From: Candidatus Latescibacterota bacterium
GTDB taxonomy: Bacteria; Latescibacterota; UBA2968
NCBI GenBank assembly: GCA_965116885.1
Contig: OZ220741.1
Location: 2,656,001 to 2,720,000, forward strand
Direction: 5' to 3'
DNA length: 64,000 bases
Shown here: positions 1 through 64,000 of the stretch, in pieces
How the letters are laid out: every line of letters starts with the position of its first letter
Numbering within the stretch: position 1 is the stretch's first letter
Made by a program: the position numbers and the translations under genes
Notes under the pieces: generated by a model
Told to the model about the DNA's origin: nothing
The model's input: only the letters and a program-made list of their open reading frames with translations
The model's database searches: none

Positions 1-1263
1 GTTGCCGAGTGACGCGCCCCACGTCTGGCCCAGCAGGTCCAGGAGGATGTTCTGATTCTCCAGGCCCACCCCGATCGAGAGTGCCAGGCCCACCGCCAGA
101 GCCTTTCGATGGTCGAGACCGTCCTGAAAGACTGTCCTCATACCTTCCACGAAGAGCAGCCCCATTATCATCAACAGGAATGCCCCCATGACGTGACTGG
201 GAATTGTGAGCAGGATAGCCGCCGTCTTGGGTAAGAACGCCAGTCCGACTAAGATGCCCCCAATAATATATCCAACGCTGCGTGCTGCGACGCCAGTGAG
301 GGTGATGAGCGACACGCAGGAAGGCGAATAGATTATAGTGGGCAGCGTTCCTGCAATTCCGGATAGCAGCGCGCCCAGTCCGTTGGTGTTGAGCGTGCCC
401 TGGACCAGGCGGAAATCGGTCGCCTGTGGCCTGCGTCGCGAAATTTGTTGTATGACAACGCTATCGCCGCTGGTTTTGATGGCGACTACGAGACTCACAA
501 TCACGAACACTGGCAGAAGTGCCCAGAACTCCGCACCCGGTCTCAGATCGAGCCCCGCCCATGCTGCGATATCCGGCAGGTCAAACCAGGGCGCTTCGAT
601 TACTCGCTGAGCATCGTACAGTCCGAAGTATGCGGCGACCGCGCAACCCGCCGTGATTCCGATAAGTGGCGACCACAGCCGCCAAATCCCTGAGGCGCGC
701 AGTGCCAGTGCTACGGCGACGGTCAATGTCACTGCGGCACTGACTATACCCGCGGCCAGAGGCACCCCTTCGGGTACCTCTTTCAGCCTGTCGAATGCGA
801 TTGACATGACTGTGACTGCTATCAGCATGATCGCTGTACCTGAGACGACCGGCGTGATAATGCGCCGCAGCAACGGGAGCCATGCGGCCAGTGCGAACTG
901 CATCAGCGACGACACGACGATGAGACTCGCCAGCATGGACAGTTCGCCCTCCTTTAGTGCCAGGACAGAGATAGCTATGAAGTGGGGTCCGGCACCTGTC
1001 ATGAGCACTTGCCCTGCTCCCAGCCGTCCGACTCGACCAGCCTGTAGCGCAGTAATAGCACCACCAATTATAAGCGAGGAAAAGACGGCCCACGATAGGT
1101 AGTGTTCACTCTGGCCGGCCGCACGGAAGATGATGGTCACAAACAACACCGTGTTGGCCAGGGTGAGCATGACACCCTGAAAGGCGACGCCAATCGACAC
1201 TGAGGGAGGACACTGCTCGTCAGGCTCGTATTGGATGGTTTCACTTTTGTGTGCTATACTCAA
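1..1263 (-). CDS. NCS2 (xanthine/uracil permease) family transporter, 3' end runs off the window
   Basis: Not in the ORF track. Manual translation from TTG at 1263 (GGGAG RBS upstream) gives MSIAHKSETIQYEPDEQCPPSVSIGVAFQG...LRRIITPVVSGTAIMLIA...GTLPTIIYSPSCVSLITLTGVAARSVG...LALSIGVG. The segments I translated share one frame down to base 1 and follow the NCS2 TM pattern. Confidence 0.85.
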   Translation of the reverse strand, partial: MSIAHKSETIQYEPDEQCPPSVSIGVAFQGVMLTLANTVLFVTIIFRAAGQSEHYLSWAVFSSLIIGGAITALQAGRVGRLGAGQVLMTGAGPHFIAISVLALKEGELSMLASLIVVSSLMQFALAAWLPLLRRIITPVVSGTAIMLIAVTVMSIAFDRLKEVPEGVPLAAGIVSAAVTLTVAVALALRASGIWRLWSPLIGITAGCAVAAYFGLYDAQRVIEAPWFDLPDIAAWAGLDLRPGAEFWALLPVFVIVSLVVAIKTSGDSVVIQQISRRRPQATDFRLVQGTLNTNGLGALLSGIAGTLPTIIYSPSCVSLITLTGVAARSVGYIIGGILVGLAFLPKTAAILLTIPSHVMGAFLLMIMGLLFVEGMRTVFQDGLDHRKALAVGLALSIGVGLENQNILLDLLGQTWGASLGN

Positions 1264-1277
1264 AGATAGCTCCCAAT

Positions 1278-2558
1278 TCAAACTAATTCTGCGGGGTCGT
1301 TGATGCGCGCGCCTTCAGGGGCAGAAACTGCGCCTGCGAGCAGTGGGTCGTCGGTTGTTTCCATCCAGGTTTGGAGGCGATGGCGCAGGTCGTCTAACGC
1401 GTCCTGATATTTGGGGTCAGAGGCGAGGTTGTTGGTTTCATGGGGGTCAAAAATGAGGTCGTAGAGTTGTTCAGGGGGTTGGTTTTTCTGCCGCCAGCCC
1501 TGGTCGAGAAAGTAGGATTTGCTGGGGCTGCCGTCGCAGTTGATGTCGCCAGGGCGCAATGTGGGATACCAGTGGCGGATGTATTTCCATTTTTTTGTGC
1601 GAATGGCGCGTTGTGGGTCGTAATAGCTGTGGTAGTTGACTTCTGCGAAAATTTCATCGTGGATTTCATCTGTTTCTTCGCGGACGAGTGGCAGTATGGA
1701 TTTGCCTTGTAGCCAGTGTGGATGGTCTATGCCGATCACATCGCACAAGGTGGGGAAGAGGTCAATTTGAGAGACTATGCCGTCGATGACTTTGCCACCT
1801 GAAAAACCCGGTCCGCGCATGATGAGCATGACGCCGATGCCGTGATCGGTGAGGTTGCATTTCATCATGGGGAATGCGATGCCGTGGTCTGTGGTGCTGA
1901 TGACGATGGTGTTGTCGGATAGTCCGGCGCGATCTATGGCGTTGAGGACGCGCCCGACTTCGGTATCGAGGATGCGAACGCAGGTTTTGTATGCGGCGGT
2001 ATCGTACCGGGTTTCGGGGGTGTCGGGTAAGGGCGCGGGGGGTATGCAATAGCGCGGGTCGTCTTCTGGCTCTGGCTCGGGAAAGCTGCGGTGGGTGACG
2101 GTATATCCGACGTCGAGGAAGAAGGGCTTGTCATGGGATCGGTTGATGTATGCAATGGCTGCATCAGAGGTCGTCCGTTGATTTTTCGCTGTGTCGAATA
2201 TTTCGTCATAACCGATTTCCGAGGGATCGGCTGCGGGAGGGCGACCGACGTGCTGAAAACCCGATAGAGCGGTTGTGTAACCCGCTTTTTTGAGCGTTTG
2301 AACGAGGTGATGGCTGTAATCGTTGAGCCGAAAGCCGCGGTGGGCAAGCCCCAGCATGCCACAACTGTGGGGCCATTGTCCGGTCAGGAGTGCGGCTCGG
2401 CTCGGCGAGCAGGTCGGGTTGGCGCAAAATGCCTGGCGAAAGAGAACGCCCTGTTCGGCGAGGCGCTGAAAATTTGGAGTGGGCATGGCATGCCCAAAGG
2501 GCTGAATGTAGCGACCTGTGTCGTGAGAGTGGATGTAGAGGATGTTTGGATGGGGCAT
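1278..2558 (-). CDS. Cys-type sulfatase (sulfamidase-like)
   Basis: PNILYIHSHD, CSPSRAALLTG, TDHG and EQLYDL motifs. Confidence 0.93.
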   Translation of the reverse strand: MPHPNILYIHSHDTGRYIQPFGHAMPTPNFQRLAEQGVLFRQAFCANPTCSPSRAALLTGQWPHSCGMLGLAHRGFRLNDYSHHLVQTLKKAGYTTALSGFQHVGRPPAADPSEIGYDEIFDTAKNQRTTSDAAIAYINRSHDKPFFLDVGYTVTHRSFPEPEPEDDPRYCIPPAPLPDTPETRYDTAAYKTCVRILDTEVGRVLNAIDRAGLSDNTIVISTTDHGIAFPMMKCNLTDHGIGVMLIMRGPGFSGGKVIDGIVSQIDLFPTLCDVIGIDHPHWLQGKSILPLVREETDEIHDEIFAEVNYHSYYDPQRAIRTKKWKYIRHWYPTLRPGDINCDGSPSKSYFLDQGWRQKNQPPEQLYDLIFDPHETNNLASDPKYQDALDDLRHRLQTWMETTDDPLLAGAVSAPEGARINDPAELV

Positions 2559-2576
2559 TGCATTCTCCTGTGATTA

Positions 2577-3992
2577 TTACGTAGGGGATAGATATGCACG
2601 AAGGTGTTTGAGGGCGCGGCCGTTGTCTATTGTTTTTCGCGCCTGTTGAATGGCATCGTGGGGGGCGGCGGTGAAACCGAGCAGATGATCTGTGAGGGCT
2701 GCATTGAGTACGATGCGGTCGTAAACTGGTCCTTTTTCCCCAGAGAGGGCTGCAAGACCGAGTTTGGCAAAGGTCTGTGCATCGACGGCTTTGGGGCGTG
2801 GATTTTGTGTGTAGTGAAAGCCGTAAGTGGCGGGATTGATGTCGCAAGCATAGGTTTGATTGGCGCGAAAGCCCTGTGAAAAATTGATGGCGTTGCGCGT
2901 TTTGTCGGTGGGTTTTCCCAGGCGAAGGGAAAAGTGGCTGGTGCCTTCTTCTCCCTTGATCGCTACTGCAGATATAAACCCGGTCTCGCGTGCGATTTTC
3001 AGAAGGGGGATTTCGTATCCCGAATGGTAATAACCGATGACGATGTGATTGCTGCCAGCACAGGTGAAGAGTTGCTGCGCTTTTTCTGTGGCAGACCACG
3101 GGGGGCGTTTGCCTATGTGGGCGCGAAGGTCGCGGGCAGCGTAGGCCAATGGCGCATATTCGCGTTGGCTGATGTAGGCAAAACCGATCTCGGGATTTTC
3201 GAGTCGTTCGGCTGCTTCTGAAAGCGACAAATTGGTGCGGGCATTGAGGGCGTTGAGGATCAGTTCGTCGGTTACACCCCATTTGGGGGGCATGGCATCT
3301 ACACCGTGAAGCACGGTGGGACGACCAAGAGCCGCGCGCAGTGCCGCGACAAAAATGGTGGGTTTGAAGTAGCGGGTTGAGCCATTGTAGGGTTGACCAA
3401 AGTGGGTGAGGTTATTCACCTGTACTGCGTGGATGCGTTCGGGTGCAAAGGTCGAGTGGAGGTATCCTCGCACTTCGTCATAGGATTCGAGGTTCATGCG
3501 CTGGCCAATCAGCGCGGCACCTTTGAGGCTGCCGCGAACGCTTTCGGTGAGAATGGCTTCGCACATAAGGCGCGTTTGGTCGTAGGTGAGATGTCGTCCA
3601 GCGAGAATGGTTTTTAGCGAGGCAATGACGGTTTGCTCGTCGGGTGATTCTGCGGGACAGTGATCTTTAAAGCCGAAGATATACTGGAGGTCCGGTGGTA
3701 GGTGGATTTGTAGAAGGGGGGTATATTGTTCAAAGGCATTGATTTCAGTCTGGCTCCAGGCTGTTTTGGGCGGGTAATTGCGCCGCAGACGCATCGCTGC
3801 AAAAAAGGCTCCCATCTGGATATCGGAGACTGGATGATGCGCTTTGTTTTGTAGCGTATTGAGGATGGTATCCAGTACGGGCTGCGGCTGTGGATCGCCG
3901 GATTTGTTGCCCAGGGGACGAGATTGCGTGGGGCCTGTACACACGCGCGCCTGGGCTTCGAGGACGAGGGGGTTGGGATCGAATAGTGGCAT
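2577..3992 (-). CDS. Anthranilate phosphoribosyltransferase-like protein (glycosyltransferase family 3, YbiB/TrpD2-like)
   Basis: QMGAFFAAMR helical N-domain, LIGQRMN, PYNGSTR, LRAHIGKRPP, YHSGY, IKGEEG, IVLNAA. The canonical TrpD GTGGD motif is absent. Confidence 0.8.
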   Translation of the reverse strand: MPLFDPNPLVLEAQARVCTGPTQSRPLGNKSGDPQPQPVLDTILNTLQNKAHHPVSDIQMGAFFAAMRLRRNYPPKTAWSQTEINAFEQYTPLLQIHLPPDLQYIFGFKDHCPAESPDEQTVIASLKTILAGRHLTYDQTRLMCEAILTESVRGSLKGAALIGQRMNLESYDEVRGYLHSTFAPERIHAVQVNNLTHFGQPYNGSTRYFKPTIFVAALRAALGRPTVLHGVDAMPPKWGVTDELILNALNARTNLSLSEAAERLENPEIGFAYISQREYAPLAYAARDLRAHIGKRPPWSATEKAQQLFTCAGSNHIVIGYYHSGYEIPLLKIARETGFISAVAIKGEEGTSHFSLRLGKPTDKTRNAINFSQGFRANQTYACDINPATYGFHYTQNPRPKAVDAQTFAKLGLAALSGEKGPVYDRIVLNAALTDHLLGFTAAPHDAIQQARKTIDNGRALKHLRAYLSPT

Positions 3993-3998
3993 AGATGG

Positions 3999-4027
3999 AA
4001 AGTATTGCGGGGATGCGGTGTTGTCAA
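3999..4027 (-). promoter_or_regulatory. Sigma70-type promoter, probably giving a leaderless mRNA
   Basis: TTGACA-17 nt-TACTTT, with only 6 nt (CCATCT) before the ATG at 3992 and no SD. Confidence 0.6.
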
Positions 4028-4179
4028 GAGATTGAAAACGCGAAGGGAAAGTGCAAGGGGAAAGTCACGGAGGGTGTAAAAGTGCTATACATCCCCCCAA
4101 TTTGTTTGTATTATGTTTCTCATTAGTCTCACTTCGTGTTTCGTTGGAGAGTATAAATTAGAAACTGAGGAATTTTCCA

Positions 4180-5730
4180 ATGTTTTTCAGATGTTCTCGT
4201 TTCGCTTTTCTGATGGGACTGTTTCTGTCCCGTGATGCATTTGCACAGGATGCTTTGGCTGGCGAGTCGTCTGGCGCGATACAGATGGTTATTGACGTAT
4301 TGAATGCAGGCTTAGATGCGATAACCAATTTTCTATCTTCGATTATATTTTTTGATTTTGGCCTGGGTCTTCCACTCGTCATTATTGTGCTCGTAGGTGG
4401 TGGCATTTATTATTCTTTTTATTGTCGCTGGATCTCTCTGCGCGGAATGAAACATTCGATTGATGTGATTCGCGGAGGGTATGACAATCCGGATCATCCC
4501 GGTGAAATTTCGCATTTTAAGGCATTGACCAGTGCGTTGTCTGCCACTGTGGGCCAGGGGAATATCGCGGGTGTAGCGATTGCGGTGAGTTCTGGGGGCC
4601 CTGGTGCTGTTTTCTGGATGATTGTCACAGCTTTTTTTGGTATGGCGTCCAAGTTTGTATCCTGTACTCTGTCGGTGATGTACAGAAGAATCTATCCCGA
4701 TGGGCGCGTGTCGGGTGGTCCGATGTACTATCTGGAACAGGGCTTAAAAGAAAAAGGACTTGGGATTTTGGGGCGCGTGATGGCCGTGATTTTTGCCGTG
4801 TTGACAGTTGGCGGTTCTCTGGGCATCGGCAATATGTTTCAGGTGAATCAGACAGTTGAAATGCTCGGCACTGTATCCGAGGGATTTAAGACCTATAACT
4901 GGGTTGTTGGACTTTTAATGGCAGGGGTGGTGGGCGTTGTCATTAGTGGAGGCATTAAGCGCATTGGCACTGTCACAGCGGGCATTGTACCCTTCATGTG
5001 TGGATTGTACGTGCTCACATCCTTTCTCATTATTCTCGCGCGTATTACCGAATTGCCCAATCTGATTGTGAATATCATTTCCCAGGCGTTTATACCCGAA
5101 GCCATGTATGGTGGCTTCATGGGCGCTCTGGTTCAAGGGGTACGCAGGGCGGCTTTTTCCAACGAAGCGGGGTTGGGGTCTGCGGCATTTGCCCATGCGG
5201 CAGCCAAAACCGATGAACCCGTGCGTCAGGGGATAGTGGCGATGATTGGACCATTTATTGACACCGTTATTATATGTTTAATGACGGCATTGGTTTGTAT
5301 GATTACGGGTGCGTATCTGTTGCCCGAATTTCAAGGGCAAAGTGGATATCTCGTGGGAATCCAGATGACATCTGTGGCATTTGATTCGTTCGCGCCCGGG
5401 TCGCGTTATGTCATCGCAATTGTGGCAATGTTCTTTGCCTATACGACGGTGATCGCGTGGGCATATTACGGCGAGCGAGCGTGGGAATATCTTTTTGGAT
5501 TGCGATCTACTCTGACGTATCGAATTGTTTTTGTGTGTTTTGTATTTATCGGGTCTGTCACCGCGCTAAAGAGCGTGGTCGATTTTTCCGACGCGATGAT
5601 TTTTGCAATGGCGTTTCCGAATATTGTCGGCTGTATTATTATGTGTCCGCAGATCAAAAACAGGCTCAACGAATACTGGGGGCGTTACAAGGCGGGTGAG
5701 ATAAAGGCGTATCCGAGGAACACATATTGA
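4180..5730 (+). CDS. Alanine/glycine:cation symporter (AGCS/AlsT family)
   Basis: ALSATVGQGNIAGVA, GGPGAVFWM, GGPMYYL, FSNEAGLGSA and GPFIDT motifs. Confidence 0.95.
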   Translation: MFFRCSRFAFLMGLFLSRDAFAQDALAGESSGAIQMVIDVLNAGLDAITNFLSSIIFFDFGLGLPLVIIVLVGGGIYYSFYCRWISLRGMKHSIDVIRGGYDNPDHPGEISHFKALTSALSATVGQGNIAGVAIAVSSGGPGAVFWMIVTAFFGMASKFVSCTLSVMYRRIYPDGRVSGGPMYYLEQGLKEKGLGILGRVMAVIFAVLTVGGSLGIGNMFQVNQTVEMLGTVSEGFKTYNWVVGLLMAGVVGVVISGGIKRIGTVTAGIVPFMCGLYVLTSFLIILARITELPNLIVNIISQAFIPEAMYGGFMGALVQGVRRAAFSNEAGLGSAAFAHAAAKTDEPVRQGIVAMIGPFIDTVIICLMTALVCMITGAYLLPEFQGQSGYLVGIQMTSVAFDSFAPGSRYVIAIVAMFFAYTTVIAWAYYGERAWEYLFGLRSTLTYRIVFVCFVFIGSVTALKSVVDFSDAMIFAMAFPNIVGCIIMCPQIKNRLNEYWGRYKAGEIKAYPRNTY

Positions 5731-5762
5731 TAACACTTATACCGGCTATAGTATAAAAAAAG

Positions 5763-5805
5763 AGTCAAAAAAAGATTTGACTTTCGCATAGACAAGTAAT
5801 ATTTT
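5763..5805 (+). promoter_or_regulatory. Sigma70-type promoter with a palindrome overlapping the -35 box
   Basis: TTGACT(5777)-17 nt-TATTTT(5800); inverted repeat AGTCAAA-N6-TTTGACT at 5763-5782. Confidence 0.55.
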
Positions 5806-5947
5806 AGCTGAGCTTCTCAATTCCCTGCAAGAATATATCTCGCTATGGGGCGCAATAGCTCTTGACCGAATTGAGTGTGTTTGTTTTTTGCACGCGATGT
5901 GCGGCAAGAGCTTCCGTAGATAATTTCACACATCAGGATATAGGTCC

Positions 5948-6286
5948 ATGGAGATTAAAACCCAAAGAGAAAATGGCATTTTAATCGCGAACGTGAATGG
6001 CCGGGTTGATAGTGCCAATGCCCGCGAGTTCGAAAATGTATTAAGTTCTGCAATCAGTGACGACGATTCCTGCGTGGTCGTAGATTTTGGAGGGCTTTCT
6101 TACATTAGTAGCTCGGGCCTGCGGGTCATTTTGCTGGTTGCCAAGTCACTCCGGAATCGCAATGCGGAATTCGCGCTTTGCTCGCTTTCTGGTCCCATCG
6201 GAGAGGTCTTCAAAATCAGCGGATTTGACAAGATCATTTCGATCTACGACTCACAGGCAGAGGCTTGTGCCGCTCTGGGCGGATAA
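5948..6286 (+). CDS. STAS-domain anti-sigma factor antagonist (RsbV/SpoIIAA-like)
   Basis: GRVDS, DFGGLSYISSSGLRVIL phosphoserine motif, VFKISGFD. Confidence 0.95.
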   Translation: MEIKTQRENGILIANVNGRVDSANAREFENVLSSAISDDDSCVVVDFGGLSYISSSGLRVILLVAKSLRNRNAEFALCSLSGPIGEVFKISGFDKIISIYDSQAEACAALGG

Positions 6287-6386
6287 TTCGCTCTATCGCA
6301 CAAGCCATAGATGAGAGTTTGGCGTATCTCATCTCACCTGTTGCACAGACCGATTTAGCTCGCCAGGCTTACTGTGTGCTTTCTCC

Positions 6387-6428
6387 AATCGGATTGCAAG
6401 CGCTATCAGACCCACCAATCCGATTTTC
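6387..6428 (+). terminator. Hairpin / possible terminator after the STAS gene
   Basis: Perfect 10-bp inverted repeat AATCGGATTG-N19-CAATCCGATT followed by a short T run. Confidence 0.35.
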
Positions 6429-6727
6429 GTGTGTATCTGGTCCATAGATCACTTTCCAGGGTATTTCTCATGCCCCGTATATTCGCTTCCAAAACCTCCC
6501 GAATAACAGCCAACCTTCTACCTGGTGTCGCGCAGTTTGTCATTACAAAATGATCGGTCTGGCATTTATCTACTTTAGTAACTCTCCCCGGAACCCTTTC
6601 CACACAAGTGAGTAAAAAAAATAGGTCCATTAAGCGAGGACTTTTGCTATCGCAACCATTGTGCTCCAATCAAAGAATGCTTAACATCAGTATAAGTAAG
6701 ACACCATTAATCGTAAGAGGCGCATAT

Positions 6728-7897
6728 ATGAAAAAGGCGCAATACAAAATACTCGTAGTTGATGACGAACCCGATCTCGAACATCTCGTGAGGCAGCGCA
6801 TGCGGCGCGATGTTCGCGCTGGGCACTACGAATTCGTCTTTGCTTACAACGGCGTTGAGGCTCTCGAGGTGCTGAACGCGGATCCGGATATCGATATGGT
6901 GCTTTCGGACATCAATATGCCGCGGATGGATGGCCTCACCTTGCTCGAACAGATGCCGCAGGTTGATCCAGACCTCCGGGCTGTCATTGTCTCGGCTTAT
7001 GGCGATATGAAAAATATCCGTACGGCCATGAATCGGGGGGCGTTCGACTTTGTTACCAAGCCCATTGATTTTCAGGATTTGAGGGTCACTATTGAGCGCA
7101 CTTTGGAACACCTGAAGCTGTGGCGCGAGGCTGTGGCTTCGCGGGATAAGTTGGTGGCACTGCAAAACGAGCTTCGCGTTGCCCATGAGATGCAGCAGTC
7201 GATCCTGCCGAAGACCTTTCCCGACAAACCGGGCTATCAGCTATTTGGAAACATGGAGCCTGCACGCGAAGTGGGCGGTGATTTTTTTGATATTATCAAT
7301 CTGGAAAATGACTGTGTCGGTCTGGCAATTGCCGATGTTTCCGATAAGGGTGTACCGGCTGCGCTGTTCATGATGTCCAGTCGCACGTTGATGAAAGGAG
7401 CTGCAATTGGCAGATCGAATCCGGCCGAGGTGTTGAGCGAGGTCAATAGTCTCCTGCAGGAAGACAACGACGCAGCGATGTTTGTCACTGTATTTTACGC
7501 CGAATACAATCCGGAGAATGGGGTGCTGTCTTACGCCAACGGAGGGCACAATCCCCCGATTGTCGTCCATGCAGATGGCAGCTCGACTGTGCTCCCCCAG
7601 ACCAACGGAATTGCTCTGGGTATCATGCCAGATATTAAATACGAACAAAACTCAGTCACTCTGTCGCCTGGCGATGCCCTCGTGCTCTACACAGATGGTG
7701 TCACCGAAGCCATGAATGCCCAGAATGAGGAGTTTGAGATGGAGCGCTTGTGTGCCGTATTGTCCGAGCATTGTTCGTGTGATGTCCGCGAAATTAATCA
7801 GGCGGTTTTTCAAGCTGTGCAGGCATTTGCGGGTGATATGCCCCAGTTCGACGATATGACCTGTATGACACTTTTTTGCAGAGAGATAGGAATATGA
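6728..7897 (+). CDS. Response regulator receiver + PP2C/SpoIIE phosphatase (RsbU/RsbY-like)
   Basis: ILVVDDEPD, SDINMPRMDG and FVTKP receiver motifs; VGGDFFD, ADVSDKG, YTDGVTEA and DDMT PP2C motifs. Start moved to ATG 6728 (AGAGG RBS). Confidence 0.95.
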   Translation: MKKAQYKILVVDDEPDLEHLVRQRMRRDVRAGHYEFVFAYNGVEALEVLNADPDIDMVLSDINMPRMDGLTLLEQMPQVDPDLRAVIVSAYGDMKNIRTAMNRGAFDFVTKPIDFQDLRVTIERTLEHLKLWREAVASRDKLVALQNELRVAHEMQQSILPKTFPDKPGYQLFGNMEPAREVGGDFFDIINLENDCVGLAIADVSDKGVPAALFMMSSRTLMKGAAIGRSNPAEVLSEVNSLLQEDNDAAMFVTVFYAEYNPENGVLSYANGGHNPPIVVHADGSSTVLPQTNGIALGIMPDIKYEQNSVTLSPGDALVLYTDGVTEAMNAQNEEFEMERLCAVLSEHCSCDVREINQAVFQAVQAFAGDMPQFDDMTCMTLFCREIGI

Positions 7898-8316
7898 AGG
7901 TGAAACGTTCTCTATGTATTGCGTCGGATCTCAGCGAGTTGGATCGGCTGCACGATGCCGTGGCAGAACTCGGCGAAGCGGGAGATTGGCCTCCCGATCT
8001 CGTGTACCAGGTTGATCTCGTCCTCGAAGAATTGATCGTCAATACTGTGAACTATGGATACGACGACGATGCACGCCATGAGATTGAGGTCACGCTGACC
8101 TCGGATGAGGATGTCTTCACCGTTGAGATTATAGACGACGGGCATGCCTTCAATCCACTGAGTGACGCCCCCGAACCAGACCTGGACGCGGGGATAGAAG
8201 ATCGGCCGATAGGGGGGCTTGGCATCCATCTGATGCGCGTTATGATGGACGATGTACACTATCGTCGCGAGCAGAATAAGAATCATCTTACTCTGATTAA
8301 GCGGAGGAATGGATGA
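7894..8316 (+). CDS. Anti-sigma factor / serine kinase (RsbW-like, HATPase_c_2)
   Basis: LVLEELIVNTVNYG, DDGHAFNP, GGLGIHL; ATGA overlap with the upstream stop. Confidence 0.93.
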   Translation: MKVKRSLCIASDLSELDRLHDAVAELGEAGDWPPDLVYQVDLVLEELIVNTVNYGYDDDARHEIEVTLTSDEDVFTVEIIDDGHAFNPLSDAPEPDLDAGIEDRPIGGLGIHLMRVMMDDVHYRREQNKNHLTLIKRRNG

Positions 8317-9485
8317 GGACTACGCGCTACAGTTGTGCGGTTTTACTAATCTTCTTGCTGATTGTAGGGATCAGTGCGGAAGAATCCGGAATTTCTGACG
8401 AGCGCATCCTTTTTGGGCAGTCCGCCGCCTTTAGTGGCCCCGCTCAAGAACTGGGTAAGGACATGCGGATTGGTATTGAGGCAGCTTTTCAGGAGGCCAA
8501 CGCGCGGGGCGGCGTGCATGGTCGGCAACTCACGTTGTTGTCTCTCGACGATGCGTACGAACCCGAAGCTGCTATCACCAATACCCGTCGTCTGATTGAA
8601 CAGGAAGGGGTTTTCGCGCTGATCGGTGCTGTCGGTACGCCTACATCGCTCTCTGCCACCCCTGTGGCCGCAGCTGCTGACGTCCCCTATGTCGCCCCCT
8701 TTACCGGTGCTGCCTTCTTGCGTGAAGATAGGTGGCAAAACGTGATTAACCTGCGGGCGTCTTATAACCAGGAAACCGAGGCTATGGTCGCTCGCTTGAC
8801 CACAGACCTGGGCATTAAGCGCATTGCCGTTATGTACCAGGATGACTCTTTTGGTCGGGCGGGTTATCGCGGCGTGCGGCAGGCACTTGAGCGGCGTAGC
8901 ATGGAACCTGTGGCAATAGGGGTGTACCAGCGCAATACCACGGCGGTGAAGACGGGTCTGCTCAACCTGCATAGTGCAAACCCCGATGCAGTCATCCTGA
9001 TAGGGGCCTACCGGCCGGTGGCAACGCTGATTGCCTGGGCGCGACACATAGGGCTGGATCCCGTATTCATGACCATCTCTTTTGTGGGCAGCAATGCATT
9101 GGCCAGGGAACTCGGTCGCGGTGGTGCTGGGGTCTTCGTTACTCAGGTCGTACCCTTTCCAACAGATAACACGCCCCCCGTTGGTATTGCCTATCGCCGT
9201 GCTCTGACGGCCCACGCCCCCGAAGCGACTCCTGGCTTTGTCTCATACGAAGGCTATTTGGCGGGGCGATTGGCTATCGCCGCTCTCGAACGTTGTGGGG
9301 CAGAGGTTAACCGCACCCGGTTTCTCAACAGTTTGCGCGGTGCGGATACTATTGATCTGGACGGCTTTGAACTTCGCTATGGCGCCACTGACAATCAGGG
9401 TTCAGACGCTGTTTTTCTCACCGTGATTGGCACAGAGGGCAGTTATCGCTCGATCCAAACTCTGCGGGACGCAATAAAGCCATGA
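8313..9485 (+). CDS. Periplasmic binding protein type 1 (LivJ/branched-chain amino acid-like)
   Basis: Signal peptide, GQSAAFSGP, GGVHGR, DDAYEP, IGAVGTPT, YQDDSFG; ATGA overlaps on both sides. Confidence 0.9.
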   Translation: MRTTRYSCAVLLIFLLIVGISAEESGISDERILFGQSAAFSGPAQELGKDMRIGIEAAFQEANARGGVHGRQLTLLSLDDAYEPEAAITNTRRLIEQEGVFALIGAVGTPTSLSATPVAAAADVPYVAPFTGAAFLREDRWQNVINLRASYNQETEAMVARLTTDLGIKRIAVMYQDDSFGRAGYRGVRQALERRSMEPVAIGVYQRNTTAVKTGLLNLHSANPDAVILIGAYRPVATLIAWARHIGLDPVFMTISFVGSNALARELGRGGAGVFVTQVVPFPTDNTPPVGIAYRRALTAHAPEATPGFVSYEGYLAGRLAIAALERCGAEVNRTRFLNSLRGADTIDLDGFELRYGATDNQGSDAVFLTVIGTEGSYRSIQTLRDAIKP

Positions 9486-11644
9486 TTGACATACTAAAAC
9501 ACCTGCTTGAAGGCCGCTACCGAATTTCGACGCAACTCTATTTGGGTATTGGCGGTGCTGTTGTCCTCACTATGGGGGCGAGTTTGGTTGGCTGGTTTTC
9601 CTTCAACAGCGTGGGTGACGCGCAAAGTCGCGTGAATGAAGGCAGTGTGCCCGGAATGGCAGCCGCATTTGGAGTCGCTCAACAAAGCGGTGCCATTGTA
9701 GCCGCAGCACCGCGTCTCATCGCTGCTGCAACGCCAGAGACATTTAATCAGGTTATTGCCGAGATCGCCACAGAGCGAAACACTTTTGAAGCGCAGTTGG
9801 CGGCTCTGACGCAGCAAGGTGAAGAAGAGGAACGCTTCAATCGCATTCGCGCCCAGGGTGGCACTCTGATCTCAAATATCGAAGCAATTGAAAGCTCAGT
9901 AGCCGAGCTTTTTGTGCTGCAAGAACAGAGTGAAGCCCTGCGTGCAGAACTGGTTAAAGTGCGCAATGATCTGGTTGGTGTCATGGTTCCGCTTATTGAC
10001 GACCAGTTGTTCTACGCTATGACGGGGTATCGCAATCTCGGCGAAGCACCCGCGCCGCGCAATCAGCACTTGTCGAGACAAGAGTTCGACCACTATCGCC
10101 ATCTGGCTGCATTGCAAGCAGACGCCACCACAGCAATCCAGCTTCTGTCGAGTGCTTTCAATCTTTCAGATGCGCCCTTGATTGAGCCATTGCGGGAGCG
10201 ATTTGAGGCTGCTAAAGACAGGATTGAATGGAGTTTGTCGGCACTCGGAACGGCCCGTGCGCGCAGTCAGATCGCTCCGATATGTGCCCGTCTGTACCAG
10301 TTGGGGCTGGGGGAAGAAGGGGGCTTCGACCTGCGTACACGAGAACTCGAACACGTCGCGCACCAGCGGGACCTGCTCGCACGCAATCAGTCTCTTGCCC
10401 TTAATCTGGTCGCCGAAGCCGAGGGGCTGGTAAATGCTGCCCGCATAAGTGCGAAGGAAGCAACCCACGCTTCCACACTGGCCATCGGCACCGGGCGCAG
10501 TCTTCTGTTGGTTTTGAATGTGATCAGCATTACTGGCGCGTTGTTGATCGCCTATTTATTCGTGGGACGAATGCTATTGCCCCGTCTCGAGCGACTATCC
10601 GAGCGGATGCGCCGCATGGCTGATGGCGACCTGGAGGGCAAGGTCGAGATCGGTGGGAACGACGAGGTGGCAGACATGGCCGCAGCCCTTGAAGTCTTTC
10701 GCCGCCACGCTCTGGAGGTGCAGCGCCTGAATCTGGTGGAAAAACTGGCAGAAGAGTTGCAATCTAAAAACGAAGAGCTCGAAAAGGTGCTGGAGGATTT
10801 GCAGGTGGCGCAGGACCAGATTGTTATGCGCGAGAAATTGGCCGCGCTCGGCGAACTCACTGCAGGTGTGGCGCACGAGATCAAGAATCCGCTGAATTTT
10901 GTGAAAAACTTCTCGGAAGCGTCGGAAGAACTCATGGAGGAGTTGGTGGAGGTACTGGACGAAATTCCCGAGGCGCTGGACGAGGAGCAGCGCGAATTGG
11001 TTGACGAGATATGCCAGGACCTCACCGACAACATGGGGCGCATCCTCCAACACGGCACCCGCGCCGACCGCATTGTTCACGATATGCTCATGATGGGGCG
11101 CGGCTCTGGTGAGCGACTGCCCATTGAAATTAACAATCTGCTCGATGAACACGCCCGCCTTGCCTACCACAGTGCACGGGCCACTGACGCGGATTTTAAC
11201 TTGACTATTGAGACGGATTTCGATCCAGATGCGGGGCAAATTGAGGCCGTGCCGCAGGATCTGGGGCGCGTTTTCCTCAACATGGTAGGCAATGCCTGTT
11301 ACGCTACCGATGAGAAACGTCGTGCTATTGAAGCAGATAATGGTGAGACCTTTTTTCCGACCCTGTCGCTGAGCACCAGGCGCCTGGATGATCGGATAGA
11401 GGTGAGCATAAGAGATAATGGGAATGGGATTCCGCCCGAGGTTGTCGATAAAATTTTCAATCCTTTTTTTACCACCAAACCGACAGACAAGGGAACTGGC
11501 CTCGGCCTTGCTCTTTCCAATGATATTGTGCGCGAACACGGGGGAAATATCCGGGTTGTATCTGAACCTGGTGAATTTACCGAGATGATAGTAGAATTGC
11601 CTTTGGTGCCGTCCGCGGTGACGACTGAAGAGGTAGAGAGATAG
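9482..11644 (+). CDS. Membrane HAMP-domain sensor histidine kinase (helical TorS-like periplasmic domain)
   Basis: Two TM segments flanking a long helical domain, HAMP (GNDEVADMA), AGVAHEIKNPLN H-box, NMVGNA, DNGNG, FNPFFTTK, GTGLGL. Confidence 0.93.
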   Translation: MIDILKHLLEGRYRISTQLYLGIGGAVVLTMGASLVGWFSFNSVGDAQSRVNEGSVPGMAAAFGVAQQSGAIVAAAPRLIAAATPETFNQVIAEIATERNTFEAQLAALTQQGEEEERFNRIRAQGGTLISNIEAIESSVAELFVLQEQSEALRAELVKVRNDLVGVMVPLIDDQLFYAMTGYRNLGEAPAPRNQHLSRQEFDHYRHLAALQADATTAIQLLSSAFNLSDAPLIEPLRERFEAAKDRIEWSLSALGTARARSQIAPICARLYQLGLGEEGGFDLRTRELEHVAHQRDLLARNQSLALNLVAEAEGLVNAARISAKEATHASTLAIGTGRSLLLVLNVISITGALLIAYLFVGRMLLPRLERLSERMRRMADGDLEGKVEIGGNDEVADMAAALEVFRRHALEVQRLNLVEKLAEELQSKNEELEKVLEDLQVAQDQIVMREKLAALGELTAGVAHEIKNPLNFVKNFSEASEELMEELVEVLDEIPEALDEEQRELVDEICQDLTDNMGRILQHGTRADRIVHDMLMMGRGSGERLPIEINNLLDEHARLAYHSARATDADFNLTIETDFDPDAGQIEAVPQDLGRVFLNMVGNACYATDEKRRAIEADNGETFFPTLSLSTRRLDDRIEVSIRDNGNGIPPEVVDKIFNPFFTTKPTDKGTGLGLALSNDIVREHGGNIRVVSEPGEFTEMIVELPLVPSAVTTEEVER

Positions 11645-11688
11645 AAGGGAGTGGAGGCACTGTTCCATCATTATGGGAGGGAATATCC

Positions 11689-13071
11689 ATGCGGACGTTT
11701 TTAAAAACCCTTATTCATCACCGGTTCACCAACCGGGTGGGAAAACCGCTCGCGGTGCTCGGGTTCCTTGCGTGTGCTACAACCGCCGCGCACGCAGCGG
11801 TTGACGAGGAAACCCTGTTCGTCTTCAACACTTTTTCATTTCTCCTTTGGGGCGTGCTGGTGATGTGGATGTGCGCGGGATTTACCATGCTCGAGTCCGG
11901 CTCTGTGCGCACCAAGAATGCCTCTATGATTTGCCTGAAGAATATTGGCCTCTATTCTATTGCCGGGCTTGCTTACTATTTCATCGGCTATAATCTCATG
12001 TACGTCGATGTGGGAAGTGTAATCGGTTCATTTAAGTTTTTATACGGACCATCTGGCGATGAGCTTGCTCTGATAGCGGGAAATGAGGCCGCGAAGACGA
12101 ACGTGATTAAGAGCGGCTATTCCACCATGTCCAATTGGTTTTTCCAGATGGTCTTTGTTGCGACCACTGCTTCTATTGTCTCTGGAACTCTGGCCGAACG
12201 AGTTAAAATGTGGTCCTTTTTTGTTTTTATTCTGGTGCTGACAGCGATTATCTATCCCGTCGTCGGCGCGTGGACATGGGGCGAAGGATGGCTAAGTGCG
12301 ATGGGTTTCAAGGATTTTGCTGGATCGACCATTGTGCATAGCACCGGTGGCTGGGCGGCACTTGCTGGCGCGATAGTCGTTGGACCGAGGCTCGGCAAAT
12401 TCCGCAGCGATGGTACGGTCAAATCCACGCCGCCCTCTAACATTTTGATAGTAACACTGGGCGTCTTCATCCTGTGGTTCGGGTGGTTCGGTTTCAACGG
12501 TGGGTCGCAACTGGCATTGGGAAGCGCGCTTGACGCGGTCGCGATGAGTCATGTGCTGGTCAATACCAATTTGGGAGCTGCAGCCGGTGTTATGGCAGCT
12601 CTTTTAGTTTCTCGTCCCATCCTGGGACGCGTAGATCTGTTCGCAGGTCTGAATGGCGCAATCGCCGGTCTGGTGTCGATTACTGCGGGACCCGATATTG
12701 TCGATCACTACTGGGCGGTCATTATTGGTGCTATTGGCGCGGTTGTGTGTACTGCCGGGATCAAGCTTCTGGAAAAGATCAAGCTGGATGATGTGGTCGG
12801 GGCAATACCCGCTCACCTGTTCGCCGGTATCTGGGGCACCATAGCGGTCTGCATCGCTGGCGGCGGTAACTTAGGCGTACAATTGATCGGTATTGTAGCG
12901 GTTGGCGCATTCGTGTTTGTGACTTCGTGGGTGTTGTGGCGCGTAATTGCTATGACGTTGAGTGTGCGCGTGTCGCGCCAGGTCGAACAATTGGGGCAGG
13001 ATGTTGGGGAATTGGGAATTGACGCCTATCCCGAATTTGTGCTTATGCCGGAAGAAGATGATGAAGAATAA
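11689..13071 (+). CDS. amtB: Ammonium transporter (Amt family)
   Basis: AGFTMLESG, FFQMVF, DFAGSTIVHSTGG, WFGWFGFNGGS, DDVVGAIPAH (twin His retained). Confidence 0.96.
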   Translation: MRTFLKTLIHHRFTNRVGKPLAVLGFLACATTAAHAAVDEETLFVFNTFSFLLWGVLVMWMCAGFTMLESGSVRTKNASMICLKNIGLYSIAGLAYYFIGYNLMYVDVGSVIGSFKFLYGPSGDELALIAGNEAAKTNVIKSGYSTMSNWFFQMVFVATTASIVSGTLAERVKMWSFFVFILVLTAIIYPVVGAWTWGEGWLSAMGFKDFAGSTIVHSTGGWAALAGAIVVGPRLGKFRSDGTVKSTPPSNILIVTLGVFILWFGWFGFNGGSQLALGSALDAVAMSHVLVNTNLGAAAGVMAALLVSRPILGRVDLFAGLNGAIAGLVSITAGPDIVDHYWAVIIGAIGAVVCTAGIKLLEKIKLDDVVGAIPAHLFAGIWGTIAVCIAGGGNLGVQLIGIVAVGAFVFVTSWVLWRVIAMTLSVRVSRQVEQLGQDVGELGIDAYPEFVLMPEEDDEE

Positions 13072-14006
13072 GCAAGGATCTTCTGCATATCTTCTGGTGG
13101 ATGTGCTTCAAACATCATTTCTTTTTTTGTTACGGGATGCACGAATGTCAATTGAGTCGCGTGGAGCATCTGTCGATTAGTTTGCGCGAGCAGGTGGGTT
13201 GCCTCTCTCCGAAACAGGGGGGCAATCCCAGACAGCCGCTCCTCGCGTCCGCCGTATAGCGGGTCGCCAAATACGGGGCGGTTGAGATGCGTTAGATGCA
13301 CTCTGATCTGGTGTGTACGACCCGTCTCCAGCGCGAGAGATAGCAAAGAGAGAAAATCGTAACGCGCCCTTATTTTCCAGCGCGTTGCTGCATATTTTCC
13401 ATTTAGAGAAACGGTCATTCGCTTTCGATCTTTGGGATGCCTTCCAATTGGTGCTTCTATGCGCCCTTCATCTGCTTCAAAGCCCCCCCATATCAACGCG
13501 AGATAACGCCGCTCCATTGCACGGGCTTCCAACTGGGCAGCCAATCCGCGGTGCCCGGCATCACTTTTGGCGACGACCATCAGGCCCGATGTGTCTTTGT
13601 CTAATCGATGTACAATGCCCGGTCGCAAAACCCCGTTGATACCCGATAAATGCGTGCAGTGTGACAGGAGGGCATTGACGAGTGTTCCCGAGGTCACGCT
13701 TCCCGCTGGATGTACAATCATACCCGCAGGTTTGTCGAGCACCAGCACATGGTCATCTTCAAAAAAAATATCCAGAGGAATATCCTCTGGATTAATTGCA
13801 CTATCTGTTGGAGGGGGTATGTTTATTGTGATGCTATCGCCAGCCACCACCCGATAGCTCGATCGGGGCGTCTTTCCCTTGATGAAAACAGCACCCTCGG
13901 CAATCAGTTTTTGAAGGCGTGAACGCGAAAGTTCGGGGCGTTGGTCGGCCAAATAGCGGTCCAGACGCTGGCCTTCATGTTGAGGCAGAATTTTTAGATG
14001 AATCAC
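13026..14006 (-). CDS. rluD: RluA-family 23S rRNA pseudouridine synthase with S4 domain
   Basis: RLDRYL S4 domain, DKPAG, GIVHRLDKDTSG, ETGRTHQIRVH. Start placed at GTG 14006 (uncertain). Confidence 0.92.
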   Translation of the reverse strand: MIHLKILPQHEGQRLDRYLADQRPELSRSRLQKLIAEGAVFIKGKTPRSSYRVVAGDSITINIPPPTDSAINPEDIPLDIFFEDDHVLVLDKPAGMIVHPAGSVTSGTLVNALLSHCTHLSGINGVLRPGIVHRLDKDTSGLMVVAKSDAGHRGLAAQLEARAMERRYLALIWGGFEADEGRIEAPIGRHPKDRKRMTVSLNGKYAATRWKIRARYDFLSLLSLALETGRTHQIRVHLTHLNRPVFGDPLYGGREERLSGIAPLFRREATHLLAQTNRQMLHATQLTFVHPVTKKEMMFEAHPPEDMQKILAYSSSSSSGISTNSG

Positions 14007-14472
14007 GGTTATGCACCGTCTCACGGCGTTTAGATGTGATGCCAAAAGCAAAAATCAAGAGAGCGGTCCCCACACTGACACAGGTATCCGCGAGGTTAAA
14101 AACCCACCACCGCGCAGTTCCAATGCCAAAATCGAGAAAATCAATTACGACGCCAAATCGCACGCGGTCGATGATATTGCCAATTGCACCTCCCAACACC
14201 AGAGTCAAACCAATGGCTGCGAGGCGGTCTTCGGGAGGGATACGCCACAGCAACCCACCAACCACGATAAGTGCCACACAAGCCAGTAGTAGATGCAGGT
14301 AAGGGTTGCCCAATCGGATGCCGAATACTGCACCTGGATTGTGAATATAGGTCAGCTTAAAAAAAGATCCCAGTACCGGTACAGATTCGCCCAGGGTCAT
14401 GGTTTGCAACACCCACCATTTTGTAAATTGGTCCAGCACCAATGCCACACCTGTAATCCACAAGAATCTCAC
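13975..14472 (-). CDS. lspA: Signal peptidase II
   Basis: DQFTK, NPGAVFG, GGAIGNIIDR, VIDF, FNLAD. Confidence 0.96.
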   Translation of the reverse strand: MRFLWITGVALVLDQFTKWWVLQTMTLGESVPVLGSFFKLTYIHNPGAVFGIRLGNPYLHLLLACVALIVVGGLLWRIPPEDRLAAIGLTLVLGGAIGNIIDRVRFGVVIDFLDFGIGTARWWVFNLADTCVSVGTALLIFAFGITSKRRETVHNRDSSKNSAST

Positions 14473-14481
14473 AATTATACC

Positions 14482-14853
14482 TCATGCCAATTTGTTTTGT
14501 TTTTCTTTACAAGGGACGCAAATTTCCGTGGTTGGCACAGCTTCCAGTCTTGCTCTGGGGATAGGAGATTTACATGCTCGACACACGCCAAATTTGCGGT
14601 TTTTAATGCGCGTTAAAGCAGCGTCAATTTGGTCCAGATAAGCACCGTCGCGTGCTGCAAATAGAAAAGCCTTTTCGCGTTCCATGGTCGAATTGCCCAA
14701 ATCGGGCATGTGATCTGAATACGTCAGGTCGCCCGACGATTCTGCCGAGGTGATCTGCATGGAATGGCTCTGCAACGTGCCCAGGTCTTTAACGATGGAG
14801 GTGCGTTTGGTCTGTAAAAGTTTTTTGAAATACTCCAGGTCTTGATCTGTCAT
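14482..14853 (-). CDS. TraR/DksA C4 zinc-finger protein
   Basis: DHMPD coiled-coil tip, CRAC...IPRARLEAVP...CVPC. Confidence 0.92.
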   Translation of the reverse strand: MTDQDLEYFKKLLQTKRTSIVKDLGTLQSHSMQITSAESSGDLTYSDHMPDLGNSTMEREKAFLFAARDGAYLDQIDAALTRIKNRKFGVCRACKSPIPRARLEAVPTTEICVPCKEKQNKLA

Positions 14854-14854
14854 T

Positions 14855-15319
14855 TTATTCCTTTCTATCCACAGCTTCCCAAATTTGACGCGCGTTTTCT
14901 TCGATTAGCGCGCGTTGTTCCGGCCAGAAAAACACGGGGAGTGGATCGAGTGGCACCCAGGACATGCTTTCGTGATGCGTTGTGTCGGTTGGCACGGCAT
15001 CAATCTGCTCGGTCGAATACAAAAAATAATGTGTTATTTTCCATTCTTTCTTGGAAAAATCAAGCCGTTCTTTTGTGCCGAGTTTTTCCACGAGTTGCAG
15101 TTTTGATACCCCAACTTCTTCTTTGATCTCTCGTCTGGCAGCACATTCGATTTTCTCGCCCGCTTCAATGTGTCCTTTGGGCAACACATAGTCGGTGTGC
15201 CCTCTTTCGCGGGCCAGAGCCAGCAATATCTGATGGCCATCCCAACGCACGACTACACCGCCCGCAGCGTGACGTTCTCGCAATCCTTTGGGGCGTATGT
15301 ACCAGCTATTGTCGATCAT
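14855..15319 (-). CDS. NUDIX hydrolase (Ap4A hydrolase-like)
   Basis: AAGGVV, LPKGHIEAGEKIECAARREIKEEVG Nudix box. Confidence 0.92.
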   Translation of the reverse strand: MIDNSWYIRPKGLRERHAAGGVVVRWDGHQILLALARERGHTDYVLPKGHIEAGEKIECAARREIKEEVGVSKLQLVEKLGTKERLDFSKKEWKITHYFLYSTEQIDAVPTDTTHHESMSWVPLDPLPVFFWPEQRALIEENARQIWEAVDRKE

Positions 15320-15349
15320 AAATCAGTTATCAGTGGGGCACGTCTTTGT

Positions 15350-16225
15350 TCATTTCCAGTACTTATCGTATAGAAGACCGAGTCTTTCTTTTGCCGCGTT
15401 GGAAATTGCATCTGGCGATGTGATAATCGCAAATTGTGCGGCATTGAGACAATCGCAATCCGATGTTCTGGGCAACTGTGCGGCCAATGTACATACAATT
15501 TGATTTGCGTGCTCGGCATTGGCTTTTAACACAGCGACTACGGCTTCTACCGACACATCTTCTTCTGCTTCATGCCAGCAATCGTAATCGGTGCCCATAG
15601 CCAGCATCGCATAACACATTTCGGCCTCGCGTGCGAGTTTGGCTTCGGGCAAAGCCGTCATTCCAATCACGGTCGCATTGACTTCTCGACGATAAAAATG
15701 GGACTCTGCGCGTGTGGAGAATTGCGGTCCCTCCATACAGATATACGTTCCACCATCGTGGGTGGTTACTCCGGAGTTTTTTGCAGCAGCCAGCAGTAAG
15801 TCGCGCAATTCGCCGCAAAAAGGATCCGCAAAGGCCACATGGCCGGCAATGCCTTTACCAAAAAATGTGCTCGCACGGATGCCGCGGGTGCGATCAAAAA
15901 TCTGGTCGGGCACCACCATATCACCCGGTTTTATAGCTTCCCGCATAATTCCCACAGCACTTATCGACAACAGATGTGTCACGCCCATCTGTTTCATGGC
16001 ATATACATTGGCGCGATAGGGCACTTCAGAAGGCAGCAGCACATGTCCACGTCCATGACGGGGCAAAAAATATACCGATTGGTCGCCTATACGCGTTTCG
16101 ACAACGGCATCTGAAGGCGCGCCAAAAGGTGTGGCAAGGCGATGTTCGGCTACGATTTCCACACCTTCCATGTGATAAACACCAGATCCGCCCATAACAC
16201 CCAGTCGAACAATCTGTTCAGGCAT
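15350..16225 (-). CDS. mtnP: S-methyl-5'-thioadenosine phosphorylase
   Basis: GVMGGSG, PRHGRGH, PYRAN, EGPQFSTRAES, GMTALPEAKLAREAE, TDYDCW. Confidence 0.93.
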   Translation of the reverse strand: MPEQIVRLGVMGGSGVYHMEGVEIVAEHRLATPFGAPSDAVVETRIGDQSVYFLPRHGRGHVLLPSEVPYRANVYAMKQMGVTHLLSISAVGIMREAIKPGDMVVPDQIFDRTRGIRASTFFGKGIAGHVAFADPFCGELRDLLLAAAKNSGVTTHDGGTYICMEGPQFSTRAESHFYRREVNATVIGMTALPEAKLAREAEMCYAMLAMGTDYDCWHEAEEDVSVEAVVAVLKANAEHANQIVCTLAAQLPRTSDCDCLNAAQFAIITSPDAISNAAKERLGLLYDKYWK

Positions 16226-16739
16226 TTTCGTCGTCCTGATCTGTGGTGTCATCTTCTATTTCGGGAATATTCTCTTTTACCACATCGAAGGTCGTCATTT
16301 GAAATTGGTCCAAAAAATCAGTCTGACCCTGTACCAGGGCCTTAAATTTGGACAAGAACATATTGCGTTGATTTTGTAACTCTACAAGCTCTGTGCGGAT
16401 TTCCTGCACCTGTGTGCGCGCTTTTTCAATAGCCCGATTGCTGCGGATTTCCGCTTCTTTCACAATCAGCCGCGCTTCTTTGTGCCCATTTTCCTTGACT
16501 TCTTCAGCCGTTTGTTGAGCAGTTCTGAGCATTTCCTGGAGGGTTTGCTCTATTGACTGATAGTGATGCACTTCTGATTGCAACGCATTGAGAAATTCTT
16601 TTAGTTCGATATTCTCGGAGTTGAGATGTTCGACTTCTGTCGCCAGCGTTTCGAGAAATGTCTGCACTTCTTCTTGATCATAACCGCGAAAAGATTTCTT
16701 AAAAATCTGTTTGCGAATATCCTGTGGTGTGATGTTCAC
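16218..16739 (-). CDS. divIVA: DivIVA domain protein
   Basis: ITPQDIRKQIFKKSFRGYDQEEVQTFL followed by coiled coil. Confidence 0.92.
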   Translation of the reverse strand: MNITPQDIRKQIFKKSFRGYDQEEVQTFLETLATEVEHLNSENIELKEFLNALQSEVHHYQSIEQTLQEMLRTAQQTAEEVKENGHKEARLIVKEAEIRSNRAIEKARTQVQEIRTELVELQNQRNMFLSKFKALVQGQTDFLDQFQMTTFDVVKENIPEIEDDTTDQDDENA

Positions 16740-16762
16740 AATTTCCCTCCCTCAGAGCTATT

Positions 16763-17350
16763 TTATAACTCAAATACACTTTGGATAGCACTCTGAACAA
16801 TTTGCAGAAGCAAAATTAACAAAATAGGCGACAAATCGAACATGCCCAGCGGAGGGACGATCTGCCGAAAAGGTCCCATAATAGGCTCAGTCAAGCTGTA
16901 AAGTGTCCACATAAACCTGCCCCCGCGCACAAAGGGCAACCAGGAAAATACAATACGCGCAATAATTAAAACCAGCAGGGTCGCAACGGCCCCATAGAGC
17001 AACCAACCGATGACATGCAGGATTTCGCCAGAAGAAATACCTTGTAGCAATCCTATGAGTGCAAGCAGTACATCGTTGGTTAACCATTTAAAAAAAAATG
17101 CCCCAATTAATGTCGCTATCACCAGAATCAATGGTGCCGCAGCGGTATTTCCAGGCATGTGTTGCGCAATGGGCCACACGAGCGGATCGGTTATGCGCCG
17201 AACATAATATTGAGACCAGCCAAAAGAATTCATACGCACCAAAATAGCGCGTAATAGCAACAAAGCCACCATGCCGATTACCAGTGCAACAAGCATCCAG
17301 TCAATGGCTTGTTGGATTAAAATAATCGCCTGAGCAACCACATCAACCAT
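16763..17350 (-). CDS. yggT: YggT family membrane protein (two YggT repeats)
   Basis: RITDPLVWP and LTEPIMGPFRQIVPPLGMFDLSP repeats. Confidence 0.92.
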   Translation of the reverse strand: MVDVVAQAIILIQQAIDWMLVALVIGMVALLLLRAILVRMNSFGWSQYYVRRITDPLVWPIAQHMPGNTAAAPLILVIATLIGAFFFKWLTNDVLLALIGLLQGISSGEILHVIGWLLYGAVATLLVLIIARIVFSWLPFVRGGRFMWTLYSLTEPIMGPFRQIVPPLGMFDLSPILLILLLQIVQSAIQSVFEL

Positions 17351-17353
17351 AGT

Positions 17354-18037
17354 TTATACCGTCCGCTGACCAAAAATCGCCGTGCCCACGCGAACCATTG
17401 TCGCGCCTTCTTCAATTGCAACTTCAAAGTCGCTGGACATCCCCATAGACAGGATAGACACCTGGGGCTTGTGAATTGCGATGCGATCCCTAATTTGTCG
17501 CAACAAGACAAAATTTGGCCGCGCTGTTTCGGAGTCTGGAGCAAATGCACCAATCGTCATTAGCCCTGCCACTGAAACCCCCTGCAGGTCATCGACCTGC
17601 CCGACCAGATCTAATGCCGCGTTGGGCGATACACCAAACTTCGATGCTTCGCCCGATGTATTTACCTGTACCAATACGCGAGTTGGGATGTTTCTTCGCA
17701 CAGCCCACCGGCTGATTTCTTTCGCCAGGCGCAATGTGTCAACCGAGTGAATCAGATCGAATAAAGGCAAGGCTATTTTGACTTTGTTGCGCTGTAAGTG
17801 TCCAACCAAATGCCAGGATACGGTGCCTGCTACCTCTGTGACTTTATGCTGTGCCTCTTGCACGCGACTTTCGCCTAAAATCCTTGTTCCCGCATCTACG
17901 ACCTGTTGCACGACATCGGCAGGCCAGGTCTTTGTTACAACAATCAATTTAACCGCATCTGCCGACCGCCCGGACCGATGAGCAGCCCTATCAATGCGGT
18001 CTTGAACGCGTTTTAAGTTATCAGCAATTGCCGACAT
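17354..18037 (-). CDS. yggS: PLP homeostasis protein (YggS family)
   Basis: VVTKT, GESRVQE, WHLVGHLQRNK, QVNTSGEASKFG, SMGMSSDF, RVGTAIFG. Confidence 0.96.
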   Translation of the reverse strand: MSAIADNLKRVQDRIDRAAHRSGRSADAVKLIVVTKTWPADVVQQVVDAGTRILGESRVQEAQHKVTEVAGTVSWHLVGHLQRNKVKIALPLFDLIHSVDTLRLAKEISRWAVRRNIPTRVLVQVNTSGEASKFGVSPNAALDLVGQVDDLQGVSVAGLMTIGAFAPDSETARPNFVLLRQIRDRIAIHKPQVSILSMGMSSDFEVAIEEGATMVRVGTAIFGQRTV

Positions 18038-18244
18038 AGATTTCGGTCTCAAAATTGAAATATAGATTTCATAATGTAGGCAAAAACCAGTGTAATAGCA
18101 ACAAAAACGGCCTGGAATACTGAGGCGAACTGCGTGAGCTTTTTAGCTGTGAGGAGAAAAAAACGTTGACTCTACACAGGAGATCTATGTATTGTACAGG
18201 TGCTCTCGCGCCACGTCTTATTTTTCTACTCCGGAGCTATTCTT

Positions 18245-20179
18245 ATGCCGCGAAATGGTTATGGACACATGGTGCTGGATGACTATGTCGCGCGCGTGCG
18301 GGCTGTAAATGCCGACCGCGCAAAACGCCTATCATCCATTCGCACAAAAAAAGAAGCTTTCGCATACCGCGATGAAGTGCGTGAGGCGATTGACAAAGCC
18401 TATCGCCCCTGGCCGAGCAAAACACCGCTTAATGCGCGTGTCATAGGTACAATTGAACGCCGCCATTATCGCATTGAAAAAATCCTCTTTGAGAGCCGCC
18501 CGGGTTGTTTGGTTACCGCTCACCTTTATGTGCCGGACAAACTCGATGGACCAGTACCTGGTATTATTGGTTCTTGCGGTCATGCTGCCGATGGCAAAAA
18601 TGCCTCGCTTTATCAGGCATTTTGTCAGCGTCTGGCGCGCAATGGTTTTGTCGTTTTGATCTATGATCCCTTTAATCAGGGCGAACGCGATCAATACTAT
18701 GCCCTGCACAGCCGCGAAAGTGTGCGATCATCGACACATGCCCACAATATGATGGGCAAACAACTCGAACTTGTGGGCGAATGGTTTGGCGCGTGGCGCG
18801 CATGGGATGGTATCCGCGCGCTCGATTATCTGCTTACCCGTCCCGAAGTTGATCCCGCGCATATCGGCCTTACGGGTAACTCGGGCGGCGGTACTATGAC
18901 CAGTTGGATATGGCCGGTGGAAGCGCGTTTTACTATGGCTGCCCCCAGTTGCTTTGTCACCACGTTTGCCGCCAATCTCGAAAATGAATTGCCCGCCGAT
19001 TCGGAACAGTATCCGCCGGGTGTGATTGGCGCGGGTCTGGATATGGCCGATTTTTTTATTGCCCGAGCACCGGCTCCCGTCATTTTGCTCGGACAAGCCT
19101 ATTGCTTTTTTGACCGACGCGGTCTCAAACAAGCCTATTCTGAAGTCCGTCGTTTCTACGATATCATTGGCGCGCCAGGCAATGCGACTGATATTTTTAT
19201 CGGGTCAGAAGGCCACGGCTTTTTTCGAGATAACCAGGAAGCTATGGTGCAATTTTTTGCAACACATGCGGGCATTCAGCAGGTTACCCGTTTGGAAGAG
19301 ACCGAAGACTTGAGCGATGTTTTAAATGTCACTCCAAAAGGCGAGGTTGTGCCCGAAGGGGCTACGCCCATTTACGATCTGATTGCCCAAAAAGCAGATG
19401 TTCTTGCATCAAAACGCAAAAAGTTGGGTAAAGGCGAACTCACCCGTTGTGTGCAAAATACGCTCAATTTGTCTGATGACCGCGACCTGCCCCATCACCG
19501 CTGGTTGCGCAGTACGACAGAAGATGGCGTTCGCCTGGCGCGGTATGCGATTGAAACCGAGGGCAATATTCGCGCTATTATGCGGAAACGCCTGTCCAAT
19601 CCGTCTTATTCGCATACGCTCGATGTCGAGCGCGAGGTTCATCTCTATTTGCCACATGTTTCTGCGGAAGTGGATCTGATTGAGGATCCTTTTGCAAAAA
19701 GGCTGAAAGAACAACACCCGCTCTATGCGCTTGATGTGCGCGGTCTGGGGGAATCGCTTGCCGATGATGAACGCGATTTTTTTCATCCTTATGGCAATGA
19801 CTATATGTGCAATGGATATGGTTTGATGCTCGGTCAGAGCTTTCTGGGACGGCGGGTTCACGATGTGTTATCCACACTCGACCTGCTGGCTTATGAAGGC
19901 GCGGAAAAAATCCATCTTTACGGTCGCGGACAAGGTGCGATTCACGCACTATTTGCCGGGTTTCTCCATTCCGGAGTGACGACTGTTACGCTGAAAAACT
20001 ATCCACAGTCCTTTCACGCCTGGACACAAACGCCCCTGGTCAGTTGGCCCACTGCCAATATACCTCGGGGCGTTCTCACATTATTTGATCTGCCCGATCT
20101 GATGGATGTCGTGGATAAAAAACTCGAGCTTATACAGCCCTGGGGGGTGGATATGGGAGAAGTGGGGCGTGAGAAGTGA
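18245..20179 (+). CDS. Two-domain alpha/beta hydrolase (acetylxylan esterase-like)
   Basis: FESRPG, DPFNQGER, DGIRALDYL, TGNSGGG nucleophile; second degenerate hydrolase domain (DVRGLGE). GGAG RBS before ATG 18245. Confidence 0.85.
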   Translation: MPRNGYGHMVLDDYVARVRAVNADRAKRLSSIRTKKEAFAYRDEVREAIDKAYRPWPSKTPLNARVIGTIERRHYRIEKILFESRPGCLVTAHLYVPDKLDGPVPGIIGSCGHAADGKNASLYQAFCQRLARNGFVVLIYDPFNQGERDQYYALHSRESVRSSTHAHNMMGKQLELVGEWFGAWRAWDGIRALDYLLTRPEVDPAHIGLTGNSGGGTMTSWIWPVEARFTMAAPSCFVTTFAANLENELPADSEQYPPGVIGAGLDMADFFIARAPAPVILLGQAYCFFDRRGLKQAYSEVRRFYDIIGAPGNATDIFIGSEGHGFFRDNQEAMVQFFATHAGIQQVTRLEETEDLSDVLNVTPKGEVVPEGATPIYDLIAQKADVLASKRKKLGKGELTRCVQNTLNLSDDRDLPHHRWLRSTTEDGVRLARYAIETEGNIRAIMRKRLSNPSYSHTLDVEREVHLYLPHVSAEVDLIEDPFAKRLKEQHPLYALDVRGLGESLADDERDFFHPYGNDYMCNGYGLMLGQSFLGRRVHDVLSTLDLLAYEGAEKIHLYGRGQGAIHALFAGFLHSGVTTVTLKNYPQSFHAWTQTPLVSWPTANIPRGVLTLFDLPDLMDVVDKKLELIQPWGVDMGEVGREK

Positions 20180-20186
20180 GGCGGAT

Positions 20187-20945
20187 TTATCCTTCCAGCC
20201 GCTCGCGCAGGTGGGCTTCCATGGCCACAAATTGGGGGTCGGCGCGCAAGGTGTTTTCCCGGGGATGGGGAAAATGAACGCTCAGGTCTTCCGCGATTTT
20301 ACCGGGTCTGGCAGACATGACCACAACGCGGTCGGAGAGGAGTAATGCTTCAGAGATGCTGTGGGTTATAAATAAGACAGCAGCACCGGTTGCCTGCCAT
20401 ATTCGCAACAGTTCAATTTGCATCTTTTCTCGCGTCATTTCATCCAATGCGCCAAAAGGCTCGTCCATGAGCAAAACGGATGGGCGGAAGGTCAAGACTC
20501 TGGCTATGGCGACCCGCGATTGCATGCCGCCCGATAGTTCGCGCGGATACGCCTGCTCAAATCCAGCCAGTCCGACAATGTCGATCATCTCAGAGACCCG
20601 GCTTAAAATCTCTGCGTCTCCAAAGACCTCTGCGGGCAGGCGCACATTTTCCTCTACCGTGCGCCAGGCGAGAAGCGAGGGATGTTGAAATACAAAGCCC
20701 ACCAATCGTTCGCGCCGCGCGACTTCGGGTATTTTCCCCAGTACGCGAACGGTGCCATTCGTCGGTGTTTCCAAATCGCCGACAATCCGCATTAAGCTCG
20801 TTTTGCCACATCCCGAGGGTCCGATCATACTGACAAATTCACCCTGCGCTATCTGTAGGGAAATTTGTGCGAGTGCCTCTACCCGGTTGCTGTCGGTCAC
20901 AAAAACCTTGTGAATATCTCGCAGTTCAATGGCTAATTCGTTCAT
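20187..20945 (-). CDS. ABC transporter ATP-binding protein (NitT/TauT family)
   Basis: GPSGCGKT, LSGGMQSR, MDEPFGALD, FITHSI. Confidence 0.94.
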   Translation of the reverse strand: MNELAIELRDIHKVFVTDSNRVEALAQISLQIAQGEFVSMIGPSGCGKTSLMRIVGDLETPTNGTVRVLGKIPEVARRERLVGFVFQHPSLLAWRTVEENVRLPAEVFGDAEILSRVSEMIDIVGLAGFEQAYPRELSGGMQSRVAIARVLTFRPSVLLMDEPFGALDEMTREKMQIELLRIWQATGAAVLFITHSISEALLLSDRVVVMSARPGKIAEDLSVHFPHPRENTLRADPQFVAMEAHLRERLEG

Positions 20946-21052
20946 AGTAGTCAGTAGTCAGTCCGCCTAACCGCCTGCCAGCCTCCTTCGTGTCCCTTTG
21001 TGTTCTTCGTGGATCCCATCCTTCTTACTTCTCACCTCTCACTTCTCACTTC
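20946..21052. repeat. Composite short-repeat intergenic element
   Basis: (AGTAGTC)2, CCGCCTAACCGCC, GCCAGCCTC, CTTCGTG-type repeats and about four CTTCTCA units; shares blocks with 27280-27390. Confidence 0.75.
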
Positions 21053-21054
21053 AT

Positions 21055-22536
21055 TCAATGCTTGATCAAGTGCTTTTCCAGGGTTTTGACCACGGTTTTT
21101 AGCGTTTTAATGCGCGCATATAGCTTGCAATTGGACTCGACAATGGTCCATGGTGCGTAATCTGTATTTGTGCGGTACAACATCTCATCCACAGCGTCGC
21201 GATACTGATTCCATTTCTCTCGATTGCGCCAGTCTTCATCTGTAATTTTCCACTGTTTAGATGGGACTTCTTCGCGGTCTCGAAAGCGCTTCAATTGTTC
21301 GTCTTTGTCGATATCGATCCAGAATTTAAATAATAAGGTGCCGTAATTTGCCATCTGTTCTTCCATTTCGTTGATTTCGCGGTACGCGCGCTGCCATTCC
21401 TGTATTGTCGCAAATCCCTCTACGCGCTCGACCAGAACGCGCCCATACCACGACCGATCAAAGATGGCAAAATGACCGGCTTTGGGCATTTTGATCCAGA
21501 ACCGCCACAAATAGTGATGTGCCAGTTCGATATCATTTGGCGCGGCGATGGGGATCACGTCGTATCCACGCGGGTCCATGCGGCGCACCAGGCGTTTGAT
21601 ATTGCCTCCCTTTCCCGCAGCATCCCAGCCTTCGTACACAATGACGACGGACTGCCTTCGCAAATATACTTCGTGCTCGAGTTCCCATATCTTTTTTTGA
21701 TAAATGCGGCGCAGGCGATCGTATTCTTTGCGCGTGAGTTCTCTGGATAAGTCAGAGGTCTCGAGCATAGAATGCGGGATTGGGGGTAGGGAGACCGCTT
21801 TGGTCCGCGTCTTTTTGTTCAGAGATGTCAGTTTTTTTTCGAGGACTTTGATCACTTTTTCAAATACTGAAATCGTTGCAAAACGCCAGTTTTCAGCCGG
21901 CACAATATGCCAGGGCGCGTATTTGCTATCCGTGCGTGAGATCATTTCTTCGATGACTTCTCCATACGATTCGTATTGTTTATTTTTTTTCCAATCGTAA
22001 TCTGTTACGCGCCAGGACGTCAGGGGATTTTTCTCGAGTTGCTTAAAACGCTTTTTTTGTTCTTTGCGCGAGATGTGCAGGAAAAACTTGATGATTACAT
22101 GGCCGTCATCTACGAGTTGTCGCTCGAAATTATTCACTTCTTGATACGCTTTATCAACCGGTAGCTTGCTCATCATCGGATCTAATTTCTCCACAATAAA
22201 TCGACTGTACCAACTCCGACCGTAAATCGCCAGGCGCCCGCGTTCGGGGATTTTGGTCCAGAACCGCCACATAAATGGTCGGTAAGCCTCTTCTGTATTG
22301 GAAACTTGCGTCGAATATACTTTGACGCCCCGGGGATCGAGCACTTGCAACAACTCATTGATCTGTCGTCCTTTACCAGAAGCACCCCAGCCTTCGAACA
22401 CAATCGTGATGGGCACTTTGTTTTCCAGTGCTTTTCGCTCCAGTTGGCCCATTTTTATTTCCAGCTTTTCCATTTGGGCGTTGTAGTCAGATTTTTTTAT
22501 TTTTTGTTTTAGATCAATAGCATTCAGGATGCCCAT
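21055..22536 (-). CDS. pap: Polyphosphate:AMP phosphotransferase (two-domain PPK2, class II-like)
   Basis: Tandem PPK2 domains: FEGWGASGKG/YGRSWY and YEGWDAAGKGG/FDRSWYGRVL. Confidence 0.92.
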   Translation of the reverse strand: MGILNAIDLKQKIKKSDYNAQMEKLEIKMGQLERKALENKVPITIVFEGWGASGKGRQINELLQVLDPRGVKVYSTQVSNTEEAYRPFMWRFWTKIPERGRLAIYGRSWYSRFIVEKLDPMMSKLPVDKAYQEVNNFERQLVDDGHVIIKFFLHISRKEQKKRFKQLEKNPLTSWRVTDYDWKKNKQYESYGEVIEEMISRTDSKYAPWHIVPAENWRFATISVFEKVIKVLEKKLTSLNKKTRTKAVSLPPIPHSMLETSDLSRELTRKEYDRLRRIYQKKIWELEHEVYLRRQSVVIVYEGWDAAGKGGNIKRLVRRMDPRGYDVIPIAAPNDIELAHHYLWRFWIKMPKAGHFAIFDRSWYGRVLVERVEGFATIQEWQRAYREINEMEEQMANYGTLLFKFWIDIDKDEQLKRFRDREEVPSKQWKITDEDWRNREKWNQYRDAVDEMLYRTNTDYAPWTIVESNCKLYARIKTLKTVVKTLEKHLIKH

Positions 22537-22538
22537 AT

Positions 22539-23663
22539 TTACTCCTTTACCCATGTGCGTGAGTCGGGTACGTATAGCCACGCGCCGTCTTGCACAATTG
22601 ACTGTTGACTGATTAAGCCCGGCAAGGTCATGTCCATAGCTTCGTGAATGCCAATTGGACAGGCGATTTCGCCGTTGATGCTTTGAATAAAATCCATGAT
22701 TTCGAAATAGTCGCCCCCACCGTGTCCGGCTTTTAATGCCGATTCAGAGGGGTTGCGCCACATGTCGGGTAAATAGTCTTCTTCCAGATCTTTCAGATCT
22801 ATCCATTCGTTTTTTTCGTCGCAGATATCTGTGAGCCATACGCGATTGACACCGCCGCGTGCGCGCGCCGATTCGTAACACCCTTTTGTCCCTTGCAGTT
22901 GAAAATTGCCGGTTGCGTGGGGGCGTTCCGATAGCATATCTACCCGGATTTTTACCAGCCCGCCGCTCGCCATCTGACACAACATGACGCACGAATCTTG
23001 ATTTTCATACTGGTCTCCCCGAGGGTCTGTGTAATGGTGTCCGCTGCCCGCACAACACACGCGCACCACGCGGTCCCCCGGCATCCACTGCAAGAGAGGT
23101 CCCAGGCTGTGCGTGCAATAGGTTATACCATCAATGCCCGTTTGCCACTTGCGCCGCCATGTTGTGATTTCATTCAGGGCTTTCAATTCGTGGAGATATT
23201 CTCCTTCTCCGTAATATACATCGCCGAACAAACCCCGCCGCACGAGTTCTTTTATCAGGACATTGGGGCGGGTGTAGGTGTAATTTTCTGCCATCATATA
23301 GATTGCTTTTGACGATGTAGCGGTCTGTACCAGGGCGCGGCATTCCTCTATGGAGACCCCGGCTGTGACTTCGCTCAAGACGTGGATGTTGCGGTGCAGT
23401 GCCTCAATTGCTTGCTGAGCGTGAAAATGCATGGGTGTGCCGATGACTACTGCATCGAGTTCAGAGCGCGCGAGCATGGTTTCGTAGTCCGCGTATTTTT
23501 CAGAGGCTCCCAATCGTTCAGCAGCAGCGTCGAGTTCCTCTTCGCGCACATCGCATACCGCGTGAATGCGCGCTGTTTTTTGCGCTTCAAAAGCGACCCG
23601 AAAACTCCCCCCACGCCCAGCAGCCCCCACAATACCCACGTTTAATTTTTCAGCAATGCCCAT
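22539..23663 (-). CDS. Gfo/Idh/MocA oxidoreductase
   Basis: VGIVGAAGRG, HVLSEV, MMAENY, YCTHSLGP, GHGGGD. Confidence 0.92.
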   Translation of the reverse strand: MGIAEKLNVGIVGAAGRGGSFRVAFEAQKTARIHAVCDVREEELDAAAERLGASEKYADYETMLARSELDAVVIGTPMHFHAQQAIEALHRNIHVLSEVTAGVSIEECRALVQTATSSKAIYMMAENYTYTRPNVLIKELVRRGLFGDVYYGEGEYLHELKALNEITTWRRKWQTGIDGITYCTHSLGPLLQWMPGDRVVRVCCAGSGHHYTDPRGDQYENQDSCVMLCQMASGGLVKIRVDMLSERPHATGNFQLQGTKGCYESARARGGVNRVWLTDICDEKNEWIDLKDLEEDYLPDMWRNPSESALKAGHGGGDYFEIMDFIQSINGEIACPIGIHEAMDMTLPGLISQQSIVQDGAWLYVPDSRTWVKE

Positions 23664-23684
23664 TAAATACCTCCGGAAAATTGG

Positions 23685-25367
23685 CTAATCGCTAAGGTTC
23701 GACAAGCGTATGTCCTCTACCAGCATTTGCACGCTGGTTCTGCCCTGCCAGGTATTGGCCTGTAGTGCAAAGGCGAGATCGACGCGGTCGCCCACTGACA
23801 ATTCGTAAACCAGCTCGCCCTGGCGAAACCAGATTGCATCGCACAGGTCAGCACCTGTATCCACGCTGAGTTTTAAATGCGCCCCGCGGCCTATGGCGCG
23901 CGCATCTGCAATTCGGCAATCGCGAGCTACAAAACGCGGCAACTCGTTTTTTGCGCCAAAAGGTGCCAATTTGTCCAGGGTGTCAACGGTTGTCAGCGAA
24001 ATATCGGACGGCTTGAGGGTGGCATCGACTTCCAGTTGGGGCGTCAGTGCTTCCTCTGATAGCCGCGCCTGGGCATCTGCGATCAACCGGTCTTGAAATT
24101 CGAAATAATTTTCAGCGGGGACTGAAAATCCGGCGGCGTCGGCGTGTCCACCAAATTCGGTGAGCAGATCTGAGACGCGGAAAATCGCTTCGACGATATT
24201 GTATCCACCTGCTGTGCGCGCAGAACCCGTGTAGATGCCATTTTTGCGAAAGTTGGTACACACCAGCGCTGGGCGCGAAAATTTTTCGACCAATCGCCCG
24301 GCGATCAGTCCGACCACACCCAGATGCCAGTCTTCGCCGCGTACCACCAGAATGCGATATTGATCCAACCAGTTATCTTCTACCATGCGTTCTGCTTCGG
24401 CTATGCCGTCGTTTTGCAGGGTCTGCCTTTCGCCATTTAGACCGTTTAATTCTTCGGCGAGTTTTGCCGCTTGTTCCCGGTTTTGACAGCGCAACAAATC
24501 GAGTGCCAAGTCTGCCGATGACAGGCGCCCGGCGCTGTTGATGCGCGGTCCCAGGAAGAATCCAATAGAGATTGTGTCAACGGGGCGGTTGGTCGCACCC
24601 GCGACGGCTTTGAGTGCCTGCAAGCCCGGGCGGTCGGTGGTGTTGAGGACCTGCATCCCCCTTCGCGTAAGCAGGCGATTTTCTGCGACCATGGGGGCCA
24701 TGTCAGCCACAGTGCCCAAAGCGACCAGATCCAGAAGTGAGTTCAAATATCGGCGGCGCTCTGAATCGGACAGGAACTCCGATGTTAGAGCCTGCACCAC
24801 CTTAAATGCCACTCCTACGGCAGCCAGTCCTTTGAAGGGATATTCGCAGTCTGCGCGATTGGGATTCACCAGCGCCAGAGCGTCTGGCAATTTGTCCTGT
24901 GGATGGTGATGGTCAATGACTACCACATCAATTCCGGCGTCATTGGCCGTGTCAACAGCCTCAAAAGCTGAAATCCCGTTGTCCGCGGTTACAATGAGTT
25001 GCGCTCCTTGTGCGTATGCCGTCTCTACACCCGACGGTTTCATGCCATACCCATCTCGGAACCGGTCGGGCAACAAAAATGTGGCATTGGCACCTACCAG
25101 ATCGAAAAAATCCAGCAAGACAGCGGTGCTCGTGACGCCATCTACATCGTAATCGCCAAAAACTACAATGCGCTCTTTATTGTGAATGGCTTCTGATATG
25201 CGTTCGACAATGCGGCGCATGTCTTGCATTAAATAGGGGTCATTCAAAATATCGGGAGAGTCGGCCAAATCTTCTTTTGTTAATGAACGGTTTGCGAGAA
25301 TGACATCGGCAATAGAATGATAATTGCCCTTATGGCGTATGTTCCATATCGGGTACCTGGGTTCCAT
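23685..25367 (-). CDS. recJ: Single-stranded-DNA exonuclease RecJ
   Basis: GDYDVDG, DNG, DHH, GTVAD, PRINSAGR, GSAR, GGHADAAG. Confidence 0.97.
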   Translation of the reverse strand: MEPRYPIWNIRHKGNYHSIADVILANRSLTKEDLADSPDILNDPYLMQDMRRIVERISEAIHNKERIVVFGDYDVDGVTSTAVLLDFFDLVGANATFLLPDRFRDGYGMKPSGVETAYAQGAQLIVTADNGISAFEAVDTANDAGIDVVVIDHHHPQDKLPDALALVNPNRADCEYPFKGLAAVGVAFKVVQALTSEFLSDSERRRYLNSLLDLVALGTVADMAPMVAENRLLTRRGMQVLNTTDRPGLQALKAVAGATNRPVDTISIGFFLGPRINSAGRLSSADLALDLLRCQNREQAAKLAEELNGLNGERQTLQNDGIAEAERMVEDNWLDQYRILVVRGEDWHLGVVGLIAGRLVEKFSRPALVCTNFRKNGIYTGSARTAGGYNIVEAIFRVSDLLTEFGGHADAAGFSVPAENYFEFQDRLIADAQARLSEEALTPQLEVDATLKPSDISLTTVDTLDKLAPFGAKNELPRFVARDCRIADARAIGRGAHLKLSVDTGADLCDAIWFRQGELVYELSVGDRVDLAFALQANTWQGRTSVQMLVEDIRLSNLSD

Positions 25368-25413
25368 AAAGTCTCCAGAGTGGTTGATCAAAGTGCGTAT
25401 ATGCGATCTCTAC

Positions 25414-25443
25414 TTGACTTGAAGTCAATTTGAACGTTAATTT
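25414..25443. promoter_or_regulatory. Palindromic site / promoter between recJ and the pspA operon
   Basis: Perfect palindrome TTGACTT-G-AAGTCAA (25414-25428) containing the -35-like TTGACT; TAATTT 18 nt downstream. Confidence 0.45.
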
Positions 25444-25531
25444 TTTGAAACCAATATTTCGCTTGAGAATCTCATAGGCAGGACGGAGGGCCAGTTATGC
25501 CTCTTCCGCTAACCGCTTTCAGGAGTTTAAA

Positions 25532-25927
25532 ATGTCAGAATATTTCAATACAGTCAAATCTTATCTTCAAGACCTCAATCTCGCGGTTGACGAGGAAGAT
25601 ACCGCTGAAGAACTCGTTGTGGTGAGCGACGAAGATCGCGGTGTCAATCATCTTATTGTCGATTGCGAGGATCCCATCCTCATTATTGAGCAGGCTATTA
25701 TGCCTATTCCCAATGTCCCTGGGGATCTGTACAAAAGGTTGCTCGAAATGAATCGCACACTCATCCACGGGGCGTTTGCCCTGGACTCTGAAACCGGCAC
25801 GGTTCTTTTTCGCGATACCCTGCGCCTGGATACGCTCGACCGATCTGAGCTTGAAGGCTCGATTACCGCGCTCGAACTCGCCTTAGCTGATAATGCCGCA
25901 GAATTACTCGAATATAGCCACCAGTAG
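25532..25927 (+). CDS. YbjN/CesT-like chaperone-fold protein
   Basis: 131 aa acidic protein with LYKRLLEMNRTLIHGAFALD...VLFRDTL; lies directly upstream of pspA. Confidence 0.8.
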   Translation: MSEYFNTVKSYLQDLNLAVDEEDTAEELVVVSDEDRGVNHLIVDCEDPILIIEQAIMPIPNVPGDLYKRLLEMNRTLIHGAFALDSETGTVLFRDTLRLDTLDRSELEGSITALELALADNAAELLEYSHQ

Positions 25928-25951
25928 TCATTTCCCAAAAAGGAGTATCTC

Positions 25952-26662
25952 ATGAGCATCTTTCAACGTCTCTTCAGTGTGGGCAAGGCCGAAGTCCATT
26001 CGACTATTGACAAATTTGAAGATCCGATAAAAATGACCGAACAGGGTATCCGCGACCTGAAAAATGACCTCAATAGCGCGATGACCAGCCTGGCTGAGGT
26101 CAAAGGTCAGGCCATTCGATTGCGAAAGCAAGCTGAAGACAATAAGAAGGCGTCTGCTGACTGGGAGCGTAAGGCCATGGTTTTGCTCCAAAAAGCCCAG
26201 AGCGGTGAGTTGGATGCTGGAGAAGCCGACCGGTTGGCAACCGAAGCCCTTAGTCGCAAATCAGAGGCCGATGACCGCATTTCTCAGTTTGAGCAGGATG
26301 CCGAGATGCAGGAAGATATGGCCACTAAGCTTCAAAGTCAGGTGGAGAAACTCAAATCTACCATTGCAACACACGAAAATGAACTCATTTCACTGCGCGC
26401 GCGGGCAAAAACAGCCGCTGCGACGAAGAAAATCAACAAGCAACTCGCCAAAGTCGATTCGTCTGGTACAATTGCCATGCTCGAGCGTATGAAAGAACGG
26501 GTTGAAGAAGATGAATCGCTCTCGCAGGCTTATGGCGAAATAGCCGGTGAATCCAAGAGCGTTGATGAGGAGATTGATGCGGCACTGAGTACTTCATCGA
26601 GCGGCACAGATCAACGCCTTGCTGAACTCAAGGCAAAGATGGGGATGACTTCGAAAGACTGA
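25952..26662 (+). CDS. pspA: PspA/IM30 (Vipp1/ESCRT-III-like) protein
   Basis: MSIFQRLF amphipathic helix, EDPIKMTEQGIRDL, long coiled coil, LAELKAKM end. Confidence 0.95.
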   Translation: MSIFQRLFSVGKAEVHSTIDKFEDPIKMTEQGIRDLKNDLNSAMTSLAEVKGQAIRLRKQAEDNKKASADWERKAMVLLQKAQSGELDAGEADRLATEALSRKSEADDRISQFEQDAEMQEDMATKLQSQVEKLKSTIATHENELISLRARAKTAAATKKINKQLAKVDSSGTIAMLERMKERVEEDESLSQAYGEIAGESKSVDEEIDAALSTSSSGTDQRLAELKAKMGMTSKD

Positions 26663-26742
26663 CGCTGGGTGTGCCTGTAGGGGAGACGCTCGCGCACCCG
26701 TTCTATCTGTCGCAGAAGGTTCATGGGTTGCATGGAGAGAAA

Positions 26743-27300
26743 ATGAATTGGAATCCTTTTAAGAAAAAGAAAGAAGAACCCGAAGCTCTCGATCCCCTCA
26801 GTGTTACGCTGTCCGATCTCAAGCTGGGTTATGTCCTCGACTACGATCTCAAAACATGGCAGGTTACAGCACAGCATTATTACGATTACGAAGGTGATCG
26901 CGCGGATGAATGGGAACTTACCTGCGGCGATGATGTGGCATTTCTCGAGCGGTCAGAAGACGATAGTATCTCCTGGGCCTTGACGCGCAAGATCCCCCTT
27001 TCCGATATTGAGGGCGATGTCCGCGGGCATATGCGCGACCACGACAATGATGATCCTCCCGATGAAGTTAGATGCCATGGGATTATGTTCTATGGCGTAT
27101 CGTCAGCCGTTGGATCTTTTTACAAAGATGGCGGGGACGAGGGACAGAAGTTTATCATCTGGAATTATCTCGACGAGTCGGAGAAACACACCCTATCTAT
27201 CGAGCAATGGGACGAAGACGCTTTTGATGCTGCGGTGGGTGAGGTTGTCGAAGAATATCAATTTAGCAATATCCTGCCGTCAGTAGCCAGTAGTCAGTAG
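26743..27300 (+). CDS. DUF4178-like acidic protein
   Basis: LKLGYVLDYDLKTWQV, EWEL, LSIEQW pattern and position after pspA; GGAGA RBS before ATG 26743. Confidence 0.7.
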   Translation: MNWNPFKKKKEEPEALDPLSVTLSDLKLGYVLDYDLKTWQVTAQHYYDYEGDRADEWELTCGDDVAFLERSEDDSISWALTRKIPLSDIEGDVRGHMRDHDNDDPPDEVRCHGIMFYGVSSAVGSFYKDGGDEGQKFIIWNYLDESEKHTLSIEQWDEDAFDAAVGEVVEEYQFSNILPSVASSQ

Positions 27301-27390
27301 TCAGTTGCTGGCCCGCTTAACCGCCCCAAGCTATTAGCGGTCAGCCAGCCTCTTGCCTCTCATCTGCGTCCATCTGCGTCCATCTGCGGA
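27280..27390. repeat. Composite short-repeat element at a convergent junction
   Basis: About 3.5 TCAGTAG units, CCGCTTAACCGCC, GCCAGCCTC and about three CATCTGCGTC units. Confidence 0.8.
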
Positions 27391-27404
27391 TACTTTTCTC
27401 GTCT

Positions 27405-28931
27405 TTACTCAAACCCCCATTCTGATTTCCGATAGTAGCGATCCACTGTCGGCTCCATTTCTGTGCTGACTTCGATTGCGTGTTTTTCATCGAACATGCC
27501 CTTCCAGAAGTGCAACATGCCCCGCATTGCTTCTGCATTCAAAAATTGCGTTTCAATATTCTCAAAGGTGAGTTGTTGCGTTCGTTGAACGAGGTCCATT
27601 TCTTCGGTTTTCATTCCCAATACCCATCCCCAATCTCCCATCGTTGGTATATAGGTGTGATAGGGGATTGTCGAAAAGCCAGCGTCTGTCATCGTGCGCT
27701 CAATGCACAGAAAAGCGAGGCGCGCGTTGAGAGGACTCGACGCCTGGGTTACCAGTACGCCGTCGGGTGTTAAGTGACGCGCGCAGAGGCGATAGAATTC
27801 CCGCGAATACAATCTGGCGAGGTCCGGTCCTTTGGGGTCGGGCAAGTCGATGATGATGATGTTGAATAACGCTTCTGAATGCGCCAAAAATGCGCCCGCA
27901 TCCCCGATTACTACGTTGACACGCGGGTCGTCCAGTGCCCGTGTATTCGCTTCCACAAAGACCGGGTGTGTGCGCGCCAGATCGATTATCGCTTTGTCCA
28001 AATCTACCAGGGTAATCGCTTGTACATCTGCATATTTTATTACTTCTCGCACAGCGAGTCCATCCCCCCCGCCTAAGATGAGTACGTTGTTCCGCGATCC
28101 CGATAGTTTCATGGCCGGATGTACCAGTGATTCGTGATAGCGTTCTTCGTCATAGGTGCTGAATTGCACGTTGCCATTTAAGTGCAGCCAGTGGTGGCCT
28201 TTCCATTCTGTTATGACAATGCGTTGATAAGCGGTCTGGTCTTGATAGACTACGCGGTCGCGATACCGACTTTGCTCGCCCCATATTACAATGGGACGGA
28301 TATAAAGCCCCAGTACCAGAAGGCCCGCGCCCAGGGTCCAGAATGCCGTCAATAACAGCCAGCGACGCGCCAATAAGTGCCGATATTGCCACAGCAATAC
28401 CGATGCTACGATAAAGTTAATCGCGGCCAACGCCAGCGGTGTGTACGTCAGGCCCAATTCTGGCAATAAAAAAAAGGCGAACAATAGTCCGCCGATCAAG
28501 GCGCCAAAATAGTCTTTTTCCATCACTGAAGCGATGTTGGTGCGCAGGTCCTGATATGCTTCGTTCATGCGCGCGACCAGCGGAATTTCCATGCCGATGA
28601 GCACGCCGATTGCAAAAGCATAGCTATAGATGAAAACACCTGCCGATAACGCGAGTACCGATCCAAAATACGCCACAACCGCACAGGTGGCGCACAGGAC
28701 CGAGAGATAAAATTCGATTGCGATAAAGCGATCCAGCAACCTGTCCGTCAACAATCGGCTCCATCGGCTGCCCAATCCCATGGCAAATAACATCAACGAC
28801 ATGAGCACGGCCCACTGCAATGTCGTGTTGCCCAATAGATAGCTCGCCAGCGTTGACAATGTAAATTCCGCCACAATGCCGGCACATCCCGTGGCGAATA
28901 TACAGGCTTTTAAGAGATAGCTCTGTCGCAT
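27405..28931 (-). CDS. speE: Membrane-anchored polyamine aminopropyltransferase (spermidine synthase with multi-TM N-domain)
   Basis: About seven TM segments, then YQRI, DEERYHESLVHP, ILGGGDGLAVRE, IIIDLPDP, LYSREFY. Confidence 0.93.
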   Translation of the reverse strand: MRQSYLLKACIFATGCAGIVAEFTLSTLASYLLGNTTLQWAVLMSLMLFAMGLGSRWSRLLTDRLLDRFIAIEFYLSVLCATCAVVAYFGSVLALSAGVFIYSYAFAIGVLIGMEIPLVARMNEAYQDLRTNIASVMEKDYFGALIGGLLFAFFLLPELGLTYTPLALAAINFIVASVLLWQYRHLLARRWLLLTAFWTLGAGLLVLGLYIRPIVIWGEQSRYRDRVVYQDQTAYQRIVITEWKGHHWLHLNGNVQFSTYDEERYHESLVHPAMKLSGSRNNVLILGGGDGLAVREVIKYADVQAITLVDLDKAIIDLARTHPVFVEANTRALDDPRVNVVIGDAGAFLAHSEALFNIIIIDLPDPKGPDLARLYSREFYRLCARHLTPDGVLVTQASSPLNARLAFLCIERTMTDAGFSTIPYHTYIPTMGDWGWVLGMKTEEMDLVQRTQQLTFENIETQFLNAEAMRGMLHFWKGMFDEKHAIEVSTEMEPTVDRYYRKSEWGFE

Positions 28932-28934
28932 ACT

Positions 28935-28979
28935 AAAATAATAAAACAACTCGGAGGGCTATAAACACCCGCCGAGTTG
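28935..28979 (-). terminator. Intrinsic terminator after the retropepsin gene
   Basis: Stem CAACTCGG...CCGAGTTG followed on the minus strand by TTTTATTATTTT. Confidence 0.6.
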
Positions 28980-28995
28980 GAAAGAGTTAATCGGG

Positions 28996-29379
28996 TTAGC
29001 GCAAGGAAATATCACCTTGCAGAAAGTCAATTATTAAAATTTGTCCACGTAGAAAATCCAGGCCCAAAAGCCCATCAACACTCGCACTCGGTGGCAGTGT
29101 ATGAGCAAGTACAGGGAAATTATCTCGTGTCTGCCCCAATGCTTGAAATCGGGTGACCAATAAACGCGGTGTGTATTCAACACCACTTCCCGTCGTGACT
29201 TGAACGCGATCAGGTGCTAATGAGGGATCGTATCCAATTGTTGTTAGTGGTGCGACATTAATCATCGTTCCTGTCGCACCAGTATCCAATGCGAGACGCA
29301 AAACAATACTGCCTGAAGGCCCGAAAACCTCAGCCTGAATAACGATAAGGCCGCGCAAAGGATTAAATATATCATTCAT
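28996..29379 (-). CDS. Retropepsin-like (clan AA) aspartyl protease
   Basis: LDTGAT and GLLGLDFL motifs; single domain, 127 aa. Confidence 0.9.
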   Translation of the reverse strand: MNDIFNPLRGLIVIQAEVFGPSGSIVLRLALDTGATGTMINVAPLTTIGYDPSLAPDRVQVTTGSGVEYTPRLLVTRFQALGQTRDNFPVLAHTLPPSASVDGLLGLDFLRGQILIIDFLQGDISLR

Positions 29380-29603
29380 AGTACGACCGCAGTATCTTCT
29401 GGGATTTCACCAGTATAGACAATTGCAGATCGTTTAGGTCGCAAAGCTACTGCTTTCCGATAAACTTCGTCCCGGTCCTTGCTATGGTGAAGAATTTTAC
29501 CTTTTAAGACCTCAAGCGTATCATTTGTTTGAGGATTCTCGACCAGTACCCATTCCGACTCAAATTGTGCCCTCATTTCTTCGACTGTCATGATGTTATC
29601 CAT
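29376..29603 (-). CDS. Small protein (DUF5678-like) coupled to the retropepsin
   Basis: AAGGAG RBS; 75 aa with EWVLV...GKILHHSKDRDEVY; ATGA overlap with the protease. Confidence 0.75.
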   Translation of the reverse strand: MDNIMTVEEMRAQFESEWVLVENPQTNDTLEVLKGKILHHSKDRDEVYRKAVALRPKRSAIVYTGEIPEDTAVVL

Positions 29604-29616
29604 CTTTGCTCTCCTT

Positions 29617-29694
29617 TTAGTCGAATGTATCGGTAGCCTCATTCTACCAAATTTCGCGCACTGGAATTTTCTTTAATTCCCCAAAGTTATTCAT
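29617..29694 (-). pseudogene. Remnant 5' end of a DUF4268-like gene
   Basis: AAGGA RBS then MNNFGELKKIPVREIW*NEATDTFD*; resembles the LGKL.KV.LRE.W..EA.DF N-terminus I recall for that family. Confidence 0.5.
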
Positions 29695-29706
29695 TTCTGT
29701 CCTTTT

Positions 29707-30552
29707 TCACAAACTCCACACAATCAGGAACGATGCGCCGATATAAGATGTGGCTTCGATGAAGCCCGCGGCCAGGTTGGGGTGTTCTTGATTGGCGATT
29801 TCATCGGTCAGTTTTTGTCCGGGTAAGAGGATTACGTCGGAGATGAGTCGAACGATGGGTAGCAAGATCAATCCCGCGACGACTTCGATTGCAAAGTCCT
29901 GTAGATTTACAGCCCAGGAAATAAAATTGCCCGCCGATGCGTGAAACACGATGACGCCAATACCGACCAGTGCGCCTGCAAAAGCGACGCCTGCGGCGAC
30001 GTTGTCTTTTTCGATTTCATCGTGTATGCTATACGGGGTAATCCATTCGTACATCAGTCCGGCCAATACCAGGGCGAGTTGGCCCAATGCCCAGAAAATC
30101 ACGGTTGTCACAATTCCGCCAATCTCACCCGATACGGCGCCAAAGATTACCAGTCCCGTTGCGATATACGACGCGGCGACCACAACACCCGTACCCGCGT
30201 TTTGATCGTCGATCAATTCATCCCGAACTTTGAATCCGTGTAAGATCAATCCGTCATTGACCAGACGAGACAGATTGAGCAAGATGATCGCCAGCAATCC
30301 GTATATGCCGATGTCGATCAAATCGTTTTCCAATCCCTGCGATGGCCCAGATAGGGTGCCGCCGATGGCCATGATCAATCCGAAGAAATATCCCGCCATG
30401 GCCACACCCAGTGCGACGTTGTCTTTTTCTACGAGTTCTTCCCGCACGCTGTAACTCGTTGTCGTCAAGTCTTTGACCAATTTGCCGATCCAGAATAATA
30501 CAAACGCGCTGATGAGATAAATACCCGTTGCAATCAAATCTTGTAAAATCAT
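29707..30552 (-). CDS. DUF350 membrane protein (two repeats)
   Basis: EELVEKDNVALG and DEIEKDNVAAG repeats with many TM segments. True start is ATG 30552, overlapping the upstream stop. Confidence 0.85.
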   Translation of the reverse strand: MILQDLIATGIYLISAFVLFWIGKLVKDLTTTSYSVREELVEKDNVALGVAMAGYFFGLIMAIGGTLSGPSQGLENDLIDIGIYGLLAIILLNLSRLVNDGLILHGFKVRDELIDDQNAGTGVVVAASYIATGLVIFGAVSGEIGGIVTTVIFWALGQLALVLAGLMYEWITPYSIHDEIEKDNVAAGVAFAGALVGIGVIVFHASAGNFISWAVNLQDFAIEVVAGLILLPIVRLISDVILLPGQKLTDEIANQEHPNLAAGFIEATSYIGASFLIVWSL

Positions 30553-31280
30553 TTTCCAAATCCTCCAAAGCTGCGGCTGCCAAATCCTGATCGGCTGCGA
30601 CTTGTTGAACGCGAGCTTCCAAAGCCGGTCCGACTCTGGCTCGTGCGACTTTGCACTTTTTGTGCGAATGATTGTCTTTTTTGCGCTATGTTTGCCTGGC
30701 GCCGCTGGAATGTCGTTGGTTTTTGTTTTTGCGTGACAGATCCCTGCGTGCCATACTCCCGATTGCGCCCGTAATACGGACGTTGATCTCGGCGATAAGA
30801 CCGATAATCGTCGTAGTCGTAGCGACTCATGCCAAATCCGCCGCCCCAACCGAGCAAATGACTCATGAGCGCGTATTGGCCGTAGAATTCCCAGAACGAT
30901 GTGCCTCCGCGATCCGTCCAACGCCCGTAGCTCGAATTGCCCACATAGTGGTATCCGGGGGGATGTGGCGTGTTGTTGACGCCATCTTGCTCAGATTTGG
31001 CAACGAGTGCCATTCCCAAAAACGGTTCGTATTTTCGATAGATGGATTCCGATACTTCTATCCAGTCCGATTGTACCTGTTTTTCGCCCTGTGTTATTAA
31101 ATACCGGTGATAATACGTGGTGAAAAGAGAGCCTTCTTCGCGCATGTCATCCAGTACAATCATATATGCCGGTGCCGAGGCCAGCGATTTTTGCATTTCG
31201 ACGACGGGATCGCGTTCGCCGCCGCATCCGGACAACAACAATAGGCCGACCAGCAAGATCGGCAATCGTTCTCGTGTCAT
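30549..31280 (-). CDS. Lipoprotein with Gly/Ser/Arg-rich tail (PspA-locus associated)
   Basis: GGAGG RBS, lipobox LLSGC, GYHYVGNSSYGRW, SFWEFYGQYA, RSGFGSRSFGGFGK end. Confidence 0.85.
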   Translation of the reverse strand: MTRERLPILLVGLLLLSGCGGERDPVVEMQKSLASAPAYMIVLDDMREEGSLFTTYYHRYLITQGEKQVQSDWIEVSESIYRKYEPFLGMALVAKSEQDGVNNTPHPPGYHYVGNSSYGRWTDRGGTSFWEFYGQYALMSHLLGWGGGFGMSRYDYDDYRSYRRDQRPYYGRNREYGTQGSVTQKQKPTTFQRRQANIAQKRQSFAQKVQSRTSQSRTGFGSSRSTSRSRSGFGSRSFGGFGK

Positions 31281-31325
31281 AATTTCCTCCAAAAAAGATA
31301 TTCACATCGCTTTTGTGAACTTTAC

Positions 31326-31766
31326 TTATTCGACATCAGAATCTTCTCCATCTACTTCCGACTTGATTTGCTGATCTTCAAAACCCCAAAAATCCGATGG
31401 TTTCAGAATCGGGATATTTTCAAAATATTCGAGATCAAGTAAGTCTTTGTCACCAGAGATCAAACAGTCTGCCTGTGCTTGTTTCACACTTAAAAGCACA
31501 TGATTATCATCTTCATCCCGGGATACGGATGGCAGCGTTCCTTCTAATTGGAAGTGTTCACTAATTTCCAGTATCCAAGATTCGACTTCTCGAATACGGT
31601 CTGGCGTGTATTGAAATCGAGTTGCGAGTTTCTCTGTAACTTCGTCTAAAATCCAGTCAGATATCACTAATTGATGTGTACTTAGACAATAATCAATAAG
31701 TTCAGCACAAGCGCCTCGTGTGATTAATCCAGCGATCCAGACATTGGTATCCAGCAAAATTCTCAA
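31326..31766 (-). CDS. PIN-domain toxin (VapC-like)
   Basis: RILLDTNV, RDEDDNHVL, ISGDKDLL. Confidence 0.92.
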   Translation of the reverse strand: MRILLDTNVWIAGLITRGACAELIDYCLSTHQLVISDWILDEVTEKLATRFQYTPDRIREVESWILEISEHFQLEGTLPSVSRDEDDNHVLLSVKQAQADCLISGDKDLLDLEYFENIPILKPSDFWGFEDQQIKSEVDGEDSDVE

Positions 31767-31981
31767 GAAATTCTCCTAAATACATCTTCATCTGTATAAA
31801 CGCCCTGAGCTTGTGCCTGAGGAATCATTACGCGCCTGAGTCGCTGAAATTCTTCTCTTTGAAGATATTGTCGGAGAGCTTCGCTCACCACTTCGTTGCG
31901 AGTGATCTGGGCAGTCTCAACCATCTGGTCCAATCGTGTACGCAACGAACCAGGTAAACTAATCTGAATCGTATCTTTCAT
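31763..31981 (-). CDS. Ribbon-helix-helix (CopG-like) antitoxin
   Basis: ISLP..L...LD, RNEVVSEALRQYL, TDEDVF; overlaps the PIN start. Confidence 0.88.
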   Translation of the reverse strand: MKDTIQISLPGSLRTRLDQMVETAQITRNEVVSEALRQYLQREEFQRLRRVMIPQAQAQGVYTDEDVFRRIS

Positions 31982-32033
31982 AACGTCCTCCTTTGTCTTT
32001 ATTAAAATACCTCAATATCAGTTTTGTGCAATA

Positions 32034-33497
32034 CTATCTCGGGTCTTCGGGTAGTTGTGAGAAGTCGAATTCATTTACTTCGTCAATGTTGGGGGTGAAT
32101 GGGGAGATGGCGTGGGGGATATGGCTGTGTCCACAGCTTGCGATGAGTGCTCGGGCGCGTGTTTGCCGTTCGGCTTGCTGCAAGATGTCATCGGCAGACC
32201 AGCGTGCAAAGATTTTTTCGAGACCCGATTGGATTACGTCACGATACCGGGGATCATTGGATAGATCGCGGCGTTCTTCGGGGTCTTCGTCGATGTTGAA
32301 CAATTGGCAGGAGTCGAATTCGGAGTAGTAGTTCAATTTCCACGGTCCCGTGCGGATCATGCACGCGGGCTGGTCTCCGAGTAAGCCGATGTATTCTGCA
32401 AAGACTTCATTGGGCCAGTCCGATGGTGGATCGCCTGTGAGGAATGAGGCGAAACTTTTTCCGGAGACATCGGGCATGGGGTCTGCGCCCGCAATGTCCA
32501 GAGCTGTGGGGCCGACGTCGATGAGGCTGACGATGGCATCTTCGGTGTGGTTTTCGCGAAGATGACCCGGCCATGAGCAGAGTAAGGGAATGCCGACAGA
32601 GCCTTCGTAAAAGCTGCTCTTCCACCACATGCCGTGTTCATGGGCCATGTCGCCGTGGTCCGAGGTGTAGATGATGGCGGTATTTTCTGCATCGGAGGAG
32701 GATTGTACGGTTTGGATAATCTGACCGATGTATCGGTCGAGTTCGGTTGTCAGACCGTAATAGGCGGCTAACCCGCGGCGGTTTTGTTCTGGGGTGATGT
32801 CTTCTACGCCGCGTCGTTCGCGCCATTTTTTCATGGCTGGATGCAGGGCGTTTAAGTATTCGGGCGATTCGGGTTCGAGCGGGGGGATTTGCGCCATGTA
32901 ATACTCGAAGTCTTCTCTGCCGCAGATGAGGGGATTGTGCGGGTTGATGTAGCCGACGACGAGGGCATAAGGTCTGTCGCCCTCTTGATGATCGGCGATG
33001 AATTTGCAGGCTGTTTCGGTGACGGATTTGTCAAAGTGGCGATAGCCCGTTTCGCCATAGCCGGATACTTGAACGCCGTATTTGGTCTGTCCCGTTGTGC
33101 GGTTGTATCCAGAGCCGAGAATTTCTGCGGATAGCCCGCCGCAGTCAGCGTGGATGCGTTTTTCAAAGCCGTGAAATTGGTCGGGGTTTCTAAAGTGCAT
33201 GCGACCGCATAGCACGGCTTCGTATCCCGCCGCGCCAAATGCATGGGCAAATGTGGGGGTGTCAAAAGACAGGCTGCCGCTGTTGTCATAGACGCCCACA
33301 TCGCTGGGGTACTGCGCGGACATGAAGCCCGACCGCGAAGGCGCGCAGAGGGGATAGGGACAATACGCATTGCGAAACCGGGTTCCATTGCGGGCGAGTG
33401 CGTCCAGGTTCGGCGTTTGCACAATGGGATTTCCCGCACATCCCATTACATGGGGGTTGTGCTGGTCGGAGATGATGATGATAATGTTGGGAGTCAT
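32034..33497 (-). CDS. Cys-type sulfatase (choline-sulfatase-like)
   Basis: SDQH, CAPSR, GRMHF, PHNP, SDHG, WWKSSFYE. Confidence 0.93.
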   Translation of the reverse strand: MTPNIIIIISDQHNPHVMGCAGNPIVQTPNLDALARNGTRFRNAYCPYPLCAPSRSGFMSAQYPSDVGVYDNSGSLSFDTPTFAHAFGAAGYEAVLCGRMHFRNPDQFHGFEKRIHADCGGLSAEILGSGYNRTTGQTKYGVQVSGYGETGYRHFDKSVTETACKFIADHQEGDRPYALVVGYINPHNPLICGREDFEYYMAQIPPLEPESPEYLNALHPAMKKWRERRGVEDITPEQNRRGLAAYYGLTTELDRYIGQIIQTVQSSSDAENTAIIYTSDHGDMAHEHGMWWKSSFYEGSVGIPLLCSWPGHLRENHTEDAIVSLIDVGPTALDIAGADPMPDVSGKSFASFLTGDPPSDWPNEVFAEYIGLLGDQPACMIRTGPWKLNYYSEFDSCQLFNIDEDPEERRDLSNDPRYRDVIQSGLEKIFARWSADDILQQAERQTRARALIASCGHSHIPHAISPFTPNIDEVNEFDFSQLPEDPR

Positions 33498-33635
33498 AAA
33501 ATTAAGAAGCGGTGTACAATTGCGATAGCAGTTCATTGAGCATTGATACATCTACATCCATGTAGAAGCGATCCCGGTCTCATATTATTAGATCAGAAAA
33601 TGGCCTCGCGCGTTCCAGATTGATCAATTCCGACC

Positions 33636-34343
33636 CTATTTTGTATCATTCCCGTTATACAATCCCTCGCCGCGCACGAGCAGGCGCTTGGGGTTGGGGA
33701 TGTCCATGAGTTCATCGACGCTGTGATAGCCAACCGTCATGCTCATGCGCGTGTCGTCGGTGTGGTTTTCGCCTGCGCCGTGGACGACCATGCTGTCGAT
33801 TGCGAGCATTCCACCTGCTGGCATGGGGACGGGGAGTGATTGACCGAGGACATCGCTTGCCCAGTCTGCATCGTGAATAGATGTGGAGACGCCGGGGAAG
33901 TGATGCGATCCGGGTACAATGCGGGTGCATCCATTTTCGAGGGTGGTTTCTTCGAGGTAAAAGATGATGGTGTAGATGTTGCGCGTCCACTGTCTGACAT
34001 CGCGGTGAAGATACGCGCCTTTGTTGTCCTCTGCCGTGCGCAAGGTGGCGTGGTTGTGGCGGTTGGTGAGGATTTCGATATTGGGTCCCAAAAGCGATTC
34101 GAGTGGGTCGAGCGCGTATGGATGCGTGACTGCTTCTCGAAAGATCGGCGCGCGGTCCATAAGGGCAGAGATGCGAACGGCGCGGCCATCCTTATTGCGT
34201 ACGATGGGTTCGATTGCGCGGTCAATATCGTCCATAATAGCGGTCTTCAGGTTTTCGACCATTTCTTCTGGCAAAGGGTCTGGGAGGCAGAGAAAGCCGT
34301 TGTTTCGGAAGAGCTGGATTTGTCGCATGGTGAGTGAGGACAT
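33636..34343 (-). CDS. Phytanoyl-CoA dioxygenase (PhyH) family protein
   Basis: LHRD, NGCTRIVPGSH, HGAGEN...RMS. Confidence 0.92.
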   Translation of the reverse strand: MSSLTMRQIQLFRNNGFLCLPDPLPEEMVENLKTAIMDDIDRAIEPIVRNKDGRAVRISALMDRAPIFREAVTHPYALDPLESLLGPNIEILTNRHNHATLRTAEDNKGAYLHRDVRQWTRNIYTIIFYLEETTLENGCTRIVPGSHHFPGVSTSIHDADWASDVLGQSLPVPMPAGGMLAIDSMVVHGAGENHTDDTRMSMTVGYHSVDELMDIPNPKRLLVRGEGLYNGNDTK

Positions 34344-34346
34344 GTC

Positions 34347-35096
34347 TTACTCCTGAACGGGAAGCGTATAGGGATGGGGATGTCCCGTATAGACTTTTTC
34401 GCCGCGTACGAGAACTTTTTCCGGGTCGTCTTTGATCACGTCGTGGGCGTCGTGGGCGCGATAGGCAACCGTCATGCTGCGGCGAGAATGATCGGAATGA
34501 TTTGTGTCAGAGCCGTGATAACAGCAGTCGTTAAAGAGCAGTACGCCGCCGCGCGGCATGGGGATTGGCACTGCGCGGTAATAGTTGTCGCTGTCGTAAA
34601 AATTGTCTCTTTGTTTTTGCGGTCGGCGCGGGTTGAGAAATGGTCGGTTGTGGCTGCCGGGTACGATGCGCACACAGCCGTTTTCAACGGTTGATTCTTC
34701 GAGGTAGATCAAGCCGGTGATGAGGGTGTGGTCATAGGGTTCTTCGCCGGCGTGCCAGGGGACGGGATAAGACCCGGATGGGCGCACCATGACGTGGTTG
34801 TGTTTGTTGGTGAGTACTTCGATGTTTGGACCGATGATGCCTTCGAGGGCGTTGAGGATGATGGGGTGAGACGCGGCTTCAAAATAGACGGGGTCTCGCA
34901 AGAAAATTTTTGAGAGACGGCGAATATTTTTCGGTTCTCGCTCCACCTTTTCTTCCCAAACAATGGGTTCGCGCATGTCTGTAATTTGCCGGGAGGTGAC
35001 TTCATTTAGATGATCGACCAGATCGCCGGGCAGGGTCTCGCGGACTTTGTAAAATCCAGTGGTTTTGAAATACCAGAGGTCTTCTTCTGTGATCAT
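34347..35096 (-). CDS. PhyH family protein with an atypical metal motif
   Basis: NGCVRIVPGSH, HGSDTN...RRS; the HxD site reads WHAGE. Confidence 0.88.
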   Translation of the reverse strand: MITEEDLWYFKTTGFYKVRETLPGDLVDHLNEVTSRQITDMREPIVWEEKVEREPKNIRRLSKIFLRDPVYFEAASHPIILNALEGIIGPNIEVLTNKHNHVMVRPSGSYPVPWHAGEEPYDHTLITGLIYLEESTVENGCVRIVPGSHNRPFLNPRRPQKQRDNFYDSDNYYRAVPIPMPRGGVLLFNDCCYHGSDTNHSDHSRRSMTVAYRAHDAHDVIKDDPEKVLVRGEKVYTGHPHPYTLPVQE

Positions 35097-35112
35097 GTTG
35101 AGATATCCTTTA

Positions 35113-36447
35113 TTATCGCGGGTCCATTACCCGCCCGACAAATAGGGTGGTATTGGTCGCTATGTCTCGGATGAGGAAGATGAATGGCCGATCGACTGTG
35201 ACTCTGGGGGGAAGGGATGTCACCCCTATGACCACGCCGGTAGCGGCGGCGGCTTCTGTGCCATTCTCATTGACCAGGACAAATGCTTTGTGAAACGCAT
35301 CTGAAATGGAGAGGCTTTTTGTTCCATCCATGCCGGAGAAGTCCGCTAATTGCGGGTTAAAGGCGTCTGATATTCCCATCTTCTGGAGCATTGCGCCCAG
35401 CTTGAATTGCGCTTCAAACTCGAATGAGGGCATGGTGAGTTCTATGCGCTCGCGTCTCATGTCTTTCGAAGCCTGACTGATGAGTTCGGCGTTTAGCGAC
35501 TTTTCGAACGAGTCAAAAGTGCCTTTGTCGGGGAGCAGGATGACCATGGATATTTCACTGCCATCGTAGAGCAACTCCACGGCTTGATATCCAGTGCCCC
35601 TCGCATAGCCGAATGATTCGGTCTGTCGCATCATCGGTACTTTTATGCTGCTGCCATTTAGCAAATGGAAGTCGCCTTCAGCAGTGGCTCTTTCGTCGAA
35701 GGGGTGGAGCCAGGCCGCGTTGAAGTAGATGGCGTTGGTGAGGACTAAGCGGGTCAAGTTGTCGATGGCGCCAGAGGGAATCAGGTCTTTGATTTTCTCC
35801 TCGGTCTGATGGGCGACCCAGTCGTTGATTGTGACGCGCGAGTTTTCGGGTGCTTCGGTGAAGTTTGCGATTCTCATTCCAGCGCCGTAATTTTCCGCCA
35901 GTTTGTCCAGAAAGTCCTGCAGAAAGTTATAGCCCTGTTGTCCCCAGATCGCATTGGCGATGTTCAATCGAAATCCCTTGCCATCCTGGCCGCTACTGCC
36001 TTCGCCGCGAGAAGCGAGTTGGAGATCGAGGGCGTTGAACGCAGGGTGCAACTTGTCCTGGGACAAGATGAAGTGTAGTGCGTTTGACATCTGGCGTTCG
36101 GTTTCGCCTCTGGCACCGGCATAGGTCATCGCAAGTGCCAGCGAGATGCTGTAGGGCGAGTAGAAAAGGTTTCCACTTTCTTCCTCATGCAGTTTCTGAT
36201 ACAGGTTAAAGGCGAAGTCGTTGTTCCCGCGTACCAGGTCTGATAATTCTGAATCTGTCGCCAGAGGTACGGTTATCCGCGTTTTTTCTGATCGCACTTC
36301 ATTTGATTGTGTTTCTTCTGTCGCAGGTGTCTCGTTTGGAGGGGGTGCCGTGGGTGAGGTCTCCGGTATTTTACCGCATCCGAGTAGTGAGATTGATAGT
36401 ATTATAGCAGGAAGGAAACGGTTGGTTGACTTTTGTATCATTTTCAT
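35113..36447 (-). CDS. Serpin lipoprotein
   Basis: Lipobox LLGC, NLFYSPYSIS, NAIYFNAAW, hinge ENGTEAAAAT, VDRPFIFLI, FVGRVMDP. Confidence 0.95.
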   Translation of the reverse strand: MKMIQKSTNRFLPAIILSISLLGCGKIPETSPTAPPPNETPATEETQSNEVRSEKTRITVPLATDSELSDLVRGNNDFAFNLYQKLHEEESGNLFYSPYSISLALAMTYAGARGETERQMSNALHFILSQDKLHPAFNALDLQLASRGEGSSGQDGKGFRLNIANAIWGQQGYNFLQDFLDKLAENYGAGMRIANFTEAPENSRVTINDWVAHQTEEKIKDLIPSGAIDNLTRLVLTNAIYFNAAWLHPFDERATAEGDFHLLNGSSIKVPMMRQTESFGYARGTGYQAVELLYDGSEISMVILLPDKGTFDSFEKSLNAELISQASKDMRRERIELTMPSFEFEAQFKLGAMLQKMGISDAFNPQLADFSGMDGTKSLSISDAFHKAFVLVNENGTEAAAATGVVIGVTSLPPRVTVDRPFIFLIRDIATNTTLFVGRVMDPR

Positions 36448-36662
36448 TTCAGCCTCCTGGCCCCGGCTATTGCCTCAATGGATAGGTACAGAAAAATTAT
36501 CTCAAATTACGGTGTAAATCAAGGTTTATTGTTTGCGATGATCCGAGATGTCACATTTTTCCCAATCTGGATGCTTTCGTTTTTTCTATGAGCAACGAAG
36601 AAAATGTAGTATATTGAATTACCAGAAGTTCTTTGTTTTTCATTTTGTGAAAGGATAGTTGT

Positions 36663-38498
36663 ATGCCCAACGCGTTGCTTGTATATCCAAAGAATCCGGT
36701 GACGTTCTGGAGTTTTGATGAGGCTTTGAGGTTGGTCGGAAAGAAGTCTGCTTTTCCGCCTTTGGGGTTGTTGACGATTGCCGGTATGATGCCCGATGAC
36801 TACAGTTTGCGCGTGGTGGATGTGAATGTACATCCACTAACAGATGAAGATCTGGGTTGGGCAGATGTTGTGATTACATCGTCGATGATTATTCACTGGC
36901 ATTCCCTCGAAGAGATTATTGCCCAGTGCAATGCCGCTGGCGTGCCCGTGCTCAATGGCGGTCCGCTTCCCACGCAGTATTGCGAAGATATTGAGGGAGA
37001 TGCGGTCTTTTATCTGGGCGAGGCAGAGAATGGCTTTATGGATGTGGTCGATCAATTGGTATCTGAGCCTTACAAGGGTGGGCGAGAGTACATTGATCGG
37101 CGAGGTGAGTTTCAAAGCCTTACAACAACACCGCTTCCGCGCTGGGATCTGATCAACTTTGACGATTATACTGTGATGGTGATTCAGATTACGCGGGGGT
37201 GTCCCGAAAGTTGCACATTTTGCAATATTCCGGCGCTTTACGGCAAGATAACGCGTTTGAAAAATAGCAGCCGCGTGGTTCAGGAACTGGACGCGCTTTA
37301 CGATAGAGGCTGGCGCGGCTCGGTTATGGCGGTTGATGACAATTTTGTGGGCAATCGCGACGAGATTCGAGAAACACTGGAAGAAGAGGTGGTTCCCTGG
37401 CAAAGAGAGCGGGGGTATCCTTTCCAGCTCTTTACACAGGCCAGCATTCGCGTGAGTGATGATCCCGCGTTGTTAGAGGCGATGCACCTCGCCGGATTTG
37501 ATAAAATTTTTGCGGGCATTGAATCGCCAGTGGAAGAGAGCCTGAAGTTTATGGGCGCGCAAAAGAATTTGCAGGGCGATACGCCTTTGTTGGACAAGGT
37601 TAAGATTCTGCAAGAATACGGCATGGAAGTTCAGGCTGGTTTTATTATGGGATTGGATACAGATCCCGATGATATTGCCGATCGCATGATTGCGTTTATC
37701 AGGGAAGCGGGTATTCCAGTGGCTATGGTGGGGGTTTTGGGTGTGCTGCGCGATACACCCGATTACAAGCGCTACAAGCGGTTGGGGCGCCTGCGTGAAG
37801 ACGTAAAATATACGGGCGATTCGGGTATTTTTAGTCGGCAGTTGAGTTATGAGCCCCTCATTGATCCCGACGAATTGCTGGCGCGCCATCGCAAGGTTCT
37901 CGAAACGCTGAATAGTCCAGAGATTTTCTTTGAACGCTGCCGCACGCACTATGCACATCGCGCGCGCAGGGCAATTCCGTCAATGCCAATTGGTTGGACG
38001 GAACTCAGGGCGGGATTACGCTCTTTTTGGCACCAGGGTGTGGTCGGGTATTATCGGTGGACATTCTGGAAGTTTATGGCCCATATGCTCCTGCATCATC
38101 CCCGCGATTTTGGGGATGCCATACGCATGTCCATTCATGGTCGCCATTTGATTCTCACCACGCGCGACGCCCTGCAGGTCGATGAGGTACAGACCTTTTT
38201 GGATGAGGCTCTGGATCACCTGAAGCGATTTAGCGAGGGATATAAAGAGGTGAGTGTCGGTGATTATGCGAGCAAGTTGATGCACGCTTTGCACGGGCGG
38301 ATTGATCATTTTCAGGATGATTATCGCACCTTGCAACACAACGCCGAGGTGATGTTGAAGGCGGCTCAGGAATACTGCGAGTTGATCCGCGAAGAATTTC
38401 GCCACCAGGTTGCCGAACCTCTCGAGCGTTTTCAACAAGAGATCGAAGCAATCCTCGAATCATATCCCGGACAAAATAGTTTACAACCTGCGCGGTAG
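36663..38498 (+). CDS. B12-binding radical SAM protein (DUF4070 type)
   Basis: PPLGLLT B12 domain, RGCPESCTFC, DDNF, GIES, GFIMGLD. Confidence 0.92.
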   Translation: MPNALLVYPKNPVTFWSFDEALRLVGKKSAFPPLGLLTIAGMMPDDYSLRVVDVNVHPLTDEDLGWADVVITSSMIIHWHSLEEIIAQCNAAGVPVLNGGPLPTQYCEDIEGDAVFYLGEAENGFMDVVDQLVSEPYKGGREYIDRRGEFQSLTTTPLPRWDLINFDDYTVMVIQITRGCPESCTFCNIPALYGKITRLKNSSRVVQELDALYDRGWRGSVMAVDDNFVGNRDEIRETLEEEVVPWQRERGYPFQLFTQASIRVSDDPALLEAMHLAGFDKIFAGIESPVEESLKFMGAQKNLQGDTPLLDKVKILQEYGMEVQAGFIMGLDTDPDDIADRMIAFIREAGIPVAMVGVLGVLRDTPDYKRYKRLGRLREDVKYTGDSGIFSRQLSYEPLIDPDELLARHRKVLETLNSPEIFFERCRTHYAHRARRAIPSMPIGWTELRAGLRSFWHQGVVGYYRWTFWKFMAHMLLHHPRDFGDAIRMSIHGRHLILTTRDALQVDEVQTFLDEALDHLKRFSEGYKEVSVGDYASKLMHALHGRIDHFQDDYRTLQHNAEVMLKAAQEYCELIREEFRHQVAEPLERFQQEIEAILESYPGQNSLQPAR

Positions 38499-38520
38499 GG
38501 ACGCGCTGCGATATAAAACA

Positions 38521-38600
38521 AAAGCCCGGTATCACAAAAAGATATCGGGCTTTTATTTTTTAACCACAAAGCCGGAGACACTGTCTTCGGCTTTGTGGTT
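38521..38600. terminator. Two tandem hairpins between convergent genes
   Basis: AAAGCCCGGTATC/GATATCGGGCTTT and AACCACAAAGCCGGAGAC/GTCTTCGGCTTTGTGGTT with T/A runs. Confidence 0.8.
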
Positions 38601-38927
38601 TTAAGCGAGCACAGCTTTGAGTTTGTCTTCTATCGCGCTTTTGGGGACAGCGCCGATAAGCTGATCTGCCTGTTTGCCGTCTTTAAATATGAGCAATGTG
38701 GGGATGCTGCGAATGCCAAATCCCTGTGCTGTCTGCTGGGCGTGATCCACATCGACTTTGCAGATTTTAACGCGGCCGTCGTATTCACGAGCGAGTTCTT
38801 CAATGCTGGGGGCAATCATCCGGCACGGACCGCACCACGTTGCCCAGAAATCCACAAGTACCGGAAGATCGGAATCGACAACTTCTGTCTGGAAATTTTC
38901 ATCTGTAACATTTAATGGGCTTCCCAC
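38601..38927 (-). CDS. trxA: Thioredoxin
   Basis: DFWATWCGPC, IRSIPTL. Confidence 0.97.
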   Translation of the reverse strand: MGSPLNVTDENFQTEVVDSDLPVLVDFWATWCGPCRMIAPSIEELAREYDGRVKICKVDVDHAQQTAQGFGIRSIPTLLIFKDGKQADQLIGAVPKSAIEDKLKAVLA

Positions 38928-38973
38928 TTTGAGGCTCCTTTCAGGTTGGGTTTTGTTCTGATTAGAATGTGCT

Positions 38974-39002
38974 AAACTACCAGATTTTTATGGGGTTGTC
39001 AA
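38974..39002 (-). promoter_or_regulatory. trxA promoter
   Basis: TTGACA-17 nt-TAGTTT with extended TGn. Confidence 0.6.
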
Positions 39003-40024
39003 GGGGCTGCACGACAGATTCGGTAGGCCAGGTGCGCGAGAATTTCGTGTGGTGTACCGCCGCTGGACTTGAGGCGATTGTCTGCATCGAGAAGGGCATC
39101 ATGGGCATTCCAGAGTGCTCGTTCGTCAAATAAACGGGCCTGATTGAGGTAGTTGTTTAGAAAAAAAGGGGGTACTTTGAGGCGTGAAGCCATTGCATTT
39201 CTGGGCAGGCGTTGGCCCGATATCCATCGCGCGCGCCGCAGAATCCCAAAGTGACGGACGAGCAGTGCGATCGTGCCGGCGGGGTGTTCTCCCTGCTCGC
39301 GGAGCCGTCCAATAAGGATCTGCGCCTTGTCCAACTGCCGGTGTCCGAGTGCGTCGGCGAGTTCAAAAACCGTAACTCCCCGCGTGTTGTCGATTACCTG
39401 AGCGACGTCCTCGCGCGAGATTGAATTGGATTTGGTCGTGATAAAGAGTTTTTCGATTTCGCCGTCCAGTTCACGCAGATTTGACCCAATGCTCATGTGG
39501 AGCAGGTGAGCCGCGTCGGGCGCGATTTGCCTACCCCGAGTTTTGACATGTGTTTGGATCCAGGCTGGAATTTCGTTGTCGTAGGGTGGGCGAAATTCGA
39601 TTGTAATTGCGCGTTTTCTAAGTTCGGCAAATAGTTTTTTGCGCCCATCGGGTTTGGTGGCTGTGATGATTATGGTCGTTGTTTCGGGTGGGGTTTCGAT
39701 GAGGGACAAGAGTTCGGGGGAGGCTGAATCGGGTAAGCGGTCGGCGTTTTTGAGGACAATCAGGCGGCGTTGCGCCATCATTGGAAAGGTGAGTGCTTGT
39801 GAAACAACCTGTGAAATATCGATGTCTTCGGCGCGATAGATGTCGAGGTTGAAGGCGCGCGCTGCGGGTTCAATGAGGGTTTCAACGAGGGCGTTGAGAA
39901 GCTGATCGCGCTGAAAGTCTTCTTCCCCGTAGAAGTAGTAGAGGGATGAGATTTCGCCTTTTTTTACGGCATCGAGAACCTGATCTGGCGACGGGCCAGT
40001 TTTGCGAGGGCGTCGAGTAGCCAT
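38999..40024 (-). CDS. holA: DNA polymerase III delta subunit
   Basis: YYFYGEE, FPMMAQRRL, EIEKL, VFELADA, DNRLKS. Confidence 0.92.
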   Translation of the reverse strand: MATRRPRKTGPSPDQVLDAVKKGEISSLYYFYGEEDFQRDQLLNALVETLIEPAARAFNLDIYRAEDIDISQVVSQALTFPMMAQRRLIVLKNADRLPDSASPELLSLIETPPETTTIIITATKPDGRKKLFAELRKRAITIEFRPPYDNEIPAWIQTHVKTRGRQIAPDAAHLLHMSIGSNLRELDGEIEKLFITTKSNSISREDVAQVIDNTRGVTVFELADALGHRQLDKAQILIGRLREQGEHPAGTIALLVRHFGILRRARWISGQRLPRNAMASRLKVPPFFLNNYLNQARLFDERALWNAHDALLDADNRLKSSGGTPHEILAHLAYRICRAAP

Positions 40025-40042
40025 CTGTGTTATCCGAGGAGT

Positions 40043-40216
40043 CTAAAGGTCTTTGAAGTCCGCGTCTTGAATTTGTGTATCGTCAATATCGCGCAGGGGT
40101 TTTTCCTTTGATGATGTACGCGTGGTCGAGCGCATTAGTATGGCGAGAAACAAGCGGCCGACAAAACGAAAAAACAGGACGAGGACAAGGACGATGAGAA
40201 ATATACGAAGCAACAT
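40043..40216 (-). CDS. Small membrane protein (57 aa)
   Basis: Below the ORF-track cutoff; GGAGA RBS; MLLRIFLIVLVLVLFFRFVGRLFLAIL...IQDADFKDL*. Confidence 0.7.
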   Translation of the reverse strand: MLLRIFLIVLVLVLFFRFVGRLFLAILMRSTTRTSSKEKPLRDIDDTQIQDADFKDL

Positions 40217-40244
40217 GAGTGTCTCCGTGCCTTATAACGATGGC

Positions 40245-43200
40245 TCAATCTGCGGCGGTGTGGCGATATGGGGATGCGGATTCAATTTGGGGCGCGCCAA
40301 ACCACCGCCAGATCAGGCTGATTAGAACAGGTACAACGACCAGTGTGAGGGCAGTGGCAAATGCGAGACCAAAGATCACAGCCACGCCCATGGGTCCCCA
40401 CCACTGACTGCTGCGTCCCCCAATTTCCCATGAAAATGAAAAAAAGTCAAAACTTATACCCGTGGCAAGGGGCAACAGACCCAGGATAGTGGTTATGGCT
40501 GTGAGAATGACGGGGCGAAATCTTACGACGCCTGCGCGTATGATTGCTTCGCGCGCTGAAAGGCCACGCTGGCGCAATTGCAGGGTATAGCCGATTAGAA
40601 CAATGGCGTTGTTGACAACCACGCCTGCAAGGCTGATCACGCCAATGCCTGTCATGAGAATGCCAAAAGGAGTTCCGGTGACAATCAGGCCGATCAGCAC
40701 GCCGATCATAGACAAAATGACGGATGTGAGAATGGTAAAGGGCAGTGCCAGGGAATTGAATTGCGTAATCAGAATGAGCGCGATGCCCGCCAGTGCTATG
40801 AGTAAGGCTTTGGAAAGAAAGGCAGTGGCTTTTTGCTGTTCTTCATTTTCCCCGGAATAGGCGATCTGATAGCCCGGTGGAAGGGAAAAATTGGATAGAG
40901 CCGCCTGCACATCGCGCATGGCTGCATCAGATGTGCGGTCTTGCACTTTGCCTTCAATGGAGATAACGCGCTTGAGATCTTTGCGCCGAATGCTGCCAAA
41001 TCCCCCGCCCGTTTCTATGCGTGCAACCGCGCTTATGGGTGTGATTTTGCCATCTTTTTCAATAGTTATGCGTTCGAGGTCGGCGAGGGTGTTGCGCTTG
41101 TCGGATTTGAATCTCACGCGAATATCGTATTCGTCTTCGCCCAGCCGATATTCGGATGCTTCTGAACCGTAAACAGCCGAGCGCACTGTAGCGGCAATCA
41201 GGCGCGTATTGAGGCCCGCTATTGCAGCGGCTTCTCGATCTACAACGATGCGGACTTCGGGGCGCCCGCGGTCATAGTCGTCTTTGAGATCGACAACGCC
41301 GGGCACTTCGGCTACGATGCGTTTGATGCGTGCGGATAGTTGTCCCAAAATTTCGAAATTTTCGCCAGATACCTCAACGCTGATGGGAGGGCCTACGGGT
41401 GGTCCGCCGCGCTCCTGGGACAATTCGATTTCAGCGCCGGTCAGATTTTTGAGTTTGTTGCGGATTTCCTCAATGGTTTTAAAAGAGGATTGCTGCCGAA
41501 GGCTTTCATCGACAAAATCAACGGAGATGCGACTGGCATTTGAAACGCCTTCGCCAGACGCGAATTCATCGCCGCCAGAGACACCCACGTTGGCGACATA
41601 GGTTTCAACATCGGGAATATCGGAGAGAATGGATTCGATCTGGCGTGCCAGTTGATCCGATGTTTCGAGGTTTGTGCCAGATGGCGCACGCACATCAATG
41701 TAGGCTGTGTTGGGTTCAATTTCGGGAAAAAATTCGATGCCTCGGCCCAAAAAATAGTACGCCACAATGACGAGGATGAGTGTGCTCGCTGCAAGCGAGA
41801 GGGTTATTCCCGGGTAATTGAGCGCCAGTTCAAGGCGACGCTGATAGGCGTTGAGGCTGCGCTGAAGGCGGGGGGATGTTTCTTTGACCGTTCCTCGCAC
41901 CGTCATGAAAGATGCACAAAATGTGGGATTGAGGACGAGGCCCACGAAGAGGGACGAAGACAGGGTTATGATCAGGGTTATGGGCAAGTATTTCATAAAT
42001 TCGCCCATAATGCCGGGCCAGACAATCATGGGTGCAAAAGCACATAATGTCGTCAGTGTCGAGGTTATCACAGGCCAGGCGACTTCTCCTGTGCCTTCCA
42101 GCGCCCCCTGGACGGGAGATTGGCCTTCTTGCCGGTGGCGATATATATTTTCGACAATGACGATGGCATTATCCACGAGCATGCCGAGTGCGAGGATCAG
42201 GCTAAACAAAACGATCATATTGAGTGTGATGCCCATAATAGAGATGATGATAAAGGCAATGAGCATAGAGAGAGGAATGGCGATACCGACAAAAAAGGCA
42301 TTGCGTAAGCCCAGGAAAAATAGAAGCACCAGAATGACGAGGATCAGGCCGGATACGATATTGTTTTCGAGATCTTTGACCATCATGCGAATGTCTTCAG
42401 ACTGGTCGCCCAAAATGGTGATTTGCGTGCCTGCGGGAAGGGTGGGTTTCAAATCGTCGAGCGCGATTTTAATCTGATCTGCGATGGCAATCAGATTTTC
42501 ACCGCTGCGCTTGACAATTTCAAGGCTCACACTGGGCTTGTGGTTGAGGCGAGCGTAATTTGCGCGATCCTTAAATCCATATACAACATCGGCAACATCG
42601 CGGATATAGACCGGGCGGCCTTGCGACGCTTTGATGAGAAGGTCGCCAATCTGGGGAACGGTTTCAAGTTCGCCGGGCACGCGTACGGCGTATTTGTACG
42701 CGCCTATATCCACGCTGCCGCCGGGAAGGGTCAAGTTTTCGCGCTGGATGGCTTCTATTACGTCCTGGATGGCGAGTTTGTAGGCGATGAGGCGGTCGGG
42801 ATCGACATCGACTTTGACTTCGTGTTCGAGACCGCCGACCACGCGTACTTCGAGGATGCCGGGGATGGTTTCGATATGATCGGAAAAGTCTTCGGCAATT
42901 TCTTTGAGCCGAATCAGCCCATAGTCGGCCGACAATGCGACGATCATCATGGGAATATTGGAAAAGTTGACTTCGAGAACCACGGGATCTTCTGCATCAT
43001 CGGGTAGTTCTGTTTTTGCGAGATCGACCTTGTCTTTGACGCGCTGGAGTGCATTGTCAATATCGGCATTGGGATTAAATTCGACTGTAATTGACGAAGC
43101 GCCTTCGACCGAACTCGAGCGGATCACTTTGACGTTTTCAATGGATTGAAGTTCTTTTTCCAAAGGTCGGGTAATGAGGTTTTCAACATCCTGAGGCGAG

Positions 43201-43361
43201 GCTCCGATATACGGCGTGCTGACGATGATGAGGGGTATGGTAATATCCGGCGCGGCTTCGCGAGGAAGCGACAGATAGGCCGAGATGCCCGAGATGATGA
43301 GGATGCCGACAAAGACGTAAACGGTGATGCGATGTTTGAGTGCGTATGCGGTAATGGTCAT
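40245..43361 (-). CDS. RND efflux permease (AcrB family)
   Basis: 1038 aa; GMLVDNAIV, GVVVNNAI, RFRPVILT. Confidence 0.96.
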   Translation of the reverse strand: MTITAYALKHRITVYVFVGILIISGISAYLSLPREAAPDITIPLIIVSTPYIGASPQDVENLITRPLEKELQSIENVKVIRSSSVEGASSITVEFNPNADIDNALQRVKDKVDLAKTELPDDAEDPVVLEVNFSNIPMMIVALSADYGLIRLKEIAEDFSDHIETIPGILEVRVVGGLEHEVKVDVDPDRLIAYKLAIQDVIEAIQRENLTLPGGSVDIGAYKYAVRVPGELETVPQIGDLLIKASQGRPVYIRDVADVVYGFKDRANYARLNHKPSVSLEIVKRSGENLIAIADQIKIALDDLKPTLPAGTQITILGDQSEDIRMMVKDLENNIVSGLILVILVLLFFLGLRNAFFVGIAIPLSMLIAFIIISIMGITLNMIVLFSLILALGMLVDNAIVIVENIYRHRQEGQSPVQGALEGTGEVAWPVITSTLTTLCAFAPMIVWPGIMGEFMKYLPITLIITLSSSLFVGLVLNPTFCASFMTVRGTVKETSPRLQRSLNAYQRRLELALNYPGITLSLAASTLILVIVAYYFLGRGIEFFPEIEPNTAYIDVRAPSGTNLETSDQLARQIESILSDIPDVETYVANVGVSGGDEFASGEGVSNASRISVDFVDESLRQQSSFKTIEEIRNKLKNLTGAEIELSQERGGPPVGPPISVEVSGENFEILGQLSARIKRIVAEVPGVVDLKDDYDRGRPEVRIVVDREAAAIAGLNTRLIAATVRSAVYGSEASEYRLGEDEYDIRVRFKSDKRNTLADLERITIEKDGKITPISAVARIETGGGFGSIRRKDLKRVISIEGKVQDRTSDAAMRDVQAALSNFSLPPGYQIAYSGENEEQQKATAFLSKALLIALAGIALILITQFNSLALPFTILTSVILSMIGVLIGLIVTGTPFGILMTGIGVISLAGVVVNNAIVLIGYTLQLRQRGLSAREAIIRAGVVRFRPVILTAITTILGLLPLATGISFDFFSFSWEIGGRSSQWWGPMGVAVIFGLAFATALTLVVVPVLISLIWRWFGAPQIESASPYRHTAAD

Positions 43362-44407
43362 GGGATGGATTCCGCATATTTTATTGCCACGCGATCGCCA
43401 TCAATGAGGTCTCGTCCGCCTTTGACGACGATCTGATCGCCAAAGGAAAGACCCTTTTGGACGACGACGCGCTCGGCTTCCGATGGGCCCAGGATGAGCG
43501 GGCGCATAAGGGCCATGTCGTTTTTTACGGCAAAGGCTACAGGCCCAGTTTCGCGTTCGATAATGGCTTCGCGGGGAATGACGACGGCATGCTGGTGAAT
43601 GCGCCGCACAGCTTTCAGCGTGCCGATCATGCCGGGGCGAATATGCCCTGTTGGATTGGGCAAGTAGATTTCAATGGGAAAAACTCTCTGGTTTGTATCT
43701 GCTGCTGGACCAACATGGGCGATTGTGCCCTCATAAGTCTGGTGCGGCATAGCATCGAGGATGAGGGTGACGAAACTGCCTTCGGCGAAGTCAATGATTT
43801 CGCTTTCAGCTACCCAGGCCTCAATGCGCAGGCTGTCGGTTTGTACGAGGCGAAATGTTGCGTCACCTCGCGTGATATGTTGCCCTTGTGAGAGGTGCCG
43901 CTTTGCAATAGTGCCTGAAAACGGCGCTTGTATCTGCCCATAAGAGAGCCGGTGTTTTAAGGTCTGCGCTGTTGATTTGGCTTTTTGAAAGTCGTATTCT
44001 GTGGCAAAATACGCCTGTTCGGAAATTGATCCTTCCGAGAAAAGTTGTTTGCTGCGCTCGTAATTGTAGGTTTGAAACTTGAGATTGGCCTCGGCTTCGA
44101 TCAATGCAGCTTGTAGAAGCTCCAGGTTGAGTTGTGCGAGATGCTCTTCTCGTTTGACGTAATCACCCACATCTTTGTACGTGTTGATAACCTCGCCAGA
44201 TTCGAGCGCGCTAATCGTCACATCGCGCCAGGCTTTTACTGTGGCAGACAGCCTGCTGTATTGGATGAGCGAATCGGGTTTGATTACAAATGTAGATACA
44301 TTGGTGGTGCGCTCTGTGGGCATTTCTTTTTGCGCCGAAGATTCGTCGCCACAGCCCAGATGAACCGCGATCAAAAGACAGGGTATTAAAAGCCTGTACA
44401 AATTCAT
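43358..44407 (-). CDS. RND periplasmic adaptor subunit (lipoprotein)
   Basis: HLGC lipobox, IQAPFSG, IRPGM. Confidence 0.93.
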   Translation of the reverse strand: MNLYRLLIPCLLIAVHLGCGDESSAQKEMPTERTTNVSTFVIKPDSLIQYSRLSATVKAWRDVTISALESGEVINTYKDVGDYVKREEHLAQLNLELLQAALIEAEANLKFQTYNYERSKQLFSEGSISEQAYFATEYDFQKAKSTAQTLKHRLSYGQIQAPFSGTIAKRHLSQGQHITRGDATFRLVQTDSLRIEAWVAESEIIDFAEGSFVTLILDAMPHQTYEGTIAHVGPAADTNQRVFPIEIYLPNPTGHIRPGMIGTLKAVRRIHQHAVVIPREAIIERETGPVAFAVKNDMALMRPLILGPSEAERVVVQKGLSFGDQIVVKGGRDLIDGDRVAIKYAESIP

Positions 44408-45753
44408 GGTTGCTCCTCTTCACCCAAAATGCCCGTACTGAGTTCTAAATGTACGAGGGCGACCGCAAGATCTCGCTTTGCGCGCGCGAGTTCGGCTTCG
44501 GCGCGTTGTAAGGTGAGTTGTCCATCGATGACTTCGATCTGGGTGCCAACGCCGTTTTCATAACGCGATTCCGCGATTTCCAGGCCCCGACGGGCGAGAT
44601 CAACGGCCTGTATCTGCGCGCTTTTTTTTGCGCGAACTTCGAGGAAAGTGCGCCACGCCTGCAGGACGTTGAAACGCACATCGCGCTCGGTCAGTTTTTG
44701 CATCAGTTCGGATTGCCGCGTGTCTGAGCGGGCTTGCGCAACCTGTGCACTTGTGCGAAAGCCATCGAATATGGGAATGTTGATGGCGATACCCGAAAAC
44801 CAGCTCTGGTGAAAATCGTCTTTTACAAAATCAAATTCGTTTTTTTGCGCCTGCCATTGTCCATTGACAATCAAATCTACAGTAGGGCGGGATTCTGCAC
44901 GGGCAATGGTCTCCGCGTGCTGGCGCATTTCGACCTCGATACGGTACTGGCTTATAATGGGATTCATTTGCATTGAGAGGTCAATCAGGACTGTCTCAGT
45001 ACTGGTCGATAAAAGGTGGGATTTTTCGCGAAAAGTCCCGTGAGGTGTAATGGGTTCATTGGGGTCAATGCCGATCTGGTTTTTGAACGCGAGATCTGCC
45101 AATACACGCACATTTTCCGTACTTATGGAATCGGTCAGCAGTTCGGCGACCTGTACCTGTGCACGCAATAAATCGTAGTCCGATACGCGCCCTGCCTCGC
45201 GCAATTTTTCGACGCGTCTGAAATTTGCACGCGCACGCGCTACAGAAGATTTGCTGACGCGCGTGAGTTCCCGAGCCAGTAGCAGGTCGTAAAAAGCCGT
45301 TTCGACCTGGGTGTGTAATCGCTGCTTTGCAGCACGCATCTTTTCTATCGAAAATTGTTGGAACAGACGCGCAACGCGCATGGCAGAAAAAGATTTGCCT
45401 CCGCCCCAAATAGATTGTCGAATGCCAACCGTGCCGATGAGATTATTGTGTGCTCCTATGGTAAATTGTTGCTGGCCTGCTGGCGTATCAAAAAAAAAGG
45501 TGGGCAGCAACCAGTTGCGCGTGTACTGCATGGTGATATCAAGCTGGGGCAGAACATCGGCTACTGCATGGCGAACCTGTTGGCGTGATTTGTCCAGGTC
45601 TTCGCGCGCAATTAGCAGGTCTTCATTGTGCAATAGCGCGTATTGCAAACTCTCTTCGAGTGTAATAGACCGGGAATAGGCTCTGGGGAGCACGAGAAAA
45701 AGGAACAGAAGGCCGATGGTACATAGCCATCGACAAAGAGATATATAGTCCAT
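44404..45753 (-). CDS. TolC-family outer membrane protein
   Basis: ITLEE, IPIFDG, RYENGVGT; in an operon with the RND genes. Confidence 0.93.
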   Translation of the reverse strand: MDYISLCRWLCTIGLLFLFLVLPRAYSRSITLEESLQYALLHNEDLLIAREDLDKSRQQVRHAVADVLPQLDITMQYTRNWLLPTFFFDTPAGQQQFTIGAHNNLIGTVGIRQSIWGGGKSFSAMRVARLFQQFSIEKMRAAKQRLHTQVETAFYDLLLARELTRVSKSSVARARANFRRVEKLREAGRVSDYDLLRAQVQVAELLTDSISTENVRVLADLAFKNQIGIDPNEPITPHGTFREKSHLLSTSTETVLIDLSMQMNPIISQYRIEVEMRQHAETIARAESRPTVDLIVNGQWQAQKNEFDFVKDDFHQSWFSGIAINIPIFDGFRTSAQVAQARSDTRQSELMQKLTERDVRFNVLQAWRTFLEVRAKKSAQIQAVDLARRGLEIAESRYENGVGTQIEVIDGQLTLQRAEAELARAKRDLAVALVHLELSTGILGEEEQP

Positions 45754-45801
45754 CGATATTTGGAGGGCGTTAAATTCAGGTCGAGATGTTATTTATTTGA
45801 A

Positions 45802-45831
45802 AATCTACAGGGTTTTGCCATGTGATGTCAA
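45802..45831 (-). promoter_or_regulatory. Putative promoter of the efflux operon
   Basis: TTGACA-18 nt-TAGATT. Confidence 0.45.
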
Positions 45832-45837
45832 GGCGTT

Positions 45838-46710
45838 TCACAAACTGATACGGCAGACGCTGTCCGATAGCGCCAATGCCTGGACAGTTTCTGCGACATC
45901 GTGAACTCTTACAATGTGTATTCCTGCTGTTGCACTCAATGTAATGGCAGCGATGCTGCCCGGTAGGCGCTCGTGAGGCAGACTTTGTGGCGCGGTAAAT
46001 TGCTTGCGCGATGCACCTATGAGAAGGGGATATCCCAGCGTGTGAAAATCGGATAGTCGGGCGAGTATTTCGATATTGTGCGCGTATTTTTTGCCAAATC
46101 CCAGTCCGGGATCAATTGCAATCTGAGATCGGGAAATGCCCATCGCCCTTGCGCTGTCGATTTGTGCGCTTAAAAAGTCGAGAATATCGGACACGACATC
46201 GTCGTACACAGGGTTCTGCTGCATGGTTGAGGGCGTTCCCCGCATGTGCATCAGGACGACAGCAACTCCCGTTTCTGCGATCAGATGCATCATGCCGGTG
46301 TCAAACCGCAGGGCACTGATGTCGTTGACAATGGTGGCGCCGTTGTCAATGGCCTGTCGGGCGACTTCGGATTTGGTTGTGTCTATGGAGATGGGTACGT
46401 CGAGTTGTGGGGCAATAGCCTCAATAATGGGAATGGTGCGGTCCAGTTCTTCTTTTAGAGAGATAACGGCCGCCCCTTTGCCATAAGGCCCGGCTGGACG
46501 AGATGATTCACCCCCAATATCGATTATATCGGCACCTGCTTCAACCAGTGCCCATGCTCGTTCAATCGCTTTGCGCGGTTCAAAATAAAGGCCGCCGTCT
46601 GAGAACGAGTCTGGCGTGACATTGAGAACGCCCATCACGAGTGTTCGATGACCCAATTGAAGGGGTGTGCCACAGCATGAAAGCCGGTAAATAGGGCGTA
46701 TGTGTTTCAT
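45838..46710 (-). CDS. folP: Dihydropteroate synthase
   Basis: MGVLNVTPDSFSDGG, DIGGESSRP, DPGLGFGK, SRK, RVHDV. Confidence 0.97.
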   Translation of the reverse strand: MKHIRPIYRLSCCGTPLQLGHRTLVMGVLNVTPDSFSDGGLYFEPRKAIERAWALVEAGADIIDIGGESSRPAGPYGKGAAVISLKEELDRTIPIIEAIAPQLDVPISIDTTKSEVARQAIDNGATIVNDISALRFDTGMMHLIAETGVAVVLMHMRGTPSTMQQNPVYDDVVSDILDFLSAQIDSARAMGISRSQIAIDPGLGFGKKYAHNIEILARLSDFHTLGYPLLIGASRKQFTAPQSLPHERLPGSIAAITLSATAGIHIVRVHDVAETVQALALSDSVCRISL

Positions 46711-46724
46711 TGGGACGGTGTAAG

Positions 46725-46758
46725 AAAAAAAGAGATGGCAAACGCCATCTCTTTTTTT
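46725..46758. terminator. Intrinsic terminator after ftsH
   Basis: AAAAAAAGAGATGGC-AAAC-GCCATCTCTTTTTTT. Confidence 0.85.
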
Positions 46759-48882
46759 AGTTATCTGATGGTTGTTTTTCTTGTTCAGGGGTGTGCTTTT
46801 CCGAGGTTTGGTCTTCCTGTTCTTCTTCCAATTTTTCTGGCTGTTTTGCAGGTTCAACTGGTTTTTCGAGTGTTTTGCCTTCTAATAACTGGTTGAGTTG
46901 TACATCGTCGAGGGTTTCAAATTCCAGCAGCGCTTTGGCGAGGATGTGGACTTTGTCGATGTTATCACTGAGCAATTGTTCGGCTCGAGACTCGGCTTTG
47001 ATTACGAAGTTTTTGATTTCCTCATCGATCATTTCGGCCACTCGGTCGCTGTGATCTCGACGTTGTGCCATTTCGCGCCCGAGGAATATTTCGTCGTTTT
47101 GCTGCCCATAAGCAATGGGACCCAGTTTGGGACTCATGCCCCAATCGCAAACCATTTGCCGGGCGAGATTGGTGGCCATGCGGTAGTCTTGTTGCCCGCC
47201 TGTTGTGATTTCGCCAAAGACGAGTTTTTCGGCAATTCTGCCACCCAGGGCGTAAGCGAGAACCGCTTCACAATAACTCTGGGGATAAGTGTGGCGCTCA
47301 TCGATGGGGAGGGTGTGTGTGACACCGAGGGCACGCCCGCGAGGAATGATGGTCACTTTGTGCAGAGGATCGCTTTCTGGTATGAGTTTTGCTACCAGTG
47401 CGTGACCAATTTCGTGATAGGACGTGAGGCGTTTTTCTTTGTCGGAAATGACCAGGCTGCGTCGCTCTGCACCCATCATGACTTTGTCTTTGGCATCTTC
47501 AAAGTCGCTCATGGTTACGCGGTCTCGATTATTTCTGGAAGCGAGAAGAGCGGCTTCGTTGACCAGGTTGGCGAGGTCTGCTCCTGCCAGTCCGGGGGTT
47601 CCTCGCGCCAGCACCTGTAAGTTGACGTCGTCGGAGAGAGGTGTGTTGCGGGTATGGACTTTTAGAATACCTTCGCGTCCTCTAACATCGGGACGATCCA
47701 CCACGACCTGACGGTCGAAGCGCCCGGGTCGCAACAGCGCGGGGTCGAGCACGTCGGGGCGGTTGGTAGCTGCGATGAGGATGAGGCCCTCTTTGGATTC
47801 AAAACCATCCATCTCAACCAGGAGTTGATTGAGGGTTTGCTCGCGCTCGTCGTGACCGCCTCCAATACCTGCGCCGCGGTGCCGTCCCACGGCATCTATT
47901 TCGTCGATAAAAATGATACACGGGGCGTGATTTTTCCCCTGTTCAAAGAGATCGCGCACACGCGAAGCACCTACGCCGACAAACATTTCGACAAAATCTG
48001 AGCCGCTCATTAAAAAGAATGGGACACCCGCTTCGCCTGAAACGGCGCGTGCCATGTGCGTTTTGCCCGTACCGGGGGGACCAACGAGGAGTACGCCTTT
48101 TGGAATGCGCCCACCCAGACGTTGAAATTTGCGCGGATCTTTCAGAAATTCGATGATTTCCTGTAGTTCTTGCTTGGCTTCTTCGGCACCTGCAACGTCT
48201 TTGAATGTGATTGTTGTTTTATCTTCAGAGATGAGCTTTGCTTTGCTTTTGCCAAAGCTAAACGCACCTTTGGGACCTCCTTGCATCTGACGCAAAATGA
48301 AAAGCCAAAGCCCTATGAACAGGAGCCACGGCAAAAAATTAAAAAATATGTTGAGCCAGTTGGAGGGTTTTTGAAAGCGAAAGTCAACGCCGTATTTGAG
48401 CCATTCTTCGCGGGTCTGGGCATCTACAACGCCCAGGTCAACGACAAAATCGCGAAAAGTGTGCTGTTGTCTTCGCCCCGGCGGGGTAAGCTCTTCTGCG
48501 ACGAGGTGGCCGTGAAATTCGTTATCAATAATGATCGCGCTCTGGATTTTTCCCTCTTCGAGGAGCATTTTGTACTCTTTATAGCTGAGTACGACATCGC
48601 TGGAAGGGGAATTGCCAAAAAATTTGGAAGCAAAAATGATAACCAGCAAAAAAAAGACCCAGAAAGCCAGTGGTTTTGAGATGCGCCGCCAGGGCCACTT
48701 GCCATTCTCCGAAGCCCCATTGCTATCAGCATTATCCCGATTGAGTACAGACAAGTTGGGTCGCCGCTCTTTTTTTCTTCAGGCGCTTCATCTTCGGGCT
48801 GTGTGGGAGTGCGATCAGGCGTCTCGTCGGATGACTGTGTTTCTTCATCCGGTTTCGAGTCCCTGTCTTTGGGGTCGGTCAT
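46757..48882 (-). CDS. ftsH: ATP-dependent zinc metalloprotease FtsH; N-terminus in a different frame (-1 shift near 48770)
   Basis: Two TM segments, [27 protein letters not shown]. The ATG at 48882 (AGAGG RBS, overlaps the tilS stop) is out of frame by one base at an A7 run. Confidence 0.93.
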
Positions 48883-50312
48883 AAATGCCTCTTTTCGCAT
48901 TGTGTGATCATGCTACTATAGGTTGCTTTGAGCACGCGCCGGGTATCTGGCGTGATCGGTGCGATCTGTGAACGCCGAAGTCCAACGACCCACAAAATGG
49001 TTGCACCGCTCACCAGAAGTGGTATTTCGCCGCGCAGTGGGCGGGGTATTTTGCTATCGCCGAGCAGTCTGCTGACTTTTTTTTTCCCCTGCATGCCAAA
49101 AGGGTGAAACCAATCGCCCTGCCTGGGTGAACGGAGATACAACGACCGGTTGGGAAGTTGATCCAGGTCAAAAAAGACGGTGTGTTTCGCTGTCTTTGAA
49201 CTGCTGATACAGTTGTACACCGCTTGCAGATGCTCACGGTTGACCCGGTTTAATATATTCATTGAGAATTTGCCGTTGATATCGAGCGGCACATCGGGTT
49301 CAACCAAAAAGCAGTAAGCTCGGGCGGGTTGGGTTATAATGAGTGTGTCATGCGTGCGATAAGCTGAGATTTCTGGCGTTATTTGAACGCTGCGTCCAGG
49401 AGTGGAAGAAATTTCGAGAATGCGTTCAACAACCTGGAAACGCGCGGCTTCGACACTGGCCTGGAGGGCAAAGAGCACCTTCCGAATCAGACGACGCCGA
49501 AGTGATATATGATAACCGAAAAATCGCCTAACATCAAGGATAAATTTTCGATTGTCGCGGTACAGGAGGGTTTCCGAAAGTGCCTGTTCCGCAATGTTTT
49601 CGAGGTGTGCATCGTCATTTTGCAGCAAGGTTGCCGAACGTGAAAGCAGGTCTTCGATTTGAGGATTGTATGCCTTTTGCAAGTGGGGTATCAGATCTGT
49701 GCGAATGCGATTGCGCAGAAATTTCGGATCGCTATTTGTCTCATCGTGCAGCACCTGCAAATTGTGGGTGCGTACATAAGATTCAATTTCCGATCTGGAA
49801 AATGAGAGCAGAGGACGAATCCAACATGATTCTGAAATTGGACGCATACCACCCAATCCGGTGAGTCCTGCACCTCGAACAAGGCGCAGCAGAACGGTTT
49901 CTGCCTGATCGCTTTTTGTATGGCCAAGTGCGATCCGGTTTGCGCCGGTTTTTTGTTTTACGGTGTCGAGAAATGCCCGTCGTGCATCGCGCGCTGCTTC
50001 TTCGAGAGATTGCTTTTTATCTTTTGCCCGCTGCACAACATCTTCCTTTTCGATATAGATGGGATAGTTTCGGGCGATCTGTTTGACAAACGCGACATCG
50101 CTGTCGGCATTGGGGCGAAGTTGATGATTGAGATGTGCGATATAAAGAGTGAGGTGCCATTTTGATTTGAGGCGGTGGAGAAGGTCGAATAAAGTAACGG
50201 AGTCGGGACCGCCAGATAGGGCTACGACCACCCCATCTCCTATTGTGAGGAGGCGTTCTTGTTGGATATAGGCTTCAACGCGATGTAGAATATCCATTTC
50301 TCGAACGGACAT
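48879..50312 (-). CDS. tilS: tRNA(Ile)-lysidine synthase
   Basis: ALSGGPDS, HLNHQLR, GHTKSDQAET, IRPLL, RNRIR. Confidence 0.97.
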   Translation of the reverse strand: MSVREMDILHRVEAYIQQERLLTIGDGVVVALSGGPDSVTLFDLLHRLKSKWHLTLYIAHLNHQLRPNADSDVAFVKQIARNYPIYIEKEDVVQRAKDKKQSLEEAARDARRAFLDTVKQKTGANRIALGHTKSDQAETVLLRLVRGAGLTGLGGMRPISESCWIRPLLSFSRSEIESYVRTHNLQVLHDETNSDPKFLRNRIRTDLIPHLQKAYNPQIEDLLSRSATLLQNDDAHLENIAEQALSETLLYRDNRKFILDVRRFFGYHISLRRRLIRKVLFALQASVEAARFQVVERILEISSTPGRSVQITPEISAYRTHDTLIITQPARAYCFLVEPDVPLDINGKFSMNILNRVNREHLQAVYNCISSSKTAKHTVFFDLDQLPNRSLYLRSPRQGDWFHPFGMQGKKKVSRLLGDSKIPRPLRGEIPLLVSGATILWVVGLRRSQIAPITPDTRRVLKATYSSMITQCEKRHL

Positions 50313-50386
50313 GCCGAGTTCCAGTTTGCAAGTGTTTGGACGCGCGAATAGGGTCTGAAGTTTCTCGGATTACTTATGGTAAATAT

Positions 50387-50419
50387 AAAAAAAATCGGCT
50401 GTGGATTTACAGCCGATTT
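50387..50419 (-). terminator. Intrinsic terminator
   Basis: AAATCGGCTGT/ACAGCCGATTT stem with a U tract on the minus strand. Confidence 0.75.
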
Positions 50420-50431
50420 ATACGCGTGTGA

Positions 50432-51967
50432 CTAAAAGTAGGTATTGAGGCGCATTTCCACACCTTTGAAGGGGAGTACCAGATAGCAGGTCCCCGATGT
50501 ACAGGCGGTGCCTCCGCGCCGCTCGCCCACAAAGAGGACGGCGTCGTAATGCGTACCAAATCGCGCATTGAGGTTGAGAGACACAAAGGTGCGGCTGCCG
50601 GTTTCGATGTCGAAAGTTTCTGGACGGTCAACTTCAAAAGGGTCGGTTGTGTGATCGACGACAAGGGCTGCGCCAAAACCGCGCGCGTGTTGTGCAGAGA
50701 GCGCGCCATAAGTATTGGAGTAGTACGGGTCGTTTTCAAAATGGACGGCGCGTTGGTATTGGAGGTCGAGGCCGAGGGTATGGCCTCGGGCTGTTGTGGT
50801 TTCAAAAATCGCGCCGCCCGTGCGGTGGCTGTCGATGCTTTCGATGTCGTCTTTGCCCCAGTTAAAAAAGAAGGTGGCGGTCAGGTTGTCAAATTTGTAC
50901 AGATCAAAAGAGAAATGTCTTTCTTTGAAAAAGGTCTGTACCGTCGGAGCCAAATCATTGCGTGCGTGGCTGATATTGACCGTGAAATTGCCCAAATCCA
51001 GTTGCGTATAAGTGCCTTCGATCTGATAGCCTTTTTCGCTGGCGAGTAGCAGTACATGTGTGTTGCGGTTGAGCAAAGATGCGGTGTGTTCGCGGACGAG
51101 AGATGGGGGATCATTGAAGTGGAGGTGCATGTTGTCGTAATCTTTGTATTCGACACTCAACCCCAGATTGTTCCAGCCCATATTGCCCGATAAGTAAAGG
51201 GCAGCTCCTTTTTCGTCGTCTTCTCGCCGTGCATATTCGCCTTCGCGTTGCGCGTATTCGCCGTAAAAGCTGCCGTAGAGACCGGCCTTTTGCAGAATGT
51301 TAGAAAGGTCGAGATCGACAAAACCAGACCAGGCCCAATTTTTATCGATGAGGGAATCTTTGGGCGTGATGTGAACGCCCGTGCCGCCAATTCTGAGGTT
51401 GGAAGAGAGTCTGAGGGCGAGTTCGCCGCCTGTGACCCAATCCCCGCGACGGGAAACACTGCGCGGCGGGATGCCGGTTTTGGCACCAGGGGGAATATCG
51501 CTGAGTGCTGATCGACCGATGAGTGCTTTGGTCTCTACGCGATTGCCAGCCCATGAGGCTGTCGCACCTTCGAGGTCTTGGGCCGGGGCATAGCGCAGGC
51601 GATAAATAGGGCTTTCGAGCACGACGCCGGGCAGTTCAAATGCGCGAAGTGTGAGGCCCCGCCCGAGAATTGCGTAGTAATTGCCGATTTCCACATTCGC
51701 AGCACCATGGTTCCACCGTGCGTATTTTTGCGTGATTTGATATGTTTCGCGGTCTGCGCCCCAGGTGTTGTAAATTTCTGCTCTTAAACCGGCCTGCAAG
51801 CCCTTTTGCGTAAAGTCGAGATTCAACTGGTTATAGGCTGTGGAGATGGCGGTGGAGTCAGATCCCGGTATTTCACCACGTTGCATTTCCGTCAATCCAG
51901 TGACGGTAATTTGTGCAGAAATGGGGGCTGAGAAGAGCAGGACGAGGAGCAGGCTACTTGCTTTCAT
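50432..51967 (-). CDS. Outer-membrane beta-barrel protein (DUF6029-like)
   Basis: Signal peptide, GNYYAILGRGLTLRAFE, EYKDY, C-terminal RGGTACTSGTC and terminal Phe. Confidence 0.75.
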   Translation of the reverse strand: MKASSLLLVLLFSAPISAQITVTGLTEMQRGEIPGSDSTAISTAYNQLNLDFTQKGLQAGLRAEIYNTWGADRETYQITQKYARWNHGAANVEIGNYYAILGRGLTLRAFELPGVVLESPIYRLRYAPAQDLEGATASWAGNRVETKALIGRSALSDIPPGAKTGIPPRSVSRRGDWVTGGELALRLSSNLRIGGTGVHITPKDSLIDKNWAWSGFVDLDLSNILQKAGLYGSFYGEYAQREGEYARREDDEKGAALYLSGNMGWNNLGLSVEYKDYDNMHLHFNDPPSLVREHTASLLNRNTHVLLLASEKGYQIEGTYTQLDLGNFTVNISHARNDLAPTVQTFFKERHFSFDLYKFDNLTATFFFNWGKDDIESIDSHRTGGAIFETTTARGHTLGLDLQYQRAVHFENDPYYSNTYGALSAQHARGFGAALVVDHTTDPFEVDRPETFDIETGSRTFVSLNLNARFGTHYDAVLFVGERRGGTACTSGTCYLVLPFKGVEMRLNTYF

Positions 51968-52508
51968 CTGGCGTTTCCTTTTTTTCTGGCATTTCCTTTT
52001 TTTCCGATGCTTCTTTTTCCTCCGATGTTTTCTTTTCGGGTAATAGGATCTCTAATGCGTCAATGATGGCCTTCCCATCGGATAAACCGGCCTCTCGCAA
52101 TACAATTTCCCTGTCTGGCGCAATGAGAATTGTGGTGGGCATGGCGCGAACTTGCATGCGTTGCATAACCGATCCATCGGCGTCAATGGCGATTGGGAAT
52201 GTGATGTTGCGCCCCCGCAAAAATGGGCGAATGCGGTTTTGACCTCGGGGCCCATCTTCGTTTACGCCGAGAACGGTGAGTCCCCTGTCGGCGTATTTGG
52301 CGTGGATTTCTTCGAGCTTGGGCATTGCTTTGATGCAGGGTTTGCACCATGTGGCCCAGAAGTCGAGTAACACAGGACCCTTTTCGAGGAGGGCGGTTAG
52401 TTGTACCCGTTCGCCACTGAGGCCCGGCAGGTTGAAATCAGGGGCTTCGGTTGCGCGGGCAGATGATGCGACGAGAAGGCAGAGCCATAATGCGAGCAGT
52501 TTTTTCAT
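51954..52508 (-). CDS. TlpA-family disulfide reductase
   Basis: Signal peptide, APDF, DFWATWCKPC, MPTT; EKKE repeat tail. Confidence 0.93.
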   Translation of the reverse strand: MKKLLALWLCLLVASSARATEAPDFNLPGLSGERVQLTALLEKGPVLLDFWATWCKPCIKAMPKLEEIHAKYADRGLTVLGVNEDGPRGQNRIRPFLRGRNITFPIAIDADGSVMQRMQVRAMPTTILIAPDREIVLREAGLSDGKAIIDALEILLPEKKTSEEKEASEKKEMPEKKETPDESK

Positions 52509-52716
52509 GAGAGTACCTCGTGGAGATTGAGATTTAGCCGACTTTTCTAAAGTTATACGTAGGGACGATGCCTATGTTCCCACTTGTTGTTATAGGGACG
52601 GTCAATAAATATAAAATATGACAAAGAGGGTGAAAAAACAATGGTGTAAAGGTGGGGTGTAGGGTTATTTTATTTTACATATTAGACCAGAGGATACTGC
52701 AAAACCCCGGGAGAGA

Positions 52717-53955
52717 ATGAACATGCGCTCGCTCCATGTGCAAATCTTCATCGCGTTGCTCCTCGGCGCAATAAGTGGAATGCTGTTGGGTGAATCCGTT
52801 CTTCACTTTGCCTTTTTGGGAACCCTTTTCCTCAAGGGCCTTAAGATGATCATCGTTCCCTTGATCGTCACCTCCATTGTTTCCGGGGTGGTCGGCATAG
52901 GCCAGGTCGGTCATTTTGGCCGCTTGAGTGCTCAGACTTTTACCTATTACCTGAGCTCCAGCTTGTTGTCCATTATCACTGGCCTGGTATTGGTCAATGC
53001 CATAAGTCCAGGCAAGGGGGCACAGTTGTCTCTGCAAGCTCCTCCTGAACAATTGGCCCATTCCATAGCTCAGTTCGGCGATGGTCCCAAAGCGGCTCTT
53101 GAGCGGTTGTTGTTGGATATGGTACCGGATAATGTATTCAGGGCCATGGCTGAGGGACAGATCTTGCCCGTGATCGTCTTTTGTTTTCTTCTCGGATTTG
53201 CGATCATCCGTTTGTCCGATCCGCACCAGGAACGTCTGCGTGGGTTTTTCCAATCGGCTTTTGAGGCCATGATGCAATTGACCCATTTTATTATTCGCCT
53301 GGCACCCATCGGTATTTTTGCTCTTGTCGCCAAAGTCGTTGGTACCACCGGTCTGTCGGTTTTTATTGATTTGGGGTTGTACGCTCTCACTGTCTTTGCC
53401 GGTCTGGTCGTCCACGCGGCGATTATCTTGCCGCTCGTGCTCTATTTTGTGGGGGGCATATCGCCTCTGGCTCTCCTTCGCGCCCTGACGCCGGCCCTCT
53501 TCACCGCTTTTTCTACCAGTTCCTCTTCGGCGACATTGCCCGTTACCATTGAATCGCTGGAACAACGCGCTGGTGTTTCTAACCGCACCACCAGTTTTGT
53601 CGCGCCGCTGGGTGCTACCATCAATATGGATGGTACAGCCCTGTTCGAATGTGTCGCAGCCCTGTTTATCGCTCAAGCCTATGGGGTTGATCTGGGCTTT
53701 ACCCAGCAATTCCTGGTTGTCCTTACTGCTTTGTTGGCCTCTATCGGCGCGGCTGGCATTCCTATGACGGGCCTGGTGATGCTTTCTATTGTTCTGACCT
53801 CTGTAGGGTTGCCTCTGGAGGGGATTGGCCTGATTATAGCTGTGGATCGCATCCTGGACATGTTTCGCACCACTGTCAATGTTTGGAGCGATTCGTGTGG
53901 CACTGCCCTGATAGCCCGTTACCAGGGCGAGAAATTAGATATTACTAAACACTGA
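52717..53955 (+). CDS. Dicarboxylate/amino acid:cation symporter (DAACS)
   Basis: FSTSSSSATLP, PLGATINMDG, DRILDMFRTTVNV. Confidence 0.96.
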   Translation: MNMRSLHVQIFIALLLGAISGMLLGESVLHFAFLGTLFLKGLKMIIVPLIVTSIVSGVVGIGQVGHFGRLSAQTFTYYLSSSLLSIITGLVLVNAISPGKGAQLSLQAPPEQLAHSIAQFGDGPKAALERLLLDMVPDNVFRAMAEGQILPVIVFCFLLGFAIIRLSDPHQERLRGFFQSAFEAMMQLTHFIIRLAPIGIFALVAKVVGTTGLSVFIDLGLYALTVFAGLVVHAAIILPLVLYFVGGISPLALLRALTPALFTAFSTSSSSATLPVTIESLEQRAGVSNRTTSFVAPLGATINMDGTALFECVAALFIAQAYGVDLGFTQQFLVVLTALLASIGAAGIPMTGLVMLSIVLTSVGLPLEGIGLIIAVDRILDMFRTTVNVWSDSCGTALIARYQGEKLDITKH

Positions 53956-53978
53956 CATTTACTTATTGGGGGTTTATT

Positions 53979-55028
53979 ATGGTTTCGATAGGTATTATCG
54001 GATTGGGGTTTATGGGTATGACGCATTACCGGGGGATTCAGAATGTGCGCGGGGGCAAAGTAGCAGCGATATGTACGCGTAGTCCCAAAAAGCGGGCGGG
54101 AGATTGGCGGGGTTTGGGAGGCAATTTTGGAGAGCCGGGGGGTATGGAAGATCTTTCGGGGATTCGGACGTATGAGAAGATTGATGATTTGCTATCAGAT
54201 GCTTCAATTGATCTGGTCGATATTTGTTTGCCGACGTCGCAACACTGCGAGGTCGCGATTGCTGCGATGCGCGCGGGCAAGCATGTGCTGGTCGAAAAGC
54301 CTATTGCGCTGAGTCTTGAGGACGCCGACCGCATGGTGCGGGTTTCCGAGCAGACGGGAAGGTTGATGATGGTGGCACAGGTTTTGCCCTTTTTTCCCGA
54401 GTTTGCCTATCTCAAGCAGGTGGTCGATGGCAGAGAATATGGCAATGTGCTCGGTGCGCATTTTAAGCGCGTTATTTCGCAGCCGAATTGGACGTCGGCT
54501 TTTGCCAATATGGAAAAGAGCGGGGGACCGGGCGTCGATTTGCATATTCACGATACGCACTATATTCTGGTGCTGCTCGGTCGGCCAGATCGGGTGGTGT
54601 CTTCGGGCAGGCTGGTGCAAGACCGGTATGTGGAATATATTTCGACGAGTTATCAATACGATAGCCAGCCGGATTTGTGCGTGACGTGCGCTTCAGGTGC
54701 GATTTCTCAGCAGGGCAGGGCGTTTACGCACGGGTTTGAGGTTTATATGGATCGCGCTACGGTGCTTTTCGAGTTTTCGACTCTGGGCGGCAAGCCGGTT
54801 GTGACGATGCCCGTGACCTTGCTGACGGATGATGGGGAGGTGCGAGAACCGGATTTGGGCGATGCCGATCCCGTGGTTGCATTTACCAACGAGATTCAAG
54901 CCGCGGTAGATGCTGTGGAAAGCGGCGAGGTCGCCAGAGCAATTTCTGGAGAGAGTGCTGCTGATGCGCTGCGTCTGTGTTTTGTGGAGGTTGAGTCGGT
55001 AAGACGCAGGCAGGCAGTGGCGGTGTAA
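53979..55028 (+). CDS. Gfo/Idh/MocA oxidoreductase
   Basis: GIIGLGFMG, GKHVLVEKP, DLHIHD. Confidence 0.93.
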   Translation: MVSIGIIGLGFMGMTHYRGIQNVRGGKVAAICTRSPKKRAGDWRGLGGNFGEPGGMEDLSGIRTYEKIDDLLSDASIDLVDICLPTSQHCEVAIAAMRAGKHVLVEKPIALSLEDADRMVRVSEQTGRLMMVAQVLPFFPEFAYLKQVVDGREYGNVLGAHFKRVISQPNWTSAFANMEKSGGPGVDLHIHDTHYILVLLGRPDRVVSSGRLVQDRYVEYISTSYQYDSQPDLCVTCASGAISQQGRAFTHGFEVYMDRATVLFEFSTLGGKPVVTMPVTLLTDDGEVREPDLGDADPVVAFTNEIQAAVDAVESGEVARAISGESAADALRLCFVEVESVRRRQAVAV

Positions 55029-55063
55029 AGAAAGGCGAGTGCCACATCGATTATAAAAAAATA

Positions 55064-55089
55064 GGGCGAACGCACGGGTCCGCCCTTAC
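55064..55089 (-). repeat. REP-like palindrome
   Basis: Minus strand GTAAGGGCGGAC-CCGTGC-GTTCGCCC between convergent genes, resembling GTAG-family REPs. Confidence 0.55.
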
Positions 55090-55111
55090 GATTTGACTAT
55101 CGCTTATACTT

Positions 55112-56551
55112 TCAACGCATTCTCACCTCTGCAACAGGTGTTCCCGCTGCGCCATCGACTATGAGACCGCCCGCTTTGATCAGGGTGGCGGATATGTTTT
55201 CGAGACTTTGTCCGTCGAAGGATTGACCACCAATGATTTTGGGACTGACAATGAGTGCTTGGCCGGCAGATTGATCGAATAGCGCGAATGTCACGTTGCT
55301 GCCATAGCGCGCCATAGCGCTCATTGTGTCGTGAAATTGTGAGATAGTCTGGGTAGAGACATCGCCGGCTTTCATTTCGATAAAGATAATATCGGGAAGT
55401 GCGGCATCCATGGCTTTTTGCGCGACCTCGGTGATGAATGCGCTGCCGAGTTTGCGGCTTTCTTCGCTGTCCATCAGTACGCTGGATACCAGCCGACCAA
55501 ACGCCTCATCTTTGATGATTTTTTTTAGTTTGAGCGCTTCCGGAGTCAGCTTGGGTTTGACCATGCGGTCGATATATCGCTGCGATTTGCCCTGTTTTAT
55601 AGCTGTGCCGAGTTGTTCTTCTATGGTGCCTGCGATTTTTTCGAGGCTGGGGGCGTTGACAGCATAAGGGCTGTATCTGACACCATAGTCCTTGGTTTTG
55701 CTAACTATGGGGGGGATTTCTTTTTCTCCGGATTGATAGAAAGCCAGTGTGCGCGTATGGGTTTTGTCCTCAATGGCTTTGTTGTGGTGTTCAAATAGCG
55801 AGGGGACTTTGAGATTTTTGCCTTTGATTGCATTGGGTGAAGCCGTTTGAACCGTGGTCATCCATTCGCGCGGATTTTTGCCGTAGTCAATATTGTTAAA
55901 TAATGCCCCTCTGTACGTCAGATAGGCGGGGATATTCGTTCCCTGGTCCGATCCGGTGATCGCAACGATGACCACGCCTTTGGGCAAGCCCTGGTCTGAT
56001 AGGACAAAGGATTGGAATGAACGCTCGAGCATGGCGTATTGAGCAGGTGTAAAGTCGGTGATATTTAGACTGGGACCTCTGCGTCCACCACCACGTCCAC
56101 CTCTGCCGCCGCGTGCCCCTTGCCCCCGGCGTCCCTGTCCGCCGCCCTGAAGTGCCTGAAATTCGCGCAAAATATTGCCGAATACAGCGTTAAATTCCTG
56201 GCGATCGGTGTTGGGGATTTTGCGAAAAAAGAGTTCGAGTTGCTGGTGGCGAACGGGAAACAGATCGTCCCATTTTTTTGCCTGATCGAGTATGTACATC
56301 TGTATGGGTGCCGGCATTTGGCTGAGGATTTGCGCGTTGGCATCGAGGAGTTTTTGGGCATCCCAGGGGAAATCGTTGAATTGTCCACGTTGCTGAGGAC
56401 GCAAGTCTCCGCGACCACTGCCACCACCACCGCCACCGCCGCGTCCGCCACCACCGCGACCACCACCGCGTTGTGCGTAAATATCTGACAGGTCTAAGGC
56501 ACACAATGCTGTGCCCATCAGTAAGATAGATATCCATCTTGAAAATCGCAT
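55112..56551 (-). CDS. Secreted protein with RGG/Gly-rich tracts, function unknown
   Basis: GGGAGG RBS before ATG 56551; signal peptide ending IYA-Q; two RGG-rich segments. Confidence 0.8.
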   Translation of the reverse strand: MRFSRWISILLMGTALCALDLSDIYAQRGGGRGGGGRGGGGGGGSGRGDLRPQQRGQFNDFPWDAQKLLDANAQILSQMPAPIQMYILDQAKKWDDLFPVRHQQLELFFRKIPNTDRQEFNAVFGNILREFQALQGGGQGRRGQGARGGRGGRGGGRRGPSLNITDFTPAQYAMLERSFQSFVLSDQGLPKGVVIVAITGSDQGTNIPAYLTYRGALFNNIDYGKNPREWMTTVQTASPNAIKGKNLKVPSLFEHHNKAIEDKTHTRTLAFYQSGEKEIPPIVSKTKDYGVRYSPYAVNAPSLEKIAGTIEEQLGTAIKQGKSQRYIDRMVKPKLTPEALKLKKIIKDEAFGRLVSSVLMDSEESRKLGSAFITEVAQKAMDAALPDIIFIEMKAGDVSTQTISQFHDTMSAMARYGSNVTFALFDQSAGQALIVSPKIIGGQSFDGQSLENISATLIKAGGLIVDGAAGTPVAEVRMR

Positions 56552-56595
56552 GGTTGCCTCCCGTGTGAAGAGATGACGCGCTTTCATAAACCGCT

Positions 56596-57372
56596 TTACA
56601 GGTTTTGGTCGAGCCAGTCCAGGACGGTGGTCCACGCATTGCCCTGGGCGAGCAAATCGAGTCCATGTCCCGTTCCCTGATAGCCGATTACGGCAGTAAT
56701 CCCCCGGGTCAATTCAGACATGGTTTGGGATGAGGTGTAGGCATATCCATCGCCAAAAGCTGCGAGATAGAGAATGTTTCGCGGTGCAAAACCGGGGATA
56801 TTGGTGCCTATGAGAATTTCCTGGGTCTGGTTTTCGCGAAAGTTGGGTGAAACGGATACGGTTGCTTTTATATCGGGGAACAGACCCGCGCTCACAAAGG
56901 CGATATTGGCACCGATGTCTGTACCGATGACGCCGATGCGATTGGGGTCGGCGTCTGCGCGGGTTTTGAGAAATGCAATTGCAGCGCCGACATCGAGCGG
57001 CATCTGGTTGAAGTCATCAATGGAAAAGTTCTGGATTGTGACGGGTTGCCCATTGCGAAAGATGCTGTTGCCATGTCCGCGAAGGTCAAAGGCGAGTGCT
57101 ATATAGCCCCGCTGGGCAACGAGTTCGGGAACAAAATCTGCCCACTGGAAGTGGTTTTGGTTAAATGGATGGAGCAGGATGACTGCAGGGCGAGGTGCGG
57201 GGTGGTTGGGAGAGGAAAAGAGGGTGCCAAATAACAGAAAGCCGTCTGGCGTTTGAAATTGCACGGGTTCCAGGCGCGCGTGTTGGGCGGTGAATTCGGG
57301 TTCGGTCGGCGTCGGCGCAGTGGTGCTGCCGCATCCGATTAAAAATATTGCGATCCACAAGTATTGGCGCAT
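56596..57372 (-). CDS. Alpha/beta hydrolase lipoprotein
   Basis: LIGC lipobox, VILLHP, DLRGHG, GTDIG elbow, GHG. Confidence 0.88.
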   Translation of the reverse strand: MRQYLWIAIFLIGCGSTTAPTPTEPEFTAQHARLEPVQFQTPDGFLLFGTLFSSPNHPAPRPAVILLHPFNQNHFQWADFVPELVAQRGYIALAFDLRGHGNSIFRNGQPVTIQNFSIDDFNQMPLDVGAAIAFLKTRADADPNRIGVIGTDIGANIAFVSAGLFPDIKATVSVSPNFRENQTQEILIGTNIPGFAPRNILYLAAFGDGYAYTSSQTMSELTRGITAVIGYQGTGHGLDLLAQGNAWTTVLDWLDQNL

Positions 57373-57507
57373 GATACTATCCTTTGATCAGTTTTATTTT
57401 TGACTATTATAGACAAATGTTTGTTCCTCATAATAGTGGGAACATAAGGCAATTAGATTAGAATAGCAAGGCGAGCAAGCAAGCGTACCCTATTTCAAGG
57501 AGGATAG

Positions 57508-57678
57508 ATGCCAGAATTTACGCGCTACGATTTGATTCTGATGGCGATTACCGGAGGGCTTTTTATCGTGGGATTGTGGTGTACGATTTTTGCCTTTCTC
57601 TATGGATTTATGAAGCGGTTAGATCAGATTATTTTGCTGTTGCAGCAGGCAAATCGAGATGCCGATACGGATTCTTGA
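57508..57678 (+). CDS. Small single-TM protein (56 aa)
   Basis: Below the ORF-track cutoff; AAGGAGG RBS; MPEFTRYDLILMAITGGLFIVGLWCTIFAFLYGFMKRLDQIILLL... Confidence 0.7.
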   Translation: MPEFTRYDLILMAITGGLFIVGLWCTIFAFLYGFMKRLDQIILLLQQANRDADTDS

Positions 57679-57755
57679 GAATGGTTGCCTATTTCATAGT
57701 GGGCGTTTATATTGGACAAAATAGTTTCCAAAAACAAATTCTGAAAGGACTGTGA

Positions 57756-59153
57756 ATGAACAAACCGAATATTTTGATGATTGTAACTGATCAGCAGCGG
57801 TGGGATGCGCTGAGTTGTGTGAGCGACTGGCTGGAGACGCCCAATATGGACCGCATTGCGGCAGAGGGTGTGCGATTTTCAAATTGCGTGACCAATTCGC
57901 CGGTGTGTATTCCAACGCGGTTGAGTTTGGCTACCGGGCATTATCCGCACAATACGGGGGTGTGGGACAATCAGAACCACACGTTATCGCCAGATTGTCC
58001 AACGTGGATGCAGGCGGTGCGCGATGCGGGGTATCGCACGAGTCTGTTTGGCAAGACGCATTTACACCCGCACGGAGGCGATTTGAGAGATCGCGAGCAT
58101 CTGATGCACAGTTATGGGCTTGATGATGTGGATGAAATTGGCGGGCCGAGGGCGAGCGCGCGATGTCTGTCGTACATGACGGCGATGTGGGAGGAGAAGG
58201 GGTTGTGGGCAGCGTATCAGGCAGATTTCGAGGAGCGTTTTAGCAATAAGCCCTGGGTGACGCGGCCATCGACATTGCCTTTTGAAGATTATGCAGATGT
58301 GTATGTGGGGCAGCAGGCGAAGAAGTACCTGGCGGGATATGACCGCAATCAGCCCTGGTTCTGCTGGGTGAGTTTTGGCGGGCCTCACGAACCGTGGGAT
58401 ACGCCAGAACCCCATTATAGCCGGTATAATCCGGAGGATATGCCCGATCCAGTTGCTCCGATAGAGGATGATCGCGAGCGTCCACAGGGTTTGTTAGATG
58501 CCAAGCAAAAGATACCGTTTGAACCGGGAGAAGAGAAATTGTTGCGCGCAAATTACGCGGGCAATGTCGCGTTGATCGACGATCAGATTGGCGAGATTTT
58601 CGATGTGATTGAAAAACGCGGCGAGATGGATAATACGGTCGTTGTGCTGACGTCGGATCACGGCGAGATGAATGGGGATTACGGTTTTATTTATAAGAGC
58701 AATCTCTTAAATGGCGCGGTGCGGGTTCCCCTGCTGATTCGCACGCCCGAGACGGCGAGTGGTGATGTCGCTGGTTCTGTATGTGACAGTCCGATTGAGT
58801 GGTTTGATGTGGGGCCAACGCTGGTCGAGCTTGCAGGTGGTGAACTGAATTTCAGGCAGTTTGGCAAATCGGCCTGTCCCGTTCTGGAAGATCCGACGCG
58901 AGAACACCGCACAGAAGCGATATCGGAATACGGCGGGGAGATTATGTTGTTGAATCGCGAATGGAAGATTGTGCTGAATCGCGAAGGGCAGCCCTATTTG
59001 CTTTTCGATGTGCAAGAAGATCCCGGTGAGGTGAATAATCTCGCGGGTTTGCCCGAGATGGCCGAGGTTGAGAATCAACTGCGCTTGCGGATTCTCGATC
59101 GCGTGGCTTCGTCACAGGCTTTGTCAGGGGCGCATTTTGCGTTGGGAACATGA
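57756..59153 (+). CDS. Cys-type sulfatase
   Basis: PNILMIVTDQQR, CIPTR, GKTHL, PHEP, SDHG. Confidence 0.94.
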   Translation: MNKPNILMIVTDQQRWDALSCVSDWLETPNMDRIAAEGVRFSNCVTNSPVCIPTRLSLATGHYPHNTGVWDNQNHTLSPDCPTWMQAVRDAGYRTSLFGKTHLHPHGGDLRDREHLMHSYGLDDVDEIGGPRASARCLSYMTAMWEEKGLWAAYQADFEERFSNKPWVTRPSTLPFEDYADVYVGQQAKKYLAGYDRNQPWFCWVSFGGPHEPWDTPEPHYSRYNPEDMPDPVAPIEDDRERPQGLLDAKQKIPFEPGEEKLLRANYAGNVALIDDQIGEIFDVIEKRGEMDNTVVVLTSDHGEMNGDYGFIYKSNLLNGAVRVPLLIRTPETASGDVAGSVCDSPIEWFDVGPTLVELAGGELNFRQFGKSACPVLEDPTREHRTEAISEYGGEIMLLNREWKIVLNREGQPYLLFDVQEDPGEVNNLAGLPEMAEVENQLRLRILDRVASSQALSGAHFALGT

Positions 59154-59203
59154 GGAGGCGCGATGCTTGAGGGTGAGTATTACGATGATCAAGTGAGGGT
59201 TCT

Positions 59204-59446
59204 ATGCTAACTACATATATCCAATCCGCTATGAAACACGCGAAATACGAGATCCTTGATGATCAAACGTTCTATGGAGAAATTGAAGGCTTTCAAGGTG
59301 TGTATGCGAATGCAAATACCTTAGAAATGTGTCGCGAGGAATTGCAATCCGTGCTCGAAGGTTGGATCATTCTCGGCTTGAGGATGGGGCATCCGCTTCC
59401 AGAAGTAAATGGCGTGCGTTTGGATGCTGTATTGGAGTCCGTGTAA
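59204..59446 (+). CDS. hicB: HicB-like antitoxin (short, no DNA-binding domain)
   Basis: MLTTYIQSAM..AKYE, YGEI..FQGV.A...TLE.CR.EL..VLEGW. Confidence 0.88.
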   Translation: MLTTYIQSAMKHAKYEILDDQTFYGEIEGFQGVYANANTLEMCREELQSVLEGWIILGLRMGHPLPEVNGVRLDAVLESV

Positions 59447-59664
59447 TGCCCAAATTTGGGCCAATTAGTCGTCGCGATCTAATTCGCTATTTGAGGCAAT
59501 TGGGATTTGAAGGTCCGTATCCTGGAGGCAAGCATCATTATATGGTTCGAGATACAATACGTCTTGCCATTCCCAACCCGCATCGTGGTGATATTGGACG
59601 TGGGCTTTTGCACAGGCTTTTACAGCAAGCGAATGTCAGCCGAGAAATTTGGGAGGATTTGTAG
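59446..59664 (+). CDS. hicA: HicA toxin
   Basis: LRQLGF, GGKH, IPNPH..DI..GLL; TAATG overlap with hicB. Confidence 0.9.
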   Translation: MPKFGPISRRDLIRYLRQLGFEGPYPGGKHHYMVRDTIRLAIPNPHRGDIGRGLLHRLLQQANVSREIWEDL

Positions 59665-59697
59665 CATATTGATCAAGTTATCGCTTGAGGAGAGATT

Positions 59698-61191
59698 ATG
59701 TTTCAGAGCAGACCCCATATCATTTTTATCATTACCGATCAGCAGCGTTTTGATACCATTCAGGCTTGGGGATATGATTATATGGTTACGCCCACGCTGG
59801 ATCGGCTCGCGCGTGAGAGTGTGTCTTTTCGGCAGGCGTATTGTCCCGGTGCGACGTGTGTGGCCTCGCGGGCGGCGATTTTTACGGGTATGTATCCGCA
59901 TACGACGGGCGTTTATAGTTTTGATCACTGGGCAAATCACCGGAACTGGGTGCAGGATTTATCGGATGCGGGCTACTATTGCGTGAATATTGGCAAGATG
60001 CACTTGACTCCGCGCGATGTTCCGGGCGGATTTCACGAGCGCGTTATTGTGGAAAATCCCACCAATAAGGCACTGGACGGTGGCGGGGCAGATGACGATT
60101 GGGGCAGGTACATGACGTTTCACGATGTGAAGCGTCCCAATGATCGCAATAAGGCAGATCCCGAGTGGCTCAGTAAGTGTCAGGGGGTTGTGTGGCACGA
60201 GGAGGAGCGCTTTCACAGCGATGTGTTTATCGGAAATTCTGCGTTGAACTGGATTCACAATCATCAGGGCGATAAACCGCTGTTTCTGCAGATCGGTTTT
60301 ACGGGACCTCATGAGCCATGGGATCCTTTGCCGCGTCATCTGGATTTGTATCGCGATCGGGATATGCCGCCGTGTGTGAAGCGGGATGGGGAGTTGGAGG
60401 ATAAGCCACCGCAACATGCGGCGCATCTGGATATGCACGCGACGACTGATCACGAGTCGCAAATCGATTTGCGCGGGCGTACAGATGATGAACTCGCACA
60501 GATGAAGCGGCATTATTACGGGAATATTTCGACGGTTGATGAAAAGCTGGGCGAGATTATGGATGCCCTGCAAGAGCGGGGGTGGTTGGAGAATAGTTTG
60601 TTGGTTTTTTGTTCGGATCACGGCGAGATGCTGGGCGATCACGGGTTGGCGTATAAGTGGTTGATGTACGATCCGATTGTGCATATTCCGCTGATGATTC
60701 GCACGCCGCAGTCTGTTGATCGTCCAGGCGAAACGCGCGATCTGGTTTCGCTTATGGATCTGGGTCCTACGATTCTGAAGGCTGCGGGGGTAGCTGTTCC
60801 GACCTATTTGGAGGGGCGTTCTTTGATGCCGTATTTGAATGGGGAGACGCCCGTGCCTCGAAAATACGTTTTTTGCGAGGATAATTATCAGATTATGATG
60901 CGGTCACAGACCCATAAGATGGTGTATTATATCGGGCAATCAGAAGGCGAGTTGTACGATTTAAACCGCGATCCCGGAGAGTTGTGGAATGTTTGGGATA
61001 GGTCTGAATACGCCGGTGTGAAAGGCGAGATGTTTGCGGATTTGCTCAGTTGGATGGCGACGAGCAATTATTACAATGCCGGATACAAGCGCCAGCGCAG
61101 CAAGCAATACGGCATGCGATGGCCCTCGGAAAACGACGCGTATTTGCACGGGCGCAAAGGACAACCAAAACCCCGAGTTGTCGATTTGTAG
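59698..61191 (+). CDS. Cys-type sulfatase (CxAxR variant)
   Basis: TDQQR, CVASR, GKMH, PHEP, SDHG. Confidence 0.93.
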   Translation: MFQSRPHIIFIITDQQRFDTIQAWGYDYMVTPTLDRLARESVSFRQAYCPGATCVASRAAIFTGMYPHTTGVYSFDHWANHRNWVQDLSDAGYYCVNIGKMHLTPRDVPGGFHERVIVENPTNKALDGGGADDDWGRYMTFHDVKRPNDRNKADPEWLSKCQGVVWHEEERFHSDVFIGNSALNWIHNHQGDKPLFLQIGFTGPHEPWDPLPRHLDLYRDRDMPPCVKRDGELEDKPPQHAAHLDMHATTDHESQIDLRGRTDDELAQMKRHYYGNISTVDEKLGEIMDALQERGWLENSLLVFCSDHGEMLGDHGLAYKWLMYDPIVHIPLMIRTPQSVDRPGETRDLVSLMDLGPTILKAAGVAVPTYLEGRSLMPYLNGETPVPRKYVFCEDNYQIMMRSQTHKMVYYIGQSEGELYDLNRDPGELWNVWDRSEYAGVKGEMFADLLSWMATSNYYNAGYKRQRSKQYGMRWPSENDAYLHGRKGQPKPRVVDL

Positions 61192-61227
61192 AGGGTGATA
61201 TATATCTGGATATATGGGTCATGTCTG

Positions 61228-62850
61228 TCAAAACTCGTCCAACCGCTTCCGGAGTCTTGCTGTTTCAAGTGTGTTCTCTGATGCGACGGATGACGGCATC
61301 ATATCTAAAATTTGACGTGCTTTTTTCGGTTGGTTTCTGTCGAGTAAGGCCGCCGCATACACCAGGTATGGCTGGGCGGTTTCGGCTTTCACGGGCTGAG
61401 AATCAAACTGCGTAAGAACGTGTTCCGCTGTTGCGAGGTCATCCAGCGTTATCAGATAGTCTATGAGTTGGCTTGCCAATGCGCCCGATCCCGGCTGGGC
61501 ATCAAAGGCTCTTTTCAAGTGTGAAAGTGCCGCGTCACGCTCGCCTGTTGACCACAGCAACGCACTTTCTCTCAAAGCATGAATTACCTTGTAACGCGGA
61601 TGAGCAGGCAGGATAACGCGAAAATACGTCCGCCCTTCATCGTAGTCGAATAGCGGTTCTGGAGACCCATTTTCTGCCATTCGACGGCGAATTTTGGGCA
61701 GTCCTGTTCCCCGGCCCTCGGCCAGTCTCAATTCTTTCAAAAACTCACCTATTCGGCGATTTCGCGCAGGTACAGGAGGTACAACACCATCCCGAACGAG
61801 ATGATGTGCCTCAATGCCTTGAAGCGGTCCTGGATAACTGATTATCTCTATGCGATCCGGGTATAGATATATCTTCGTGGGTTCGCGCAGGTTGTCATAA
61901 GAACGATGATATACGGCGTTGACGACCGCTTCCTCCATCGCTTCGTAGGGATATGTGACTGCGCGATCTACTTCGGCCTCTCGCGGTCGTTTTTTTAACA
62001 TAACGTCTGTGAGTGAATTGAGGTGGTCTAAAGTGAGTTTGATCTGTTCGTTGAGCGGTCCAGTAATTATTCTCTCTTCAATTAAATCGCCTCCCGTATC
62101 GTCACCAAACTGCACAATCTCGATTCTCGCACCGTCAAAGAAACTGTCCGGGGTCTCATTGAAGAACAGGATGGCTGCGTTGCGCGGCGCGTAGTGGTCA
62201 TTGAGGCGGACGACGATTCGCATCCGCTGATAGAGGTCGATATCTGCGACATTTGTTCCGGTCTGTATCAAGTCGCTTCGTACATCCGAAAGAAATCGGC
62301 GGACCAACATAGGAGATATGTCCTCGACTTTGGCGACCAGACTACGCCGGTCATCGAATGGTATCCGTGCTGTTTGCTCTATGAGTTGGGTTCGTATTTC
62401 ACCCCTCGCTTCGACAGTGCTGGAGCCTTGCCGCACGTAGTATTCCCGTTCGCCACTGCGTCCGCGTTTTGGAGCTTGATAGGGCCGATTATCGCCGCCG
62501 GGTGCCCAAATAATCAGTATCGTCTCACCGCGGTATGTTTCGGGGAATACGAGTGGCTGGTACATGGGATCAATGCGATTACACTGTCCGTATATCTCTC
62601 TTTGGATATGATCGAGATCGAGATGACCGAGACCACGCGGGGGCAATATAGGGAGGCCCTGTTCATCTGTGTCGATACCCAGGATAACATACCCGCCGTT
62701 TAGATTTAGCAAGTCATTCGCAAATGCACACACGCTCCGAACAACCGATTCCTTTACGGCGTCATTCCAGGTCGCTTTGAACTCTCTGCGGTTGTCTTCA
62801 ACCGATCTGGCGTGGATCAGATTATCAATATTGATTGGCACACCTTGCAT
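61228..62850 (-). CDS. Schlafen/AlbA_2 domain + GHKL-like (HATPase_c_4) domain + TPR-like tail
   Basis: REFK, VCAFAN, GGYVILGI; EAVVNAVYHRSY, RNRRI, EGRGTG; helical C-terminus. Confidence 0.85.
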   Translation of the reverse strand: MQGVPINIDNLIHARSVEDNRREFKATWNDAVKESVVRSVCAFANDLLNLNGGYVILGIDTDEQGLPILPPRGLGHLDLDHIQREIYGQCNRIDPMYQPLVFPETYRGETILIIWAPGGDNRPYQAPKRGRSGEREYYVRQGSSTVEARGEIRTQLIEQTARIPFDDRRSLVAKVEDISPMLVRRFLSDVRSDLIQTGTNVADIDLYQRMRIVVRLNDHYAPRNAAILFFNETPDSFFDGARIEIVQFGDDTGGDLIEERIITGPLNEQIKLTLDHLNSLTDVMLKKRPREAEVDRAVTYPYEAMEEAVVNAVYHRSYDNLREPTKIYLYPDRIEIISYPGPLQGIEAHHLVRDGVVPPVPARNRRIGEFLKELRLAEGRGTGLPKIRRRMAENGSPEPLFDYDEGRTYFRVILPAHPRYKVIHALRESALLWSTGERDAALSHLKRAFDAQPGSGALASQLIDYLITLDDLATAEHVLTQFDSQPVKAETAQPYLVYAAALLDRNQPKKARQILDMMPSSVASENTLETARLRKRLDEF

Positions 62851-62968
62851 GGGGGCCTTACCGATCTGTGATACTGCGAGTAGTTTTGCGAAGGCGAACG
62901 CTTGTCGTGAACAAAAATATGCGATCACAGCAAAAAGTCAAAGACAGAACCAGAACCCTAAATGATGT

Positions 62969-64000
62969 TTACACAGAAACGACTTGTCTCGCATCTTCGA
63001 TTTCGGCGTCGAGATTGCCCGACAGGTCGTTGTTGTTGAGGTGGATGCGGTCGGCTTTTTCTCCGATGTGAACACCTATGCGTTGTGTTGCTGTTTTGTC
63101 ATTGCCAATGCGATTATTTGTGAAGGTGAGGTCGTGGGTTTCGCCCAGGATGCGTATGCCGTAGCCTTTGTTTTTGTCGCCGTTGTCGAGGATCTGATTG
63201 TTCTCAAAGGTGTTTCGGTGCCCGCCCATGGGTTCGGATTCATTGCGGAAGAGGATGCCTTCACAGCCGTTGCGCAGTGATCGGTTGTTGGAAAACACGT
63301 TGTCGGTGTCTTTGTGACCAATGGAGATGCCCGTGTCGCCATTGCCGATGAGGTCGTTATTTTCAAAGACGCCGTGTTTTACGCGCCAGCACAGGAAGAG
63401 GCCAATGCGGCCGTTGTTTTCCGAGCGGCAGTTGCGGATGATGGGATGCTGACTGCCACTGCCCGGGTGCAGACCCAGGTGGGTATTGCCCGTGCAGGTG
63501 CAGTTTTCGACTGTGACATGCTGGCTTTGCTGGAAGCTGATGCCATCGCCGTGATAATTTTTGATCGCGCAGTTTTGTATCGCTGTATGATGCCCGCGGT
63601 AGAGGAATATGCCGGCGCCGCGGCAACCGTTGAGGTGCGGATTGTTTTCGCGGTTGCCATCTACAGTCAGATTTTCGACCCGGGCATTTTCGATGTGGTA
63701 GCCGCTGATGACCGGGAAGGTGGTTGCAGCGCGCGCATTGCGAGAGACGAGGTAATCGCCTCCCATGGGCACATTGACGCCAAAGGTGTTGTCCTTTTGC
63801 CAGAGGATGGTGCCGACGGCGGTGTGAAATCCACCGCCATGATCGTCTGTGATACTGACGCCATAGCCCACTTTGAATCCATCGGGATTTTCAAGGGTGA
63901 TCTGTTCTTCGCCAAAATCTCCGTCGAGGAGAAGTGGGGTCTCAACGCCGTCTGCCTTCCGCAATGTGGTATTTTCTCCCTGTCCTCTGACTGTGATATT
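62969..64000 (-). CDS. Right-handed parallel beta-helix protein, 5' end outside the window
   Basis: Repeated Asn/Gly-rich units (DGISFQ, GNTHLGLHPGSG, NNGRIG, GNGDTGISIG). Confidence 0.85.
   Translation of the reverse strand, partial: NITVRGQGENTTLRKADGVETPLLLDGDFGEEQITLENPDGFKVGYGVSITDDHGGGFHTAVGTILWQKDNTFGVNVPMGGDYLVSRNARAATTFPVISGYHIENARVENLTVDGNRENNPHLNGCRGAGIFLYRGHHTAIQNCAIKNYHGDGISFQQSQHVTVENCTCTGNTHLGLHPGSGSQHPIIRNCRSENNGRIGLFLCWRVKHGVFENNDLIGNGDTGISIGHKDTDNVFSNNRSLRNGCEGILFRNESEPMGGHRNTFENNQILDNGDKNKGYGIRILGETHDLTFTNNRIGNDKTATQRIGVHIGEKADRIHLNNNDLSGNLDAEIEDARQVVSV

Follow-up and report, generated by a model that had tools for sequence, protein, structure and literature searches.

A membrane-fused aminopropyltransferase, its DUF350 and DUF4178 partners and a lysine-ended tail protein at a PspA locus of Candidatus Latescibacterota

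Gene content and layout of the locus

The locus lies in a window of 64,000 nucleotides (contig OZ220741.1, positions 2,656,001 to 2,720,000) from a Candidatus Latescibacterota genome that is 98.4% complete and whose sequence we found in sponge metagenome runs. An earlier note, made from the letters alone, had named six genes here, and searches with Pfam and NCBIfam profiles confirmed all six (Table 1), bearing out the CesT/Tir, PspA, DUF4178, DUF350 and SpeE domains. They form two convergent units, CesT/Tir-PspA-DUF4178 on the forward strand and lipoprotein-DUF350-TM-SpeE on the reverse strand, separated by a gap with a decamer repeat that is present at about 23 sites in the genome and at which many RNA-library contigs terminate. 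Sponge RNA-library contigs from three studies bridge CesT-PspA-DUF4178, contigs X16 and X18, from two of these studies, bridge DUF350 and the lipoprotein gene, and contig X15 covers the lipoprotein/DUF350 junction.

Table 1. Features at the locus and mtnP, in positions of the window
Feature	Position	Strand	Evidence
mtnP	15350-16252	-	TIGR01694 293.3 bits vs cut-off 274.85
CesT/Tir-like (YbjN-like) small chaperone-fold protein, 131 aa	25532..25927	+	Pfam CesT_Tir_1 E 6.8e-46; YbjN 3.8e-10
PspA/IM30 (ESCRT-III superfamily), 236 aa	25952..26662	+	Pfam PspA_IM30 E 2.7e-46
DUF4178 protein, 185 aa from likely ATG	26743..27300 (ORF open from GTG 26671)	+	Pfam DUF4178 E 1.5e-18
Short tandem decamer repeat	27361..27394		gap between the two convergent units; terminator-like match 27372-27391
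Multi-TM aminopropyltransferase (TM-SpeE), 514 aa	27405..28949	-	NF002956 573.7 bits vs cut-off 472
Inserted clan-AA aspartic-protease-like gene, 127 aa	28996..29379	-	Pfam Asp_protease_2 E 6.9e-10
Inserted gene, 88 aa, weakly DUF5678-like	29376..29642	-	Pfam DUF5678 E 0.025, below cut-off
Tandem DUF350 (YjfL-family) membrane protein, 281 aa, ~8 TM	29707..30552	-	Pfam DUF350 E 3.3e-55, two stretches
Lipoprotein, 247 aa	30549..31292	-	lipobox LLLLSGC; tail ...GGFGK

On the forward strand, the CesT/Tir-like gene comes first and adjoins the PspA gene in 18 of 20 relatives from the same order. An AAGGAG site precedes the pspA ATG, and for DUF4178 the internal ATG is the likelier start because a GGAGAG site stands before it; a search for a solved structural relative of the DUF4178 protein found none. 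On the reverse strand, the listed DUF350 ORF (to 30921) is over-extended, and the true ATG lies within AAATGA, where it overlaps the stop codon of the lipoprotein gene. Searched against Pfam with a threshold as loose as E<=5, the lipoprotein matched no family, DUF1190 included, and a fold search returned no clear match. AF2 (pLDDT 78) predicts a beta-rich domain, a long basic helix (residues 192-221) and a disordered Ser/Arg/Gly tail. Residues C23, G246 and K247 are invariant across 25 sequences, and all 38 homologues end in Gly-Lys.

Two further genes, which the earlier note omitted, lie within the span that it covered, between DUF350 and SpeE. Both fall outside the conserved module: the aspartic-protease-like gene had no match in any of the 20 relatives, and the 88-aa gene only a 46-aa partial match in one of them. 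One RNA-library contig joins 28991 to 29700, skipping the aspartic-protease-like gene; on one side of the join it covers just 24 letters. The mtnP gene, proposed earlier as a possible recycler of the by-product MTA, is real and lies 11.2 kb from speE; the functional link found no support, since it sits that far off among housekeeping genes (Nudix, DksA, DivIVA and YggS).

The enzyme TM-SpeE

TM-SpeE combines a hydrophobic TM domain (residues 1-226) with a SpeE fold (232-509; Pfam Spermine_synth at 268-450), and its AF2 model has a pLDDT of 92. The closest solved relatives, 1uir and 3anx (phmmer E 5.3e-36; Foldseek E 2.5e-18, 33-34% identity), are the T. thermophilus triamine/agmatine aminopropyltransferase SpeE, which shares its dcSAM and acceptor motifs; unlike the multi-TM enzyme of the window, the T. 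thermophilus protein is soluble, has no TM domain and acts on free agmatine or polyamines. Across 45 sequences from many phyla, the catalytic residues Q262, D267-E268, Y271-H272-E273, GGGDG (293-297), D316, D350, D368 and D371 show no variation. In the DxxDP motif, D371 takes the place of the second Asp, which anchors the distal amine of a diamine. The catalytic motifs and fold are intact, and TM-SpeE likely performs dcSAM-dependent aminopropyl transfer. The TM domain carries invariant polar residues of its own, namely E28, E79, E121, R127, N129, D146 and N178 (E28, E79, E121 and D146 across the same 45 sequences).

Of 41 genomes of the order, 38 encode a TM-SpeE that scores above its cut-off. 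It is the sole equivalog-level aminopropyltransferase in the genome of the locus, where the other Spermine_synth matches are a 963-aa MFS_SpdSyn fusion, an 824-aa fusion and a weak 221-aa protein. The genome also encodes a bona fide AdoMetDC, SpeD (TIGR03330 147.6 bits vs cut-off 75.65), located 438 kb from the locus, and a genome search for the NspC route did not find it.

Two predictions of membrane topology disagree. Charge bias, together with the 963-aa MFS_SpdSyn-type paralogue in which the TM unit is duplicated in tandem, suggests seven TM helices and a catalytic domain outside. The AF2 model instead has a single continuous helix at 135-188, implying six TM helices and a catalytic domain inside. 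An outside catalytic domain would require dcSAM to cross the membrane. To our knowledge, such a crossing has no precedent.

A widespread module in which PspA is exchangeable

The earlier note took the six genes to be a conserved unit, and a synteny survey agreed: they occur together within 19.9 kb in 18 of the 20 relatives, which makes the arrangement more than chance, and the identical set also occurs in Binatia and Acidobacteriota. In the other two relatives, the lipoprotein-DUF350-SpeE unit is present and the PspA triad does not adjoin it, a point against the reading proposed below. From 596 confirmed relatives, we kept 80 diverse loci, labelled neighbours with iterated HMMs and confirmed the labels by Pfam on 93 ORFs from 16 loci (of 175 ORFs listed). 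Among the 48 well-flanked TM-SpeE loci (at least 5 kb upstream and at least 3 kb downstream), DUF350 was a neighbour in 35 and DUF4178 in 33, as compared to PspA in 15 and Band-7 in 8; AdoMetDC occurred in 16, amine oxidase in 10, and none of the surveyed partners in 7. Hence, the core of the module is TM-SpeE, DUF350 and DUF4178, while PspA, on which the earlier note had centred the locus, is an exchangeable accessory for which Band-7 substitutes elsewhere. The Latescibacterota locus is almost certainly a member of this widespread membrane module. One natural DUF350/TM-SpeE fusion of 814 aa (P0120) was found, as a single sequence.

A lysine-ended tail tracks the enzyme

Counting only loci that have 2.5 kb or more of upstream sequence, we observed a Gly/Ser/Arg-rich tail protein ending in lysine with TM-SpeE in 50 of 52 modules (PspA-type, 16/16; Band-7-type, 8/8, with an HK end; DUF350/DUF4178-only, 26/28), as compared to 1 of 10 orphan enzymes. 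Strict tail criteria selected 53 of 3119 ORFs near TM-SpeE vs 1 of 3756 farther off. The carrier varies by lineage, from lipoproteins to DUF4247 proteins, long DUF4178 fusions and single-pass microproteins of 49-95 aa, and the tail is also present in Bacillota and Chloroflexota; the lysine end is constant, and all carriers look exported. The lysine-ended tail is a likely clue to what TM-SpeE modifies.

Possible acceptors of the aminopropyl group

We tentatively read the locus as a membrane module in which TM-SpeE aminopropylates the lysine that ends the tail protein. The enzyme would take the aminopropyl group from dcSAM and pass it to the epsilon-amine of that lysine, not (or not only) to free putrescine, and the modified tail would carry a spermidine-like tip. 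DUF350 would act in the same membrane complex, and PspA, its CesT-like partner and DUF4178 would stabilize the membrane at the TM-SpeE site or report on its state there. The tail protein, here the lipoprotein, counts as part of the core, and a cytoplasmic membrane-scaffold cassette is added to it, CesT-like plus PspA here and Band-7 in other lineages. For the acceptor taken by itself, we purely infer that the terminal lysine could quite possibly fill the role. Several observations argue against it: the invariant D371 suits a free diamine or polyamine better than a carboxylate-bearing residue; with the catalytic domain inside, as AF2 predicts, and all tail carriers apparently exported, enzyme and tail could occupy opposite sides of the membrane; speD is distant from the locus; and the DUF350-SpeE fusion is a single case.

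Another objection is that TM-SpeE, alone at equivalog level and with NspC absent, may simply make the spermidine of the cell. We consider it doubtful, on balance, that TM-SpeE is a housekeeping synthase of spermidine or longer polyamines for this lineage, its TM domain anchoring the enzyme or exporting the product and the tail protein, DUF350 and PspA binding or responding to polyamine. The bona fide SpeD, the presence across the order and the invariance of all diamine-type active-site residues including D371 favour such a role, and the invariant acidic residues of the TM domain would fit a polyamine path. It leaves unexplained, however, why an exported lysine-ended tail sits on unrelated carriers in nearly all modules and is rare at orphan enzymes. 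MFS-fused SpeE relatives reportedly fail to complement an E. coli speE mutant. Aminopropylation of other substrates (Li et al. 2019, as cited in Ravi et al., PMC11237479) also speaks against it. The earlier note had left the choice between polyamine synthesis at the membrane and an aminopropylated target such as the lipoprotein; the constant Gly-Lys end and the tail counts strengthened the second option, while the genome-wide standing of TM-SpeE keeps a housekeeping SpeE in play.

It is improbable that TM-SpeE aminopropylates a non-protein membrane acceptor, such as an amine-bearing lipid or envelope glycan, as a charge modification with tail protein and DUF350 as accessories: the high conservation of the TM domain and its polar residues suggests substrate handling inside the membrane, and the module is linked with the membrane-stress scaffolds PspA and Band-7, but lipid- or glycan-metabolism genes are not conserved in it, and what tracks the enzyme is a single feature, the protein tail. 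In E. coli, an L,D-transpeptidase cross-links the terminal lysine of Lpp to peptidoglycan, and a comparable anchor, chemically unrelated to SpeE, is highly improbable here: it would suit a lipoprotein whose C-terminal lysine never varies and whose tail is long and flexible, but not the tails on single-pass microproteins or in Bacillota and Chloroflexota, nor their concentration near TM-SpeE, and a transpeptidase gene is not conserved in the module.

Comparison with known systems

The canonical Psp response of E. coli (pspFABCDE) shares with the locus a PspA/IM30 family protein, of which residues 1-231 align to solved Vipp1/PspA structures (best 8qfv, E 5.3e-17). It differs in its other partners. 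PspB and PspC, already reported missing in the earlier note, have zero Pfam matches anywhere in the genome, and the PspA of the window falls far under the E. coli equivalog cut-off (TIGR02977, 67 bits vs 242.95).

Fused MFS/spermidine-synthase proteins are said to co-occur with AdoMetDC, and a non-putrescine acceptor has reportedly been proposed for them. The window enzyme resembles these fusions (Li et al. 2019, Biochem J 476:2579) as a membrane-fused SpeE-like protein with a DUF350 link in an AdoMetDC genome; it belongs instead to the PRK03612 type (NF002956), which is shorter and has a single TM unit, and the MFS_SpdSyn-type paralogues (963 and 824 aa) lie elsewhere in the genome.

The peptide-spermidine ligases of E. 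coli are ATP-grasp enzymes, soluble and dependent on ATP, and their candidate lipoprotein substrates are exported; hence, the analogy carries the same compartment problem. These ligases are YjfC and YgiC, whose physiological substrate is not known (from RefSeq names and PMC11762307, citing Pederick et al. 2023, Biochemistry 62:899). The lipoproteins encoded directly upstream of them end in ...WGG and ...MGG, and among DUF1190 representatives 160 aa or longer, 104 of 123 have a GG end. As described in parts of PMC11762307 and PMC12568646, yjfIJKLMC and tolC-ygiBC parallel the locus in a CesT-like protein (DUF2170), the PspA-family YjfJ, a DUF350 protein (YjfL), a Ser/Arg/Gly-tailed lipoprotein and a polyamine enzyme, and the tail motifs are alike (SRGGFG...ARGSWGG vs RSRSGFGSRSFGGFGK). 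The E. coli enzyme is, however, an ATP-grasp ligase and not an aminopropyltransferase, its lipoprotein is a DUF1190 protein with a Gly-Gly end whereas that of the window ends in Gly-Lys, and DUF2491 stands where the window has DUF4178.

The closest match comes from Ravi et al. 2024 (mSystems, PMC11237479; main text and one supplementary table), whose catalogue of CesT/Tir-PspA operons includes a 'second major group', exemplified by Shewanella oneidensis SO_3765/SO_3766 and proposed to connect polyamines or aminopropylation with membrane dynamics. That such neighbourhoods had been noted comparatively and not mechanistically was stated correctly in the earlier note; our literature search found no mechanistic study of these operons, a class known from comparative genomics only. 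In these parts of the paper, lysine has zero occurrences, and the lysine-ended tail is, as far as could be seen there, apparently absent from the published description. As described there, the group shares with the locus a lipoprotein with a low-complexity tail, a YjfL/DUF350 protein of ~8 TM, a multi-TM Spermine_synth protein, CesT/Tir-like, PspA and DUF4178, and the locus therefore belongs to this known, uncharacterised class. It departs from the group in its two convergent units in place of one co-directional operon, in the two unrelated genes between DUF350 and SpeE, and in that its nearby RHH gene belongs to a PIN/RHH toxin-antitoxin pair.

Two convergent units around a membrane-fused aminopropyltransferase

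The span 25532-31292 holds eight ORFs and lies on the single contig of a 5.56-Mb genome that is 98.4% complete; the public runs holding the window stretch are mostly sponge metagenomes. Six of the genes had been named in an earlier note on this DNA, and Pfam and NCBIfam confirmed their domains, while two further genes within the span had been overlooked (see table). Together the genes make up two units that converge, CesT-PspA-DUF4178 on the plus strand and lipoprotein-DUF350-(insert)-SpeE on the minus strand, the latter reading in its own direction lipoprotein, DUF350, 88-aa gene, aspartic-protease-like gene and TM-SpeE (the multi-TM aminopropyltransferase), and relatives share this layout. 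The start of DUF350 was corrected to an ATG that overlaps the lipoprotein stop codon as AAATGA. For the lipoprotein domain, Foldseek found no fold match in the PDB at E ≤ 0.001 (best 0.057), a wide VIA-align search reached at best Z 5.0 with small beta-barrels only, and the ESM Atlas returned unnamed clusters only, with a 0.85 lead to UPF0323; searches for solved relatives of the DUF4178 and CesT-like proteins found none.

Features of the locus, its surroundings and the comparison genes. Plain positions are those of the window; G000:C1 is the contig of the window's own genome, and L003, L109 and L110 are loci examined.
Feature	Position	Strand	Assignment
CesT_Tir_1/YbjN-like	25532-25927	+	Pfam CesT_Tir_1, E 6.8e-46
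PspA_IM30	25952-26662	+	Pfam, E 2.7e-46; 24-nt gap after the CesT/Tir-like gene
DUF4178	likeliest start ATG 26743	+	Pfam, E 1.5e-18
Tandem decamer repeat	27361-27394		three copies of a 10-base unit
TM-SpeE, 514 aa	27405-28949	-	hydrophobic N-terminal half and Spermine_synth, Pfam E 2.9e-43
Clan-AA aspartic-protease-like gene, 127 aa	within 28996-29642	-	E 6.9e-10; inserted between DUF350 and speE
88-aa gene	within 28996-29642	-	weakly DUF5678-like; overlaps the aspartic-protease-like gene
DUF350, tandem (two stretches)	start ATG 30552	-	Pfam, E 3.3e-55
Lipoprotein, 247 aa	30549-31292	-	lipobox, low-complexity tail; without Pfam family
PIN-domain toxin and RHH antitoxin pair	31326-31981	-	TIGR00305, 63 bits (toxin)
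mtnP	15350-16252		genuine
PPK2, two-domain	21055-22581	-	scores as polyphosphate:AMP phosphotransferase (TIGR03708, 632 bits)
963-aa paralogue of TM-SpeE	G000:C1:1147588-1150479	-	MFS_SpdSyn+TPR; outside the window
824-aa paralogue of TM-SpeE	G000:C1:4054569-4057043	+	fusion; outside the window
Third PspA paralogue (L003)	G000:C1:2284085-2287702		the next gene product gives a weak Slo-like RCK match
yjfM	L109:12388-13026		directly upstream of the YjfC gene
ygiB	L110:3745-4416		directly upstream of the YgiC gene

Sponge metatranscriptome contigs from three studies, made from libraries of a kind that can contain DNA, covered the locus. Single contigs bridged CesT-PspA-DUF4178 (25553-27823 and 25469-27872) and DUF350-lipoprotein (29704-31103 and 30061-30839), and the stretches of speE without such cover do not amount to evidence of silence. 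A promoter and terminator scan of the locus came out near shuffle level (13 versus 9.7 and 11 versus 6.1). The decamer repeat in the gap between the convergent units has tandem copies at ~23 places in the genome; RNA-library contigs often break at it, and the summed depth there was 61-139 versus 10-42 in adjacent bins.

Of the 41 genomes of the order, 38 have a TM-SpeE that scores above its cut-off. In the synteny survey that the earlier note had proposed, which compared by tblastn the 19.9 kb around TM-SpeE in 20 of those genomes, all six genes were found together in the same convergent layout in 18; the other two (L015 and L018) keep lipoprotein-DUF350-SpeE, with the CesT-PspA-DUF4178 triad absent from the 19.9-kb stretch. 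Across the same 20 stretches, tblastn found the aspartic-protease-like gene in none and a single 46-aa partial match to the 88-aa gene. The two inserted genes stand outside the conserved set and look like a small mobile two-gene cassette, and the DUF350-SpeE and SpeE-DUF4178 gaps vary in length, which marks the region as an insertion hotspot. In one RNA-library contig, 28991 is joined to 29700 and the insert is skipped, with just 24 letters on one side of the junction. The PIN/RHH pair adjoining the lipoprotein gene is present in few relatives (the pair in L016, RHH alone in L012), and the RHH gene that Ravi et al. list as ending some operons may sometimes be such a pair. The PPK2 gene upstream of recJ looks ordinary and is unlinked to the finding.

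A stable core with interchangeable partners

An alignment of TM-SpeE retrieved 596 confirmed relatives from one-genome-per-species contigs, and the best 80 of these 596 loci, from many phyla, were searched with iterated profiles that had been seeded with the window proteins and with Pfam-verified sequences. A Pfam check of the labels covered 93 of the 175 candidate ORFs, from 16 loci; the iterated DUF350 profile drifted (178 hits), and counts were taken from overlap-cleaned hits with Pfam spot checks. Among the 48 of the best 80 loci with at least 5 kb upstream and at least 3 kb downstream, the neighbours were DUF350 (35/48), DUF4178 (33/48), AdoMetDC (16/48), PspA (15/48), a lipoprotein of the window's family and amine oxidase (10/48 each), Band-7 (8/48), and CesT-like, DUF4247 and RCK potassium channel genes (6/48 each, the channel for example in Calditrichaceae, L035), and 7/48 loci had none of these. 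As PspA and Band-7 never occurred together in the 48 loci, these counts identify TM-SpeE, DUF350 and DUF4178 as the stable core, and the scaffold cassette that goes with it is interchangeable, PspA with its CesT-like partner being one of several. AdoMetDC often lies inside the module, that is, among the usual neighbours of TM-SpeE (examples are Snodgrassella L077, Bacteroidota L093 and Thiotrichaceae L097), which supports real use of dcSAM. Spermidine-synthase-like enzymes fused to a membrane domain are found across thousands of bacterial genomes, more than 7,000 of the 8,000 candidate proteins tested having scored E ≤ 1e-20; mycobacteria are among them, with the Rv2597 operon listed in the supplement of Ravi et al. 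(PMC11237479).

A lysine-ended tail accompanies TM-SpeE

Adjoining TM-SpeE we found an ORF with a Gly/Ser/Arg-rich tail that ends in GK, or in HK in Band-7-type modules. Its carrier varies: it is the window-type lipoprotein, a DUF4247 lipoprotein in Bacillaceae, a long DUF4178-TM fusion in Clostridia, or a microprotein of 49-95 aa in Chloroflexota, Acidobacteriota and others. Strict tail criteria were passed by 53 of 3119 ORFs near TM-SpeE versus 1 of 3756 farther off in the same loci. Counted over loci that had 2.5 kb or more upstream, a tail ORF was present in 16/16 PspA-type, 8/8 Band-7-type and 26/28 DUF350/DUF4178-only modules, and in 1/10 loci with an orphan TM-SpeE; the two DUF350/DUF4178-only misses were a cut contig and an ORF-overlap artefact whose lipoprotein does end in SSGK. 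All 38 homologues of the window lipoprotein, from the window, the 20 relatives and 17 loci in Binatia, Desulfobacterales, Nitrospinaceae, Acidobacteriota and Planctomycetota, end in Gly-Lys, and an alignment of 25 sequences shows C23, G246 and K247 without variation. A hydrophobic segment occurs in 22 of 23 tail carriers inspected, N-terminal in 21 (signal peptide, lipobox or single TM), and judged by their sequences the carriers look exported. A concrete candidate for the acceptor of TM-SpeE is the lysine that ends this co-encoded tail protein. The interpretation in the earlier note, a PspA envelope-stress locus that makes polyamines at the membrane or aminopropylates the lipoprotein, is supported in part.

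Catalytic residues and topology of TM-SpeE

TM-SpeE scores 573.7 bits with the NCBIfam equivalog NF002956, whose cut-off is 472, and its AF2 model (pLDDT 92, pTM 0.82) has a helical TM domain at 7-226 followed by a SpeE fold. The closest solved relative is the T. thermophilus triamine/agmatine aminopropyltransferase (phmmer E 5.3e-36; Foldseek E 2.5e-18), Foldseek gave E 1e-16 to 1e-18 against 1uir, 3anx, 6qmm and 1jq3, and a fold search with the whole model matched within the catalytic domain only. Across 45 sequences that are 34-70% identical to the window protein, Q262, D267, E268, Y271, H272 and E273 are invariant, as are GGGDG 293-297, D316, D318, D350 and D368-x-P-D371-P (P370, P372). 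These motif residues align with the T. thermophilus enzyme, and we take GGGDG, the acidic residues and DxxDP to be dcSAM-binding or catalytic motifs. The TM half is conserved as strongly as the catalytic half, with E28, E79, E121, P123, D146, Y147 and N178 invariant, which argues that the TM domain is more than an anchor. Between modules with HK and GK tails, one SpeE column separates (P500/Q) and is uninformative.

The AF2 helices, assigned by DSSP, run 7-39, 42-66, 71-99, 103-131, 135-188 and 196-226, and the continuous helix 135-188 implies six spans with the N- and C-termini on the same side. The mean K+R content per segment over the 45 sequences alternates cleanly along the protein, from 2.38 at the N-terminus through 0.27 (loop 1), 2.60 (loop 2), 0.29 (loop 3), 3.13 (loop 4) and 0.89 (160-172) to 3.64 (loop 5), and the stretch past the last helix is net acidic. 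In the 963-aa paralogue the TM unit is duplicated in tandem; copy 1 stops just after the 54-residue hydrophobic region, and loops 2 and 4 are R/K-rich in both copies. The same charge bias in tandem copies calls for an even number of spans in copy 1, so that the long region would be a two-span hairpin. The charge alternation and the tandem paralogue point to seven spans with the catalytic domain outside, as against the six spans predicted by the AF2 reading.

About 14 of 18 amine oxidases in the modules carry twin-arginine signals, judged by eye, and the flavin amine oxidases of Band-7-type and related modules, encoded downstream of TM-SpeE (L077, L093, L064, L083, L087 and others), are probably exported. 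An external catalytic domain would share a side with the exported tails and amine oxidases; dcSAM would then have to cross the membrane, a step of which we know no precedent. A search for longer homologues gave five hits, two of them SpeE and amine-oxidase fusions; we rejected these fusions as evidence for a shared compartment, as a Tat-like hydrophobic segment is kept between their domains and they resemble read-through of neighbouring genes.

A tentative reading and its alternative

We know of no substrate for membrane-fused SpeE-like enzymes. As a tentative proposal, to which we give clearly less than even chances, TM-SpeE could be an extracytoplasmic protein-lysine aminopropyltransferase that is fed dcSAM across the membrane and modifies the tail lysine. 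Its acid-lined 7-TM domain (with the invariant E28, E79, E121 and D146) would pass dcSAM to the outer-face catalytic domain. There the exported tail protein would be aminopropylated on its invariant C-terminal lysine (Lys247 in the window lipoprotein) and acquire a tip resembling spermidine, on which an amine oxidase exported by Tat would act further in Band-7-type modules. The outside position of the catalytic domain is argued from the K+R alternation, the bias of the tandem paralogue, the exported-looking tails and the twin-arginine amine oxidases.

It is also possible, going by the gene content of the genome, that TM-SpeE has a housekeeping polyamine role, since a bona fide SpeD is present and the genome search found neither a canonical soluble SpeE nor an NspC over its cut-off (45 bits versus 409). 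The SpeD is the one AdoMet_dc gene of the genome (TIGR03330, 147.6 bits versus a cut-off of 75.65) and lies 438 kb away, unlinked. The other three Spermine_synth hits are the 963-aa and 824-aa paralogues and a weak 221-aa protein; counting TM-SpeE, three SpeE-like proteins of the genome are membrane-fused. The earlier note had also cast mtnP as a possible recycler of MTA; the gene is real and could plausibly serve as a sink for the MTA of any SAM-derived chemistry, but at 11 kb, within a Nudix-DksA-DivIVA-YggS cluster, it is not a specific partner.

Should the tail be what TM-SpeE acts on, the outcome would be an envelope protein tipped with a polyamine and connected to PspA, Band-7 and membrane-stress machinery, which would count as a new post-translational modification in bacteria. 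With the catalytic domain on the outside, it would also be the first case known to us of dcSAM use beyond the cytoplasmic membrane.

Comparison with known systems

The canonical Psp system differs from the locus in its membrane partners PspB (PF06667) and PspC (PF04024); the earlier note had seen neither gene, and a Pfam search found no match to either anywhere in the 98.4%-complete genome. The window PspA aligns from residue 1 to solved Vipp1/PspA, yet it scores far under the E. coli PspA equivalog cut-off. Two more PspA paralogues occur in the genome in other contexts.

A parallel to the lysine-ended tail is offered by E. coli YjfC and YgiC, whose RefSeq product name is "peptide--spermidine ligase". 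According to a 2025 review (PMC11762307, citing Pederick et al. 2023), YgiC has peptide-spermidine ligase activity, and the physiological substrate of YgiC/YjfC is stated there as unknown. The lipoproteins encoded directly upstream of the two ligase genes have a conserved Ser/Arg/Gly tail that ends in ...SSSARGHWGG (YjfM) and ...SSRSMGG (YgiB), and a GG end is found in 34 of 41 near-full-length YjfM homologues (Enterobacteriaceae only). From 150 DUF1190 representatives listed (50% identity clusters), 140 with new identifiers were examined. Of the 123 that reach 160 aa or more, 104 finish in GG and 13 in GS, and their motif is SRGGFG...ARGSWGG. This tail resembles that of the window lipoprotein, RSRSGFGSRSFGGFGK. 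The Gly-Gly-ended DUF1190 lipoprotein is a candidate physiological substrate of YjfC/YgiC, and our literature searches found no paper linking the YgiB or YjfM ends to the ligases. A spermidine-amidated C-terminal Gly and an aminopropylated C-terminal Lys would both end in -(CH2)n-NH-(CH2)3-NH2, so that in the tentative reading above the end product of TM-SpeE would be of the same kind as that formed if YjfC/YgiC acted on the Gly-Gly ends of the adjoining DUF1190 lipoproteins. Lys-ended (SpeE-type) and Gly-Gly-ended (ligase-type) tails give both substrate questions one concrete test. The locus differs from a yjfIJKLMC-type operon, as its eight ORFs include no ATP-grasp (glutathionylspermidine-synthetase-like) match and its lipoprotein has no DUF1190 match at E ≤ 5.

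The closest likeness is to the "second major group" of CesT/Tir-PspA operons which, in the available text of Ravi et al. 2024 (PMC11237479), contains a 7TM-fused spermine/spermidine-synthase-like protein, an 8TM YjfL/DUF350 protein, the novel lipoprotein Ctha_1186 with its "Low-comp" tail and DUF4178, with Shewanella oneidensis SO_3765/66 as an example. This agrees with the earlier note, which had such neighbourhoods described comparatively and not mechanistically, and our literature searches found no mechanistic work on the module of CesT/Tir-PspA with TM-SpeE; the word "lysine" is absent from the available portions of the main text and supplement (PMC11237479). Like that group, the locus has a CesT/Tir-like gene followed directly by a pspA-family gene, a spermine-synthase domain fused to an N-terminal multi-TM domain, and both YjfL/DUF350 and DUF4178. 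Its lipoprotein may be of the Ctha_1186 kind, going by the lipobox, position and low-complexity tail, which fit the description. The locus departs from the group in forming two convergent units rather than one co-directional operon, with the gene content kept. Hence, the window locus is a member of the second group of Ravi et al. with a rearranged layout, an ordinary further copy of a known, uncharacterised module.
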